Shown here in pieces: positions 1 to 64,000 of a stretch of 64,000 nucleotides of DNA; the first letter of the stretch is position 1, and every line of letters begins with the position of its first letter. Source of the DNA: an uncultured cyanobacterium (lineage in GTDB: Bacteria; Cyanobacteriota; Cyanobacteriia; PCC-9006; JAAUQQ01); assembly GCA_963718615.1 (NCBI GenBank), contig OY970368.1, positions 4,256,001 to 4,320,000 on the forward strand. Direction: 5' to 3'. Under the pieces are notes generated by a model. That model saw only the letters and a program-made list of their open reading frames with translations. It did no database searches and had not been told where the DNA came from. Made by a program: the position numbers and the translations under genes.

Positions 1-163
1 TGATCCGATTGAGTGCAGTCTCGGCACTTTTGGTGCTGGTAAAAAGCTGAGCTTGGCCGCCAATACCGCCAATGCCGTCACCTTTGGGACTGTGGAGCAA
101 AATAAAAATAATGAGGCCAAGTGCGGCCCCCAACCAAACGGCTTCCAAAACGTTGTTGAGCAT
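1..163 (-). CDS. secG: Preprotein translocase subunit SecG (3' end outside window)
   Basis: Manual translation from ATG at 163: MLNNVLEAVWLGAALGLIIFILLHSPKGDGIGGIGGQAQLFTSTKSAETALNRI; LHSPKGDG motif; usual gpmI-secG order. Confidence 0.92.
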   Translation of the reverse strand, partial: MLNNVLEAVWLGAALGLIIFILLHSPKGDGIGGIGGQAQLFTSTKSAETALNRI

Positions 164-209
164 GACAAAAAACGTACAGACTTAGAAGACAATAACCAGC
201 TTACTGGAG

Positions 210-1820
210 TTAGAGCGAGAGGCGTACAGGGGTGCGGCTGGGCTTCAGCTCTACCTCGACCGGCAAAATCATCGATCGTCCCGTCATTTCAACGGGCTGG
301 GGCAGTTGCAAAATTTCCAAAATCGTCGGCGCAATATCTGCTAAGCGGCCATCTTCCCGCAGCCGCACATTAGTGCCATGACCCGGAATCTTGCGGCCTT
401 CCCCCTCTACCAAAATAAAGGGGACTAAATTGGAGGTGTGAGCGGTCCAGGGATTGCCATCCTCGTCGCGCATGTATTCGGCGTTGCCGTGGTCCGCTGT
501 GATAATGGCCGTACCGCCCACGGCGGCGATCGCCTGCAGCAAGCGCCCCAAACAGCGATCGACGACCTCAATGGCTTCGATCGCGGCCCCCATATTGCCT
601 GTATGCCCCACCATATCGGGGTTGGCATAGTTCATAACAATCAGCGCATACTCTTGACGATTGAGCGCCTCGATCACCGCCTGGGTGAGCCTGTCGGCTG
701 ACATGGCCGGGGCGCGATCGTAGGTCGCTACCTGGGGACTGGGAATGAGCTGTTGGTCTTGGCCCTTAAATTGCTTTTCGACCCCGCCATCAAAAAAGTA
801 GGTGACGTGGGGATATTTTTCGGTCTCCGCTGCTCTAAACTGCTTGAGTCCTTGCTTTGAGACTACTTCACCTAGGATGTTTTCATAGGTTTGCGGTGCA
901 AAGGCCACCTGGACGGGCAGGGTCTCGTCGTACTGCGTAAAGGTAACGAATCCTAAGGAGGGGATCAGCGTCCGTTCAAATCCCTTGAAATTGGGATCCA
1001 CAAAGGCCGCCGTTAGCTGCCTTGCCCGATCCGGTCTGAAATTAAAGAAAATGACGCCATCTCCCGGTTCTATCGCCCCCGGAGCCAAGCGCAGCGGCTG
1101 TACAAACTCATCAGTATGGCCTTCGTCATAGGCGGCTTGCAGGGCTTCCAGGGCTGACTGACCACACCCCGGACCCTCTTGAATCATCACTTCATAGGCC
1201 TTTTGGGTTCGATCCCAGCGGTGGTCTCGGTCCATGGCGTAGTAGCGGCCCGAAAGGGTCACCATGCGACCTATTCCCACTTTCTCGATATGGGTTTGGA
1301 TCGCGCGGAGAGCGTCAGCCGCTGCGGTTGGTTTGGTATCTCGACCATCGGTAATCACATGGAGACAAACATCCCCCATGCCTTCGGTTTTAGCCAGATC
1401 CATCAGGCCAAAGAGGTGGCTAAGATGGGAGTGGACGCCGCCATCAGAACACAAACCGACCAAATGCAATTTGCCATGGCGGGCGCGTACCGTTTGGCAG
1501 AGTTTCACCAGTTGAGGATTGTGGATCAGTGAACCATCTTCAACGGCATCTGAAATGCGCACTAATTCTTGAGAAACAATCCGGCCTGCACCAATGTTGA
1601 GGTGCCCCACTTCGGAATTGCCCATTTGGCCTTCGGGTAAGCCCACATCTTTGCCAGAAGCTCGAATTAAAGTATGCGGATAGGCTTGCCAAAGGCTATC
1701 CACAACAGGGCTATTTGCCTCTAAAATGGCGTTTCCATCTGAGTCTTCTCGATATCCCCAGCCATCCAAGATGATTAATACCACTGGGGAAATGGAAGAG
1801 GAAGAGGCAGGATTTGCCAT
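210..1820 (-). CDS. gpmI: 2,3-bisphosphoglycerate-independent phosphoglycerate mutase
   Basis: LIILDGWG, GQMGNSEVGH, SDGGVHSH, GRYYAMDRD, AETEKYPHVT, TADHGNAE motifs. Confidence 0.97.
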   Translation of the reverse strand: MANPASSSSISPVVLIILDGWGYREDSDGNAILEANSPVVDSLWQAYPHTLIRASGKDVGLPEGQMGNSEVGHLNIGAGRIVSQELVRISDAVEDGSLIHNPQLVKLCQTVRARHGKLHLVGLCSDGGVHSHLSHLFGLMDLAKTEGMGDVCLHVITDGRDTKPTAAADALRAIQTHIEKVGIGRMVTLSGRYYAMDRDHRWDRTQKAYEVMIQEGPGCGQSALEALQAAYDEGHTDEFVQPLRLAPGAIEPGDGVIFFNFRPDRARQLTAAFVDPNFKGFERTLIPSLGFVTFTQYDETLPVQVAFAPQTYENILGEVVSKQGLKQFRAAETEKYPHVTYFFDGGVEKQFKGQDQQLIPSPQVATYDRAPAMSADRLTQAVIEALNRQEYALIVMNYANPDMVGHTGNMGAAIEAIEVVDRCLGRLLQAIAAVGGTAIITADHGNAEYMRDEDGNPWTAHTSNLVPFILVEGEGRKIPGHGTNVRLREDGRLADIAPTILEILQLPQPVEMTGRSMILPVEVELKPSRTPVRLSL

Positions 1821-2051
1821 AGGTCTACAGTCTCTCTTCTATCTGCGACTTCAAAACGTAACAATGACACGTTTTACTGGGGCGATCATATCACTGCTTT
1901 TTCGGAAATCGGGCCTGGAAGGGGATAGCCTTGACGGGATCACAAGTTTTTTGATTGATGCTTAATGAAAGAGATAATTTCTTCAAATAGAAATTAAGAA
2001 ATTCCCCGGAGGCGATCGCCTAACTTCCCAGCTAATCCTCAAGGCTAAGCC

Positions 2052-2321
2052 TCAAAAGGCTTGAATCCATTCTCGAATTTCATACTGGGTCCAAATGCCA
2101 TTTTTCCAGTAGGGATCATTCTCAACCAACTGACGAACCGTCGCTTCATCGGGGGCTTCGTAGATACCAAAAACCATGGTGGTGTCTTGGGTTGGCCCCA
2201 GGGTGATCAATGTGCCAGCCGCTTTTTGTTGGGCGAGGCCATCAAGATGAGCTTGGCGAAAGGGAGCGCGTTTTTCGAGGACATTCTCGCAATAACTGCC
2301 CCACATGACGTATTTAGGCAT
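2052..2321 (-). CDS. YciI family protein
   Basis: 89 aa; R.PFRQAHL..L, GP, DPYWKNGIW; common cyanobacterial neighbour of trpA. Confidence 0.85.
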   Translation of the reverse strand: MPKYVMWGSYCENVLEKRAPFRQAHLDGLAQQKAAGTLITLGPTQDTTMVFGIYEAPDEATVRQLVENDPYWKNGIWTQYEIREWIQAF

Positions 2322-2324
2322 GGC

Positions 2325-3143
2325 TCAACAAGGGCTCCTGAGACTAGGGCTTGAGACGGCAGCTTTGAGCTGTTGGCAAAATTGCTCCACTTCGGCGACG
2401 GGATCCGCCGCTTCTGATTCTCCGAGACGTTTGACAAAGGCACTCCCTACGATAACCGCATCAGCTCCCCAGGCTTGCATCTGCCGAGCCTGCTCTGGCC
2501 CGGAGATGCCGAACCCTACACCAATGGGTTTATCGGTGATCTGGCGAAGCTGGGCGAGCAATGCCTGGACGCGATCCTGGACGGCGGTGCGCATGCCTGT
2601 GACACCCGTAACGCTGACGAGATAAATAAAGCCTTGGGACTGACGGGCGATCGCCTCAATCCGCTCCGCCGAACTCGTAGGGGCCACCAATAAAATCAAA
2701 TCTATTCCCCGCTGGGCCGTGGCCTGCAAGAGCCGATCTGCTTCTTCGAGAGGTAAATCGGGGACGACCAACCCTTGAACGCCGACCGCCGCCACCGCAT
2801 CAAGGAAGGCATCAATGCCCCGGTTCAAGATGGGGTTGTAGTAGGTAAACAAAACAATCGGAGCCTGAAGCTTGGGGGTGAGCCGTTCCAGCATGGCCAA
2901 AACATCATCGAGGCGGGTTCCTTGGCTCAGGGCACGGGTTGCAGCCGCCTGGATCACCGGACCATCCGCGAGGGGATCCGAATAGGGAACCCCGAGTTCA
3001 ATAATGTCTGCCCCATTGCTATCCAGCGCCAGCAGCGCCTGCTCCGTGGTGGCGAGGTCCGGATCCCCGGCGGTGATAAATGGGATTAGAGCACATTGAT
3101 GGTGCGATCGCAGGGCTGCAAAGCGCTCAGCAATTACGGTCAT
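2325..3143 (-). CDS. trpA: Tryptophan synthase alpha chain
   Basis: [46 protein letters not shown]. Confidence 0.97.
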
Positions 3144-3224
3144 GAAGATTCTCGACAGACAATTCTTGACAGATAGTTTTTGACAGTCAGCAGTTCAGAC
3201 AGCCCTCATCTTATCGGAGTATGG

Positions 3225-3569
3225 TTAGGATTCTTCAGGCTGTGATGCTGGCGGCTGTGATGCTTGCCGCTGCCGCTCCGCCTCCACCTCGACTTCAAGC
3301 TGAGCCAATTCCTCCGGCGACATTTCCGCCAAGCGCTTTTGGAAAACCGCGTCTTCGTAATCCTGGAGCTGCTGGTTATAGGTCATGGTTTTGGTCAACG
3401 CCCGAGCCAGATAGGTCGCTAACCAGACCAAAACGACTCCAACAAGCAGTGCTTGACTCCAGATCCCGGCGTTGATCTGATCCAGCCCTACCCTCAAAAA
3501 TACCCCATAGACTAGCGCCCCCAGACCCAACAGGCCCAGGCCAATCGACAACACATCAAGTCTGCGCAT
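3225..3569 (-). CDS. DUF3007 family membrane protein
   Basis: MRRLDVL start, two TM segments, MTYNQQLQDYEDAVFQKRL; ndhL-DUF3007-trpA order. Confidence 0.8.
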   Translation of the reverse strand: MRRLDVLSIGLGLLGLGALVYGVFLRVGLDQINAGIWSQALLVGVVLVWLATYLARALTKTMTYNQQLQDYEDAVFQKRLAEMSPEELAQLEVEVEAERQRQASQPPASQPEES

Positions 3570-3622
3570 GCTGGCTTCCCGTAACACCCATAATACTCGT
3601 GACAATGGATCCGTTGAGCGGA

Positions 3623-3835
3623 CTATTCTTCAATGGTCCGAGGCTGGGGCCGCAGATTCAAAAAAGGGCTCAGGAGCAAAAGACCCGGAAAAAACAAAAA
3701 GACGAAAAAGTACATGATCAACCGCTCGATGGAGCCTGCCACATACCAGCGTTTTTGCAAATAGACATAGATCCCTGCTGGAACAACGAGCAGAAACGCC
3801 CCCGCGAGGGCGAGATACAACAGTGCAACAACCAT
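3623..3835 (-). CDS. ndhL: NAD(P)H-quinone oxidoreductase subunit L
   Basis: [42 protein letters not shown]. Confidence 0.93.
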
Positions 3836-3913
3836 AGATTCTATTGGGAGGTTTAATCGGGACTCTAGCAGCCTTAGGAGGATTATGGTCTATCCTGCTG
3901 GTCTTTATCTTAC

Positions 3914-4359
3914 CGAAAATCACCGTAAAGCCCCTGGCTTCAGACATGGGGATATAAGGCGAGCGACCAAAGGGAGCAACTGGATGATGACGCTGCTGCG
4001 AGAATATTTTGACATGGTACTCTTGCATTAGTGGCGGGTAACCAACCACTTTAAAAACCCAATCGCCTCACGGCTGATGCTGCACCTTGACAAGTGAATC
4101 TATCGGGTTCTACTGCATAGTTCTAGTTCTTTCCCTCGCAGTGGGTAAAAGATTCAGAGGAGCTAGACGACCAGTATTTGGAACAGCGATTTGCTTGTTT
4201 CATCTGAAAAAAGGACTCGCACAAGCGCGAATAGGGTAGGGCATACCCGAATTAACGCTCCTGGAGAGTCCCACCTCTAGGTGGAGCACTGCAAGGTCCT
4301 TCATCTAAGTGGTCTCGCTGAAAGGAGAATCCCCTTGCTTTAGCTATGGGGAGTGTCAA
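3914..4359 (+). mobile_element. Non-autonomous (ORF-less) IS200/IS605-family mini-element
   Basis: TTAC (3910-3913), then LE with AAAG + CCCCTG..CATGGGG hairpin; RE GAAT-CCCC..GGGG-AGTG-TCAA ending 4359 (IS608-type guide/cleavage tetramers); LE is homologous to that at 49150-49216. Confidence 0.8.
4232..4359 (+). ncRNA. TnpB omega-RNA scaffold region (remnant of tnpB 3' end)
   Basis: GGGTAGGGCATACCC hairpin, AACGCTCCTGGAGAG, then RE hairpin ending TCAA; similar to 44678-44830 on the minus strand. Confidence 0.65.
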
Positions 4360-4463
4360 TGAATCCCCTGCCCCAAAACCGTTTCTCTCTTGCAGAAAAT
4401 CCCCCTTCCGTGGTGGAATAAACAGATGTAAGAGCAGTTACACCGGATCACCGGGACTGTTTC

Positions 4464-4827
4464 GGGGGCGTGGCGGAATGGTAGACGCTGCGGACTTAGA
4501 CAAACTGAGCCTCAGGGGAGAAATCCCGTGAGTGGAAGCTCTCAAACTCAGGGAAACCTAAATTCAATCCACTGAACTCCATTGGATTGGACATGGCAAT
4601 CCTGAGCCAAGCCGAAGTAAGCTGCCTGTCGCATTTACTTCGGAAGGTGCAGAGGCCCGACGGGAGCTACCCTAACGGCGATCGCGATCGCGACCGGTCC
4701 GAGGGTAAAGGGAGGGTCCAATTCTCAAAGCCTAGGAATTTTAGTTTCGAGGCAACGGTGAAAGCCGTGGGAGGATGAAAATCCGCTGACCTAAACAGTC
4801 GTGAGGGTTCAAGTCCCTCCGCCCCCA
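4464..4827 (+). tRNA. trnL: tRNA-Leu(UAA), intron-containing (exons 4464-4497 and 4778-4827)
   Basis: Acceptor stem GGGGGCG/CGCCCCC, anticodon stem GCGGA/TCCGC, spliced loop CT-TAA-AA, T-loop GGTTCAAGTCC. Confidence 0.95.
4498..4777 (+). ncRNA. Group I self-splicing intron in tRNA-Leu(UAA)
   Basis: CTCAAACTCAGGGAAACCTAAA, GGCAATCCTGAGCCAAGC, GTGCAGAGGCCCGACGGGAG, AGGGAGGGTCCA core elements; follows the anticodon U and ends in G. Confidence 0.93.
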
Positions 4828-5162
4828 TCTATCTCTATCGCCTCATTTGTGTCTGTCTTTGTAACTTTGCCTTCCCCGAATTGGGGGTGTAGGTTGCAAA
4901 TAACACGGATGCGCAGATGCGGGAAAGGCGGAAAAATATGTGGTTTATAGCCTAGGTCTCATTGCAAAGCCCTGCTAGAATAAGGCTCCAAAGCGGTCAT
5001 CTAGCACCTCGTCCCCCAAAGGCAAGGTTCCCTCTGTTCCGTTTTTTGTGTGTTGCGGGTTACTTAAACGCCGTGGCCGCTCTATCCGACTAAACCGATC
5101 GCCCGTTCTTAATCTTCGTCCGTAAGATGAATGGTTCGATATAGCGTGATTTCGAGCACATC

Positions 5163-6722
5163 ATGAAGGGAGACCAGCCCGGATCGCAGCAGCAGGGTGC
5201 GGAGGATAGAAGCCTGCTTTATTCCCGGAGCCAAGAACTCTCAATGGCTCAGGATGTACTCTATGGATTTTTGCTTGACTTTGTTAAAACGGCTTCGCCT
5301 GACGAAGTGTTGGACCAATTTCGACAAATTTTTATTCATCAAGTTGAAGTTCGTAATCAGCAAGTTCTTCAGGCAATTTACGAAATTGTGCTGACGAACG
5401 ATCGCCAGTCTTTTTTCTATACCCTCAAACGCTGCTGTTTTATTCTGATTAATAATTGGGGCTCTCGTCGGGTCTATGAACCGATTCAACAGCTCATCGA
5501 AAATATTAACGATAGCGCGATTTATCAGTTTACCTATTCTCGCAATCTCAAAAAGCTCAGAAGTTGGCTAGTCGCATTTGTTAAAAGTAAGGATTATGAA
5601 GAGCTTAAGGTTTTTGCTGAGCGTTATGGGGATGCAAAAGGCCGCTGGAGTCATCGCTATACGTCCTATCTTTTAGTTCCCCAATATTCGGATCAGCGTA
5701 ATCCCATCGAGCAACGTCGAGCGGCCCAGGAACTGGCTAAACAGTTGCGCGATCGCTTCCGATTTGATCTCGCCATGTATGTGGCCCATTCTCAGGTTAA
5801 CCCTCGAACTGCGAGCGTTGGATCTCAGGAAGCCCAGCGTAGTCCGGCTAAGAACCCTACGCATTTGGGCGATAATGTCCTGCGACTGATCAAAATGATC
5901 GTTTTGCGCCGTGGGAAATATAGCTATGAGAATCTAGCTCGACTTTTTGTGGCTCAAACCTCCGAAGTTTCCTACAAAAAATATAAGAATGCGCTGCTCA
6001 AATATCTGGTTTTTTCGGTTGATAATCAGGGATTTGTGCAGATTTTTATGCAGCGATTGTCGGAGAAATTGGAAGCCCTCTATGACGATCGCGATCGCCA
6101 AAGGGCAGACGAAGAACTGACGTTTTATACCTGCAATCGTGTCATTGAGTTTTTAACAACAGAAGACGAAGAAACGCCTACGCCTTTATTTAATTTACTG
6201 ATTTCTCAAGGGGGACCCTTAACGTTAGTGGTGGTGCTGTTGAAACTGGTTTTGATCGCGCCTAAAACCCGCAATCGATTGGAATATTGCATCGCTAAAC
6301 TTATTCACCATTATGAAGGATTTTCCTCTGAGGAATGTCATTGGTTTATCAACTTTTTAGAGGTGTTTAGCGTGACGTTTGCCATCTATGTCGAAGATGT
6401 GCAGTACGATCTGGTTCGCATTTCCAGCGATGGACAAACGGTTTCTCGCAAGCAGCCTCGCACAAAGTCTCAAGATTTAGAAAAGATCCTGGATGATTAC
6501 CGGATTTTTTCGCAGCATCGCTCACCGCTGCGCCCTACAGCCCTTGAACAAACCGCCGAGAAGGCCCAAGAGATTCAATCTAATCTGAATCGTTTAGCCC
6601 AGAAATCCGGTTCGAATGCTGCGGCTAAGTCTCCCCTGCCTGGACAGCCGCTCCAGCACCCAGATCCGCCGAAGCCCTCCCCTGCGGATCACGAAGATGA
6701 CGATGGCTATCTACGACCCTAA
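5163..6722 (+). CDS. Hypothetical protein (helical; resembles a conserved cyanobacterial family)
   Basis: 519-aa ORF; TLKRCCFILINNW, RYTSYLLVPQY, NPTHLGD; start may be 5244. Confidence 0.8.
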   Translation: MKGDQPGSQQQGAEDRSLLYSRSQELSMAQDVLYGFLLDFVKTASPDEVLDQFRQIFIHQVEVRNQQVLQAIYEIVLTNDRQSFFYTLKRCCFILINNWGSRRVYEPIQQLIENINDSAIYQFTYSRNLKKLRSWLVAFVKSKDYEELKVFAERYGDAKGRWSHRYTSYLLVPQYSDQRNPIEQRRAAQELAKQLRDRFRFDLAMYVAHSQVNPRTASVGSQEAQRSPAKNPTHLGDNVLRLIKMIVLRRGKYSYENLARLFVAQTSEVSYKKYKNALLKYLVFSVDNQGFVQIFMQRLSEKLEALYDDRDRQRADEELTFYTCNRVIEFLTTEDEETPTPLFNLLISQGGPLTLVVVLLKLVLIAPKTRNRLEYCIAKLIHHYEGFSSEECHWFINFLEVFSVTFAIYVEDVQYDLVRISSDGQTVSRKQPRTKSQDLEKILDDYRIFSQHRSPLRPTALEQTAEKAQEIQSNLNRLAQKSGSNAAAKSPLPGQPLQHPDPPKPSPADHEDDDGYLRP

Positions 6723-7708
6723 GGACGGGCGGCGATCGCCCCTAATCCTTCTGCGAAAGTGCTGATCAAGCGATAACAGGCTACGGCTCCAAGGATGATG
6801 GCCGGGGGAAGTTGACCCTGGAGGAGGGCGATCGCCGTCGCTTCAAAGACGCCGATACCGCCGGGGGCTCCTGGAACCACTAGTCCTAAAACCCAAGCGA
6901 GGCTAAATGCGCTGAGAATCGCAGGAATTTGCGCGATGGTCGGGATCGTCAACGCCATCAGCGCCAGTAAAAAGCCCAAGGCCCGCAGCCCCACAAACCC
7001 CACTTCTCCAAGCAAGGGTTTGAGCGGATAACGGGCAAGTTGAACCGTTGTCTCAGAAGACGGATTGGGGGACAAGCTTGGGGACAAGTTGGAGGACAAG
7101 TTTGCGGATGTACGCCGACTGAGAGCCTTGAGTTTGCCTTGGGCAAGGCGCTTGAGCAGGGGATTGAGCCAGCGGGGATGAATGGCCATGAGTAATGCCC
7201 CCAATCCCACATATTGCAGCGGTGAGAAAAAATAGCTGACGCTGGCCAGAAGTAACGCCGCCGCCGCCATGAGTAGGGGTTCTAGGACAATACTCAACAG
7301 CGCCGCTGCCGAGGGAATACCGCGCTGGCGGGACGCCTGGAGCCGTCCGTAGAAATGCCAAATATTGCCGGGTAAGTATTTGGCGATGTTGGTGCGGAGA
7401 TAGGTGGCGATCGCCCACCGCGCCGTCTGCGGATGGCCGCAATCCCGCAAGAGCCAGCCCCACACCCAACCCGACCACCCTTGGGCAATCAGGGTCACCA
7501 ACATGGCCGCCCCCAGTAACTGCACTCCAGTGGGCGTTAGCCGCAGTGCCAAAACCTCTTGCCAATGGTCTTTCAGGGTTTTGCTCAAGAAAAACAGCGT
7601 CAGGCCCAGAATCACCCATCGCAAATAGGGTTTAAGCGGTTTGAGCGGTTTGAGCCACGCGGGAGCGTTGGCGGTTTCCACCGGCGGAAGTGGGTTAGAG
7701 TCAGTCAT
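6719..7708 (-). CDS. Lysylphosphatidylglycerol synthase TM-domain (UPF0104/flippase-like) protein
   Basis: TNIAKYLPGNIW, PGAPGGIGVFEA, multiple TM segments. Confidence 0.8.
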   Translation of the reverse strand: MTDSNPLPPVETANAPAWLKPLKPLKPYLRWVILGLTLFFLSKTLKDHWQEVLALRLTPTGVQLLGAAMLVTLIAQGWSGWVWGWLLRDCGHPQTARWAIATYLRTNIAKYLPGNIWHFYGRLQASRQRGIPSAAALLSIVLEPLLMAAAALLLASVSYFFSPLQYVGLGALLMAIHPRWLNPLLKRLAQGKLKALSRRTSANLSSNLSPSLSPNPSSETTVQLARYPLKPLLGEVGFVGLRALGFLLALMALTIPTIAQIPAILSAFSLAWVLGLVVPGAPGGIGVFEATAIALLQGQLPPAIILGAVACYRLISTFAEGLGAIAARP

Positions 7709-9053
7709 CGCAGTTAGGCAAGCGCTGCTGGTACCAAGCCTGCAAGGCTAGCCGATGCAATTCTTGCCAAGGACGCTGATGCTCATGGGCCAGCCGAGCA
7801 CAGTCTTCGTATTCAGGGTGGACATTGAGGGGCTGGGTTGGATCCGCAGCCCAAGCTACCTTAACGCGAATGGGGCCATAGGGCGTCGAGACTGTGGTGT
7901 GGGACCGTGCCAAAAGAAACCGCTCCTGCTGCCGATAGCGAATGCCCAACGTCGTCGTCTCTCGAAACAAAATTTCGGTACAGCGCTCAACCTGCTCCGC
8001 CCGACACAAGACCGTCAGTAGCGTTCCTGGACGGTTTTTTTTCATGGCGATCGCCCCCGTAAACACATCCAAGGCCCCCGCCGCGAGCAGCAGCTCAAAT
8101 ACGTAGCCGATCGCCTGGGGGGAGAGATCATCGAGCTGGGTTTCTAGGAGGGTGAGGGTTTCGGTTTTGGGGGTGAGGGGGTGAGGGAGTAAGGGGGTGA
8201 TGGGGTGATGGGGGGGAGGGGTTTGGGTGAGGGGTAAGGGGTTTCCTGACTGTTCGCCGATCCAGATTCGCAGGATATTGGGAATGGGTAAGGTAATGCT
8301 GCCTGCGCCGAGGCCGATTTTTTGCAATTGCATGGAGGGGGGGGGGCCGAAGCGATCGGCGGCAAGGACGGTGGCGATCGCGGCCCCGGTTGGTGTCACC
8401 AGTTCCCGTGCCATGGCGGGGTCTGCATGTCCGTAGATCGGGACCTGCCCCAGCTCAAACAGCTTCAGTACCGCTGGAGCCGGTACCGGTAACCGTCCAT
8501 GGGCCGCCCGCACGGTTCCTCCGCCGGTGGGCAGCGCTGAGCAAAAAACCTGGTCGATGCCCAACCAATCTAGGCCGAGACAGGTGCCGACAATGTCGGC
8601 GATCGCATCCGTAGCGCCCACCTCATGGAAATGGACCTGATTAATCTCGGTGCCATGGACCGCTGCCTCGGCGACCGCCAACCGCTGAAAAATTTCCAAA
8701 CTCCAAGTCTCAACCCGTTCGGGCAGATGGGCGTTTTGAATTAACTGGGTGATTTCGGGCAGATGGCGATGGGGGGAATGGGACTGTTCGCCATTGGATA
8801 GCGATGGCGTTTGCACTGGCGTTTGCACTGGCGTTTGCACTGGCGTTTGTAAGTGCACATCCACCTGGGTTGCCGCTTGGCCATTCCGTTGGACCGAGGT
8901 CGCAATTAATTCGTATTCCTGTTTTATCCCGAGCAAGTCCAACTGTTCTTGGATATAGCCCAAAGGAACCCCCAAATTGACCAAGGCTCCCAAACACATA
9001 TCCCCCGCAATCCCGGTTGGGCAGTCAAGGTAGGCAATCTTCGTCACAGACAA
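7701..9053 (-). CDS. larC: Nickel-pincer cofactor nickel insertase LarC
   Basis: YLDCPTGIAGDMCLGAL, VHFHEVGA, AHGRLPVPAPA, MKKNRPG, ETTTLGIR, PEYEDC. Confidence 0.92.
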   Translation of the reverse strand: MSVTKIAYLDCPTGIAGDMCLGALVNLGVPLGYIQEQLDLLGIKQEYELIATSVQRNGQAATQVDVHLQTPVQTPVQTPVQTPSLSNGEQSHSPHRHLPEITQLIQNAHLPERVETWSLEIFQRLAVAEAAVHGTEINQVHFHEVGATDAIADIVGTCLGLDWLGIDQVFCSALPTGGGTVRAAHGRLPVPAPAVLKLFELGQVPIYGHADPAMARELVTPTGAAIATVLAADRFGPPPSMQLQKIGLGAGSITLPIPNILRIWIGEQSGNPLPLTQTPPPHHPITPLLPHPLTPKTETLTLLETQLDDLSPQAIGYVFELLLAAGALDVFTGAIAMKKNRPGTLLTVLCRAEQVERCTEILFRETTTLGIRYRQQERFLLARSHTTVSTPYGPIRVKVAWAADPTQPLNVHPEYEDCARLAHEHQRPWQELHRLALQAWYQQRLPNCDD

Positions 9054-9090
9054 GGCTCACAGATAATGGGCAGATCGAGTAATTTCTTCC

Positions 9091-9181
9091 ATACTAGGAC
9101 TCAATACTGGGACTCAAAGCTAGGACTCAATACTTGGACTCAATACTTGGACCCAATGCTGGGACCCAATGCTGGGACTCA
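9091..9181. repeat. Tandem array of ~7 imperfect 13-bp units (GGACYCAAWRCTN)
   Basis: Units start at 9097, 9110, 9123, 9136, 9149, 9162, 9175; no spacers. Confidence 0.9.
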
Positions 9182-9321
9182 GGTGAAGTCTCGCAAGCTG
9201 CGTTTCCGTTATTCCGGAGGTCCGTTGACGAAGCCTACCAGTTTCTAGACTGTCCCGGCTTACGTGCATTCTCGGAGTCGGTCGTTCACCTGAGCCGCTA
9301 GTCTAATAAAGTCAGGTTTAT

Positions 9322-9350
9322 CCCCAAAGGCTATTGCTTTGGGGGTTTTT
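9322..9350 (+). terminator. Intrinsic terminator-like hairpin upstream of the hetZ-like gene
   Basis: CCCCAAAG/CTTTGGGG stem followed by GTTTTT. Confidence 0.5.
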
Positions 9351-9550
9351 GAGTCAAGTGCGAGCGAGCGCAGGGTGGCTACCGCGAAGGAGCAAATCTA
9401 GAGAGTGACACATGTTCACGTGAGGAGCTTTTTCGTAGCCTTTACAGTCAAAGCAAGCAGGACGGCAGTCTCCGCTACCGCTTCGGTCTCTGAACCGAAG
9501 TCTTGGTTCTGTCTGACGTTCTTGTGCATCCACCCAGTGCCCTACCACTC

Positions 9551-10855
9551 ATGAATCCAAAGCTGTTCCCCCCGGTCACCACCGCGACACCCGAATTTTC
9601 TACCGAGATTTCCCCCACGGACTCGGTATACCCCGAAACATCCCGCACAGGCTCGGTCGAAACAACCTTCGAACCCGCAACGACAGAATGGCAAGATCTG
9701 AGCGGCGTTTTTTCTCAGGAATTGGAAACGACGGTCCCCAATGCCAAGACAAGCGCTAGGGCCGTTGCCGGACGGATTGCCCGAGAGGTCCAGCGGATTT
9801 GCGAGAAGAGCGATCGCATCCAAATCTCTGGCGAAGTCCGTAGTTGGCAACTGTCCCTGGGCTACCATCGGTTGGAAAAATGCCTCAGCTACTATCGGCT
9901 GGGGTCTCACCGAGGCCGGATCGAACTGCACAGCACCCTCAGTACGATGGTGTACCGCCACATTGCACCGCTGAATCAACGGCTGGGGTTTCAGGGGCGT
10001 CACGCGTTGATTGAAGATTTTCTTCAAAGTTTTTATATCGAATCTCTAAAAATGTTCCGGCGGGAAAATGAACTTCCGGACGATTATCAACCGAAAACTC
10101 GATTAGAGCTGTCCGAGTACATGTCTTTTACGGAGCAGTATGCCAAGCGTCGGGTGAATTTGCCGGGACGGACGAATCAACAAATTATTATTTTGCGGGC
10201 GCAAAGTTTCTGCAATCGCCAGCCCAAAGAAACCCTGGTGGACATTGAAATGGCGCTGGAAGGACCCAAGCGGGAAGACTCTGAAGCCTCCTCAGGCCGC
10301 AGTGCCATTGCACGGCAGTTGCGGGAGCATATGGTGGCGGAGGGGCTGGATCCGACGGAAGGGGTGTTACGCGATCGCGTCATTGACCAACTGGTGGAAT
10401 ATTTGCGCGGAGAGGGGCACGAAGATTGTGTGGACTATCTCAGCCTACGTCTTCAGGATTTACCGGCTCCTGAAATCGATGAGATCCTAGGGCTGACCTC
10501 GCGGCAGCGAGATTATTTACAACAGCGGTTTAAGTACCATGTGGAACGCTTTGCCAAACTCCATCAGTGGGAGCTAGTGCACCATTGGTTGGGGGCGGGT
10601 TTAGTACAAAATCTGGGCATGACGCCCAGCCTCTGGGAGCGCTTCTATGGGGAACTGAACGGGGAGCAACGGCAGCTAGTCGATCTCAAGCAGCGTCAGG
10701 TTCGTGAGCAAGCCCAAGGTCTCGCCACGGGGTCCCTATCCGATGAGGAAATCGCCCGGACGGTGGGCTGCACCCCGAAGCAATTGCAAAAACGCTGGGC
10801 CAAATTGCTAGAGCTGGCCTGGAAGGCGCGGAATTTAGAGGAAGACAGAGGTTGA
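9551..10855 (+). CDS. hetZ: HetZ-related protein (putative DNA-binding regulator)
   Basis: GRIELHSTLS, LIEDFLQSFY, ELSEYMSFTEQYAKRR, LGLTSRQRDYLQQRFKYH, WELVHHWL; ORF is open from 9503. Confidence 0.8.
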   Translation: MNPKLFPPVTTATPEFSTEISPTDSVYPETSRTGSVETTFEPATTEWQDLSGVFSQELETTVPNAKTSARAVAGRIAREVQRICEKSDRIQISGEVRSWQLSLGYHRLEKCLSYYRLGSHRGRIELHSTLSTMVYRHIAPLNQRLGFQGRHALIEDFLQSFYIESLKMFRRENELPDDYQPKTRLELSEYMSFTEQYAKRRVNLPGRTNQQIIILRAQSFCNRQPKETLVDIEMALEGPKREDSEASSGRSAIARQLREHMVAEGLDPTEGVLRDRVIDQLVEYLRGEGHEDCVDYLSLRLQDLPAPEIDEILGLTSRQRDYLQQRFKYHVERFAKLHQWELVHHWLGAGLVQNLGMTPSLWERFYGELNGEQRQLVDLKQRQVREQAQGLATGSLSDEEIARTVGCTPKQLQKRWAKLLELAWKARNLEEDRG

Positions 10856-10969
10856 GACAAGAACGAGACAACAAGAGGAAACCCATGGAAGAGGATTGCC
10901 GTGATGACCGGCATTTGCGGGTCTTTGGCGTGTATACTCAGACGGCTTGGTCTATGTATCAGCCCATGA

Positions 10970-10998
10970 AAAGGGGTGAACGGGTGTTCGCCCCTTTA
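10970..10998 (+). terminator. Hairpin downstream of the hetZ-like gene
   Basis: AAAGGGGTGAAC/GTTCGCCCCTTT. Confidence 0.5.
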
Positions 10999-11097
10999 CT
11001 GTGTGTGGCGATCGCTAGACGCTGAATTGTTGTTGATTGATTCGGTATTGTCTTGTTTTTGTACTGTGGTGATCGTGTGAAGCAGGCTTGCCCATCC

Positions 11098-12390
11098 ATG
11101 CCTGATGTTTCTTTGCCCCCCTCAATTTTGGCTCAGTCTCCCTTAAGTCCAGACCGATGGCCGTTTAGCTTACGCTGGTTGCCCCAGGAAAGCTACTTGG
11201 TGGGGGGTGTGGTGCGGGATGTGCTGCTGGGCCGACAGGCGGATTACCTCGACCTCGATTTTGTCATGCCGGCGAACTCGGTGGAAACAGCGCGGGCGAT
11301 CGCCAAACATTACAATGCGGGCTTTGTGGTCTTGGATGGAGAGCGGCAGATTGCGCGGGTGGTGTTTGACCAAGCCACGGTGGATTTTGCACTTCAAGAG
11401 GGTCCGACCCTCGAACAGGATTTACGGCGACGGGATTTTACGGTCAATGCCATGGCCTATAACCCCCATACGCAAATTTTGGTGGACCCGCTGTCGGGCT
11501 ATACCGATCTCCAGCAGCACCAGTTGCGCATGGTGTCGCGGGAAAATTTGGCGGATGATCCGTTGCGGTTGTTACGGGCCTATCGACAGGCAGCCCAGCT
11601 CGGGTTTTCGATGGAGGCGGAAACGGCGATCGCCACCGCCCAACTGGCTCCCCGACTGGGCCAAGTGGCCGCAGAACGGGTCCAAAGTGAACTGAATACC
11701 TTACTCTCTAGCGCCAGTGGCACGACTTGGCTGTTGCGGGCCTGGGAAGCGGGGCTCCTCACGACTTGGCTCCCGAGCGCCAGCGCCGCCACCCTGGCTC
11801 AAGTGAAAGCCTTAGATACCTTGCTAGAACCGTTAAACCATTGCTGGCCCAAGCTGTTAGCGGAATTCCCGACACCTTCTAAACACAGTCTGGGAAAATT
11901 TGGCCCCCTCGCCTTGGCCAAGCTGATTGTGTTGACCGATGGGGATGCCATTCAGGCAGAGCGACAGCTGCAGCGCTTGAAATATAGTCGTCTGGAAGTC
12001 CGAGCCGCCGGAACGGTGCGTCGGCTGCAGCCGGATTTGGCTGAGCTCCCCCTCTCGATTCGCCAACGGTTCTTTTTGTTTCAATCCGTGGGCAATTTAT
12101 TTCCGCTGTTAGTGCTGAGTTGGCTCGTGAGTCAGGCGGATTTGGTCTGCTCCCCCAGTGCGCTGGAACAGGATGCGATCGCCCCCCTCGTTTACCATTT
12201 CCTCAATGCCCAGGACCCCGTCGCCCATCCTCACCCTTTGGTGGGCGGCAAGGATTTAATGCAGGCCCTCGATCTCAAATCGGGTCCCCATGTGGGTCGG
12301 TTGTTAACGGAATTGCAGGTAGTCCAGGCGGAAGGACAGATTCACACGCGGGAGGAGGCGATCGCCTGGGCCAAAGATTATTTGGGCTAG
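11098..12390 (+). CDS. tRNA nucleotidyltransferase (CCA/CC/A-adding)
   Basis: YLVGGVVRD, DLDF, DLRRRDFTVNAMA, DDPLRLLRAYR. Confidence 0.9.
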   Translation: MPDVSLPPSILAQSPLSPDRWPFSLRWLPQESYLVGGVVRDVLLGRQADYLDLDFVMPANSVETARAIAKHYNAGFVVLDGERQIARVVFDQATVDFALQEGPTLEQDLRRRDFTVNAMAYNPHTQILVDPLSGYTDLQQHQLRMVSRENLADDPLRLLRAYRQAAQLGFSMEAETAIATAQLAPRLGQVAAERVQSELNTLLSSASGTTWLLRAWEAGLLTTWLPSASAATLAQVKALDTLLEPLNHCWPKLLAEFPTPSKHSLGKFGPLALAKLIVLTDGDAIQAERQLQRLKYSRLEVRAAGTVRRLQPDLAELPLSIRQRFFLFQSVGNLFPLLVLSWLVSQADLVCSPSALEQDAIAPLVYHFLNAQDPVAHPHPLVGGKDLMQALDLKSGPHVGRLLTELQVVQAEGQIHTREEAIAWAKDYLG

Positions 12391-12455
12391 GATCAAAGGC
12401 ATCCCTCGGACTTAAAAAGCCCCGGTGGGACATCCCGTTTTTGAGAGGGAGACCT

Positions 12456-12950
12456 ATGCCGATGCAGCCCAATCTTCTGAGTGATCCATCCAACCCGGTC
12501 AACGGATCGCCTCAACCGAGCCCGTCACTTTACGATAGCGATTTTGTGGCTTGGGTCGAAGCCAATCTAGCTTGGCTCCAGCATCAAGCCTATGACCAAG
12601 TGGATTGGGAAAATTTGCTAGAGGAAATTGCAGATATGTCTCGGCGAGAGCGGCAGAGCCTGAAAAGCAATCTGACGATTGTTTTGCTGCATTTACTCAA
12701 ATGGCAGTTTCAGCCTGAGCGACGCAGTGGGAGTTGGCGGGGCAGTCTTCGGGAACATCGCGATCGCCTCGAAGATGCTCTCAAAGCCTCACCCAGCCTA
12801 GGTCCTTACGTCACTGAAATTGGGTCTGAAAGCTACGAACGGGCTCGGAAACGGGCTGCGGATGAAACGGGATTACCCTTGACCCTTTTCCCGGCAATCT
12901 GCCCCTATTCCCAGGAAGAGACTTTGGCAGAGGAGTTTTTACCCGATTGA
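12456..12950 (+). CDS. DUF29 family protein
   Basis: LYDSDFVAW, VDWENLLEEI, HLLKWQFQPERRSGSW, AADETGL, FP.ICPY. Confidence 0.9.
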   Translation: MPMQPNLLSDPSNPVNGSPQPSPSLYDSDFVAWVEANLAWLQHQAYDQVDWENLLEEIADMSRRERQSLKSNLTIVLLHLLKWQFQPERRSGSWRGSLREHRDRLEDALKASPSLGPYVTEIGSESYERARKRAADETGLPLTLFPAICPYSQEETLAEEFLPD

Positions 12951-12988
12951 CAACGTTGACCGCGACTCCCTCGAAAAATCTGACTCCG

Positions 12989-14353
12989 ATGCCGCTCAAT
13001 TCCCCGAAAATCATTGTTTTTGATGACGACCCCACCGGCTCCCAGACCGTCCACAGTTGTTTGCTCTTGCTGCAATGGGATGTGGAGACGCTACTTCAGG
13101 GGCTGCGGGATCCGGCCCCAATTTTTTTTGTTTTGGCAAATACGCGATCGCGTTCTCCCCAAGACGCCGCCCACCTCACCCGCCAACTTTGCCGCAACCT
13201 CAAACAGGCCCTAGCCCAATCTCCTTTGGACGAAATCCTGATCGTCAGCCGTTCCGACTCAACCCTACGGGGCCACTATCCCCTCGAAACCGATGGGATT
13301 GCCGAAGAACTCGGTCCCTTCGATGCTCATTTTTTGGCTCCTGCTTTTTTTGAAGGGGGACGACAAACCATCCATGGGATTCATGGCATCCGGCAAGGCG
13401 ATCGCTGGACGCCCGTTCACGAAACCGAATTTGCCCGCGACCCCAACTTTAGCTTTCACCACAGCTATTTGCCCGATTACGTTGCCGAGAAAACCCAAGG
13501 AAAAATTCCGGCGCACCAGGTTCAGCGGTTGACCTTGGCGGATTTGCGCGGGGATAGAGACCAACTCTGCGATCGCCTCCTCACCCTCCAAAACAATGCT
13601 TGCGTCGCCGTGGATGGGGAAACCCAGGCCGATTTCGATCGCCTTACCCAAGCCCTATTCCAAGCCACCCGCCGAGGCAAACGCTTTCTCTTCCGCAGCG
13701 CCGCCAGCCTCCTGACCTCCCTGGCCCAACTGCCACCGCAACCGATCCCTCCCGAAGACTTTCACCGGCTCAATCCTGAACAACGCCCTGGCCTCATTGT
13801 CATTGGGTCCTATACGGCGATCGCCACCCGTCAACTCAATCACCTCCTGCAAGAACCCGACGTCCTTGGCTTTGAACTCAATGTCGCCCGCTTGCAAAGT
13901 GAATCCCCAAACGACGCCCTTCAGCATTGGCAAAGCACCTTGCTGCAAGCGCTTCAGCAAACGCTGCGCCAGGGAAAAACGCCGGTACTTTATACCAGTC
14001 GCGAGGCGATCGCCCTGCCAAACGCGACCGATCAGCTCAACCTAGGCCATCAAGTTTCTATCTTCCTAGCGGCACTCATTCAACCGTTGATCCCCCAACT
14101 GGGCTTTTTGATTAGCAAAGGCGGCAACACCACCAACACCCTCCTCAGCCAAGCCCTCCAACTCCAAAGTGCGCGACTCTTGGGACAGATTCTAACGGGA
14201 GCCTGTATCGTACAGACGCCTGCAAATCATCCCCAGGCTGCCGCGCTTCCCCTGGTACTATTTCCTGGAAACCTAGGCCCAGACGAGGGTTTGGCGATCG
14301 CCCTTCGTCGCCTTTCACCCCGTCCTCAGCCTGTCCCTAGCCATGATTTGTAA
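12989..14353 (+). CDS. Four-carbon acid sugar kinase family protein (DUF1537-type)
   Basis: DDDPTGSQTVH, SRSDSTLRGHYPLE, PAFFEGGR, ISKGG, FPGNLG. Confidence 0.85.
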   Translation: MPLNSPKIIVFDDDPTGSQTVHSCLLLLQWDVETLLQGLRDPAPIFFVLANTRSRSPQDAAHLTRQLCRNLKQALAQSPLDEILIVSRSDSTLRGHYPLETDGIAEELGPFDAHFLAPAFFEGGRQTIHGIHGIRQGDRWTPVHETEFARDPNFSFHHSYLPDYVAEKTQGKIPAHQVQRLTLADLRGDRDQLCDRLLTLQNNACVAVDGETQADFDRLTQALFQATRRGKRFLFRSAASLLTSLAQLPPQPIPPEDFHRLNPEQRPGLIVIGSYTAIATRQLNHLLQEPDVLGFELNVARLQSESPNDALQHWQSTLLQALQQTLRQGKTPVLYTSREAIALPNATDQLNLGHQVSIFLAALIQPLIPQLGFLISKGGNTTNTLLSQALQLQSARLLGQILTGACIVQTPANHPQAAALPLVLFPGNLGPDEGLAIALRRLSPRPQPVPSHDL

Positions 14354-14372
14354 AGTTAAGTAACAGTGTGAC

Positions 14373-14421
14373 GTCAAAACGCTATGCCATCTTGACAGCC
14401 TCAAGGCAGGGTCGATATAGT
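14373..14421 (+). promoter_or_regulatory. Putative promoter/operator of the ycf46 operon
   Basis: TTGACA (14392)-N18-TATAGT (14416); overlapping inverted repeats GTCAA..TTGAC and CTTGA..TCAAG. Confidence 0.5.
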
Positions 14422-14456
14422 ACGATGCATACCCGGGTAAACCATTGAAAAGTCCC

Positions 14457-14831
14457 ATGCAAGATAAGCAGAAATCCACGCTATACCTGCCTCCAGAGCT
14501 GCATCGCAAACTTAAAATCCGGGCTGCCGTGGAGACTCAGCCCATGTCTGTGATTGCAGAGCGCGCGATTCACTTCTATCTGTCTCACCCCGAGGTTGTT
14601 GATCAGGTTGAAGAAGAACAGGGGCATGTCCATCAGGTCTATATTTGTCCGGAATGTTCAACCTCCACGGTTATTCGCGACGGAAATTTAGTTTCCTTGC
14701 GAGACCAGCCAGGTGTGCTTCTAGACGATGAACTTCCCTCCGCTAGTTTCGTGGGTGCGAGTTCGGAAGATAGCTCAGACGTTGGTGATGCTGAATCCGA
14801 CCTCGACCGTCAGCTTCTAGTGCCCTGCTAG
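14457..14831 (+). CDS. Small ribbon-helix-helix-like protein with CxxC motif, first gene of the ycf46 operon
   Basis: KQKSTLYLPPELHRKLKIRAA, HQVYICPEC. Confidence 0.75.
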   Translation: MQDKQKSTLYLPPELHRKLKIRAAVETQPMSVIAERAIHFYLSHPEVVDQVEEEQGHVHQVYICPECSTSTVIRDGNLVSLRDQPGVLLDDELPSASFVGASSEDSSDVGDAESDLDRQLLVPC

Positions 14832-14905
14832 GGTTGCGGTCAATTGCTTCCGCGTTTCTTTCAGTTTTGGTTCCATGTCACTTTCGGGTTGATCGGTCTA
14901 ATGCA

Positions 14906-16417
14906 ATGAAGGAAGAACTCAACGTACTGCTGCAAGCCGAGTATCCCCTGATCTACCTGGTTACCCATGAGGAAGTGCGGGCTGAGCGGGCGATCGCCTC
15001 TATCGTTCAGCAAGAGCGCCAAAGCCGCCGCATCTTTATCTGGAGTTTGACCTACGGGTTCTCCGAATATGGTCAGCCTCCCAATACGGGTCATCAGAGT
15101 ACGGTTGCTCCGGAAGCTGCGATTCGTTGGGTCATGGATCGGCGTGAACCAGGCGTGTTTATCATTAAGGATCTACACCCCTTTCTAGAGTCTGCTCCAG
15201 TGATTCGGTTGTTGCGGGATGCGATCGCCAGCTTCCGCGATACCCAAAAGTCCATCATTTTGATGTCTCCGGTTCAACAGGTCCCCATCGAGCTTGAAAA
15301 GGAAATCGTCCTTATGGACTTTCCACTGCCCGACCTGGCTGAGTTGAATCAAGTCTTAACTCGCAAGTTAGAGCGAACCCGGAGTCGTCCCATTGACGAC
15401 ACCACTCGGGAAAAACTGCTCAAGGCTGCATTGGGGTTAACTCGGGATGAAGCCGAAAAGGTTTACCGCAAAGCCTTCGTGATGCGCGGTCGTCTGACAG
15501 AGGACGAAGTCGATGTCATCCTTTCCGAAAAGCGATGGCTCATTCGTCGCAATGGCATCCTCGAATATATTGAAGAGGATGCCACCCTAGATGCAGTGGG
15601 TGGTCTGGATGAGCTGAAGCATTGGTTGCGACAGCGCTCCGACGCCTTCACCGAGCGCGCCCGAGATTATGGCCTTCCCCAGCCTAAAGGAATGCTAATT
15701 CTAGGGGTTCCAGGTTGTGGCAAATCCTTAATTGCGAAGACTACCTCTCGTCTGTGGGGCATGCCGCTGTTAAGGCTCGATATGGGCCGGGTCTACGATG
15801 GTTCCATGGTAGGTCGCTCCGAGGCCAACCTCCGGAATGCCCTCAAAACTGCCGAATCCATTTCCCCCGCAATTCTATTTATTGACGAATTAGATAAAGC
15901 CTTTGCTGGCGGGACAGGGTCTGCGGATTCCGATGGGGGCACTTCTAGCCGCATTTTTGGTTCATTCTTGACCTGGATGCAGGAAAAAACCTCACCCGTC
16001 TTCGTCATGGCAACCGCCAACCGTGTTGAGCGCCTTCCCAGTGAGTTCCTACGCAAAGGCCGGTTCGATGAAATTTTCTTTGTCGATCTCCCCACCCCCG
16101 AAGAGAGAAGCGACATCTTCCGGATTCACCTGCAAAAACGTGACCGTGATGTTGAGCGCTTTGACCTTGAGCAATTAGCCAAGGTTTCTGAGGGCTTCTC
16201 TGGGGCCGAGATTGAACAAGCATTAATTGCCGCGATGTACGATGCGTTTGCCCAAGGTCGAGAGTTTACACAGCTCGACATTATCGCAGCAACAAGGGCA
16301 ACGCTCCCCCTGTCCAAGACCATGAGCGAGCAAGTCTCGGCTCTGAGAGATTGGGCTAGACAGCGGGCTCGTCCTGCGGCATCCTCCGTCGCTGAATATC
16401 AGCGTCTGGAGTTCTAA
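14906..16417 (+). CDS. ycf46: Ycf46-family AAA ATPase
   Basis: GVPGCGKS Walker A, ILFIDELDK Walker B, LRKGRFDEIFFVDLP. Confidence 0.9.
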   Translation: MKEELNVLLQAEYPLIYLVTHEEVRAERAIASIVQQERQSRRIFIWSLTYGFSEYGQPPNTGHQSTVAPEAAIRWVMDRREPGVFIIKDLHPFLESAPVIRLLRDAIASFRDTQKSIILMSPVQQVPIELEKEIVLMDFPLPDLAELNQVLTRKLERTRSRPIDDTTREKLLKAALGLTRDEAEKVYRKAFVMRGRLTEDEVDVILSEKRWLIRRNGILEYIEEDATLDAVGGLDELKHWLRQRSDAFTERARDYGLPQPKGMLILGVPGCGKSLIAKTTSRLWGMPLLRLDMGRVYDGSMVGRSEANLRNALKTAESISPAILFIDELDKAFAGGTGSADSDGGTSSRIFGSFLTWMQEKTSPVFVMATANRVERLPSEFLRKGRFDEIFFVDLPTPEERSDIFRIHLQKRDRDVERFDLEQLAKVSEGFSGAEIEQALIAAMYDAFAQGREFTQLDIIAATRATLPLSKTMSEQVSALRDWARQRARPAASSVAEYQRLEF

Positions 16418-16574
16418 GGCTTTCCCTGCTGATCCCAACAGGGGGAAAGGTTGGCGTTCGATTGGCCGACACGCCAGCTACCCATCTAGCCAGTCTGTGG
16501 CAAGGCTGATTGCTAGAGATCTACTACACATCACAAACTGTCGTTTCTCAATCCCTAAATCGGAGGAAATTCCA

Positions 16575-16925
16575 ATGTCCCACTTCAGCACCCTACGCAC
16601 CAAAATCGCCGACGCTGAGATTCTGACCAATTCTCTCCGTGACCTCGGTATTTCCGTTAAAACCAATGCGGATGTTCGGGGCTACAACGGTCAGCAAGTT
16701 CGGGCTGATATTGTTGCCATGCTTGAAGGCGATTATGACCTCGGCTGGTCCCGCAATGCAGACGGCTCCTTTGATCTGATTGCAGATCTCTGGGGTGTTG
16801 CGAAAAAGCACAACCAAACCGAGCTCATCAACTCGATCAACCAAAAGTATGCCGTGAATAAGACGCTTGCAGAGGTTAAGCGTCCCGGTCTCCAGAATGC
16901 CAACGTTAAGTTGGTTGTCCAGTAG
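16575..16925 (+). CDS. ycf35: DUF1257 / Ycf35 family protein
   Basis: MSHFSTLRTKI, VRGYNGQ, DLIADLWG. Confidence 0.85.
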   Translation: MSHFSTLRTKIADAEILTNSLRDLGISVKTNADVRGYNGQQVRADIVAMLEGDYDLGWSRNADGSFDLIADLWGVAKKHNQTELINSINQKYAVNKTLAEVKRPGLQNANVKLVVQ

Positions 16926-16947
16926 ACTCTCCGCGCGTTCCCAAGCT

Positions 16948-16983
16948 AGCGGGCTAGTTCTTCGGATGCTAGTCCGCTTTCTT
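16948..16983 (+). terminator. Intrinsic terminator of the ycf46-ycf35 operon
   Basis: AGCGGGCTAG/CTAGTCCGCT stem plus T-rich tail. Confidence 0.65.
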
Positions 16984-17085
16984 GCGTTAATTTCGGCAGA
17001 TGTACTGCGGGTAGACCCACAGGAACGTATTATCCTTGAGGAACGTTAATACCCACGTTCCGCCGACGCGCGACTGTCCTGATTC

Positions 17086-17772
17086 ATGCAAACTGAAGCA
17101 ATCAGTGAGATCTCACCGCTGTTTCGGGCGGCAAATCCTCGAACGCTAGAGTGGCTTCTTCCGAATACTGTTGAACATGAGTATCCACCGAACCGAGCGG
17201 TTTTGATGGAAGACTCCTGGGGCAATGCAGTCTACTTCATTCTCTCAGGCTGGGTGAAGGTTCGGCGCTTAGCGGGAGATCAAGCAGTCACCATTGCTGT
17301 TTTGGGCAAGGGTGAAGTTTTTGGCGAAATGGCGGTGCTGGATGAGTCCCCCCGCTCGACGGATGTGGTCTCTCTCTCGTCGGTTAAGGTACTGAGTATC
17401 TCGGCTCCTAATTTTATTCAAACTCTATTGACTGATCCCCAGATGCAATATCGCATGTTGCAAATGATGGGGACTCGGCTCAAGCAGATGAATCTCAGAT
17501 TTCAGCTTCGAGATCAATCGCCTGTCAAACGCTTAGCAAGTACGCTGACCGATTTGGGCAAGAAGTACGGAACGTCTCTTGAAAAGGGGGGCGTTGAGAT
17601 TTTTAATGTGCCCTTCACGGATTTAGCAAATATTAGCGATATCAGTGTGGAGGATACTGCCAAAATCATGGGGAAGCTGAATGAGCGGGGCTGGATTCGG
17701 ATTGAGAGCGATCGCCAATCCCTACAAATCCCCGGCTTTCAGCAGCTCCAGAAAATGCTAGAGCTGCTTTAA
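17086..17772 (+). CDS. Crp/Fnr family transcriptional regulator
   Basis: cNMP-binding FGEMAVLDESPRST and a C-terminal HTH. Confidence 0.88.
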   Translation: MQTEAISEISPLFRAANPRTLEWLLPNTVEHEYPPNRAVLMEDSWGNAVYFILSGWVKVRRLAGDQAVTIAVLGKGEVFGEMAVLDESPRSTDVVSLSSVKVLSISAPNFIQTLLTDPQMQYRMLQMMGTRLKQMNLRFQLRDQSPVKRLASTLTDLGKKYGTSLEKGGVEIFNVPFTDLANISDISVEDTAKIMGKLNERGWIRIESDRQSLQIPGFQQLQKMLELL

Positions 17773-17855
17773 CGGTTCTTGTCTTGGATGTTCAGAGGAC
17801 TTAGATGTTCAGAGGATCAGTGGTATTTCTCTTGATTTGCCATCAGAGCCTTGGG

Positions 17856-18392
17856 CTATTCCGGTAAAACCCGGACTCCAATGACGCTGCCTTTGAAGTT
17901 GTAGGTTGCTCCTTCTAGCTCCAGACCAGTGCCAATTTTGAGTTTGCTGTTGCCCAGGACAACCTCGCCGTCATTGATTTGGGCTTTCCCTCCCAGTTTG
18001 ATCAGCATATCAGTGCTATAGCGCAGCTCAGGACGGGGATCGGGCAGGGCTTTAACGCTGCCATCGGGCTGAGGGACTGCAACCGTTCGAGACGAGGGGG
18101 CAACACTCAGGACATCCACTTCCCCGTAGGGCTGATTGCGAATAATGACTTGGGTCTTTTTCTCTTTGAGGAACTCGCTCATGAGTGCTTCTGGATTGGC
18201 GACGCTCAGGCCCCGAACCAGCAGATCAACTTCAACGGGCTTGGTTACCACCCCAACCTGAGCCACGGAAGACCCTGTTGTGCCAGGGAAGAGAAAGATC
18301 CCGGCCAAGACCATGGTAATCACCAGACCTGCGCCCAGGTCAAGCAGGCTGACCTTGCCAAATAGGCGACCCTTCGAATCGAGAATAGCCAT
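17856..18392 (-). CDS. DUF4330 family protein
   Basis: MAILDSKGRLFGKVSLLD, IIRNQPYG, VPQPDGSVKALPDPRP. Confidence 0.75.
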   Translation of the reverse strand: MAILDSKGRLFGKVSLLDLGAGLVITMVLAGIFLFPGTTGSSVAQVGVVTKPVEVDLLVRGLSVANPEALMSEFLKEKKTQVIIRNQPYGEVDVLSVAPSSRTVAVPQPDGSVKALPDPRPELRYSTDMLIKLGGKAQINDGEVVLGNSKLKIGTGLELEGATYNFKGSVIGVRVLPE

Positions 18393-18500
18393 CTCTTTAG
18401 CCAAATCACAATCTGGCGGTAACGGTTGATGCTGATGAATTTTACAGGGCTGAGGGCCACTGGCTCAAAATATTGCGAACGGATTGCTGGATAATCCGGC

Positions 18501-19439
18501 ATGGGCACATTGCAACCTGCCCATACGTCTGATCAAAATATCGCTTCAACCCTGATGGCTATGAAATACGGTTCTTCCCTTCGGCCTTGGCGTCGCCGTC
18601 CTTCTCGACTCCTAATCTATCCGCTGCTGGGGATTTTGCTCTCCATGGGCCTTTGGATGGGGCAGGCTCCCCCAGCCCAAGCCTTGAGCTGGTGGGATTT
18701 GATTCGAGGCGGCGTGCAGATTTTTCAAGGGGTGCAGCTTTCCAATCTCTCCGATGAGGACGAGATGAAATTAGGGGCTCAGATTAACGATGAGCTGGTT
18801 AAGAAAGAATTTAAGCTTTACAAGGACTCTCCGGCGATCGCCGAATACGTCAACCAAGTCGGGCAGCGGGTGGCGCAGCAAAGCCAGCGTTCAAAGCTAA
18901 CATACCGTTTTCAAGTGGTCCAAGACGATGCGATTAATGCCTTTGCCACTGCCGGTGGCTATGTCTATGTCACCACTGGCCTTCTGCAAACCGCAGACAA
19001 TGAAGCTGAGCTGGCTAGTGTCCTAGGCCATGAAGTGGGTCATGTGGAGGGCCGACATCTGATTAATTCCATGAGCCGAGAAGCTTGGCGACGGGGTTTG
19101 ATGACCGCAGCAGGCATTGACCGCAGTCAGGCGGTTCAGTTGGGCGTTGAGCTGGCGATGCGTCGTCCGGGTAGCCGCGAAAATGAATTCGATGCCGATT
19201 TGCGCGGGCTGCGTATTCTGCAAGGGGCGAACTATGCCCAAGAGGCAATGGTTTCCTTTATGAAAAAGCTCCAGGCCAAGTCGACCGGAGCCCCGCCTAG
19301 CTTTTTGAGCACCCACCCGGCTACGGGCGATCGCGTGCGTGCCCTAGAGCGAAATCTTTCTCCCACAGCGAGTGGCACCGATGGCCTAGATACAGCCAGC
19401 TATCAACAGAAAACCCAGGCGCTGCAAAAATCCCGTTAG
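18501..19439 (+). CDS. M48 family zinc metallopeptidase
   Basis: INAFATAGG, LGHEVGH, SRENEFDAD, FLSTHP; true start is probably 18555 or 18561. Confidence 0.9.
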   Translation: MGTLQPAHTSDQNIASTLMAMKYGSSLRPWRRRPSRLLIYPLLGILLSMGLWMGQAPPAQALSWWDLIRGGVQIFQGVQLSNLSDEDEMKLGAQINDELVKKEFKLYKDSPAIAEYVNQVGQRVAQQSQRSKLTYRFQVVQDDAINAFATAGGYVYVTTGLLQTADNEAELASVLGHEVGHVEGRHLINSMSREAWRRGLMTAAGIDRSQAVQLGVELAMRRPGSRENEFDADLRGLRILQGANYAQEAMVSFMKKLQAKSTGAPPSFLSTHPATGDRVRALERNLSPTASGTDGLDTASYQQKTQALQKSR

Positions 19440-20221
19440 GCAGACTGTCGTTCGCCGCTGCGGTTCCGGGTGAGCCGCAGGGTTTGACTCGCTGCGATTT
19501 GCGAGGGATCGACGCGAGCCACCACTTCTTCAAAGGGTAGAATCCGCATTTGTTTGCGGAAAACATTGACTTGATAGACCCGCCATTGGTCAATGTCGAT
19601 CGCAGACAGCCAGCCACTGCGCGGATGATAAGCCCCAGTATCAATATCGAGCCAACCATTGCCTTGGGCGAGTTCGCCGGGTTGAACGCCGGGTAGGGTA
19701 AACGTGATGGTGTGCCCGGTAATAATTAATTTATCGAGAAAATAGGGGCGAGCCATGCAATGGAACTCTTCTCGGATCCAGCACAGTTCCTGGGTGGTTT
19801 GGCGAGAGAGGGGCAACGCCGGGTGCAGACCGGCATGGACGAGCCAGGCATCGCCTAAGTCTCGATAGAGGGGCAGGGATTTGACCCATTCCAAATGGAC
19901 TAAAAGCTGGTCCCAGTCACGATAGCTGGCGATCGTGGTGTTGCCACCGCTATAGAGCCAAGCCTGTAGGGCTTCGGAATAGCCATCCTGGGGAAAGGAC
20001 TGCAACAGCATGTGCTCATGGTTGCCCAACAAACACTGAAACTTTTCCTTACAAACCAGATCGATCACATCCGCGCTGCGGGGGCCGCGATCGATTAAAT
20101 CACCCAAAAAATGCACTTCATCGCCAGCCACGGGGCTGATCTGGTCCAACAGGGCAACCAGCCCATCGTAATGACCATGGACATCACCGATGATAATGCG
20201 GCGACGGTTGGGGGTTGCCAT
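19436..20221 (-). CDS. Metallophosphoesterase (PPP-type Ser/Thr phosphatase)
   Basis: GDVHG, GDLIDRG, GNHE, VHAG, GHT, IDTG. Confidence 0.9.
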   Translation of the reverse strand: MATPNRRRIIIGDVHGHYDGLVALLDQISPVAGDEVHFLGDLIDRGPRSADVIDLVCKEKFQCLLGNHEHMLLQSFPQDGYSEALQAWLYSGGNTTIASYRDWDQLLVHLEWVKSLPLYRDLGDAWLVHAGLHPALPLSRQTTQELCWIREEFHCMARPYFLDKLIITGHTITFTLPGVQPGELAQGNGWLDIDTGAYHPRSGWLSAIDIDQWRVYQVNVFRKQMRILPFEEVVARVDPSQIAASQTLRLTRNRSGERQSA

Positions 20222-20445
20222 TGGATCTCCTTGATTCAGAGAGGGCAAAAGTTCAGTTTGCGCTTGCACGCTGTGGGCTGGGAGGAATGGCACTGCAAGA
20301 TAGCGCGAGGGCAGAACCTCCCCTGCTAAATGACCCACTGTTAAATTACACAGTGTGAAAAAGCGATTGAACTCTGTACCAGCACCGAATCTGAGGGGCG
20401 ATCGCCCGAGAAAATCACGAAATTTACTGACCCCCTAACCCTGGG

Positions 20446-21192
20446 CTAACGGCTGAGCGCGTTAAAAATGCGCTGGAGTTCGGTCAAAAAGCCCGCTTTG
20501 GGGGGACGATTGGCACGATTTGCGGCGGAATCGGACGGCTCACCGCTGCTTGACCCCAACAGGGCATTGTCAATCATTTCGCTGGAGGGTCGCTGGTCAA
20601 ACGCTGCGAGTTTTTCGTAGGTACCGTCGGTTTCGAGCCAAAGTTGCCAGGGCTCGGGATAGCAGCGAAAGAGCGCGGCGTTTTCCATGGGGCGGAGATG
20701 GTAGCAGGTTTCGATGCGGTTGAGGAATCGTTCTCGCAACTGCCGTCCAGCGTAGCCAATGCCGATGGTGGCGATGTCTTCCATTTGGGGATTGAGAAAA
20801 ATGACGGGGCGATCGCCCGCCTGCTCACATAACTTTTCCACGGCCACGACTTCAACCGAGGAGGGCTCCACAAAAATAAACGTCGATTCTTCCGCTTGAA
20901 TCTCTGCGCGGACATCGTTAATGCCGCGAATGGCATAGTCGGTCTCTCCCCAATCTCGACGGGCTAGGGCTGCGGCTCCCGCATCGGGAAAGAAAATCCG
21001 CAGTTGATGACCCAACTCCCCAAAACCCTCTTGAATAAACTGCTGGGCAATGGGCTGAATTTTGAGCTCGGGGAATCGCAATTCCACCTGGAGACGGTTT
21101 TGCCCCTCGGCGATCGCCGCTTGGGTCGCCTTAATGGCCTGCTGAGTTGTCTCTCGGAGATCGTTGGGTAAGGAAACCGGTAAAGAAACCAT
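20446..21192 (-). CDS. DUF1995 family protein
   Basis: FFPDAGAAALARRDWG, IGIGYAGRQLRERFL. Confidence 0.82.
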   Translation of the reverse strand: MVSLPVSLPNDLRETTQQAIKATQAAIAEGQNRLQVELRFPELKIQPIAQQFIQEGFGELGHQLRIFFPDAGAAALARRDWGETDYAIRGINDVRAEIQAEESTFIFVEPSSVEVVAVEKLCEQAGDRPVIFLNPQMEDIATIGIGYAGRQLRERFLNRIETCYHLRPMENAALFRCYPEPWQLWLETDGTYEKLAAFDQRPSSEMIDNALLGSSSGEPSDSAANRANRPPKAGFLTELQRIFNALSR

Positions 21193-21259
21193 GAATCGCA
21201 GATTTGATAAAAGGAAATTTGATTGGATTTGATCTTTTTGGATTTGATCTTTCTTGATC

Positions 21260-22477
21260 TTAACGGGACAGCTTCATCCCCTGCACACTTGGGTCTGTTG
21301 TTTTGAGCTGTGGTGTTAGGCGCGCTGGCGCTTGAGGAATTGCCCCAAGCCGGTCCAAAATTTGCCGAAAGACCTCGGTAACCCAATCCACATCCGCTGG
21401 GGTTGTGTCCTTTCCTACGGTGAGGCGCAAGGCACTGAGGGCCTGGCGATCGCCATAGCCCATGGCCTTTAGCACCGCGCTCGGTTGCGATTGACCACTA
21501 TTGCAGGCGGAACCCGAGCTGACACCAATGCCAGCCAAGTTCAGTTGATAAACCAGACTACGGCCTGTCATCTCCCCACCCTCGTGCAAACAAAAACTGG
21601 TGTGATGGGGCAATCGATACTGGCGATCGCCCGTCAGTTTAACCCCTGGAATGGCCGTGAATTGGTCAATGAGGCGATCGCGCAAGTCCTGCAACCGGCT
21701 GGATTCTGAGGCTAATTCCTCGGCGGCTAATTGGGCGGCGGTGCCAAATCCGGCGATCGCCGCGACGGCCTGGGTCCCTGGCCTCAAGCATTGCTCCTGG
21801 GCTCCCCCAAACAGAACCGGGGAGAGGGTGAGGCCCGGTCGAATATACAGGGCACCGACTCCCTGGGGACCATAGAGTTTATGACTAGACAAAGACAGTA
21901 AATCTACGGGTAAGGTCCTGAGGTCCAAGGGCACCCGTCCGGCGGTTTGGACCGCGTCGGTGTGGAACGGAATCTTGGCTTGGCGGGCGATCGCCCCTAG
22001 TGCTGCGATCGGCTGAAGCGTACCGACTTCGCTCTGACCATGGATGATCGAAATCAAAACCGTATTGGGCCGCAACGCTGCCTGCAAATCCGTGGCAGAA
22101 ACCAGCCCGGTTCGACTCACCGGTAACCGCGTTACAGCCCATCCCTGCCGTTCAAGCACTTGAGCCGGTTTTTCAACTGCCGAATGTTCAACACTGGAAA
22201 TAATTAAATGTTGGGGCGTGGCATAGGTCCGTGCAACGCCCAAAATCGCCAGATTATCCGCTTCAGTACCACTTCCCGTAAAGACAATCGCCTCTGGCTC
22301 TGCCCCTAGCAATTGCCCCACCTGCGCCCGAGCCGTCTCCACCGTCAACGCTGCCCGCTGGCCCCAGGCATGGAGGCTCGAAGGATTGCCCCATTGGGTT
22401 GTGAGCACCTGGTGGAGGGTGGCGATCGCTTCCGGTCGGATCGGTGTCGTCGCGCTGTAATCGAGATAAATTTGCAT
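21260..22477 (-). CDS. iscS: Cysteine desulfurase (IscS/NifS group I)
   Basis: YLDYSATTP, GNPSSLH, HTDAVQ, SSHKLYGPQG, SSGSAC. Confidence 0.9.
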   Translation of the reverse strand: MQIYLDYSATTPIRPEAIATLHQVLTTQWGNPSSLHAWGQRAALTVETARAQVGQLLGAEPEAIVFTGSGTEADNLAILGVARTYATPQHLIISSVEHSAVEKPAQVLERQGWAVTRLPVSRTGLVSATDLQAALRPNTVLISIIHGQSEVGTLQPIAALGAIARQAKIPFHTDAVQTAGRVPLDLRTLPVDLLSLSSHKLYGPQGVGALYIRPGLTLSPVLFGGAQEQCLRPGTQAVAAIAGFGTAAQLAAEELASESSRLQDLRDRLIDQFTAIPGVKLTGDRQYRLPHHTSFCLHEGGEMTGRSLVYQLNLAGIGVSSGSACNSGQSQPSAVLKAMGYGDRQALSALRLTVGKDTTPADVDWVTEVFRQILDRLGAIPQAPARLTPQLKTTDPSVQGMKLSR

Positions 22478-22546
22478 AGCGACTTTTCAGGACAGCGGGG
22501 GGTTCAAACAACCTATCACAACGACCTTCCATCCCCTTCTATCGCC

Positions 22547-23170
22547 TTAGCAGGACAAAGCCTTGTATCCCAACTCTGTAGAGACTCCATGAAGTTGACG
22601 ATCCCAGGGCTCCCGAGGCAAGGCCTTGACCTGTGCAAACTCGAAGACGATACCGATGGTTGGAATTTTAGCGAGATGCGGTTGACTCAAGAAGCGATCG
22701 TAATAGCCACCGCCATAGCCCAAGCGATTGCCCTGGCGATCGCAAGCCACCGCTGGCACCAAAATCAAATCGGCGGTTTCCGGGGCAATGGCGATCGCCT
22801 CCGGCGAGGGTTCTAGGATGCCAAATTTTCCGGCCATCAGCGGCTCGGGCGATCGCCAGAGAAACCAATGCAAATTCAAACCCACACACCGAGGAAATCC
22901 CCATTGCTTGGTGCTCCCTGGGGGCGATCGCCAGAGATAGCTCAAATCGGGCTCTTGACGGTGGCTGAAATAGGCCAGAATGCGTTGCGCTGCTTGAAAT
23001 TCTGCTGTCGCGGCGACCTGAGCACAGAGCAATTCGCTGGCGTGAGCCCAGACTGCTGGGGACAGCGCTTGACGTTGGGCAAGCAAACCCTGGCGGAGTT
23101 TCGCCTTATCTTCTGATATTTGGCGCTTTGATTCTGGCAGCGATTCTGGCAGCGATTCCGTCGGCTTCAT
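22547..23170 (-). CDS. 5-formyltetrahydrofolate cyclo-ligase
   Basis: GILEP, LILVPAVACD..GNRLGYGGGYYDRFL. Confidence 0.92.
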   Translation of the reverse strand: MKPTESLPESLPESKRQISEDKAKLRQGLLAQRQALSPAVWAHASELLCAQVAATAEFQAAQRILAYFSHRQEPDLSYLWRSPPGSTKQWGFPRCVGLNLHWFLWRSPEPLMAGKFGILEPSPEAIAIAPETADLILVPAVACDRQGNRLGYGGGYYDRFLSQPHLAKIPTIGIVFEFAQVKALPREPWDRQLHGVSTELGYKALSC

Positions 23171-23342
23171 CGAAATACCCTTCAAAACCAAATATTCTCA
23201 AAGATTCTGTCAACCCCTGGACAGACAGCGATCGTTCCGTTCGCTAAAGTCCGTATCATAAGAGTATCGAACTGCGATGCGATCGCCCAGAATGGTCAAC
23301 CTCAAGCCATCAATTCAGCAATTCTGCCGCTCGGGGATGTGA

Positions 23343-23933
23343 ATGATAGAAATCCTAGCTGCCCTTTCTGCTGCTGCGGCAGGCGGTATGCGCATTGCCT
23401 TACCCCTCTTGGTCATCGGTATCATCAGCCAGGCAGGGCTATGGTCGGGGGTTCCTCTGTTGTGGCGCATCCATCCTCCCATTGTGCTTGGTATTTTGGT
23501 GAGTTGGACCCTGTGTGAATTGGTCCTGGCGAAAAGTCTCTTAGGACAACGGGTCCAGCAAATAATTCAGTTAGCCTTTAGTCCCATTGCGGGAGGGATC
23601 CTCGGCATTGCGGTGGCTTGGCATTTTGGCGTTGAGCCTTGGCCCAGCGCCATTATTGGCATTGTGGGAGGAGCCCTGGCGCTGGTGATTCAACTCGTAC
23701 AATCGGGCTGGTTTTTTCGCCTCCGGGGGCTGCCGCTGTGGGTGACGCTGGCGGAGGATGTGCTGAGCGTTTGCTTGGTTTTGTTGGCGTTCGATGCGCC
23801 TCAACAGGGGGGCATCATTGCGTTATTGCTGCTGTGGCTCGCCCTGCGTAGCTCTAGTGCTTGGCGGCAGTGGTATTTGCAACAGGGAACTGACGCGGCG
23901 CAGGGGCGGGCGGGAAAGTCCCAGCCGGATTAG
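23343..23933 (+). CDS. DUF4126-like membrane protein
   Basis: LSAAAAGGMRIALPLL, multiple TM segments, AEDVL. Confidence 0.7.
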   Translation: MIEILAALSAAAAGGMRIALPLLVIGIISQAGLWSGVPLLWRIHPPIVLGILVSWTLCELVLAKSLLGQRVQQIIQLAFSPIAGGILGIAVAWHFGVEPWPSAIIGIVGGALALVIQLVQSGWFFRLRGLPLWVTLAEDVLSVCLVLLAFDAPQQGGIIALLLLWLALRSSSAWRQWYLQQGTDAAQGRAGKSQPD

Positions 23934-23962
23934 GGCTAGCTTTGAAAGGGCCAGGTTTGGAA

Positions 23963-24035
23963 TGGAGAATAGGGGATTCGAACCCCTGACCTCTGCGGTG
24001 CGATCGCAGCACTCTACCAGCTGAGCTAATTCCCC
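23963..24035 (-). tRNA. trnA: tRNA-Ala(CGC)
   Basis: GGGGAATTAGCTCAGCTGGTAGAGTGCTGCGATCGCACCGCAGAGGTCAGGGGTTCGAATCCCCTATTCTCCA; G3:U70 pair; anticodon CGC. Confidence 0.95.
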
Positions 24036-24102
24036 AGGAAGACCAGCAGGTCTACCTTTGATTGGGTAATATCCTACCACTTTCTCTTGAGAATTTGGGT
24101 TG

Positions 24103-24283
24103 ACTCAGATCTTGCAGCTAGCCCTAAACCGCCTTGGGATAAATCCCAAGGCTAACTGCAAAACTCCGTTAAAACGGACTCCAGAGCTGAACAGTGGCCT
24201 TGGGAACCCGTTGAAACAGGTTTAAGCGTTTAGTCTGGGGTTTGAACCCTAGGTGGTCGTCGCAATCGGTGCAAGATCTCAGT
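24103..24283. mobile_element. MITE/REP-like element with terminal inverted repeats and internal palindromes
   Basis: ACTCAGATCTTGCA ... TGCAAGATCTCAGT; internal GCCTTGGGATAAATCCCAAGGC, CCGTTAAAACGG, CTGGGGTTTGAACCCTAG. Confidence 0.65.
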
Positions 24284-24507
24284 TGACCTCTCGAACACAT
24301 GTCACTGGCGATATCCAATGAATATTTCACCATTAACTAGATTTTCCACACCATCAAACAGAAGTACAAGAGAACTGCTCTAGTCAAGGCAAAAGGCGCT
24401 TTCCCTTGACTAGAGTTAGGCTATCCGTCGCATTATCGTATCAGTTAATAACGGTATGGTGATATAGTGTAATTATTGCTATATTTTGTTGAATGAGGTG
24501 AACAGGT

Positions 24508-25206
24508 ATGCTGTTTCGGCAACTTTTTGATCAAGAGACTTGGACCTACACCTATCTCATTGCGGATCCCACGACCAAGGCCGCCGCATTGGTTGACCCC
24601 GTGATCGAACAGGTCGAGCGGGATTTCAAACTCCTTAATGAGTTGGGACTGACCCTAAAATACTGTCTGGAAACCCACGTTCATGCGGATCACATTACCG
24701 GCACCGGAAAACTGCGCGAATTGACAGGGTGCGAAGGAATTGTGCCAGCAAATGCTCAGGTTGCCTGTGCGAGTCGTTTTGTTCAGGATGGAGAGATTCT
24801 TCAGGTCGGCGAGGTTGAAATTCAAGCGATCGCCACCCTAGGACACACCGACAGTCATATGGCCTACTGGGTCAATGGCGATCGCGTTCTAACCGGCGAT
24901 GCGCTGCTGATTCGAGGTTGTGGACGAACGGATTTTCAAAGTGGGAATGCAGGCGCTCTCTATGACGCGATCACCCAGCGATTGTTCACCTTGTCCGATG
25001 AAACATGGGTCTATCCCGGCCATGACTATCGAGGACAAATGGTCTCTACTATTGGCGAAGAAAAACGTTGGAACCCTCGCATAGTTGGGCGAACAAGGGA
25101 ACAGTTTATTGAATTTATGCAGGGTTTGAATTTACCTGATCCGAAGAAGATCATGGAAGCTGTTCCTGCCAATGAGCGGTGTGGGAATATGCCCATTCTT
25201 GCCTGA
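24508..25206 (+). CDS. MBL-fold persulfide dioxygenase (ETHE1-like)
   Basis: ETHVHADHITG, GHT, TGDALLIRGCGRTDFQ, YPGHDY, AVPAN. Confidence 0.9.
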   Translation: MLFRQLFDQETWTYTYLIADPTTKAAALVDPVIEQVERDFKLLNELGLTLKYCLETHVHADHITGTGKLRELTGCEGIVPANAQVACASRFVQDGEILQVGEVEIQAIATLGHTDSHMAYWVNGDRVLTGDALLIRGCGRTDFQSGNAGALYDAITQRLFTLSDETWVYPGHDYRGQMVSTIGEEKRWNPRIVGRTREQFIEFMQGLNLPDPKKIMEAVPANERCGNMPILA

Positions 25207-25285
25207 ATTCGTCTTTTCTAGGACAAAGATCTCTACAGTTCAAAAGATGAACGCATTGCGCCTTTTCGCTTAGGAGCGATATCGG

Positions 25286-26170
25286 ATGCTGACATGGCTG
25301 ATTGGATTATTTTTGGCGGGCTGTATTGGCATAAGCTTAGGCTTGTTGGGTGGGGGCGGATCCATTCTGGCAGTACCGATTTTGATTTATGTCATGGGGG
25401 TGCCGATTAAAACGGCGATCGCCATGAGCCTCATGATTGTAGGCAGCGTCAGTTTAGTCGGTGCAATTCCCCATGGGCGAGCTGGAAATATCAATTTCAG
25501 AAATGCCTTTATCTTTGGAATCACCACGATGCTGGGGGCTTTTCTAGGCGCTAAAGCAGCGGCTACACTGCCGTTTATTACGGGGGCCAGGCAATTGCTC
25601 CTGTTTGCCGGACTGATGTTAGTGGCAGCCGTCCTGATGATTCACCGTAGCTTTATTGCAACCCAGGCGGAGCCTAGTTTTGAGCCAAAATTACGGTCGT
25701 TCAAGCATCCCCTCTGGCGCTGGCTACAAATCACAGCCAGCGGTTTAGGCGTCGGCATTTTGACAGGGCTGGTTGGTGTAGGGGGCGGATTTGCGATCGT
25801 GCCAGCCTTAGTGCTTTTGCTCAAAACCCCCATGAAAGAGGCCGTTGGAACTTCTTTACTGGTCATCGCCATGAACTCAGCCATTGGATTTTTAGGCTAC
25901 CTCGGACATGTGCCTTTGGACTGGACGTTGATGATTAATTTTATGTTTGTAGCCGGTTTGGGCATTTGGATTGGAGCCTATTTGGGTCGCTTTGTCTCTG
26001 CCAAACAGCTTCAAAAAGGCTTTGGTTTTTTCTTGCTGATCATGTCAGCCTTTATCCTGTTTGAAAATCGCAGTGAGTTTCTAACTTCTTCTTTGTCGTC
26101 CCCCACTCCCTTAGCGCCACAGCAGAGTCCCCCCGATCAGAACCGTGACCTTTGCCCAGCGGCTTGTTAA
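25286..26170 (+). CDS. Sulfite exporter TauE/SafE family protein
   Basis: GLLGGGGSILAVP and GLVGVGGGFAIVP repeats, ~8 TM segments. Confidence 0.9.
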   Translation: MLTWLIGLFLAGCIGISLGLLGGGGSILAVPILIYVMGVPIKTAIAMSLMIVGSVSLVGAIPHGRAGNINFRNAFIFGITTMLGAFLGAKAAATLPFITGARQLLLFAGLMLVAAVLMIHRSFIATQAEPSFEPKLRSFKHPLWRWLQITASGLGVGILTGLVGVGGGFAIVPALVLLLKTPMKEAVGTSLLVIAMNSAIGFLGYLGHVPLDWTLMINFMFVAGLGIWIGAYLGRFVSAKQLQKGFGFFLLIMSAFILFENRSEFLTSSLSSPTPLAPQQSPPDQNRDLCPAAC

Positions 26171-26210
26171 AATCGCACTAGCTGCCGCCCAACAAGCCCC
26201 GAGAAGTCCC

Positions 26211-26429
26211 ATGGCCACCACTACCTCTCGCATTTCTAAAGAAATTCTCGATCGCATGACCCCGGATGATATCCAGGAGTTAGCCGATCGCCTGGAAACC
26301 GATAACTATTCTTCTCCCTTTGAGAGTCTCCAGGACTGGCATTTGTTGCGGGCGATCGCCTTCCAGCGCCCCGAATTGGCCCAACCCTACGTCCACCTCC
26401 TCGACAACGAAGCCTACGACGAATCCTAG
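26211..26429 (+). CDS. DUF2555 family protein
   Basis: [27 protein letters not shown]; typical neighbour of coaBC. Confidence 0.8.
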
Positions 26430-26443
26430 ACGGACAGTTTCGG

Positions 26444-27730
26444 ATGACATTATCCCTCTCGTCCTCGACATCCTCGACCTCAACATCCTTGTCTTCAACA
26501 TCCTCCTCAACGCTGACGAATCCCTGGCAAGGTCGCCGAATTCTCCTCGCGTTGGGGGGAGGTATTGCTGCGTATAAACTCTGCGAAGTGGCTTCTACCT
26601 TGGGAAAAGCCGATGCAGATGTTCAAGCCATTCTGACGGACAGTGCCCAAAAGTTTGTTACACCCTTGACGTTGAGTACGCTTTGCCGTCGCCCTGCCCA
26701 CACCGACGCCGACTTTTGGCATGCGGCCCAGGGCAGACCGTTACACATTGCCTTGGGGGAATGGGCCGAAGTGATGGCGATCGCCCCCCTCACCGCCAAC
26801 ACCCTGGGAAAACTCGCCCACGGTCTGGCAGATAATCTTTTGACCAATACCGTCCTCGCCTCCACCTGCCCCGTCCTGCTGGCTCCGGCCATGAATACCG
26901 ATATGTGGGAGCAGGCGATGGTGCAGCGCAACTGGGCTACGGTCTTGGCCGATCCTCGGTTTCACGGGGTAGGACCAGGGGCTGGGAAATTGGCTTGCGA
27001 TCGCGTCGGCAGCGGACGGATGGCCGAACCCGAGCAACTCCTGGCCCATCTGCAATCGCTTTTGCTGCATCCCCAGCGGGATCTCTCGGGCAAACGCATT
27101 TTGATTAGCGCGGGCGGCACCCAGGAATATCTCGACCCAGTGCGGTTTATTGGGAATCCTTCCACCGGACGCATGGGCGTGGCCCTGGCCTTGGCAGCCC
27201 ACCATCGCGGAGCCCAGGTGACGCTGGTTCATGGCCCCATGGCTGAGACCGATCTGGCGGTTTTACCCAGTCTCAACCGGATTGCAGTGACGACGGCGGC
27301 TCAAATGCAGCAAGCCTTAGAACAGGCGCTACCCACCCAGGATTGGCTGATGATGGCGGCGGCAGTGGCGGATGTGCGTCCGGCGGCAGTGAGCGATCGC
27401 AAACTCCCCAAAGCCGAACTCCCCGACACTCTCCCCCTGACTCCCGTTCCCGACCTGATTGCAGCCCTTGCCTCACAGAAACAGACCCATCAGCGTTTGA
27501 TTGGCTTCGCGGCCCAGACAGGCGATATTGTGACCCCGGCTGTGAATAAGCTCAAGCGCAAGGGACTCGATGGGATCGTGGCAAATCCAGTGGATCAGCC
27601 GGAGCGGGGTTTTGGCAGTGTCTTTAACCAGGGCGTGATGATCGATGCTCAAGGTCGAAACTTTGCGATCGCCCCCTGCACCAAGCTGGAAATGGCCCAC
27701 CGGATCTACGACATTACGCTTATGCTTTAA
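26444..27730 (+). CDS. coaBC: Phosphopantothenoylcysteine decarboxylase/ligase
   Basis: [54 protein letters not shown]. Confidence 0.96.
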
Positions 27731-27819
27731 CCAGAGAATTTTCGGTTGCAAGATGGTCACAGTCTGTAGGAATTCCTCTGAAACGGGCATACTGAAAGCG
27801 TGTTGAATTGAGACGATGT

Positions 27820-28368
27820 ATGAAGCGATCGACTTGGCGACCGATGCAACTGGCCCTAGGTATGGGCGTAGGCGCAAGTATTTTGTTGAGCACCCTGGCA
27901 GTCCGTGCGGCGGAGAGCATTACGCTGATCATTGGACCGCTCAACCGCTCGATCTATGTGAGTGAACTAGAAACCCTAGCCAATGAAGGTAAAGCCAGTG
28001 GTGATTTGGCCACGGCCCTCAAAATTGCCAAGCAATCTCCCGAAGCGGCGGGAAAATTGCTCAAACAGGAAATTCCCTTTGGTTTAGTTCAAGCCGATCG
28101 TCTGCTCACCAGCCCCATTGGTGATTCCCTCCTCGGACGCCTTGGCAAAGTGCTCGCGCCTCGTTCCTCCAATCAGGTTGGCGACATTGCCATGCGGTCT
28201 GCCATTCTGCTCTCCCTCGCGGATGATGGCAAGCTCTCTGTTCTAGAGGTTCTGCGGCGCTATCCCACCAATGCTCGGCTCAATGTCAGTGAGCTCAACA
28301 AAGCCGCCAAGGATCTGAAGGATTTACCCAGCCTGCTCCAGGGTGGACTGGGCAATCTCGGTCAATAG
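27820..28368 (+). CDS. DUF1400 (alpha/beta hydrolase-associated) secreted protein
   Basis: Signal peptide AVRA-AESI, SIYVSELETLA, MRSAILLS, LEVLRRYP. Confidence 0.75.
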   Translation: MKRSTWRPMQLALGMGVGASILLSTLAVRAAESITLIIGPLNRSIYVSELETLANEGKASGDLATALKIAKQSPEAAGKLLKQEIPFGLVQADRLLTSPIGDSLLGRLGKVLAPRSSNQVGDIAMRSAILLSLADDGKLSVLEVLRRYPTNARLNVSELNKAAKDLKDLPSLLQGGLGNLGQ

Positions 28369-28495
28369 CAGTCTCGGTCAATATCGGTCAATAAAGAACC
28401 CAGAAAAAGATCCGAAGCGTACGATTGACATCGCCGCTCATTTCCCGATGGACAGAGCTTCCGATGGACATGGCATTGCTGTGTCCATCGGCGGT

Positions 28496-28846
28496 TTAAA
28501 GGAGTTCTTCCTCTTGGTCTTCTTCCGTGTCCTCTAGCTCCTCGATCCAATGCATAATCTGCTTGAGCCGCAGCCGAGGAATATAGGGCCAGCCTCCCTC
28601 CGATTCCATATCTCGCAGTAAGGCATAGAGCCCCTGGCGGTTGGTGGGCAAAGCTTGGCGGAATGGTCCATCTTCCACCTCCCGATGTAGCTGTTCTAGC
28701 AAGCGCAGTAGTCCCAACAATGCCTGTACGTTGCCCTCCTGATGCTGGGCTAGGCTGCGAATGGCGGTGGCGATCGCCTCATATGCAGCGATTGAGTCTG
28801 CGAAACCCTCGTCAGGTGAGCGGTTAGGAAAATCCTCAGAATGCAT
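28496..28846 (-). CDS. Conserved cyanobacterial hypothetical protein
   Basis: LLRLLEQLHREV, LPTNRQGLYALLRDMESEGGWPYIPR. Confidence 0.75.
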   Translation of the reverse strand: MHSEDFPNRSPDEGFADSIAAYEAIATAIRSLAQHQEGNVQALLGLLRLLEQLHREVEDGPFRQALPTNRQGLYALLRDMESEGGWPYIPRLRLKQIMHWIEELEDTEEDQEEELL

Positions 28847-29146
28847 TGCCGAAAGACCTGTAGAGCTTACCCATCCTACCCCAGCCTCGAAAGATACCGA
28901 AAGCTAGACTGAGTGCAGAAAATCATGGATTTCGGCCTCAGGGCTTAAGTGGACCCACTCGATTCGGTAGAATTCTGTAGAGGCATATCCAAAATGCCCT
29001 GCCATCATAGACAATTGGTGAACTTTACATAACCATTTTCTAGTCGTATACGACTGGGAGCCCCATCGGTCTTTTTGCTGGGCTCGATTTGGGCCTCTGA
29101 GTCGTTAGGGTTGAGGGTTTGAAACCGAAACATTTAGAGGAAGAAC

Positions 29147-29971
29147 ATGAGGTACCGCGCTTTTATTGGGGCCATCTGTGCCTTCTGCCTAGCTGCTGCA
29201 ACGCTCTTTGGCGGCAGCGCCTTGGCTGTGCCCAAGGGAGTGAGCTATGACGACATCGTCAACACAGGCTTAGCCAACAAGTGTCCGCAGTTGACCGAAA
29301 CCGTCCGGGGGTCAATTCCCTTGGAGACCGGAAAGTCCTATCAGATCACATCACTGTGTATCGAGCCCAACGAATATTTTGTCAAGCAAGAGCCCACCAG
29401 CAAGCGCGCTACGGCGAAGTTTGTGGAAGGCCGTGCGTTGACTCGCTATACCTCCAGCTTGGATCAGGTCTTTGGTGACCTGACTTTCAATAAGGACGGC
29501 ACCTTAACCTTTACCGAGAAAGGTGGAATTGACTTCCAAGCCATTACGGTTCTGCTTCCCGCAGGTGAAGAGTTCCCCTTCCTATTTACGGTGAAAGGGC
29601 TCAAGGCAACCACAGCGGACGCCGCGACCAGCGTCAACACCTCCACCACCTTTGAGGGAGACTATCGGGTACCGTCCTACCGGACCTCGAACTTCTTGGA
29701 TCCCAAAGGCCGGGGTTTGACCACGGGCTATGACAGCGCGGTTGCCATTCCTTCGATGGCGGATGACGAATCGATTCGCAAGGAAAATGTGAAGAAGTTT
29801 GTCACGGGCGATGGCCACATGGCGCTCTTGATTTCCAAGGTCGACAGTGCCACGGGTGAAATCGGCGGCATTTTCGAATGTGTCCAACCCTCTGATACCG
29901 ACATGGGCGGCAAAGAGGCTGTCGATGTCAAAATTCGGGGTCTCTTCTATGGCGTCGTTGAAGAAGCCTAG
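29147..29971 (+). CDS. psbO: Photosystem II manganese-stabilizing protein
   Basis: TGLANKCP, GIDFQAITVLLP, PSYRTSNFLDPKGRG, QPSDTDMG. Confidence 0.97.
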   Translation: MRYRAFIGAICAFCLAAATLFGGSALAVPKGVSYDDIVNTGLANKCPQLTETVRGSIPLETGKSYQITSLCIEPNEYFVKQEPTSKRATAKFVEGRALTRYTSSLDQVFGDLTFNKDGTLTFTEKGGIDFQAITVLLPAGEEFPFLFTVKGLKATTADAATSVNTSTTFEGDYRVPSYRTSNFLDPKGRGLTTGYDSAVAIPSMADDESIRKENVKKFVTGDGHMALLISKVDSATGEIGGIFECVQPSDTDMGGKEAVDVKIRGLFYGVVEEA

Positions 29972-30162
29972 AATCTTGGGCTAGAGACTGCTTTTATACC
30001 TTGCTTTCCATTGTGAAAGAGGAGTTTACGGACTCCTCTTTTTTTCTGTGAATAAATGAAGATCTGACGGGGGCTCGGGCTTTGCCTCCTTCGGCGGGAC
30101 CCAGAGCAAGTTAGGATAAAAAACTGAATTTTGACGCAATTTGACGCAAGAGGAGTACGGCA

Positions 30163-31335
30163 TTGACTCAGCACACAGAAGGCATTGCCCCCCACGGTGG
30201 CAAGCTAGTGAATCGCTTGGCAACCGAGGCCGAACGCCAGGAATTTATCGAGCAGGCCGATCGCCTTCCTCGGGTTCAATTGGATGAACGCGCGCTGTCT
30301 GACCTGGTCATGATTGCCATTGGTGGCTTCAGCCCAATCACGGGCTTTATGGAACAGGCAGACTATGAAACGGTGGTTACGGATATGCGCTTGGCCAATG
30401 GATTGCCTTGGTCAGTCCCCGTGACCCTATCGGTGAGTGAAGAGATTGCGGACCCCCTGAAGGAAGGGGGCTGGGTGCGTTTGGATGATGAGACGGGTCG
30501 GTTTGTGGGGGTGCTAGAACTCACTCAAAAGTATCGCTACAACAAACACCACGAAGCGATGAATGTCTACCGCACCGATGAGGAGAAGCATCCGGGGGTC
30601 GCGGTGGTTTATCAGCAGGGACCGATCAATTTGGCTGGGCCGGTGTGGTTATTAGAACGGGATCCCCATCCGCTGTTTCCTAGCTATCAGCTTGATCCAG
30701 AGGTTTCCCGGCAGCAGTTTCGCGATCGCGGCTGGCAAACCGTCGTCGGTTTCCAAACCCGCAACCCCATTCACCGAGCCCATGAGTACATCATCAAATG
30801 TGCTTTAGAGACCGTGGATGGCCTCTTTCTCCATCCCCTCGTTGGGGCCACCAAAAGCGACGATATTCCGGCAGATGTGCGCATGCGCTGCTACGAAATC
30901 ATGTTGGAGTCTTACTTTCCGCAAGATCGGGTCATCCTGGCGATTAATCCCTCTGCCATGCGCTATGCCGGTCCTCGGGAAGCCATTTTCCATGCCTTGA
31001 TTCGCAAGAACTACGGTTGTACCCACTTCATTGTGGGACGGGATCATGCGGGTGTGGGCGATTACTACGGTACCTACGACGCCCAAAAAATCTTTGATGA
31101 GTTTCAACCGGGCGAGCTAGGCATTACGCCGATGAAATTTGAGCATGCCTTCTACTGCACCCGCACCCAGGGCATGGCTACGAGCAAAACCAGTCCAAGT
31201 AAGCCGGAAGAGCGGATTCACCTTTCTGGGACGAAGGTTCGCACCCTCCTCCGCAATGGCGAGCTGCCCCCACCAGAGTTCTCTCGTCCAGAGGTGGCTG
31301 GGGAATTGGCTCGGGTCATGAAGGTGAACGCTTAA
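30163..31335 (+). CDS. sat: Sulfate adenylyltransferase
   Basis: [38 protein letters not shown]. Confidence 0.96.
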
Positions 31336-31633
31336 AGCGGGTTTTTATATCGCTCAGGTGGGGTAGTAAGGAACTCTACTGCTGTTCTGCCCTACCTTTG
31401 CGATCGCCGCCATTGAGGCTTAAGTCATTCAAAATTCTGCTCAATAAATTCTTCTTCAAATTCTTTTCCAAACTGTTATCCCAGTAGACCGCAGAACGGA
31501 GGGGATATTTGTATGATGAATTTGTAGAAAAGGATTTGTATAGAACAGTCTGCTGGGTGGGAGCGCCTTCTGGTCCAAACATCGCAGGGGGTAAAGTCAT
31601 CGGGTAGGACGAGTAATTCCCAGGGGAAGAGCA

Positions 31634-33922
31634 ATGGGATTGAAGCGGCGATCGCTGCTCAAAGCAACGGGGATGACCCTCGCGGCCTGGGCAACGGGTG
31701 GAGTCAAATGGGGGGCTTGGGCGGATCGGTATGCGGCCACGTTAGCAGCACCGGCTCGCCACAAATACGCCCTCTTGGTGGGGATCAATCAATATGCTGG
31801 GGACTCCGCAGATTGCCCAGAATTGCGGGGCTGTCTTCAGGATGTTGCGCTTCAGCGGCAATTGCTGATTCACCGATTTGGTTTCCTGCCCGAAAATATT
31901 GTGGTCCTTCAGGATAAACAGGCCACCCGCAGCCGCGTTCAGTCGGTTTGGCTGGAGCATCTGCTCAATCAAGTCACGGCTGAAGATACGGTCTTCTTTC
32001 ACTTCAGTGGCTATGGCAGCACGATTCAGGTTACTCCGGAGGGGCCGGTTCAGCGCAGTTTGGTCCTGTATGACAGCTGTTTAGAAGACAAAAATTCTGG
32101 GATTCGAGATTGGCCCGAGGCCACGCTGCTGGCCTTACTGCGGGCATTGCCGACGGACCAGGTTATCTCTGTACTGGATACTAGCTATACCCTACCAGAG
32201 GGCTATGGGTTGACGGAGGCGGTGCGGTTGCGATCGCGACCCAGTCCTCCCCCTGGGCCCTTAGATGCTCAAACCACAGACTTGCAAGAAAAACTGCGGG
32301 GCCAACTCCAGGGGCGGGGTGTTTTGGTGAAACCCTCGGCCTCTGCCGGATTAATTCTACGCGCCACGGACTGGGGAGAGCTTGCCCTAGAATTTGACAG
32401 CCCTGCGGGTCCCCTAGGGTTGATGACCTATGCCCTCACCCAGCAGCTTTGGCATACAGCTGCCGAGGCCAATTGGTCTCGGGTTTGGGTTAATGCCCAA
32501 GAGCGACTTCCTAATCTGCTGCGGCGTGCCGCCTTGGTTCAGAGCAGTATTCCGGTGCTGTCCTTAGCCCAGTCGGGTTTGGTGCCAATGCAGCCCAGTG
32601 GGGGAGCCGGCGTGGTGACGGCGGTGCGCAAGGATAAAACCGTGGAACTCTGGCTCGGAGGTCTCTCAACAGAAGCGCTGGCCTATGGGGGGGAAGGGGC
32701 GATCGTCCGTTTGCGATCGCTGACGCCAGGGGCAAATGCCACCACAAGTGCCACCGAAAATACCACCGAACAGTATTTGCAAATTCAAAGTCGTACAGGC
32801 CTTGGGGCTGAAGCTCGCCTCTACCGACCCCCCACAACGGGCCTGGCGAGTGCAGCAGAGGCTGGAGTGTCAATATCGCCGCCCAGTCCTCAACGGGGGC
32901 AACTCATTCAAGAACAGGTGCGTCTCCTGCCGCGCCAGGTGGAATTGGCGGTGGCCGTGGACCAGCATCTGAATCGGATTGAGCGGGTCGATGCTACCAG
33001 TGCCCTATCTTCGCTTTCCAAGGTTTCAGTGGTGGCCCTGGGTAGTGCCCCCGCCGACTATCTGTTTGGTCGCGTTTCGCCCCATTTGCCCACACTGGTT
33101 GCCGCCCTTCCCCAGGAACTGCGTCCCCCCGGAACTGGCCTAGAGGATAGTCCCCAACCCGAGCTGCCAGGGATTCAGTACGGATTGCTAACCCTGGGGC
33201 ATTCTCCCCTGCCACCCACGGTGGGAGCCCCCTCGGAGGCCATTAAAACGGCAATTCAGCATTTGCAGCCCCATGTGCAATCCCTGCGAGCGGCCAAGAA
33301 TTTTCGGCTGCTGCAAAACGAATACAGCTCACGTTTGGCCGTGCGTAGCCATTGGCAGGTGCTGTCCCCCAATAATCAAGCCAAATCCGCCACTGCTGCG
33401 GCTACCGCCGAAACCCAACCCTCGCCCCGGCGCGATCGCCTCAGTGCCCATCCTGCCGTACCCTCTCCGTGGATGACCCTCGCGCCCCAGGATCGCCTAC
33501 GCTACCAGATCAAAAATGAGAGCGATCGCCCGGTTTATCTGATTATTCTCAGTTTTAGCAACCGGGCCAATTGGCATAGCCTCGCCATTCGCAACCTCAC
33601 CACCCCCCTAGTCCCTGCCGCCGAGGCCCAGGACAGTGTCGCTTTGCCCCAAGGCCAAAGTGTGGTTGAACTCTATAGCCTGGTCAGCACAGCACCCTTT
33701 AGCCAAACCCAAAAATTTCTGATGGGGGCTTCTGCGGCCAACCCGCCAGAGCGGGGTCAGCAGATTGCAATGCCCTTTGCCCTGTCAGAAGCGATTTTGC
33801 AGGATTTGCAACAGGCCAGCTTGGCCCATCAAATTGCGCCCACCAGCAATAGCGATTTCTATACCCTAGACCTTTCTACTTGGGCCGCGTTTCATCAAAC
33901 CTGCCAGATTACAAACCTTTGA
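31634..33922 (+). CDS. Caspase-family (peptidase C14) protein with Tat signal and substituted catalytic dyad
   Basis: KRRSLLK Tat motif, ALLVGINQY, LRGCLQDV, FHFSGYGS, VLDTSY. Confidence 0.85.
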   Translation: MGLKRRSLLKATGMTLAAWATGGVKWGAWADRYAATLAAPARHKYALLVGINQYAGDSADCPELRGCLQDVALQRQLLIHRFGFLPENIVVLQDKQATRSRVQSVWLEHLLNQVTAEDTVFFHFSGYGSTIQVTPEGPVQRSLVLYDSCLEDKNSGIRDWPEATLLALLRALPTDQVISVLDTSYTLPEGYGLTEAVRLRSRPSPPPGPLDAQTTDLQEKLRGQLQGRGVLVKPSASAGLILRATDWGELALEFDSPAGPLGLMTYALTQQLWHTAAEANWSRVWVNAQERLPNLLRRAALVQSSIPVLSLAQSGLVPMQPSGGAGVVTAVRKDKTVELWLGGLSTEALAYGGEGAIVRLRSLTPGANATTSATENTTEQYLQIQSRTGLGAEARLYRPPTTGLASAAEAGVSISPPSPQRGQLIQEQVRLLPRQVELAVAVDQHLNRIERVDATSALSSLSKVSVVALGSAPADYLFGRVSPHLPTLVAALPQELRPPGTGLEDSPQPELPGIQYGLLTLGHSPLPPTVGAPSEAIKTAIQHLQPHVQSLRAAKNFRLLQNEYSSRLAVRSHWQVLSPNNQAKSATAAATAETQPSPRRDRLSAHPAVPSPWMTLAPQDRLRYQIKNESDRPVYLIILSFSNRANWHSLAIRNLTTPLVPAAEAQDSVALPQGQSVVELYSLVSTAPFSQTQKFLMGASAANPPERGQQIAMPFALSEAILQDLQQASLAHQIAPTSNSDFYTLDLSTWAAFHQTCQITNL

Positions 33923-34063
33923 GGCCCAACCCATCAACTTTGTCCCCCTTTTCCCCACCCCCTTAGGGGATGTGCGTTAAGATTAATTAACATCGGGTTC
34001 AGATTGGGAGTCACCCCTCCCATCCCCTAACTATTTGAGACTATTTGAGGAGGAAGCGCTTCG

Positions 34064-35908
34064 GTGAAAAAGCGGTGGAGAAATGTTGGGCTCTATGCCC
34101 TGTTGCTGTTAGTCGTTGTGGCTCTGCTCACCTCGTTCCTAGATACTGCGCCTCAGTCCAACAAAGAAACCTGGCGCTACAGCCAGTTTTTGCAGGCGGT
34201 TGAAAAGCAGGAGGTGGTGGGCGTTCTCATCAGCCCCAATGACAGTCGTGCCACGGTCAAAACTAAAACGGGCGACAAGGTCGAAGTCAATTTGCCCCCA
34301 GACCCCAACTTGGAATCAATGTTGGTGCGCAACGGTGTGGATCTCGCGGTGAATCCCGGTACCACCGACAACGTCTGGCTGCGGACAGCCAGCAGCTTCT
34401 TCCTGCCGTTCCTGTTGCTGGTAGGTTTGTTTTTCCTGCTGCGTCGAGCTCAAAATGGTCCCGGCAGTCAGGCGATGAACTTTGGCAAGTCTAAGGCTCG
34501 GGTCCAGATGGAGCCCCAAACCCAGGTGACCTTTGGCGATGTAGCCGGTATCGACCAAGCCAAACTGGAATTGACCGAAGTCGTGGACTTCCTCAAGAAT
34601 GCCGAGCGCTTTACGGCGGTCGGAGCCAAAATTCCCAAGGGTGTTCTGCTGGTCGGGCCTCCGGGCACCGGTAAGACGCTCCTCGCTCGGGCGGTTGCGG
34701 GGGAAGCGGGCGTGCCGTTCTTCTCGATCTCCGGTTCTGAGTTCGTCGAAATGTTTGTGGGCGTGGGCGCGTCGCGGGTCCGGGACCTGTTTGAACAAGC
34801 CAAAAACAATGCCCCCTGCATTGTCTTTATCGATGAAATTGATGCGGTGGGTCGTCAACGGGGCGCGGGCCTGGGCGGCGGCAACGATGAGCGGGAGCAA
34901 ACCCTCAACCAGTTGCTGACCGAAATGGACGGCTTTGAGGGCAATACTGGCATCATCATCATTGCGGCAACCAACCGTCCCGACGTGCTTGATTCGGCCT
35001 TGATGCGTCCCGGTCGGTTTGACCGTCAAGTCGTGGTTGATCGCCCGGACTACGCCGGTCGTCTGGAAATTCTCAATGTCCATGCTCGTGGCAAAACCCT
35101 AGCCAAGGATGTTGACCTAGAGAAAATTGCTCGCCGGACCCCTGGGTTTACGGGGGCTGATCTCTCTAACCTGCTGAATGAGGCGGCGATTTTAGCGGCC
35201 CGTCGCAATTTGACCGAAGTTTCCATGGATGAAGTCAACGATGCCATCGATCGCGTCCTGGCTGGTCCTGAGAAGAAAGACCGCGTCATGAGCGAAAAGC
35301 GCAAGCAGCTCGTTGCCTACCACGAAGCTGGTCACGCCCTAGTCGGTGCGCTGATGCCCGACTATGACCCAGTCCAGAAAATCAGCATTATTCCTCGCGG
35401 TCGTGCCGGGGGCTTGACCTGGTTCACCCCTAGCGAAGATCGCATGGAGTCTGGGCTTTACTCCCGTGCCTATTTGCGCAACCAAATGGCTGTGGCCCTA
35501 GGTGGACGCGTGGCCGAAGAGATTATCTTTGGCGAAGAGGAAGTCACAACCGGCGCATCCAATGACCTCCAGCAGGTGGCTCGGGTGGCCCGGCAGATGA
35601 TTACGCGGTTTGGCATGAGCGATCGCCTCGGTCCCGTGGCCCTAGGCCGTCAGCAAGGCAGCAGCATGTTCCTCGGTCGTGAAATCGCCGCTGAGCGAGA
35701 TTTTTCCGAAGAAACGGCATCTGCCATTGACGAAGAAGTTCGGACCCTAGTCGACCAAGCCTATGCACGCTGCAAGGATGTTCTGGTCAGCAACCGTGAC
35801 GTTTTGGATCAGCTGGCGCAAATGCTGATCGACAAAGAAACCGTGGATTCGGAAGAACTGCAAGAGTTGTTGGGCAAAAACGATGTGAAGATGGCGGCGA
35901 TCGCCTAG
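34064..35908 (+). CDS. ftsH: ATP-dependent zinc metalloprotease FtsH (FtsH3-like)
   Basis: Two TM segments, [29 protein letters not shown]. Confidence 0.97.
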
Positions 35909-36072
35909 CTTTCCATCCGGCTCTAGGGCATTTTCGGCTGTCTAGCATGGCCAAAAGTGTAACGCTCGATAACGCAAATCCGCTTCCCTCCAACGCTTTT
36001 TAAAGCAGCAATTGATAATAGGAGTAGTCCTTGGACTGCTCCTTTTTTGTGGGGATTCCCTGAGGGAAATCC

Positions 36073-36804
36073 TTGGAGAAATCCCTAAGGCTTATTTTGG
36101 ATCGAGAGGAATCGGACTTGGTGAGACCATCACGTCGAAAATTGTCCCAGGAGCCTTGGGTTTTGCCCACAGGGGTGCGCTGGCGATCGCAACTGCTCCA
36201 ACATCGGGTTATTGGTATTCTTCGAGCCCCTTCCCTCTCAATCGGTGAAGCCATGGCCGCCGCTGCGGTTCGGGGGGGACTGCGGCTGCTAGAAGTGACT
36301 TGGACGAGCGATCGCCCCCTACAACTTCTGGAACGCCTGCGCGATCGCTGGCCCCAATGCCAGATCGGGGTTGGTACCGTGCTCTCTGTCGAACAGCTGC
36401 AAGCCTCGATCGCCGCAGGAGCCCAGTTTGGCTTCAGCCCTGTGTCGGATTTAAACCTGATTCACCAGGCAGCGGCAGTGGAATTTCCCTTTGTGGCAGG
36501 AGCCCTCACCCCTAACGAAATTTGGCAAACCTGGCAAGCCGGAGCCAGCGCTGTCAAGGTATTTCCGGCAACGGCTCTGGGTGGCCCCAGCTACATTCGC
36601 AATCTGCAAGGGCCCCTAAGCGCGATTCCATTAATCCCTACAGGAGGCATTACCGTTGAAAATGCGACCGCTTTTTTGGCAGCGGGGGCGATCGCCGTGG
36701 GGATTGCCGGAGATCTCTTTCCCCCAGCCCTGCTCGCCCATCAAGACTGGCCCGCCATCGAGCAGCGCATTGCCCAACTGGTTCAACACCTAGGCAAACT
36801 TTAG
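36073..36804 (+). CDS. eda: KDPG/KHG aldolase
   Basis: IGILRA, LEVT, GVGTV, GALTPNEI, VKVFPA, PTGGI; start uncertain. Confidence 0.88.
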   Translation: MEKSLRLILDREESDLVRPSRRKLSQEPWVLPTGVRWRSQLLQHRVIGILRAPSLSIGEAMAAAAVRGGLRLLEVTWTSDRPLQLLERLRDRWPQCQIGVGTVLSVEQLQASIAAGAQFGFSPVSDLNLIHQAAAVEFPFVAGALTPNEIWQTWQAGASAVKVFPATALGGPSYIRNLQGPLSAIPLIPTGGITVENATAFLAAGAIAVGIAGDLFPPALLAHQDWPAIEQRIAQLVQHLGKL

Positions 36805-36811
36805 GCAAACT

Positions 36812-37306
36812 TTAGGAAAAATTCAGTGACGGCTTAGACAGGCGACATTGCTCTTGGGAATGGAGCCACTTGCGCATGGTTAAACAATTGCGACCTTCGG
36901 AGGTTCGAGTATAGCTGACTTGATCGGCAATTTCGCGGATCAACCGGAGACCTCGTCCACTCTCCGCCTCGTCGGATCCTTGGCTAGACAATGTCTTGAG
37001 ATACCCCGATAGATCAAAGGGTTGTCCTTGGTCCCAAATTTGAATTTCAACCTTACGTTCTGAGCAAATGGCCTGTAGCTCAATGGCGGTAGCCTCTGGG
37101 CGATTGCCATGGGCATGCTTGACGGCATTGGTAAAGCCTTCCGCAAGGGCAATGCGGCATTGCTCCCAATCCGTTTCCTGGGAAAATGACAGACGCAACT
37201 GCTCGAACCACGCCAGAACGGTGGCGAGGGCATGCAAGTTGGAAGGGACGCGCAAAGAAATTTTCTGAAGCACCGGTGGGCAAGGGAAAGCAAAAAGCGC
37301 AATCAA
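36812..37306 (-). CDS. Anti-sigma factor / RsbW-like Ser/Thr kinase (HATPase_c_2)
   Basis: ALAEGFTNAVKHAH, WDQGQPFD, SGRGLRLI; start uncertain. Confidence 0.85.
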   Translation of the reverse strand: MIALFAFPCPPVLQKISLRVPSNLHALATVLAWFEQLRLSFSQETDWEQCRIALAEGFTNAVKHAHGNRPEATAIELQAICSERKVEIQIWDQGQPFDLSGYLKTLSSQGSDEAESGRGLRLIREIADQVSYTRTSEGRNCLTMRKWLHSQEQCRLSKPSLNFS

Positions 37307-37665
37307 AGGGTCATCCCACGCATCAACCCAAGCTTAAGCCAGGGAACGGAACTAGAGACAACCGTCATGAAGGTAGTGCACAGGACTTCAAAGTACTAAA
37401 ATAACTCAGGATGCAGGCTCGGACAATGGGAAGATCCCGGAGGAACCCTAGATTTTCTAACCAATCTGACCCATGGCAACCCTTCTTGCTCTAGGCTAAA
37501 ACAAGAAAGGGCATATTGACCACTATATTGCTCGTCTTGAGCGTCGGAGCCCCATATTATAGTTATCGAAATTCCCTAACAATCGAAATTTCTTCGTTTA
37601 ATCCTTTTCGATAAACAGCGTCCTACCGAAAACTTCATTCGTTATTCTTCCTTTGCCGCAACTCC

Positions 37666-38811
37666 ATGGCGGATATTTTAGTCGTTGATGATGATCCCGC
37701 AATCCAGCTTGTCCTGAAGCGGACGCTTTCCCAGCAGGGACATTGCGTTTCGCTGGCTGACAATGGGTGTGATGGGTTGTTGAAGGCTCAACAGGAGCAG
37801 CCTGCCCTGATCATTTGTGATTGGATGATGCCGCTCATGGATGGCTTAGAGGTCTGTCGCCGGGTTAAAGAGGATCCAAGGTTATCCACGACTTTTTTTA
37901 TTTTACTGACCTCAAAAAAGTCCTTAACCGATCGGGTTCGCGGCCTGGACAGTGGGGCGGATGATTTTTTGGCTAAGCCGATCGAATTGGCTGAGCTAAA
38001 AGCCAGGATTAGGGCGGCATTGAGGATTCAGCAGCTGACCCGCGATCTACAATTGCAAAAGCAACAGCTAGAGAACGAGCTAGCCGAAGCCAGCGACTAT
38101 GTTCAATCGCTCTTGCCCCTGACGCTGCGCAGTCCCCTGGCGATCGACTCCTGTTTTATTCCGTCTCGGCAGTTAGGCGGCGACTGTTTTGACTATGCCT
38201 GGATCAGTGCCAATCACTTGGTGGTGTTTTTGCTCGATATGTCGGGCCATGGTTTAGGGGCTGCGCTGCCCTCGGTGTCCATCCTCAATTTGCTGCGGTC
38301 CCAGTCCCTCACAGGCGTTGATTTTCATCAGCCCCACCAGGTGTTGACGGCCCTCAACCGCATTTTTCAGATGGACAATCAGGGGGACAAATATTTCACC
38401 ATGTGGTATGGGATTTATAGTCGGAGCGATCGCCAACTCCGTTACGCCAGCGCCGGCCATCCCCCCGCCCTTTTGCTGTCCTACGAAGGTAAAAATTGCC
38501 AGGTCACCCGCCTCAAAACCCCTGGTTTTCCCATTGGTCTCTTTCCAGAGGCCCAGTTTGTCAGTCAGACCCAGGTAATTCCGAGGTCTAGTCAGCTCTA
38601 CATTTTCAGCGATGGGGTATATGAAATCCCTCAACCAGATGGCACCATTTGGGGGTTAGATCCCTTTGTGGAGATGCTTCAGGAAGTTTCCTGCCAAGCC
38701 GGTACTGACTGTGGAAAAAGCACAATCGCAGACATCCTAGAACGCCTGCGATTGCTGAATTCGGCACCCAGTTTTAATGACGACGTGTCTTTGATTCAGG
38801 TGAATCTTTGA
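37666..38811 (+). CDS. Response regulator with SpoIIE/PP2C phosphatase output
   Basis: REC domain (VVDDD, DWMMP, KP) plus GGDCFD, DMSGHG, SAGHPP, SDG, DDVS. Confidence 0.92.
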   Translation: MADILVVDDDPAIQLVLKRTLSQQGHCVSLADNGCDGLLKAQQEQPALIICDWMMPLMDGLEVCRRVKEDPRLSTTFFILLTSKKSLTDRVRGLDSGADDFLAKPIELAELKARIRAALRIQQLTRDLQLQKQQLENELAEASDYVQSLLPLTLRSPLAIDSCFIPSRQLGGDCFDYAWISANHLVVFLLDMSGHGLGAALPSVSILNLLRSQSLTGVDFHQPHQVLTALNRIFQMDNQGDKYFTMWYGIYSRSDRQLRYASAGHPPALLLSYEGKNCQVTRLKTPGFPIGLFPEAQFVSQTQVIPRSSQLYIFSDGVYEIPQPDGTIWGLDPFVEMLQEVSCQAGTDCGKSTIADILERLRLLNSAPSFNDDVSLIQVNL

Positions 38812-38861
38812 GGGGTCAATTTTTGAGGGGTCAATTTTTGAGTTTTATGCAAGGTCATCGC

Positions 38862-39443
38862 CTAGGGCCGGGGAAACTGGGTATTGACAAAGCCCAGCTC
38901 AAATAACTGTTGGTAGGCCCGTTTGCCCAGGTCTTGGGTGGGATTCTGGCTGCGAATAATCTGGACCAAGAGAGGAACCGCCAGGTCCGGCTGATTTTTC
39001 GCCCGGTGGGTCAGCGCCAAGCGATAGGTGGCTTCGTCCCGGAGCTGAGCCGCAGCTACGGCTTGCTCCCGCAAATCCTTGGAAATCCGGCTTTCAATCC
39101 CTTGGAAGGCCGTGCTCAAATCTTGATAAAAATTAGAGACCTGGTTAAAGACCTGGCGGGCGCTTTGCAGCTTTTCTTCCGAAAGGTCATAGTTTTGGGC
39201 ATTGACAGCGGCGTCCGCTTCTTGCATTAACCGACGTCCACCCTCTAGACTCAGCAGACTTCCCGGTTGCGCCAGGGGACGCAAATCTCCCGAGTTTTGA
39301 GCCAAGATTGCTGGGGACTGTTGGGGGGAAACCGCACCCGCCGTCGTTTGAGCTTGGGCCGCGACGGGCTGAAACGCAGTTATTGCAGAAGCGAGAGAAA
39401 AAATCGCGCAATAACGGAGGACAAAAGGAGAAACAGGAGGCAT
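38862..39443 (-). CDS. Secreted conserved hypothetical protein (TPR-like helices)
   Basis: Signal peptide; AVPLLVQIIRSQNPTQDLGKRAYQQLFELGF. Confidence 0.75.
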   Translation of the reverse strand: MPPVSPFVLRYCAIFSLASAITAFQPVAAQAQTTAGAVSPQQSPAILAQNSGDLRPLAQPGSLLSLEGGRRLMQEADAAVNAQNYDLSEEKLQSARQVFNQVSNFYQDLSTAFQGIESRISKDLREQAVAAAQLRDEATYRLALTHRAKNQPDLAVPLLVQIIRSQNPTQDLGKRAYQQLFELGFVNTQFPRP

Positions 39444-39614
39444 AGTGCAGAAGAAATGCAATTTTGAAGTCGCGTCCGGGAACGGTTACGTAGCTGTTTC
39501 GCTAGACTAGGCTAGCGGCTAGGAAGTTTCCGAAGATCTTTCCAGGCCAGTTTCCGAACCTAGCCAGCGTTTTAGTCCGGTTCAGCTCAGGTCGTCAAGT
39601 TATTCTATACCCTC

Positions 39615-41747
39615 ATGAGTGCTGCTCCAGATCCCTCGATCCCACCTGTTCAAACCTCAACCTTTGGGGGGGTTCCCCTGGGGCGGGAAGGTCTAATTTT
39701 GCAACGGGGGGGCGAGGAATTGGTGCTTTTGAAGTCGCCGGATTGCTTTACGATTTGCCTCGAAGAGATGGGGTCTGGGACAAACCGAGACGTGATGGGA
39801 GCATCTCGGCTGTTGGGGGCACTGCCCTTAGTCGATCGCGCGGAATTGCCCACAGGATTGCAGGTGGTTCAGGTGCCGGAGTCGGAGCTTGAGGCGGCGA
39901 TGGCCCAAGCGCGGGCCTCTGCGGCTAGCCGCTATGTGAGCCATGTTTATCATCTTTATAATGACCCCCGTGCGCGGATTTATCTGACGGATGAGATGAC
40001 GGTCCAGTTTGCGCCTCAAGTTACTCAAGCCCAGCAGGAAGCGATCGCCTCCTCCCTCGGTCTCCAACGGGTTCGCTCCGTCCCCGGCCTCGCCAACACC
40101 CAAATTTTTCGAGTCACCGCCGAGGCCCAGGACAACCCGGTCAAGCTGGCCAATCAACTGATGACGCTGCCCGAGGTTTTGCTGGCGGAAGCCAATGTGA
40201 TTGTGCCGAGCCAGTCGGCCTATCGGCCCAAGGATTCACTCTATAGCCAGCAATGGTATCTCCAGCACAATGGGGGGACGGAGCTAACGGCCAATTCCCA
40301 CATCAGCGCGGAGCAGGCGTGGGATATTACGCGGGGCGATCGCTCCATTGTGATTGCCATTGCCGACGACGCCATTGACATTGGCCATCCAGATTTCCAG
40401 GGCATGGGCAAAATTGTCGCCCCCCGAGACCTGTTTGACAAAGATTTTTCACCGCTACCCACCGGGAAGGACGATAACCACGGCACCGCCGTCGCCGGGG
40501 TGGCCCTAGCGGAGGAAAACGGCAGTGGTATCGTCGGCGTGGCTCCAGGTTGCGCCATGATGCCGGTGCGCACGACGGGATTTTTGGATGATACCTCCGT
40601 GGAAGCGGTGTTTGACTGGGTGCGAACCCAAGGGGCTGCGGTGGTTTGTTGTAGTTGGGGGGCCGGGGCCGTCCGGTTTCCCTTGTCCCTGCGACAGCGG
40701 GCGGCGATTACCCGTGCGGCGTCGGAGGGGCGCGGCGGACGGGGCTGTGTGATCGTATTTGCGGCGGGGAATTTCAACCGACCGTTAAACAGTACGGTGC
40801 AGGAACAGGGCTGGCCCAACAATATTTTGACCGGCGTGACCACCTGGCTGAATGGTTATGCGGTCCATCCCGATATTATTACCGTGGGAGCCTGCACCAG
40901 CCAAAACAAAAAAGCGGCCTATAGCAACTGGGGCGATGAGCTGTTTATTTGTGCCCCCAGCAACAATGCGCCTCCGGCCATCTGGCTAGAGCAGACGGGC
41001 TACATTGAAGTGCCGCCCAAGTATAATCGCCGCCTACCCGGAGCCCCGGTGATTACGACCGATCGCCCTGGTTCCGCAGGCTATAGTGCCGACAACTATA
41101 CCAATGCCTTTGGGGGAACGTCATCGGCTTGTCCGATCGTTGCTGGGGTGGTCGGGTTAATGCTGTCGGTGAATCCCAATTTGACCGTGGCGGATGTCAA
41201 GCGCATTCTGCAACAAACGGCGGACAAAATCATCGATCGGGATGAAGATCCCCAGTTCAAAGTTAATTTTGGGACCTACGAGGCCAATGGCCATTCCCGC
41301 TGGTTTGGCTATGGCAAGGTGAATGCGGCGAAGGCAGTGCAGGCGGCTCAGGCGGCGATTCAAGGGCCGGGGAAACCTCAGCAGCAGGTGCGGTTGAAGA
41401 GCGATCGCGCGGTGACCATTGGCGATCGCCAACTCACCCAAAGTGTTCTGCAAGTGCAGCAAACGGGTCTGGTTAAAACCCTAACGGTACAGGTAGATCT
41501 GGAGCATGGCTATTTGGGGGATGTGGAGTTACGCCTAGTTTCTCCGAGCCAAGAGTCAATTTTGTTGCAAAGTCGCGTATTGGGACGGCGGACCCAGCTC
41601 CAGGCAACCTATGATGTAACGACAACTCCTTTACTGAAGCGGCTGGTACAGAAGCCTTCCCAAGGGCAGTGGCAGCTTGAGGTTCAGGATTATGCGACGA
41701 CACATACGGGAACCTTGAAGCAGTGGGAGCTGGTGTTGGGGCTTTAG
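39615..41747 (+). CDS. S8 subtilisin-like serine protease with proprotein-convertase P domain
   Basis: IAIADD, NHGTAVAG, FAAGN, GGTSSACP; C-terminal H.YLGD..G.W.L.V.D. Confidence 0.92.
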   Translation: MSAAPDPSIPPVQTSTFGGVPLGREGLILQRGGEELVLLKSPDCFTICLEEMGSGTNRDVMGASRLLGALPLVDRAELPTGLQVVQVPESELEAAMAQARASAASRYVSHVYHLYNDPRARIYLTDEMTVQFAPQVTQAQQEAIASSLGLQRVRSVPGLANTQIFRVTAEAQDNPVKLANQLMTLPEVLLAEANVIVPSQSAYRPKDSLYSQQWYLQHNGGTELTANSHISAEQAWDITRGDRSIVIAIADDAIDIGHPDFQGMGKIVAPRDLFDKDFSPLPTGKDDNHGTAVAGVALAEENGSGIVGVAPGCAMMPVRTTGFLDDTSVEAVFDWVRTQGAAVVCCSWGAGAVRFPLSLRQRAAITRAASEGRGGRGCVIVFAAGNFNRPLNSTVQEQGWPNNILTGVTTWLNGYAVHPDIITVGACTSQNKKAAYSNWGDELFICAPSNNAPPAIWLEQTGYIEVPPKYNRRLPGAPVITTDRPGSAGYSADNYTNAFGGTSSACPIVAGVVGLMLSVNPNLTVADVKRILQQTADKIIDRDEDPQFKVNFGTYEANGHSRWFGYGKVNAAKAVQAAQAAIQGPGKPQQQVRLKSDRAVTIGDRQLTQSVLQVQQTGLVKTLTVQVDLEHGYLGDVELRLVSPSQESILLQSRVLGRRTQLQATYDVTTTPLLKRLVQKPSQGQWQLEVQDYATTHTGTLKQWELVLGL

Positions 41748-42113
41748 GATTAAAAAAGCCAATGAGGAGGGAATGGCTGAACGTTGATTCCCGGTGGTGC
41801 AGGGATTACCTGGAATTGCTCCTTTAGCGAAGCCCTTAACCATTGACCCGCGATTCTCGTTGGCTCGTCCAGTCATTCTGCGATTTGGTGTAAAGGGGAA
41901 CGATACTCATCTTTTGCTTGCCTCAACAACTATCTTTGTCATACCGCCTCCGATACCATGCATTACGGTTCTACTCTGTCTCATCCCAGCGGTTCCGGGG
42001 AACATGCAATAATACGAAGATCCTAAGGATTTCACAACGCACCTTATCAACCCAGTGGCAGCTTTTATTGTGACCTAAATCACCGATCGAAGCACGGTTT
42101 CCCATTTCGTAGA

Positions 42114-44645
42114 ATGCTGGATTGTATGTATCTACCTCAAGCTCATCCTATCCCCCTAGGCCCTAGGCGTAAACTACACAGCATTTTGCTTTCAGCTCTA
42201 GGAATATCGACCCTGGTGCTGGTACTGCAACAAATGGGACTGTTTCAAAACTTGGAACAGGATTGGTTGGATCAAATGGCTCAGCTCCGCCCTGCCGAAA
42301 CCGTTGCACCGCCGATCACACTGATCACAATGACCGAAGCCGATATTGCCCAACAACAGCAGTGGCCCCTGAGCGATGCCACGCTGGCTCAATTGCTCCA
42401 ACAGATCCAACAGGCTCAACCCCGCACCATTGGCTTAAATCTCTATCGAGACATTGCCATAGAGCCCGGTTCTGAGCGTTTGCAGCAGGTCTTTCAATCA
42501 ATGCCTAACCTGATTGGGATTGAAAAACTCATTGGTAATAGTACGGGACCTGCGATCGCCCCACCCCCCCAACTCCACCAGCAACAGCAAATTGCCGCCA
42601 GCGATGTTGTCTTGGATGGCGATGGCAAAATCCGTCGCCACCTGCTCTCTTTGCGATCGCCCCAAGGCAAAACTCAACTGAGCCTGGGAGCAAGGCTAGC
42701 GGTAGACTATCTCGCCCAGCAAGGCATTGAGCAGATTCCCCTAGATCCCAAAGGCTGTACCATCCGACTGGGTCAAGCCCTGATCCAGGCCCTTAAGCCG
42801 ACCTCCGGAGGCTATGTGCGCACGGATGCTGGGGGCTATCAAATTCTGTCCAACTTTTTGCCCCAAGCCTCAATGTCTCGTCTTACGCTGAGCCAGGTGT
42901 TAGCCGGAGAAGGGACTGAGCTAATGCGCGATCGCATCGTTCTGATTGGTGCCACAGCCCCTAGTCTACAGAATCATTTTTATACCTCCAGCACCCGAAC
43001 CCCCGAGGAAGGCTGGAGCGGCCTTGAAATTCAAGCGGATTTAGCGGGGCAACTGGTGTTGGCGGCGCTGCAAGGACGGCCCCTGCTGCGAGGGTTGCCG
43101 GAGGGTTTGGAATGGGGCTGGATTTTGCTCTGGGCCGGGGTGGGGGCGATCGTGGGGGTCCAATTGCGATCGTCGAGTCGGGCGCTTTGGTTCGGGGTAC
43201 CGCTGAGTCTGCTGGGGCTTTTGGGGATTTCCTACGGGCTGTTGCTCAATGGTTGGTGGGCGATCGCGATCGCGCCAGGGTTAGCCTGCTTGGGTTCGGC
43301 CTTGATGGCTCGTCAGTTGATGCTGTGGCAACTCATTCGACAGTCGCAAGCCCAACTGGATGAATATAACCGCAGTTTTGTGACGCAATTGGCCCATGAG
43401 GTTGAGGCTCGAACTCGGCTATGGTCGCTAGAAAAACAGGATTTGGTTGAGGCCAAGGAGGCGGCTGAAACGGCTAATCAAACCAAAAGTAAATTGTTGG
43501 CGCTGATTGGTCACGAACTGCGCACGCCACTCAACTCGATTGTGGGGTATGGACAGCTCATGGCCGATGAACCGGCACTGCCGGAGCAATATCGCACCAC
43601 GGTCAACACTATTAATCACAGCAGCGAATATTTGCTCGGTCTGGTGAATGAACTATTGGACTTCTCTAAAATCGAAGCAGACCAATTGCCGCTAAATTTG
43701 AGGACAGTGCATCTTCCGAGTCTACTCAAACAATTAGAAATCCTCTTTCAGCTGCAAGCCAAACAGCGTCGCTTGCGGCTGCGTTGCTCCCTAGACAATA
43801 CGTTACCTGAATCGGTTTGGGTGGATGAAATTAAGTTGCGCCAGGTCTTGATTAATCTACTCAACAATGCTCTGAAATTTACCCAGGCCGGCCATGTGAT
43901 TTTGCGTGCCTGGGGCAATGGCAGCATGTACTTTGAAGTAGAAGATACAGGTCCCGGCATTCCCCCCGCCGAACTCAGCCAAATCTTTGAACCCTTCCAG
44001 CAGGGCCAAGCCGCTAGCCCAGCCCATAGCCGGACCGGAAACCCCCAGGGGATGGGCCTAGGACTCTGGATTACTAATTCGCTGGTCAAGTTAATGGGGG
44101 GAGAGCTGACGGTGAATAGCCAGGTAGGCCGGGGAACTAATTTTCGGGTGGTGTTGCCGCTCTATCCAGCCCCCCAGACGCCTCACCCAGAGGCCGTTCA
44201 GGACCGGGCGATCGCCTCCTCCCCCGCTGATTTTCCCCTCTATCGAGTGTTGGTTGTGGATGACGTCACCTTAAACCGCCGCCTCCTGGTGAAATTGCTC
44301 GAAGAGGTTGGGGTCGAAGTGCGGGAAGCTTGTTCTGGGGAAGAGGCGATCGCCCTGTGGCAAACCTGGCACCCTCAGTTGATTTTGATGGATATGCGCA
44401 TGCCCGGTATGGATGGCTATGAAGCGGTGCGGCAGATTCGTCTTCAAGAACCATCGGAAGCTCCGCCCGTGCCGATTTTGGCGATCACGGCCAATGTTCT
44501 GCAATCGGAGCATGAGGCGGCGCTGATGGCGGGCTGCCAAGACATGATTACGAAACCCTTCCGGCGGCAGGACGTGTTGATCAAAATTGCCAATTATTTG
44601 GACAGCCAATTGGGTGGGGTGGAAACGGACTTTCATCAGAACTAG
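42114..44645 (+). CDS. CHASE2-domain hybrid sensor histidine kinase
   Basis: CHASE2 (WPLSD, YRDI, D.DGKIRR), 3 TM segments, HELRTPL, NALKFT, DTGPG, GLGL, REC domain DMRMP. Confidence 0.92.
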   Translation: MLDCMYLPQAHPIPLGPRRKLHSILLSALGISTLVLVLQQMGLFQNLEQDWLDQMAQLRPAETVAPPITLITMTEADIAQQQQWPLSDATLAQLLQQIQQAQPRTIGLNLYRDIAIEPGSERLQQVFQSMPNLIGIEKLIGNSTGPAIAPPPQLHQQQQIAASDVVLDGDGKIRRHLLSLRSPQGKTQLSLGARLAVDYLAQQGIEQIPLDPKGCTIRLGQALIQALKPTSGGYVRTDAGGYQILSNFLPQASMSRLTLSQVLAGEGTELMRDRIVLIGATAPSLQNHFYTSSTRTPEEGWSGLEIQADLAGQLVLAALQGRPLLRGLPEGLEWGWILLWAGVGAIVGVQLRSSSRALWFGVPLSLLGLLGISYGLLLNGWWAIAIAPGLACLGSALMARQLMLWQLIRQSQAQLDEYNRSFVTQLAHEVEARTRLWSLEKQDLVEAKEAAETANQTKSKLLALIGHELRTPLNSIVGYGQLMADEPALPEQYRTTVNTINHSSEYLLGLVNELLDFSKIEADQLPLNLRTVHLPSLLKQLEILFQLQAKQRRLRLRCSLDNTLPESVWVDEIKLRQVLINLLNNALKFTQAGHVILRAWGNGSMYFEVEDTGPGIPPAELSQIFEPFQQGQAASPAHSRTGNPQGMGLGLWITNSLVKLMGGELTVNSQVGRGTNFRVVLPLYPAPQTPHPEAVQDRAIASSPADFPLYRVLVVDDVTLNRRLLVKLLEEVGVEVREACSGEEAIALWQTWHPQLILMDMRMPGMDGYEAVRQIRLQEPSEAPPVPILAITANVLQSEHEAALMAGCQDMITKPFRRQDVLIKIANYLDSQLGGVETDFHQN

Positions 44646-44677
44646 GCGAGTTGCGCCGGATTTACCCACCGAAGCTG

Positions 44678-44830
44678 TTGACACTCCCCAGCCCTAAAGG
44701 GACGGGGATTCTTCTTTCATTGACGTGACTTTACCCCAATTGCCCAGAAGCAACTGACAAAGCGGTCTCATCTCCAGAAGCGTTCGGACCTACGATTCAA
44801 GTTCCCGTATCCCCTACGGTACTTAATCCC
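44678..44830 (-). ncRNA. TnpB omega-RNA scaffold region
   Basis: Overlaps tnpB 3' end and RE; AACGCTTCTGGAGA...GAAGAATCCCC...TCAA, similar to 4232-4359. Confidence 0.65.
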
Positions 44831-45105
44831 ACAGACAGGATGTTGAGTGCTGCATTATGGTCTCTCTCTAGCTCATAGCCACATTGACAAACATGGGTTC
44901 GAGTAGAGAGAGACTTTTTCACCATCGTCCCACAGCTTGAACAAACCTGAGAGGTGTATTGAGGCGGAACGGCAACCGTTGCCCGACCAAACACTACACC
45001 ACACCGTTCTAGCCAGACCCGGAACTGGTACCAACCGGCCTCAGAGATAGACTTCGCTAAGCAATGGTTCTTGACCATATCCTTGATTCTCAAGTCTTCG
45101 GCGAT
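44797..45105 (-). pseudogene. tnpB: tnpB C-terminal fragment (RuvC-II/III and Zn finger)
   Basis: IAEDLRIKDMVKNHCLAKSISEAGW, YTSQVCSSCG, RTHVCQCG, RDHNAALNIL. Confidence 0.9.
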
Positions 45106-45355
45106 CGAGTCGTTATACGGCTGTAGAGAGCCAGTCGGGCACTACCCAGCAATGCTCCGATGTTGTGGTACAAGCCGTCTCTCCTGACAATCTCGGTTGT
45201 TTGCAGTCATTGCCCGAAAACAAGGCAACAAGTGGTGGAGCCTCGTTCCTGCATCTCTATAGGGCTCACTTCAATTTGTTACATTTTTTAACTGGGAGAG
45301 CCTTTCTAGGGCATCATTTAGACAAAGGTTTCGATTCAGGTGAACATCCTGTACC

Positions 45356-46342
45356 ATGTCCACTGCTCGTCAAGTCCTCGCTCTTTTGAAGAGCCATATA
45401 GAAGGCGAAGAACAGCAGTTTTTTACTGTTGCGATGCAGGTTGCTGCTCATGAGGCACGTCAAGGACATGGAAAAGTTGCTCAGGAAATTCGGAGTTTAG
45501 TCGATCAAGCGAAAGACCAAAGATCTCAGTTTGTCAATAAGAAAGGTGGACCAATCCCCTTAATCCAGCCGAAGGGAGATTTACTTAACCTGCTGTCTGC
45601 CCGATATTCGGATTTGCGTCTGGCAGACATGGTGCTTTCTGAGAAATTGTATGAAAGGTTGATGAGGGTTGTAACTGAACAAGCAAACTCAAACCTTCTG
45701 AAAGAGCATAATCTGAAACCTCGTCGTAAGCTGCTCTTAGTGGGAGCACCGGGAACAGGTAAATCGATGACAGCCGCAGCGATCGCTGGAGAGTTAAAGA
45801 TCCCTCTCTTTACAGTGCTGTATGAGGGACTGTTCACAAAGTTCATGGGTGAAACAGCTACTCAACTAAAGTTGATTTTTGACGCAATGTCGTCTACTCG
45901 TGGGGTTTATTTCTTTGATGAGTTTGATGCACTTGGATCGCAGCGTTCTAGCAATAACGATGTTGGTGAGATTCGACGTGTTTTAAATTCTTGTTTACAA
46001 TTTTTGGAGAATGATGATAGCGATAGTTTGATTATTGCTGCAACCAATCATCCTGACCTCTTAGACAAGGCTCTCTACAGACGCTTTGATGACGTGATTC
46101 AATACGAGCTGCCTAGCTCAGAAGTTATAAAAAAATTGATTCAATCGCGTCTTGTGGCCTTTCGATTGGACTGGAAAATTTGGGATGGCATTCTGGAAGC
46201 CGCAGCAGGTTTAAGTCAGGCTGAAATTATTCGAGCGATTACGGAAGTCGCAAAGAATACTGTTCTAGAGAGTAGGAAAACGATTTTGGAAGATGAGCTA
46301 ATTACATCAGTTGTAGAGCGTAAATTGATGACTCACTGGTAA
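45356..46342 (+). CDS. AAA+ ATPase, IetA-like (partner of the S8 protease)
   Basis: MQVAAHEARQGHGKVA N-terminus, GAPGTGKS, YFFDEFDA, NDVGEIRRVLNS, RRFDD. Confidence 0.88.
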   Translation: MSTARQVLALLKSHIEGEEQQFFTVAMQVAAHEARQGHGKVAQEIRSLVDQAKDQRSQFVNKKGGPIPLIQPKGDLLNLLSARYSDLRLADMVLSEKLYERLMRVVTEQANSNLLKEHNLKPRRKLLLVGAPGTGKSMTAAAIAGELKIPLFTVLYEGLFTKFMGETATQLKLIFDAMSSTRGVYFFDEFDALGSQRSSNNDVGEIRRVLNSCLQFLENDDSDSLIIAATNHPDLLDKALYRRFDDVIQYELPSSEVIKKLIQSRLVAFRLDWKIWDGILEAAAGLSQAEIIRAITEVAKNTVLESRKTILEDELITSVVERKLMTHW

Positions 46343-46389
46343 ATGAGCTTATTGCTTAGAGTTGAAAAACCCATCTTTTCCTTTAATGT

Positions 46390-49005
46390 ATGTCCGAATC
46401 GCTGCGTAACTTACCCCATCTGAGTCTTCCTCATCATCCCTCTATTACAAGTCGGCAAGATTATACATATCCCAAGAAGGTAGTTGATAAACGTCCTAAC
46501 CCTGTACGAAATCGGGGAAGTCATTCTAGTAAACTTCGTTCTGATTTGGGTAATGTTTTGGCGGCTTTGGAACAGGAAAGGCAGTCATCTGAGTCCGAAG
46601 TAGATGCAGTGGGTGAACCTGGATTTTATTTAGATGTGGAGTTTAGCGCTTCTGAAAAGGACAAGATACTTCAAAGCTTAGAAAATCTTGGCTCTAAGAT
46701 TGAATTAATGTCAGTCACTGCTTCTCTGAAATTGGACATAAATTGTTATATAGTCCTAAAAATTGCGCTGTTTCTCATAGCTGATGAGGAATCTATAAGC
46801 CAAGAAAAACTATCACTCTTGACTTTGCTTCTGATTAGTCTGAAACGGCCCTACCTGGAAGCGACGCTGTTTGTTCCTGACACTAAGAAAAACTATTTTA
46901 AGGAAAAAATCACTACCTATGAACATGAGGAAACAAAAAAGGGTAAACCGAAGCATGAAGCTCTAGTTAGCCGCATAGAAGCCTTTTCCTTAGGCTTTAT
47001 TACTTCACTGTTTACCGATGAGAAGTCACTGTTTCCACAGGAGCAAAGTGTGGCGGTTTGGTGGGAGATATGGTTGAGAGGCGATCGAAAGGAGAATTTT
47101 GATACGATCTCTGAACGGCTGAATATTCGGGTTCAACCCCATTCCGTTAAATTTGTTGAACGTGAAGTGGTTTTAGCGCTGGCTAATGTTGTTCAGCTTG
47201 GACAAATTATCCGTAAGTGTGATGCGATCGCAGAACTCAGAATTGCGAAGGATCTACCATCGTTCTTTTTTGAGAATAATGAGCTTGAGCAACAGGCATG
47301 GATGAATGATTTATTGAATAGATGCGTATTTGAGCAATCTCCGAATGTCTCTGTATGTTTGTTGGATGGTGGTGTGATGAGAGTTCATCCATTGCTAGAA
47401 CATAGCCTTAACGTGGATGATATGCATAGCTATGAGCCAGCATGGGAGACTCACGATACTAGTGAAGGACATGGCACGAATATGTCTGGACTATTGATCT
47501 ATGGGGAACTATGTGAAGCTCTGGTTGGGTATCAAAAAATCGAGATTTCGCATTGCCTAGAATCAGTAAAAATACTTCCTCCTCAAGGAGAAAATGATCC
47601 TGCGCTGTATGGGTGGATCATGCAGGAAGGGATTAGCCGCGCTGAGATACAAGCTCCATGCCGAACACGGGTGATTTGTATGCCAGTAACCAGTGAGGGT
47701 TCAAATCGAGGGACGCCTTCCTCTTGGTCTGCGGCAATCGATAATATGTGCTTTGGTCGAGATAAAATCTCTGATGAATTGGTGCAAAGGTTAATAATTT
47801 TGCCAGTTGGTAATATTCGTGATGAGATCAATCGTGGGGATTATATTGCCAATAACGATAGTGCATCTGCTGAGAATCCGGCACAGTCTTGGAATGCGTT
47901 GGTCGTTGGGGCTTTTACCGAGAAGGTAAATATAGTTGATTCTAAATATCTCCATTGGCAGCCGATCGCGCCTGCTGGTGATTTATCACCTCGAAGTAGA
48001 ACGTCTTGTATCTGGGGCCGACAATGGCCTAATCGCCCGGATATCGTATTTGAAGGGGGAAATCTTGCGACGGATGGAGTTTGTGCGGGTGGGGTTTTGG
48101 ATGATTTGAGTTTGTTGACGGTTCATCACAAAGTTGGTCAGCGACTCTTTACGCTATTTAGTGATACCAGTGCAGCGACTGCTTTAGCGGGATATTTTGC
48201 AGCACAGATTCTGGTTCAAAATCCTGATTTTTGGCCGGAGACGGTGCGAGCTTTGATTGTTCACTCAGCGACTTGGACAGCGGCGATGCGAAAGTATTTT
48301 CTTGCTACACCACCACAGCAAAAGGACAAAAATATTCTGCTCAGGCGTTATGGATATGGTGTACCGAGTTTAGAAAAGGCACTTCGGAGTGCGAAGAATG
48401 ATTTGACAATGATTGTTGAAGATGGATTTCAGCCCTTTCAGAAGAAGGAAAATCAGTCCAAGGTGACAACTAAGGATATGAATCTTCATACCCTTCCCTG
48501 GCCGAAAAAGGAACTGGAATCTCTGGCTGAGAGGGATGTTGAGATGAGGGTGACACTTTCGTACTTTATCGAGTCGAATCCAGGAGAACGAGGTTGGGTT
48601 CGCCGCTATTCCTATCCTTCCTATGGGCTAAGATTTGCCACTAAAGATGCAACTGAGACACTTACAGATTTCAAGAAACGGATTACTAAGAATGCCCATG
48701 AGGAAGGGGATACAGTTTCTTTTAAAGAGGATAAAGGTTGGTTTTTAGGTACCGAATTGCGTAATAGAGGTTCCTTACATTCGGATATTTGGACGGGAAC
48801 TGCTGCTGATTTAGCTGCCAAGGATGCGATCGGTGTTTATCCAGTGGGAGGATGGTGGAAAGAGCGCCTTATACATAATCGATGGGACGAGCAGATTAGG
48901 TATGCGCTTATTGTTTCGATTCGGGTAACAGGGGAAGGGGCTGATATTTATACACCTGTTGAAACTTTGGTGAGGCAAACGCTGGCGATCGAGATTGAAA
49001 CTTAA
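46390..49005 (+). CDS. S8 family serine protease, IetS-like
   Basis: WWEIWL, VCLLDGGV (D), GHGTNMSG (H), PAQSWNAL, DTSAATA (S), WPETVRALIVHSA, YGYGVP, VTLSYFIE, YPVGGWWK; no signal peptide. Confidence 0.88.
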   Translation: MSESLRNLPHLSLPHHPSITSRQDYTYPKKVVDKRPNPVRNRGSHSSKLRSDLGNVLAALEQERQSSESEVDAVGEPGFYLDVEFSASEKDKILQSLENLGSKIELMSVTASLKLDINCYIVLKIALFLIADEESISQEKLSLLTLLLISLKRPYLEATLFVPDTKKNYFKEKITTYEHEETKKGKPKHEALVSRIEAFSLGFITSLFTDEKSLFPQEQSVAVWWEIWLRGDRKENFDTISERLNIRVQPHSVKFVEREVVLALANVVQLGQIIRKCDAIAELRIAKDLPSFFFENNELEQQAWMNDLLNRCVFEQSPNVSVCLLDGGVMRVHPLLEHSLNVDDMHSYEPAWETHDTSEGHGTNMSGLLIYGELCEALVGYQKIEISHCLESVKILPPQGENDPALYGWIMQEGISRAEIQAPCRTRVICMPVTSEGSNRGTPSSWSAAIDNMCFGRDKISDELVQRLIILPVGNIRDEINRGDYIANNDSASAENPAQSWNALVVGAFTEKVNIVDSKYLHWQPIAPAGDLSPRSRTSCIWGRQWPNRPDIVFEGGNLATDGVCAGGVLDDLSLLTVHHKVGQRLFTLFSDTSAATALAGYFAAQILVQNPDFWPETVRALIVHSATWTAAMRKYFLATPPQQKDKNILLRRYGYGVPSLEKALRSAKNDLTMIVEDGFQPFQKKENQSKVTTKDMNLHTLPWPKKELESLAERDVEMRVTLSYFIESNPGERGWVRRYSYPSYGLRFATKDATETLTDFKKRITKNAHEEGDTVSFKEDKGWFLGTELRNRGSLHSDIWTGTAADLAAKDAIGVYPVGGWWKERLIHNRWDEQIRYALIVSIRVTGEGADIYTPVETLVRQTLAIEIET

Positions 49006-49028
49006 GTGCCAGAGAGTAGATAGGCGAT

Positions 49029-49093
49029 ATGGCTTCGTCAATCGCAGACAATTGCTGAATATTGGTTCTGGCTTTGAATTCTAGGACAAGCAT
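49029..49093 (-). pseudogene. tnpB: tnpB N-terminal fragment (~22 codons)
   Basis: MLVLEFKARTNIQQLSAIDEAI resembles cyanobacterial TnpB N-termini; lies just inside the LE. Confidence 0.75.
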
Positions 49094-49262
49094 CTATTTG
49101 TTCTAGCACGTTTATCATCAAACATATTGAGGAGAGCTATGTATGGACATTGCTCCCTTTTCGTTGCACGGATTATATCCCCATTCTTGAAAGCAGGGGT
49201 CTTACGCCGATTTCTGATAAAATCGCAGGACAATTCCTCGGGTATGGGTGGAGGGTGAAAGC

Positions 49263-50903
49263 ATGTATTGGCGAAGATTTTCAACAGGGTCGCGGGGCTG
49301 GATGGGCCGCTTTGCAGGGGTCGTCATTTTGTGCGCCATGCTGGTGGTGGGGTGTCAAAGTCCCAATCCTCAGTCGGGTGCGCCTGGGGCGGGGGGAAAT
49401 TCCAGCGGAAATCCCAATCGAATTACCCTGGGAACCACTGCCAAGGTGCGGACGCTAGATCCAGCCGATTCCTACGAGATTTTGTCAGGGAATTTGCTCT
49501 ACAACTTGGGCGATCGCCTCTACACAACCGAACCCAACCAAACCACTCTAGTGCCTCAGTTGGCCACAGCGCTGCCCCAGATTAGCGAGGATGGCTTGAC
49601 CTACACCATTCCCCTGCGCGAGGGCGTGGTGTTTCATGACGGCACCCCGTTTAATGCCGAGGCCATGGCCTTTTCACTCAACCGCTTCATCCAAAATGGG
49701 GGGGACCCGGCGTCGTTGCTGGGGAATTTAGTGAACTCTGTTAATGCCACTAGCCCTACCGAATTGACCATTCAACTCAAGGCTCCCTTTGCGGCATTTC
49801 CTTCAATCTTGGCGTTTCCCGGTCTTTGCGCAGTGTCGCCCCAGTCCTACGAAATAGGTGCAGGCAAGTTCAAACCCCAGGAATTTGTCGGGACTGGACC
49901 GTACAAATTGGCGCAGTACGGTAACGACTCGATTAGGCTGGATACGAATCCGGATTATTGGGGTGAAAAACCGGCCAATGAAGGGGTTGATATTCAGATT
50001 TTTGCCAGTTCTTCCAATCTGTTCAATGCGGCTAAAACCGGTGCGGTGGATGCGGCCTACCAAAGTCTTGACCCCAATCAGGTCAAAAGTCTTCAGGAAA
50101 ACGCAGCACTGCAAACCGTTGAAAGCGAGGGCTTAGGAATTCACTATTTGAGTGTGAATGTGCGGAGTGCACCGCTGGATAAACCGGAAGTTCGGCAGGC
50201 GCTGGCGCTGTTGATTGACCGAAAATTGCTGAGCGATCGCGTGTTCCAAGGTCAGGTAGAACCGCTCTATAGTTTAGTTCCAGCCAGCGTCGAGGGTTCC
50301 AAGCCCGTGTTTGAAGCAGGGGATGGCGATGCCGATGCCGCGAAAGCCTTGCTGGAAAAAGCGGGATTTTCTGAGGCGAATCCCCTGCAACTTGACTTCT
50401 GGTATCGGTCTAATTTATCGAGTAATGTGCAAGCTGCGAATACGATTAAGGCGATCGCCGATCAAAAGCTACCGGGTTTAGTTCAGCTCAAACTTCAAGG
50501 GGTTGAATCCGCAACGGCCTATGAAAACCTAGACAAAGGAGCCTACCCTATTTTTATGCTGGACTGGACGCCAGACTACCTGGATGCCGATAGCTATTTG
50601 CAGCCCTTTATGGCCTGTGAAGAAGGCTCTGCGGCAGCAGGCTGTCAATCGGGTGAAAGTGCCTATCAAGGGTCGTTCTATTACAACGATCGGGTGAATC
50701 AACTGATTGCTCAAGAGCGCACGCTCACCGATGCCGCAGCGCGGGATAAAATCCTAATAGAACTACAGGATATCCTGGCCAAGGATGTGCCGTTTATTCC
50801 CCTGTGGAATAGCAAGGACTATCTGTTTGTCCAAAAGAATGTGCAAGGTGCAGCAATTTTACCAACTTCTCAAATTCCCTTTAAGGCCCTAAAAAAAGGG
50901 TAG
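49263..50903 (+). CDS. ABC transporter substrate-binding lipoprotein (peptide/nickel, family 5)
   Basis: Lipobox LVVGC, TLDPAD, LREGVVFHDGTPFNAEA, GTGPY. Confidence 0.92.
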   Translation: MYWRRFSTGSRGWMGRFAGVVILCAMLVVGCQSPNPQSGAPGAGGNSSGNPNRITLGTTAKVRTLDPADSYEILSGNLLYNLGDRLYTTEPNQTTLVPQLATALPQISEDGLTYTIPLREGVVFHDGTPFNAEAMAFSLNRFIQNGGDPASLLGNLVNSVNATSPTELTIQLKAPFAAFPSILAFPGLCAVSPQSYEIGAGKFKPQEFVGTGPYKLAQYGNDSIRLDTNPDYWGEKPANEGVDIQIFASSSNLFNAAKTGAVDAAYQSLDPNQVKSLQENAALQTVESEGLGIHYLSVNVRSAPLDKPEVRQALALLIDRKLLSDRVFQGQVEPLYSLVPASVEGSKPVFEAGDGDADAAKALLEKAGFSEANPLQLDFWYRSNLSSNVQAANTIKAIADQKLPGLVQLKLQGVESATAYENLDKGAYPIFMLDWTPDYLDADSYLQPFMACEEGSAAAGCQSGESAYQGSFYYNDRVNQLIAQERTLTDAAARDKILIELQDILAKDVPFIPLWNSKDYLFVQKNVQGAAILPTSQIPFKALKKG

Positions 50904-50999
50904 ATTGAATCTTCTGTCAACCAAAACCCACCCTCTAAAAGCCACCAACCAAAACTCTCTCCCACAGACGTTTTTATCAATCCGTTTCTACCCAAATCT

Positions 51000-52025
51000 A
51001 TGGCACGTTCTGGCTCCCTAAAATACTACATTACGGTGCGCTGCTTACTCGCCCCTTTAATGATTTGGACAGCAACAACGATTGTGTTTCTGCTATTGCG
51101 GGTGATTGGCGGTGATCCGGTGGAGGCTCGGCTCGGTCCCAAAGTTCCCCCGGCTATTAAGGAGCAAATGCGGGAACAAATGGGGCTGACGGGGCCACTT
51201 TGGCAGCAGTATTTGGATTATATTGGCAAGCTTTTTCGGTTTGATTTGGGCACTTCCATGGAAACCCAAGGGCTGAAAGTCAATGACATTATTCAAAGCT
51301 TTTTCCCGGCCACGGTAGAGTTGGCAGTTGTGAGTTTGGCGATCGCCTTTCTCATCGGTCTGGCGATCGGTTCTCTCTCGGCCTCAAAACCCAATAGCGG
51401 CTGGGATTTGTTTGGACGATTGTTTGGCATCATCACCTATGCCATTCCGCCCTTTTGGGCCGGGATGCTCATGCAATTAATCTTTGCGGTGCAGCTCCAG
51501 TGGTTTCCCATTGGCACCCGATTTCCGATTGATTTGGATCCACCAACATCGATTACAGGTCTTTATACCCTCGATAGTTTACTAACCGGCAATCTTCAGC
51601 AATTTGGCGCGGCGGTGTACTATTTGTTTCTGCCCAGTGTGACGCTGGGTTTGTTGCTCAGCGGCATTTTCGAGCGGATTGTTCGGGTCAATTTACGGCA
51701 ATCCCTACAGGCCGACTATGTGGAAGCGGCGCGCGCGCGCGGAATTCGAGAACGTCGCATTCTATTTGTTCATGCCCTCAAAAACGCCATGATTCCGGTG
51801 ATTACGATTCTGGGGCTGACGCTGGCGGCGCTGCTTGGGGGGGCTTTGCTGACCGAGGTGACCTTTTCTTGGCCAGGTTTAGCCCAGCGTTTGTACCAGG
51901 CAATCTCGTCGCGAGACTACACCACGGTTCAGGGCATTATTGTATTTTTCTCGGCGATCGTCGTCATAGCCAGTATTTTAATCGACATCATTAGTGCCTA
52001 CATTGATCCCCGCATTCGCTACTAA
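51000..52025 (+). CDS. ABC transporter permease (DppB/OppB-like)
   Basis: DYVEAARARG EAA loop, TEVTFSWPG, DPRIRY. Confidence 0.93.
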   Translation: MARSGSLKYYITVRCLLAPLMIWTATTIVFLLLRVIGGDPVEARLGPKVPPAIKEQMREQMGLTGPLWQQYLDYIGKLFRFDLGTSMETQGLKVNDIIQSFFPATVELAVVSLAIAFLIGLAIGSLSASKPNSGWDLFGRLFGIITYAIPPFWAGMLMQLIFAVQLQWFPIGTRFPIDLDPPTSITGLYTLDSLLTGNLQQFGAAVYYLFLPSVTLGLLLSGIFERIVRVNLRQSLQADYVEAARARGIRERRILFVHALKNAMIPVITILGLTLAALLGGALLTEVTFSWPGLAQRLYQAISSRDYTTVQGIIVFFSAIVVIASILIDIISAYIDPRIRY

Positions 52026-52319
52026 ACCCCAAAAAAGTCTTTGGACCTTATAAGCTTTGGACCTTACAAAATGAATCCAGTATTTTTACGGAACAAATAA
52101 ATAAAGGTACGTTGAACTCTTGAGGCTGTTGTTTAAAGTTTATGCCGCAGTTTCATCCCGATAAACTTTTCATGGTTACGTAGAATTATCACGCTCCCAA
52201 GCGGCATCTCATTGAACTTCGCTCTAGAAGCGACGGAAAATTAATCCTTTAAAACTCAGCACGAGTCAGGTGCTATCTGCCTTTGTCAACGCAGGACATC
52301 TCAGGCAGGACAGTTAAAT

Positions 52320-55300
52320 ATGGTGTGGACTCATCAACGAACAGCCTCGGTTGCAATGCCATCGGGGCAGAGATTTGTGGCCGCTTTAGCTGCGGACGAT
52401 CTCCAGGGCTCTTCCTTAGAGAGTGCCTCTTCCGGATTGCGAGAAACGGTTGCCATTTTTGACCCGGCGATCGCCGATCTCGAAACCCTATTGGCTGGAA
52501 TTCGGGCCGATCGCGTCGTCATCCTAGACCCGACTCAAAATGGGCTAGATCAAATTACAGCAGCCCTTCAGGGCCTAGAAAATATCGAAAGTTTGCAGAT
52601 TTTTTCCCACGGCAGTGCAGCAGAGCTGTTGCTGGGGCAAGCCCGTTTGTCTGCCGATACGCTTGATCAGTATCGCGATCGCCTCTCTCAATGGCAAAGT
52701 GCCCTAGCGCCCGGTGCCGATTTGCTGCTCTATGGCTGTGATGTGGCAGCAACCGAGATCGGGCGGACCTTTTTGTCGGATCTGAGTCAGATCGTGGGGG
52801 CGGATGTAGCGGCCTCGACGGATTTAACCGGCGATCGCGCCCAGGGTGGAGATTGGGATCTGGAGTTTACCACGGGGGCAATTGAGTCGGCGATCGCCCT
52901 CACGGTCCAAGCCCAAGCCACCTACGCCGATGTGTTGGCGGCGGGGACTCAGTTTAACTTCGGCTCGTTTACGAACGCGACCCCGCTTCAGCGTAACGGC
53001 AATGCCTCCATCAGCGGCAGTCGTCTGCAACTGACTCCGAATCTCTCGGGACAGCGAGGCAGTGCATTTTATAATCAGGCGATCGCCCTAGATCCCAACG
53101 TCTCCTTTAGCAGTCAATTTAGCTTTGACATTGATGGGGGAACCACGGGAGCCGATGGTTTTACCTTTGTGCTGCAAAATACGCTTGCAGGTTCCCGACT
53201 CTTGGGCGGTGCGGGGGGCAGTCTTGGCTATGGGGGCAGTGGCGCAGAGAGTATCGCCATCAAGTTTGATACCTTCCAAAACGGCATTGATCCCAACAGC
53301 AACCATGTGGCGATTCTGCAAAATGGAGATGAGAATCGCTTTCTAGCGGTAAATGCCAATCCAGGGGTGGATCTCAATAGCGGTCAGGTTGTCAATGCCT
53401 GGGTGGACTATAACGGATCGAGCGATCGCCTCCAGCTTTTCCTGTCCAATGGCACCGCTAAGCCCAATAATCCGGTTTTAAATACGACGATTGATTTGTA
53501 TAGAGCCTTGGGCGATCGCGCCTACGTCGGCTTCACTGCCGCAACCGGTTGGGCACGCAACCGTCACACGATTACCCGTTGGCAATTCAACAGTAGCGAC
53601 ACCGGCAGCGGCGGCGGAACACCACCCGGAACAGGAAATGGTCTTCGAGGTGAGTATTTCGACAATATCAACTTCACCAATCCGGTCCTGACGCGAACGG
53701 ATGCCACGGTCAATTTTGATTGGGGCAACGGCTCTCCGGCGAGCAATATTGGTGCAGATACCTTTTCAGTACGCTGGACCGGTCAAGTTGAGCCCCGATA
53801 TAGCGAAACCTATCAGTTCTACACCACCTCCGACGATGGGGTACGACTGTGGGTGAATAACCAACTGGTGATCGACAACTACGTGGATCAAGCACCGACG
53901 GAGCGATCGGGCAGCATTACGCTGCAAGCGGGTCAAAAGTACGATCTGCGGCTGGAATACTACGAAAATGGCGGTGGTGCCGTTTCCCAACTGGCTTGGT
54001 CCAGTGCCAGCACGCCCAAGCAAATCATTCCTACCAGCCAGCTTTACGCGGCCAGTGGCGGGGGCGGCGGGAGCGACCCAACCTACAATGGCAATCGCTA
54101 TCGCCTAACCAATAGCCTCACTTGGGAGGAGGCCCAGGCTGCCGCTCAAGCGGTGGGTGGCAACCTAGTGACCCTCAATGACGCGGCGGAAGAAGCTTGG
54201 CTCAAACAGACGTTTGGCGGAGTCGAACAGTTTTGGATAGGCATCACCGATCGCCAAACCGAAGGCCAGTTCCGCTGGATCAGTGGCGAAGCAGTCACCT
54301 ACACCAATTGGGCACCGGGAGAGCCGAATAACTACAACGGCGACCAGGATTATGGCGTCATCAACTTTGGCTCCACCCGCCAATGGGATGACGAATCTAC
54401 CGGAGCTCGATTCCGAGGCATTATCGAAATTCCCACGACAACGCCACCTCGCAGTACGATCGCCCTGGAACAAAACATCTACAGCGTCAACGAAGCCGGG
54501 GGCGGCGTTGAGATTGGCGTAGTCCGGAGTGGCAATACAACCGGTGCAGCAACGATTATCTACCGAACAGATAATGGGACTGGGGGAACTGGGGCGATCG
54601 CCGATTCAGATTTCACCGCTGCCAACGGAACCCTCAGCTTCGCCCCTGGGGAAACGCGCAAAACCGTGCGCATTCCCATCCTCAATGATGGCCAAACGGA
54701 AGCAAATGAGACCTTTAGCTTTGTGATCGAATCCCCCGGCAATGCAGATTTGGGCACCCAGCGCACCGCCGTGATCACGATTTTGGATGACGACAATCCA
54801 GCCCTGACGGTTAACGATATCCAAGTCAATGAAAACGCCGGTAATGCGGTATTAACCCTAACGCGGGGCAACGGCGTGGGTACGGCAACGGTGCAGTATG
54901 CCACGGTCAATGAAACGGCGGTCGCCGGAAGCGACTACAGCAGCCGCACCGGCACGGTCACCTTTGCGGCGGGACAAACTAGCCAGTCCATCGCCATTCC
55001 CCTCACCAACGACAACAGCGGCGAACCCAACGAAACCTTCCGGGTCAACTTTAGTAATCCTGTCGGTATTACCTTGCCGGATCCCGATGCGAGGGTGACG
55101 ATTCTCGATGATGACCCTGGTAACTTTGTGAAGGAAGCGGTGATTGGGGGATTGAATCAGCCAACGGCGATCGCCTGGACGCCAGACAACGCCCTGCTGT
55201 TTATTCTAGAAAAATCCGGTCTGGTTAAAGTTGCTCAAAATGGCCAGGTGATTGGGACCTTTGCGGATTTACGCGATCAGGTGAATGATGTGCGCGATCG

Positions 55301-56423
55301 CGGTGCCCTGGGACTAGCCATCCATCCCAACTTCTACAACGGTAGTCCTTACATCTACATCTCCTACACCTACGATCCCCCCGAGGCCGATCGCACCAAC
55401 CGCACCGCCAATCCCCTCGACGATGCCGATCAATTTGGCAATCGCCCCTCCCGCGTCGTGCGGCTCACGGCCAATGCCAGCAATGGCTACCGCACAGCGG
55501 TCAATAACAGCGAGTTTGTCCTCATCGGCAAAAACAGCACCTGGGCCAACACCAGCCGTCCTGATAGCAACAGCACGGTCGATTTCTCGATTCCGGAATC
55601 TGGTCGCACCAGCAACGGCGGCTATGTCCAGGACTACATCAAAACCGATAGCGAATCCCACACCATTGGCAGCTTAGCCTTTGGGGCCGATGGCAATCTC
55701 TATGTCTCCGTAGGCGACGGTACATCCTACAACAGCGTCGATCCGCGCACGGCTTCGGTCCTCAATCCCGACAGCCTCTCGGGTAAAATTCTGCGAGTGG
55801 ATCCGATTACCGGCTCTGGTCTCACCGACAACCCATTCTGGGACGGCAACGCCAACAGCAACCGCTCAAAAGTCTGGAACATGGGCCTGCGCAATCCCTT
55901 CCGCACGGTAATGCAACCTGGCACCAGCACACTCTTTATCGGCGATGTGGGCTGGAAATCCTGGGAGGAAATCAATGTTAGCAGCCGAGGGGCCAACTTT
56001 GGCTGGTCTGCCTACGAGGGCGGTACAACCACAGGAACTAGCACTGGCACACCCACCAGCCTGCGGCAGCCTGAGTATGACGCGGCGAACATTCCCGCTA
56101 TCGAAGCATTTTATAACAGCGGCCAAGGAGTAACGGCACCGATTTTTGCCCGCAACCATAGCGAAGGCGCGCAGGCCATCATTGCGGGCGATTTTTACGA
56201 TGGGAACACCTTCCCCAGTGTTTATAACGGTGCTTTGTTTGTATCGGATGTTAACCAAGGAACAGTCGATGCCTTAACTCTCGATGCCAATAATCGAGTC
56301 ACCGGAGTACGACGATTTACGACCGGTGCCCAAGGTGTGGTGCAAATGGTTACCGGAGCCGATGGAAATCTGTATTATGTCAATATTGGAACCGGCGAAA
56401 TCGGGCGCTGGCGTCCGGTGTAA
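52320..56423 (+). CDS. Multidomain protein: DUF4347, L-type lectin, PA14, C-type lectin, 2x Calx-beta, glucose/sorbosone dehydrogenase-like propeller
   Basis: SHGS/LLLYGCDVA/GDWDLE; GADGFTF; FSVRWTG/SDDGVRLW; FWIGITD/NWAPGEPNN; SFAPGET/EANETF; FGADGNLYVSVGDG, GKILRVDP, GLRNPFR, GDVGW..WEEIN. Confidence 0.85.
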   Translation: MVWTHQRTASVAMPSGQRFVAALAADDLQGSSLESASSGLRETVAIFDPAIADLETLLAGIRADRVVILDPTQNGLDQITAALQGLENIESLQIFSHGSAAELLLGQARLSADTLDQYRDRLSQWQSALAPGADLLLYGCDVAATEIGRTFLSDLSQIVGADVAASTDLTGDRAQGGDWDLEFTTGAIESAIALTVQAQATYADVLAAGTQFNFGSFTNATPLQRNGNASISGSRLQLTPNLSGQRGSAFYNQAIALDPNVSFSSQFSFDIDGGTTGADGFTFVLQNTLAGSRLLGGAGGSLGYGGSGAESIAIKFDTFQNGIDPNSNHVAILQNGDENRFLAVNANPGVDLNSGQVVNAWVDYNGSSDRLQLFLSNGTAKPNNPVLNTTIDLYRALGDRAYVGFTAATGWARNRHTITRWQFNSSDTGSGGGTPPGTGNGLRGEYFDNINFTNPVLTRTDATVNFDWGNGSPASNIGADTFSVRWTGQVEPRYSETYQFYTTSDDGVRLWVNNQLVIDNYVDQAPTERSGSITLQAGQKYDLRLEYYENGGGAVSQLAWSSASTPKQIIPTSQLYAASGGGGGSDPTYNGNRYRLTNSLTWEEAQAAAQAVGGNLVTLNDAAEEAWLKQTFGGVEQFWIGITDRQTEGQFRWISGEAVTYTNWAPGEPNNYNGDQDYGVINFGSTRQWDDESTGARFRGIIEIPTTTPPRSTIALEQNIYSVNEAGGGVEIGVVRSGNTTGAATIIYRTDNGTGGTGAIADSDFTAANGTLSFAPGETRKTVRIPILNDGQTEANETFSFVIESPGNADLGTQRTAVITILDDDNPALTVNDIQVNENAGNAVLTLTRGNGVGTATVQYATVNETAVAGSDYSSRTGTVTFAAGQTSQSIAIPLTNDNSGEPNETFRVNFSNPVGITLPDPDARVTILDDDPGNFVKEAVIGGLNQPTAIAWTPDNALLFILEKSGLVKVAQNGQVIGTFADLRDQVNDVRDRGALGLAIHPNFYNGSPYIYISYTYDPPEADRTNRTANPLDDADQFGNRPSRVVRLTANASNGYRTAVNNSEFVLIGKNSTWANTSRPDSNSTVDFSIPESGRTSNGGYVQDYIKTDSESHTIGSLAFGADGNLYVSVGDGTSYNSVDPRTASVLNPDSLSGKILRVDPITGSGLTDNPFWDGNANSNRSKVWNMGLRNPFRTVMQPGTSTLFIGDVGWKSWEEINVSSRGANFGWSAYEGGTTTGTSTGTPTSLRQPEYDAANIPAIEAFYNSGQGVTAPIFARNHSEGAQAIIAGDFYDGNTFPSVYNGALFVSDVNQGTVDALTLDANNRVTGVRRFTTGAQGVVQMVTGADGNLYYVNIGTGEIGRWRPV

Positions 56424-56697
56424 CCGGCATAAACAAGGCCTAAATTGAAATTCCGAATTCTTTTTAGGCCAAATACAAACTTGGGAATTATTCCGGATAG
56501 TTTGGAGATTTCGCAAGAAATTAATCGTATATAATCGACAGTTTCCCGGATTTTTTTAGCGCTGCAATCTGACATTCTAAGTTCAGAAAGCGAGAAAGAA
56601 ATCGGGTCGACGCCACGGCGCACCTCACTCTCTCTCAACGTTTTGAGTTCAACTCACTCAACGTCAACTCAGCAAGCAGCTTAATTCATCTAGACCT

Positions 56698-56994
56698 ATG
56701 AACTTCAAGTATTTGATTGGATCTGTCTTGGTTGCCGCTACCGTCGCCTTGGGTAGCATCGACCCCGCTGCGGCATCACTCCCTGGCAAAATTGTTGGTC
56801 AGGATTATGGCTCTCGGGTCACGTTGCGTTCGGGTCCTTCGACCGCCACTCGTTCCTTGGGATATGGACTTGTGGGTCAAGATGTAGAGTTGCTTGACCG
56901 GGTGTATAGTGACGGTGCGTGGTGGGTGCAGGTGAAATTCTATGAATCGGGTGCTGTGGGTTGGATTCACGGCAGCTACATCATGCCCTACTAA
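56698..56994 (+). CDS. Secreted SH3-domain protein
   Basis: Signal peptide, VTLRSGPST, WWVQVKF, GWI. Confidence 0.8.
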   Translation: MNFKYLIGSVLVAATVALGSIDPAAASLPGKIVGQDYGSRVTLRSGPSTATRSLGYGLVGQDVELLDRVYSDGAWWVQVKFYESGAVGWIHGSYIMPY

Positions 56995-57052
56995 TCCATC
57001 CATCGATTAGTTACTCTTTGCATCAAAGCTATTGTTTGGACTAGATAACGCC

Positions 57053-57092
57053 TTTTTAGGGCTTGGTCATGATTCTGACCAAGCCCTTTTTT
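57053..57092. terminator. Terminator between convergent genes
   Basis: AGGGCTTGGTCA/TGACCAAGCCCT stem followed by a T run. Confidence 0.75.
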
Positions 57093-57116
57093 GATTCGAT
57101 CAAGCCTTGCTTGAAC

Positions 57117-58070
57117 TTATGCTGCAACTGGTTTCGCCGGTTCTAGTATCCGCGCAATTTCCTGCATAACTTCAACACTTAACTCAACCCCAGATGCTGC
57201 TGCATTGTCCACAAGCTGCTCGGGTCGAGTTGCGCCGACAATCGCGGCGGAAACCCTTTTATCTTGCAAGATCCATGCGAGGGCAAGCTGCGCCATAGAG
57301 AGGTCAAGCTGTGCCGCTAGGGGCTTTAGGTTTTGGACAACGCTTAGGACGCGATCGCTCCGTAACTCCCGCATAAACCCATTCATTTTGTCATTGGCTG
57401 CGCGGGAGTTGGAGGGAGGAACCTCGCCCGGTTTGTATTTGCCGGTGAGTACGCCTTGGGCTAGGGGAGACCAGACGATTTGACTGATGCCGTTGCGATC
57501 GCACAGCGGAAACACTTCCGCCTCAGGCTTTTGCCACAGCATCGAATATTGTGGCTGACTAGAGACAAATTTTTCCATCCCCGGCATTGATAGCGCTCCA
57601 CGAATTTGGTCCGGTGTCCATTCGCTAAAGCCGATGTAGCGGGCTTTTCCCTGACGCACTAAGTCGGTGAGGGCAATGAGGGTGTCTGCCAGGGGCGTGT
57701 CTTGGTCATAGCGGTGGCACTGATACAAATCAACATAATCTGTACGCAGCCGTTTTAAGGAATCATCAATTTGCTTATAAATCTGAGTAGGGGAAAGTCC
57801 TCGATCCGTCGGCGACATGGGAAAGAAGACTTTAGTGGCGAGAATGTAGCTGCTGCGATCGATCCCTTGCAAAACCTCCCCGAGAAACGCTTCAGCCGCA
57901 CCGCGTCCATAGACGTTGGCGGTGTCTATCAAGTTGATACCCAAGTCCAAGGCTTGGTGGATGCAAGTTGCTGCCTGAGCCCGTTCGACGCCACCGCTAT
58001 AGGTTAACCAGGAGCCTAGGGCAATCTCAGAAACCTGGAGGTCACTGCTGCCCAATGGTCGATATTTCAT
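57117..58070 (-). CDS. Aldo/keto reductase (Kv-beta/Tas-like)
   Basis: DTANVYG, LATK, SLKRLRTDYVDLYQCH, WSPLAQGVLTGKY. Confidence 0.93.
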   Translation of the reverse strand: MKYRPLGSSDLQVSEIALGSWLTYSGGVERAQAATCIHQALDLGINLIDTANVYGRGAAEAFLGEVLQGIDRSSYILATKVFFPMSPTDRGLSPTQIYKQIDDSLKRLRTDYVDLYQCHRYDQDTPLADTLIALTDLVRQGKARYIGFSEWTPDQIRGALSMPGMEKFVSSQPQYSMLWQKPEAEVFPLCDRNGISQIVWSPLAQGVLTGKYKPGEVPPSNSRAANDKMNGFMRELRSDRVLSVVQNLKPLAAQLDLSMAQLALAWILQDKRVSAAIVGATRPEQLVDNAAASGVELSVEVMQEIARILEPAKPVAA

Positions 58071-58152
58071 AGTGGAATTACCGTTTTAATCCTAGCGTGG
58101 CGGCTGAATCAAAATCTGTCCTCTTTCTTCGGGGTCAGTTTTTGAACGTTGA

Positions 58153-59853
58153 CTAATTGCCTCCGCTGACTTTTTGCACGGCCACCTCTACCTTGCCATC
58201 CGGTCGTAGCGTCAGGAGTAGCGTCGAGGTTTGGGCATTGGACCCAGCGCTAATAAAAGGCTCACCAATAGCGGGAATCCCAGCCTTATCCGCGTAGAGT
58301 CCTGCCGCTGAGCTCAAGGGCGCGCTTTTGGTCAAGGTCCCATTGGCTCCAACAATGAGTTGATACTGAAGCGGCTGAGCCAAGTTGCTCGGGGGTTGCC
58401 AGCGCGATTCAAAATAGGATTGAACGGCTTTGGCTTGATTATTGGGCGGTAAAGCTGAGACCGCTGCAACGGCGGCGGGAGCGGCAGGGGGCGGGGCGGT
58501 GTTGGCGGTGCTGGAGTTGACCGGCTTAGGCGGGGCTGTCGGTTTGGCCGCCGCTGATGCAGGAGGAGCCCCATCAGCCATGGCTGCTCCATTTGCGGCT
58601 GCCCCATTCGCTGGACTGTTGGCACTCGCGACCGGCTCCTTCTGAGGGATTTCAGCCGATTCAGCCGGCTGTTTCGCCGTAGTGGATTGCCGAGCTTCCA
58701 GTTCTGCTTCTGCTGCCGCTAGCTGTTCCTGAGCGGTTTTGAAGGGACTTTCTGTGCGAGCGGGAACCGAGGAGGAAGATTGTGTGGAGGAAGCCGAGGT
58801 GCCCCCGCTGGATGTTGTCCCAGAAGTATTGGGATTAGTCTGAAGCGAGATATTGGGTGGCGGCGCGACGGGGACTACGGGCGTGACCGGATAGGATTGC
58901 ACCCCGACAGAACCCTCTGGCAGCGGTACCGTTGTCACCCCATTGGAGCCAGACAACGAGTCCCCCGTTGTGCCATTTGCCCCATCCGGCGGCGCAACGC
59001 TGGAATTGGCTGGAGCAGGCCCATTAAAAATTCCGCTGGGGGGTTGATTGACCGGCTGACCGTCAGGACCTAGAGGCACTGTGCCATTGGGATTATTGGG
59101 ATCCTGTTGTTTTAAGAAGGGCTGACCAAACTGCCCATCGGGCAGCTGACCTGACGGATTGGTACTGATTTCGGGAAAAGCACTGATATCCCCGGTGGCG
59201 TTAGGGTCAAGGGCAACTTCGGCGGTGGGTGCGCTGTTGAGAGGGTTATAGATAAAGTAAAGTCCTGTACCCGTGGCACCTAGGGCGATCGCCACACTGG
59301 CAGCCACCCGTCCCCAGGCGGGCATGGCAAAGTCACTGGTCTTGCCACCTGCAAGCGCCGTTAATCCCTCTTTCGGTAGGGACAAGGTCTCTGCCTGCCA
59401 ACGGTCTAGAACCTCTACCAAATCCGCCAATTGAATCGTCGAGAGTTCTAGGGCCTTGGCAACAGCATTACGGGGGCTATAGCGCAGATGGTGGCTCAGG
59501 GCTCCGCTGGGGCCGAGGCTAAAGCGGCTGTCTGAGGGCGCGAGGGGATTCGGGGAAGGGACAAGCTCTGTTGCCAGCCCATTGCCGCCACCGGCAAATT
59601 GCAGGGTGGGCTGCTGCAACTGATTTTGGACATACTGCTCCGTGGTGTGGTGAAGGGTTTCGAGGAGTTTGCGATCGCCCTCCAGCCACAAAATCGGCGC
59701 AGCCCCCAGCTCAAAGTTGAGCAATGACAGCCGAAACTGCTGATTTTTCATCACGGTCCGTCCGGTCCAGCGCGACAGGGGCGATGGCGTTCCCGTGAGT
59801 TCAAGGCTCCAGGAATCGGAGGTGTAGCGATGCTGCACAGGGGTTAGGGTCAT
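58153..59853 (-). CDS. DUF4335 domain membrane protein
   Basis: SPLSRW, LSTIQLADL, one TM segment, Pro/Ser-rich linker, YFESRWQPP. Confidence 0.75.
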   Translation of the reverse strand: MTLTPVQHRYTSDSWSLELTGTPSPLSRWTGRTVMKNQQFRLSLLNFELGAAPILWLEGDRKLLETLHHTTEQYVQNQLQQPTLQFAGGGNGLATELVPSPNPLAPSDSRFSLGPSGALSHHLRYSPRNAVAKALELSTIQLADLVEVLDRWQAETLSLPKEGLTALAGGKTSDFAMPAWGRVAASVAIALGATGTGLYFIYNPLNSAPTAEVALDPNATGDISAFPEISTNPSGQLPDGQFGQPFLKQQDPNNPNGTVPLGPDGQPVNQPPSGIFNGPAPANSSVAPPDGANGTTGDSLSGSNGVTTVPLPEGSVGVQSYPVTPVVPVAPPPNISLQTNPNTSGTTSSGGTSASSTQSSSSVPARTESPFKTAQEQLAAAEAELEARQSTTAKQPAESAEIPQKEPVASANSPANGAAANGAAMADGAPPASAAAKPTAPPKPVNSSTANTAPPPAAPAAVAAVSALPPNNQAKAVQSYFESRWQPPSNLAQPLQYQLIVGANGTLTKSAPLSSAAGLYADKAGIPAIGEPFISAGSNAQTSTLLLTLRPDGKVEVAVQKVSGGN

Positions 59854-59878
59854 GGCCGGGAGAAAAGAAAATTGGGGT

Positions 59879-60466
59879 TTAGGAAGTGGGGGGTGTCGAG
59901 CGGTCCAGCAGGGCTAGCCAGAGGCGGCGGGTGCCGTTGGTGCTGCCGTAGAAGACGAGATCGACCAAAAGCTTGAGTGCCAGTTGGGTGAGGTCGCTGC
60001 TGTTGGAAATTTCGTCAGCCATGCGCTCTTCGTAGAAGTTACAAAACCGATCGAGGTAGTCGCCCACGATGGCAGCCCCATGGGGGGGCCGATTTTGAGC
60101 GGTGAGTTGTTCGAGGCGGTGAACCGCTTCGCGAATGTGGCTACGGTGCTCCTGGGCCAGATGACAGCTCATTTGTACGAGGGCACGGGCCTCTTCGACA
60201 TCGAGCTTTTTGCGCCCGCCAGAACTTTTCCGCAGGGGACTCGATTGTCGCAATCGCCAGAGGCTGACTCGGTCGGAGATAAATTCCTCCAAATTGAGTT
60301 CAGCAGCGGCTTGGAGCATGGCTTCGGAGCCGAGATTGGCGATCGCCTCCAAGGCCAGCAAGACCAAGTCTAAATGGGCCTTGATGCTATCGAGTTGTTC
60401 GGTCTGAGCGGGCAGATCGGGAAGGGTCTGCGAGGATGACACCACGGTCAAGCGGGGAGGGGACAT
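59879..60466 (-). CDS. DUF3038 family protein
   Basis: LDLVLLALEA, DRVSLWRLRQSSPLRK, KLLVDLVFY..RRLWLAL. Confidence 0.82.
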   Translation of the reverse strand: MSPPRLTVVSSSQTLPDLPAQTEQLDSIKAHLDLVLLALEAIANLGSEAMLQAAAELNLEEFISDRVSLWRLRQSSPLRKSSGGRKKLDVEEARALVQMSCHLAQEHRSHIREAVHRLEQLTAQNRPPHGAAIVGDYLDRFCNFYEERMADEISNSSDLTQLALKLLVDLVFYGSTNGTRRLWLALLDRSTPPTS

Positions 60467-60654
60467 GTCTTTACCCAGCCTAGCGGAGAGACAGTGAAGA
60501 AGTGGATAAGGTTACGGTTCTGGAAACGAAAGTGCTGGATCCTGAGAGCCGTTTTCGAGCTGTCGTTGATCTCCACCTAGTTTAGAACGTCGGTTCGAAA
60601 ACGTTGGGTTTAAGCCTATCGAAAAAGCGGCAGGCCTGGAGCGATCCCAGGACT

Positions 60655-61548
60655 TCAGTCGATGGCGTCGATCGCTTCAGGTTCAAGAATTTCAGGATTG
60701 GAACCAGGGGTATCGTAATGGATCTCTGGGGGGATAGGGTTGGAGGCAGGGTTCAAGGCTGGTGGCAACGCCGCCGGTAGGGTTGACGTCGGGAACTGTT
60801 CAGCGACTTCCTTGAGGCGATCGGAAAATCCTGAGGGATCTTCAGCGGGGGTAAATTGCCCAATGGGAGGCTGATGCATTTGCAGGGCGCGCTCCCGCAT
60901 CGGGGCTGTCTCTACCGTAATTTCTTGGGGACCCACAATGTGGGGCGCTGAGAGATCGGGTACGGTCTCCGCTGAGGAAGAACCCTGACCGGAACTGGGA
61001 CCGAGGTTCTGAAAAAATTCGGCAGGGGACTGGGAGGGCTGAGGAGGAGCCGAGGCAGAAGCCTGAAGACTGTCAGGGAGAGTGTCGGAGGGCGTAGTCG
61101 TCTCCGCTTCCTCCTCGACGATCGCGGTGACCACAATGGCCGCAGCCTGCAACGCCGATTGCTTGCGGGGGAGAGGCTGTAGGGCTGGGCGCTGGCCACG
61201 GCTGAGTTCTGCGATCGCCTGGGCCTGCTGGGCCGCAAATTCCTGTTGAATGGGAACCGCAATCAGCATTTCAAACTCTCGATTGAAATGACTAATCATT
61301 TTGCTACGACGCAGCCAAAACGCCAGGATCTGCTCCACCGAAACCGGTCGGTAGCGGCCCTGATAGAGCGCCTCAATCACAGCGGCCCGCACCCAATGGG
61401 CTGGACAGCGCTGCAACCATTTATTTAACAGGAGCCTCGCCGAAGCCGGTGCCAGGTCATAGTAATGAACCAATAGCGCCATGGCCGAAGCGATCGCCAT
61501 CTCCTCGCCCGTGATTAGAGCCTGTTCTGCTGGAACTGCCATGAACAA
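60655..61548 (-). CDS. Conserved cyanobacterial hypothetical protein
   Basis: WVRAAVIEALYQGRYRPVSVEQILAFW, HFNREFE, PPIGQFTP. Confidence 0.75.
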   Translation of the reverse strand: MFMAVPAEQALITGEEMAIASAMALLVHYYDLAPASARLLLNKWLQRCPAHWVRAAVIEALYQGRYRPVSVEQILAFWLRRSKMISHFNREFEMLIAVPIQQEFAAQQAQAIAELSRGQRPALQPLPRKQSALQAAAIVVTAIVEEEAETTTPSDTLPDSLQASASAPPQPSQSPAEFFQNLGPSSGQGSSSAETVPDLSAPHIVGPQEITVETAPMRERALQMHQPPIGQFTPAEDPSGFSDRLKEVAEQFPTSTLPAALPPALNPASNPIPPEIHYDTPGSNPEILEPEAIDAID

Positions 61549-61800
61549 ACCCCCGCTTGAACCCCGTCATCTCTATTTTGTATCTACTTCTAGTATTACC
61601 GAAGAACCCTGAGGACTCACGCGCCAAATCAAGGAAGACTCCAAGGGACATCTTCGGAAAATCTTCATACTGACGGGAGGGTGACTAAATTTAATACAAA
61701 CTCATCTTTAATACAAACTGATCGATTTGCACAGGGCTTTCGCAACTTAAAATAGGCTGGGCTTTTTGTTTAGCCTTGTCACCCCTCGATTTCTCTTGCC

Positions 61801-63189
61801 ATGAGTCGTCCAAAAAAGCTTGCCGTTGCCATCCTTGCCGCTGGAAAAGGCACCCGGATGAAATCTAGCTTGCCAAAGGTCCTGCATCCATTGGGAGGGC
61901 GATCGCTCGTGGAATGGGTCCTTCAGGGACTACGGGAGATGGCGGTCGAACGCACGCTCGTCATCGTGGGCTATCAGGCAGAGGCCGTCAAAACCGCGCT
62001 TGCCGATCAGCCCCAGGTAGAATTTGTTGAACAGCGGGAGCAATTGGGCACGGGCCATGCGGTTCAACAGGTGCTCCCGTACCTGCAGGACTTTGACGGA
62101 GATTTGTTAGTCCTCAATGGGGATGTGCCGCTGCTGCGAGCCGCAACCCTCGCTGACTTGGTTCGCACCCACCAGGACAAGGGCAACGCCGCCACGGTGC
62201 TCACGGCCCATTTGCCCAATCCCAAGGGCTATGGCCGCGTTTTCTGCGATGCCCAGAACCGCTTGACCCAAATTATTGAAGACCGCGACTGTACCCCCGA
62301 GCAGCGAGCCAATGATCGTGTCAATGCCGGGATTTATTGCTTCTCCTGGACAGCCCTGGCCCAAGCGCTGCCCCAGCTCCGCACCGACAACGACCAGCAG
62401 GAGTACTACCTCACCGACGTTGTCCGTCACCTCGACCCGGTTATGGCCTTAGATGTCGTGGACTCCGAAGAAACCCTGGGAATTAACGATCGCAAACAGC
62501 TCGCCCACGCCTACACCATCTTACAGAACCGTCAAAAAGATGCCCTGATGGCCGCCGGGGTGACCCTGATTGACCCCGACAGCATTACCATCGACGACAC
62601 CGTAGAAATTGGGCCAGACGTTGTGATCGAGCCCCAGACCCATTTGCGGGGCAACAGTCGAATTGGCGCAGGCTGCCGGATTGGACCGGGAACGCTGATT
62701 GAAGATAGTGCCATTGGCGATCGCACCACCGTTCTCTTTTCCGTCATTACCCAAAGCCAAGTGGGCAGCGACACCCAGGTCGGCCCCTACAGCCACCTAC
62801 GGGGTCAAGCGCAAATTGGCTCAAGCTGCCGGATTGGCAATTTTGTCGAAATCAAAAGTTCCACCTTGGGCGATCGCACCAACGCCGCCCATCTCTCCTA
62901 CCTAGGCAACGCCGAACTCGGCGAACGGGTCAACATCGGAGCCGGGACGATCACCGCCAACTACGACGGCTACCAGAAACACAAAACCGTGATTGGCGAT
63001 CGCACCAAAACCGGCTCCAACAGCGTCCTAGTAGCCCCCATCACCATCGGCAGCGACGTCACCATCGGCGCAGGCTCAACCCTCACCAGAGACGTCGAAG
63101 ACCAAGCCCTAGTGGTCGCCCGTGCCAAACAGATTGTCAAAACCAACTGGCAACCCAAATCCCAAACGCCAGATACTCCCACCCCCTAG
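61801..63189 (+). CDS. glmU: Bifunctional UDP-GlcNAc pyrophosphorylase / GlcN-1-P acetyltransferase
   Basis: [32 protein letters not shown], hexapeptide repeats. Confidence 0.97.
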
Positions 63190-63231
63190 CCACTCTCTTT
63201 ACCCCATCACCTCTCTCTACCCCATCAACCC

Positions 63232-63417
63232 ATGGCCAGTCTCCTGCTCAAAATCGCGACGGCCTCAGCGCTCCTGTCGCTCCTAATTAAATACGGCGGG
63301 CCTAGGCTATCGTTACCTGCCACGTCTTGGGTGGCAGGACTGATTGTCTTCTCGGTGCCCTTGGGGATGGCCAGCTTTTTAGCTTGGCAAGCTTGGCAAG
63401 CCAGAACACAGCGCTAG
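63232..63417 (+). CDS. Small two-TM hypothetical protein
   Basis: LLIKYGGP.L motif between two hydrophobic helices. Confidence 0.6.
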   Translation: MASLLLKIATASALLSLLIKYGGPRLSLPATSWVAGLIVFSVPLGMASFLAWQAWQARTQR

Positions 63418-63465
63418 GGAGCGCGGGGTCAAGCGCCCCCATGGGGAAATTAATCTGCGTGATCG

Positions 63466-63600
63466 TTAATCTTCGTGATCGTCAAACGGGTCCGTCAACT
63501 GTTTTGCCGGGGGACCAAAGGAGACATAAATCGCAAAGCCTGTCATCAGCACCAGCGCCGCCGCAATGGCGATCCCAATGGAAAGAGCAGTGGAGTCCAT
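63466..63600 (-). CDS. psbN: PsbN
   Basis: MDSTALSIGIAIAAALVLMTGFAIYVSFGPPAKQLTDPFDDHED; divergent from psbH. Confidence 0.95.
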   Translation of the reverse strand: MDSTALSIGIAIAAALVLMTGFAIYVSFGPPAKQLTDPFDDHED

Positions 63601-63856
63601 AAAAGCCCTGTTAAGTCGTGACGATAAATCGAACCTGAAAATCGAAACTGAGAAGATCTCCCTCAAATTGTAACGAAGAGTTACCAAATCGTTATCCCCC
63701 ACCCAGATAGACCAAAGTCAGGCAGCACCAGCCTGCGGGCAGATTCGTGCAAAATTCAGGCCAGGAAACCACTAGCGCGGTTTTCCACCCTGTAGGATAC
63801 TGGTGTTGCGAATGATTAAAATCAGCCTTTTACTCTTTAATAAGCAATAGGTAGCC

Positions 63857-64000
63857 ATGGCACAGAAAACTCGTTTGGGCGATATCCTGCGACCCCTTAA
63901 CTCGGAGTACGGCAAGGTTGCGCCCGGTTGGGGCACAACGCCCGTGATGGGAGGGTTCATGCTCCTGTTTTTCGTCTTTCTGCTGATTATTCTCCAGATC
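63857..64000 (+). CDS. psbH: Photosystem II reaction centre protein H (3' end outside window)
   Basis: Manual translation: [48 protein letters not shown]. Confidence 0.96.

Follow-up and report, generated by a model that had tools for sequence, protein, structure and literature searches.

The locus raises the question of whether an IS200/IS605 element, regarded as minimal and cargo-free like the rest of its family, can carry a defence operon. In these elements TnpA requires only the end hairpins, and TnpB with its omega-RNA restores lost copies. Within the window, the whole 64-kb stretch of cyanobacterial DNA analysed here, a sequence-only reading had described such an element with its tnpB core replaced by an IetAS-like cassette, and had proposed it as a vehicle for the cassette, mobilised by TnpA and retained by TnpB, both acting in trans.

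A single insertion with a replaced tnpB core

Positions 44678..49216 of the window, on the minus strand, constitute one IS200/IS605-type insertion 3' of TTAT, in which the core of tnpB has been replaced (Table 1). The insertion lies in a short spacer between the genes for a CHASE2 hybrid histidine kinase and an ABC-transporter solute-binding protein. An empty site, which the earlier reading had proposed to seek in relatives, is present in genomes G001 and G003, flanked by the orthologues of these two genes. Excision of 44678..49216 gives back ...CTGATAAAATCGCAG..., continuous in both relatives, with no bases gained or lost. With the element removed, the flanks read ...CTG/ATAAAATCGCAG... (the slash marks the joint). 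TTAT directly precedes the left end (LE) and CAG directly follows the right end (RE), with no duplicated bases and a 3-nt CAG/CTG ambiguity at the boundary.

The LE, the 5' and 3' pieces of tnpB, the predicted omega-RNA scaffold and the RE all align colinearly, and in matching orientation, to a single intact element with both tnpA and tnpB, G003:C93, whose products are a Y1_Tnp protein (5.5e-44) and a TnpB of 401 aa that has both the OrfB_IS605 and the TNB domain. TnpB residues ~23-261, the OrfB_IS605 domain included, are missing, with 3.9 kb of DNA in their place. The 3' remnant is 85% identical in amino acids to residues 262-389 of the G003 TnpB and, taken together with the RE, matches the G003 IS at 386/444 nt; its dN/dS against relatives is 0.12-0.13, and its tail stops at a TGA that is TGG in the relatives. 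Each part of the anatomy described from the sequence was found where it had been placed, and the single-element claim held: the two tnpB pieces, which could have pointed to different IS lineages, both best match the same G003 element, as do both ends.

Table 1. Features of the hybrid element and its immediate flanks, in window coordinates.
Feature	Position	Strand	Evidence or remark
Target/TAM tetranucleotide TTAT	49217..49220	-	directly 5' of the left end; outside the element
Left end (LE), imperfect palindrome	49140..49216	-	58/74 nt identical to the G003 IS LE; 49/64 to the mini-element LE
tnpB 5' remnant, ATG at 49093 and first 22 codons	49028..49093	-	55/65 nt; 86% aa, G003 TnpB residues 1-22
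Foreign cargo, ~3.9 kb: ietA upstream region, ietA, ietS and ~20 nt beyond	45119..49027	+	GC 0.438
ietA, AAA+ ATPase, 328 aa	45356..46342	+	PF00004 1.6e-28; PADLOC IetA 6.2e-71 over residues 2-323
ietS, S8 subtilase-family protease, 871 aa	46390..49005	+	PF00082 2.5e-55; PADLOC IetS 6.8e-26 over residues 320-863
tnpB 3' remnant, ~107 codons, TNB/zinc-finger and RuvC-III part	44797..45118	-	PF07282 1.5e-19
omega-RNA scaffold region (overlaps the tnpB tail) and RE	44678..44880	-	95% identity over the last 143 nt to a G003 copy
Flank as putative omega-RNA guide, begins CAGCTTCGG...	44658..44677	-	position directly 3' of RE; function inferred

The cargo is an ietA-ietS operon

The cargo is AT-richer, as had been noticed, with a GC content of 0.438 against 0.523 for the genome. 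It contains only ietA and ietS, which lie 47 nt apart on the same strand, opposite to tnpB, with both ORFs intact. The PADLOC check that had been suggested bore out the identification, and by their profile matches the two genes are a bona fide IetA/IetS pair. Cassettes with 85-93% DNA identity occur in six other records (L019-L024) in different neighbourhoods, among them an Almyronema epifaneia record (L020) that is 86-90% identical over window 45113-49024. The N-terminal region of IetS contains a ~111-nt length variant common to L022 and L023. Among 40 relatives, cargo DNA was found in none. Judged by its GC content, its absence from these relatives and the cassettes in other records, the cargo is foreign, and it would come from another cyanobacterial lineage. 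Measured against the L019 and L020 cassettes, dN/dS is 0.09-0.14 for ietA and 0.20 for ietS, values by which IetAS looks like the working part of the hybrid.

State of the IS shell

In the LE palindrome, CCCC at 49199-49196 faces GGGG at 49182-49179, with an outer stem at 49209-49207 and 49171-49169; on the minus strand, the RE hairpin (44707..44686) is followed by a terminal ...GTGTCAA whose last base is 44678. The end hairpins of the sequence-only reading are present and conserved, and the predicted pairings are backed by compensatory changes between copies, such as the swap of GG/CC to CC/GG in the LE outer stem between the hybrid and a mini-element of the same lineage. Thermodynamically, however, they are unexceptional against shuffled sequences (z +1.2 and -0.5). 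The mini-element, 446 bp long, lies at window 3914..4359 and keeps the LE, the omega scaffold and the RE; like the G003 IS, it is placed after TTAC, as opposed to TTAT here. Other members of the lineage in the genome are fragments or the mini-element, and the hybrid shell differs from the other copy by 12-13%.

Retention of the omega-RNA scaffold region, also claimed earlier, agrees with its similarity to a G003 copy and with a predicted consensus fold common to the diverged mini-element, in which 15/54 pairs show compensatory changes, conservation and fold both resting on four sequences of which three are near-identical. The region matched no Rfam family.

No tnpA is present between the LE and tnpB, where the gap measures 56 nt; in the G003 IS the corresponding stretch, which includes tnpA, is ~444 nt long. 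Since many family members are tnpB-only, the missing tnpA makes the hybrid non-autonomous while leaving it a member of IS200/IS605. Most class relatives of its IS lineage have no detectable tnpA, so reliance on a TnpA in trans is normal for the lineage and does not of itself mark an element as dead. Because the ends and scaffold are well kept and the dN/dS of the 3' tnpB piece is low, the shell is without visible decay except for the one TGA. Much the same appearance would be expected of a non-autonomous element that had moved recently, which counts against reading the shell as a relic.

Origin of the hybrid and evidence on its mobility

We favour, at a probability of about 70%, a single illegitimate replacement event within an IS copy whose partner enzymes are now missing. 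A tnpB-only IS200/IS605 member would have inserted 3' of TTAT by ordinary single-strand transposition. A single illegitimate recombination would then have exchanged ~240 tnpB codons (residues ~23-261, with the OrfB_IS605 core) for a 3.9-kb stretch of lower GC that derives from another cyanobacterial lineage and carries, on the opposite strand, only ietA-ietS with the operon's own upstream region. Today IetAS would most likely form a toxin-antitoxin/abortive-infection defence module, with an S8 protease effector restrained by the AAA+ ATPase, and the IS parts (LE, 22 codons, 3' tnpB, omega-RNA scaffold and RE) would be relics. Homology to L020 spans window 45113 to 49024, with each limit within a few nucleotides of a junction, and there cargo homology and IS homology overlap by 2-5 nt of microhomology only.

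We also observed a 10-mer, GGCGATCGAG, that is found no more than 45 nt from each junction and is otherwise absent from the window; the simple replacement model leaves it unexplained.

Nothing in the data supports past movement of the hybrid as a unit. Both the composite and its cargo are single-copy in the 6.1-Mb genome. The search for the same 4.5-kb unit at other loci, which the earlier reading had recommended, yielded no second instance: matches crossing a junction were absent from 40 relatives and from 400 other genomes of the class (best two candidates per genome scored), and in these 400 genomes IS-part and cargo-part matches never fell in the same genome (best two candidates each). None of eight related cassette loci has IS605 ends by DNA or protein match to the IS. 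Four metagenome runs contained no contig bridging a junction; in runs X1, X3 and X8 the cassette contigs end at 45274 and 49016, and contigs on the IS parts, where listed (most clearly in X1), run on into ordinary tnpB/tnpA. These surveys are samples of 400 genomes (two candidates scored each), eight loci and four runs, and within them the vehicle claim found no backing.

It is unlikely that the hybrid formed elsewhere and reached the TTAT site by TnpA transposition as a 4.5-kb non-autonomous unit, a true case of an IS605 shell carrying a defence operon. Such an arrival would fit the exact insertion and the two intact ends, and the lineage does yield non-autonomous derivatives that keep the LE, omega scaffold and RE, as the mini-element illustrates. 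The divergence of the shell from the other genomic copy likewise marks it as a separate arrival and not a local duplicate. However, an intact IS that arrived first and lost its core afterwards would leave an equally exact insertion, the unit is single-copy with no second instance in any of the surveys, and a literature search, in the accessible parts of its sources, turned up no IS200/IS605 element with multi-kb cargo. Less likely still is a fuller scenario in which an IS200/IS605 element carried the 3.9-kb defence operon between genomes and kept its omega-RNA so that a cognate TnpB in the new host would restore the hybrid after excision. The hybrid would then be the first defence-carrying 'transporter' form of a normally cargo-free family, and the mini-element a cargo-free version of the same strategy.

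Partner enzymes in the genome

The genome contains neither a cognate full-length TnpB nor a cognate TnpA. It holds eight other full-length TnpB genes and seven strong TnpA genes, whose best products are 28-34% (TnpB, amino acids) and 35-39% (TnpA) identical to the G003 proteins. The mobilisation and retention in trans that had been proposed are thus left without a partner in this genome. The hairpins of a resident active IS605 family differ from those of the hybrid, and its target is CTAC; its LE begins with the same 8 nt (CAGAAATC) and its last bases are likewise GTCAA, and to judge from these shared termini it may cross-mobilise the hybrid.

It is very improbable that the hybrid is actively held in place twice over, by an omega-RNA guiding a trans TnpB to cut empty sites and by a resident TnpA mobilising the unit. 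The predicted scaffold and guide position are intact, other TnpB and TnpA genes are present, and the accessible text of 10.1101/2023.11.20.567912 describes how TnpB of IS605-family elements homes to vacant sites. Against this stand the low identity of the resident enzymes to the cognate proteins, the differing hairpins and target, the lack of DNA similarity between the resident omega/RE regions and those of the hybrid, and the 3.9 kb of antisense cargo now lying between the promoter side of tnpB and the scaffold. Chance flanking of a defence islet by two independent IS copies or fragments, for which only the general frequency of IS fragments in the genome speaks, is similarly far-fetched and is disfavoured, since the two halves are colinear on the same strand, best match the same G003 element and together make up one insertion at the empty site, exact to the base in both flanks. 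An assembly chimera, with junctions absent from the cell, is scarcely credible: the junctions are covered by the assembly alone, but both lie in unique sequence of one closed 6.1-Mb contig (scored 100% complete), and three of four short cargo contigs from run X2 are identical to the cargo, the other having a single difference.

Returning to the one-off replacement, the ends look intact, and a cognate TnpA could therefore in principle excise the unit; as the genome has neither cognate enzyme, the hybrid would be stranded. If a single recombination event is all that it records, the hybrid neatly illustrates how a defence operon can land in mobile-element debris, and little more. If the unit were movable, its interest would be greater: defence genes could then spread by single-strand transposition, and the natural 4.5-kb cargo form could serve as a template for delivering cargo with TnpA. 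The evidence at hand falls short of that reading. The hybrid offers a well-defined substrate for excision work.

Comparison with known systems

Transporter IS and IStrons occur in several copies, with movement shown or inferred, and IStrons combine IS605-type ends with a non-transposase interior. The hybrid resembles both in that IS ends enclose something other than transposition genes (for IStrons, the accessible text of 10.1101/2023.11.20.567912). It differs from them in being single-copy, with no sign of movement.

IetAS was first described on the Agrobacterium Ti plasmid and is a toxin-antitoxin/anti-phage system. The cargo matches it in gene order, with the gene for the AAA+ ATPase ahead of that for the S8 protease in a single operon, and in its strong PADLOC matches. 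In the accessible part of PMC13069673, the protease is the toxin and the ATPase the antitoxin, and the anti-phage mechanism is stated to be unknown. Unlike the Ti-plasmid system, the cargo is chromosomal and cyanobacterial and is known here from sequence; its nucleotide similarity to plasmid-borne cyanobacterial ietAS pairs is 65-67%.

The shell is closest to the tnpB-only (IS1341-like) and the non-autonomous (PATE/MITE-like) derivatives of IS200/IS605, in the group names of ISfinder usage. It shares with them subterminal imperfect palindromes, a terminal TCAA at the RE, insertion without target duplication 3' of a fixed TTAY tetranucleotide, a predicted omega-RNA scaffold overlapping the 3' end of tnpB, and dependence on a TnpA in trans. 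The accessible parts of the literature searched contained no IS200/IS605 case with multi-kb defence cargo. Known derivatives arose by deletion and measure a few hundred bp, and these the mini-element in the same window resembles; the hybrid, in contrast, has its tnpB cut to 22 + ~107 codons, and a foreign operon of 3.9 kb, in the opposite orientation, fills its interior.

Architecture of the hybrid element

The element (window 44678..49216) reads, on the minus strand, in the order given by the sequence-only reading: TTAT, left end (LE), 22 codons of tnpB, cargo, TnpB tail and right end (RE). GC content lies between 0.38 and 0.50 inside the element, mostly 0.39-0.45, against ~0.55 in the flanks; the cargo has a value of 0.438 and the genome 0.523. 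Relative to the TnpB of an intact tnpA+tnpB insertion sequence in G003, a relative of the same family (contig G003:C93, locus L008), which serves as the reference IS, residues ~23-261 are absent, the whole OrfB_IS605 domain included, and the remaining tail carries a TGA stop where the sibling copy and G003 have TGG. The tnpA gene is also absent, with 56 nt from the LE match to the ATG here and ~444 nt in G003. Most relatives in the class match the G003 IS query only from the start of tnpB onward, so the ancestor of the studied element was likely a tnpB-only element.

Features of the hybrid element, its match to the reference IS, its neighbours and the resident IS605-type copies (window coordinates unless a contig is named)
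Feature	Position	Strand	Detail
CHASE2 hybrid histidine kinase gene, neighbour	42114..44645		
RE with hairpin	44678	-	terminus ...GTGTCAA
98-aa ORF, C-terminal TnpB part	44797..45093	-	PF07282 Cas12f1-like_TNB, 1.5e-19
Cargo, ~3.9 kb	between tnpB pieces		AT-richer
ietA, AAA ATPase, 328 aa, intact		+	PF00004 1.6e-28; PADLOC IetA 6.2e-71
ietS, S8 peptidase, 871 aa, intact		+	PF00082 2.5e-55; PADLOC IetS 6.8e-26
tnpB start, ATG + 22 tnpB-like codons	ATG 49093	-	
Target TTAT	49220..49217	-	5' of LE
SBP_bac_5 solute-binding protein gene, neighbour	49248..50903		
RE + 3' tnpB, match to G003:C93			386/444 nt
First 22 codons, match to G003:C93			55/65 nt
LE, match to G003:C93			58/74 nt
Resident family copies	G000:C1 ~714281, 1611575, 3021214, 3063289, 4040185, 4881822		

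A single insertion of one IS lineage

The reference IS encodes a 130-aa Y1 transposase (PF01797, 5.5e-44) and, divergently from it, a TnpB of 401 aa (OrfB_IS605, 1.2e-28; TNB, 1.6e-19). All three IS pieces of the studied element align to it colinearly and on a single strand; both tnpB pieces therefore belong to one IS lineage, rather than to two. Contig G003:C144 was considered as a source of a closer cognate IS and set aside as another copy of the G003 element at a contig end, with 100% amino acid identity to residues 361-401 of the G003 TnpB. Immediately beside the reference IS are cas1-like and cas2-like ORFs (L008, ~383..1136), named by the look of their translations.

The empty site was found in relatives G001 and G003, where orthologues of the kinase and solute-binding-protein genes are adjacent (loci L009 and L028) and the spacer ...CCTGATAAAATCGCAG... 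is unbroken; neither genome has ietAS at this locus, so the case of relatives carrying the pair there without IS ends is not seen. The studied element lies between CTG and ATAAAA, with zero bases gained or lost. Its insertion point is 3' of TTAT on the minus strand, and TTAC precedes both the G003 element and a short relative within the window, the mini-element, giving TTAY as the target of the lineage over these three cases. Three genomes conserve the motif CCTGATAAAATCGCAG(G/A)AC ahead of the solute-binding-protein gene, at window 49214..49235 and in the L009 and L028 spacers; in the window the insertion splits it. No terminator-like site follows ietS, so transcription from ietAS could possibly run on into the solute-binding-protein transporter operon.

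The cargo is an IetAS pair

A PADLOC check matched both cargo genes, bearing out their earlier identification as a genuine IetAS pair. As outlined in PMC13069673, the protease of IetAS is the toxin and the ATPase its antitoxin, and the pair is anti-phage by an unknown mechanism. Both frames are open and dN/dS is low against the related cassettes at loci L019 and L020 (0.09-0.14 for ietA, 0.20 for ietS), so the pair looks functional, though most of the scored divergence may predate capture. The N-terminal region of IetS contains ~111 extra in-frame nucleotides (window 46727..46857, ietS codons ~113-156), present in loci L022 and L023 and absent from L019, L020 and L021. Disruption of ietS by a recent ~111-nt insertion was rejected, as L022 and L023 align without a break across the segment, so the family varies in length here.

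The cargo is present in one copy in the 6.1-Mb genome, and none of 40 relatives (0/40) gave a match to its DNA. A search with IetS returned two genome records (L019, a Synechococcales MAG, and L020, Almyronema epifaneia) and six metagenome loci, four of them close: L021-L023 with 82-86% amino acid identity along the whole protein, and L024, which is partial, with 90% over residues 416-870. Cassette DNA identity in L019-L024 is 85-93%. In five of these six loci homology to the window is limited to near the operon, starting at ~45266-45275 in the records that include the upstream side and ending at ~49005-49016, and the neighbours of the cassette differ (glycosyltransferases with a PNPOx-like gene, a nucleotidyltransferase/HEPN-like pair, or a Uma2-like gene). 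Only L020 extends further, by ~155 nt on the upstream and ~17 nt on the downstream side, so that its match runs from 45113 to 49024, up to both IS junctions. Among collected plasmids, the top cyanobacterial ietAS matches reach only 65-67% identity and carry no IS ends; one further record has a short match of at least 99%.

Junctions and a probable joining event

At the cargo junctions (window 45118/45119 and 49027/49028), homology to the IS and homology to L020 overlap by only 2-5 nt, from which we infer illegitimate recombination: a piece of an L020-like locus would have been joined into tnpB by an event at the level of microhomology. The 10-mer GGCGATCGAG has just two copies in the 64-kb window, both on the plus strand, at 45100 (18 nt outside the left junction) and 48984 (44 nt inside the right one). 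The 6.1-Mb genome as a whole has 146 copies, and relatives carry GTAGGCAATCAAG at the left site; the pair was noticed post hoc and may be either a coincidence close to HIP1-like sites or a mark left when the pieces were joined.

The omega-RNA region

Identity to a G003 copy reaches 95% over the final 143 nt up to the RE end, compared with 87% for the whole 444-nt piece that includes them. A consensus fold of this region from the studied element, a second remnant of the lineage (L002), the G003 element and the mini-element contains 54 pairs, 15 of them changed on both sides, and the predicted fold is common to the mini-element and the studied scaffold via compensatory changes. Because three near-identical sequences are in effect compared once with the mini-element, support for a shared omega-RNA scaffold fold is moderate. 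No Rfam family matched within 44400..49500 at E<=1; between 44500 and 49400, promoter-like sites (8, shuffle mean 8.0) and terminator-like sites (3, against 4.3) are uninformative on ietAS or omega-RNA expression. The putative guide, the flank starting CAGCTTCGG..., had been placed correctly by position in the sequence-only reading.

Partner enzymes and kin in the genome

Profile searches of the genome placed PF07282 at 12 sites and PF01797 at nine. Close TnpB matches to the G003 protein number only two, the studied remnant and the L002 fragment at G000 799796..800341 (97% amino acid identity to the G003 TnpB over 180 residues). Identity to the G003 proteins falls to 28-34% for TnpBs of full length and to 35-39% for the TnpAs. 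The cognate tnpA and tnpB envisaged by the sequence-only reading as acting in trans are both missing from the genome (best identities 39% and 34%).

Complete RE motifs of the lineage occur three times, in the studied element, the L002 fragment and the mini-element, and LE-like motifs twice. The L002 remnant (G000:C1:799777..801642) comprises the RE and the last ~180 tnpB codons, shows 98% nucleotide identity with the G003 element, against just 88% with the studied one, and is cut off upstream by the gene of a 425-aa DDE_Tnp_1 / DDE_Tnp_1_assoc transposase. The mini-element (446 bp, window 3914..4359, plus strand; target TTAC, 3910..3913) is non-autonomous and has no protein gene; its LE matches the studied LE at 49/64 nt, followed by a scaffold resembling the omega-RNA and by an RE hairpin that ends GGGGAGTGTCAA. 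Another relic, at G000:C1:3245504..3245631, is 128 nt of omega scaffold (85% identical) that stops short of the RE hairpin, and a possible RE tail of the same lineage lies at G000:C1:2316103..2316114.

The active IS605-type family in the genome is evidently a resident one of six near-identical copies, with tnpA divergent from a 398-aa tnpB. It inserts after CTAC, with an LE that starts CAGAAATCTCCGC and an RE that ends GAGCGTCAA; the first eight LE nucleotides and the terminal GTCAA are common to it and the studied element, and the hairpins differ. The resident enzymes might still act on the studied element, although nothing in the genome comparison favours such cross-activity. The copy at 4881822 is apparently inserted into the LE region of another element.

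Occurrence and origin of the hybrid

The proposal that the hybrid serves as a vehicle was not borne out: among eight cassette-bearing loci, none (0/8) showed DNA similarity to the IS parts, and none (0/8) a tblastn match to the G003 TnpA or TnpB. Nor did the same 4.5-kb unit recur in the genomes compared. With the top two candidates per genome scored, 12 of 400 further genomes of the class matched at E<=1e-20, five by the IS part alone (G003, G236, G252, G264, G367) and seven by the cargo part alone (G112, G121, G271, G296, G302, G347, G394), with zero matches over 45118/45119 or 49027/49028. The intact G003 IS, searched against 150 class genomes for split, cargo-bearing relatives, gave no pieces multiple kilobases apart, a weak search in that only two candidates per genome were scored.

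Four metagenome runs (X1, X2, X3, X8) were compared as contigs, uncovered parts carrying no weight as absence; in every sequencing run the sampled words of the studied DNA came to at most 0.10. Contigs of X1, X3 and X8 span 45274..49016 and then run into unlike sequence. X1 has a separate contig over 44678..45100, and its loose ends at 49052 and 49093 lead into ordinary tnpB and tnpA-side sequence resembling the G003 element; X3 has a loose end at 45100 with onward sequence unlike the window, and X8 has depth over the IS parts. The four short cargo contigs of X2 (depth 2-3; three identical, one with a single difference) are silent on the junctions. None of the records listed for the four runs bridges a junction.

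The single copy, the lack of a second instance in the collections searched and the missing partner enzymes better support a one-off, now-stranded hybrid, to which we assign a probability of about 0.7. We consider it unlikely that the hybrid formed elsewhere and transposed in as a unit; the exact insertion is compatible with such an arrival, and equally with an intact IS that landed here and was later hollowed out. It is highly improbable that TnpB and omega-RNA actively retain the element here; the retention by a trans TnpB and mobilisation by a trans TnpA proposed earlier find no cognate enzyme of either kind in the genome. Among the papers listed in the literature searches, none describes a defence cargo of several kilobases in an IS200/IS605 element. 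The two parts of the hybrid, a remnant of IS200/IS605 and an IetAS system, are each of a known kind; their combination is unusual.
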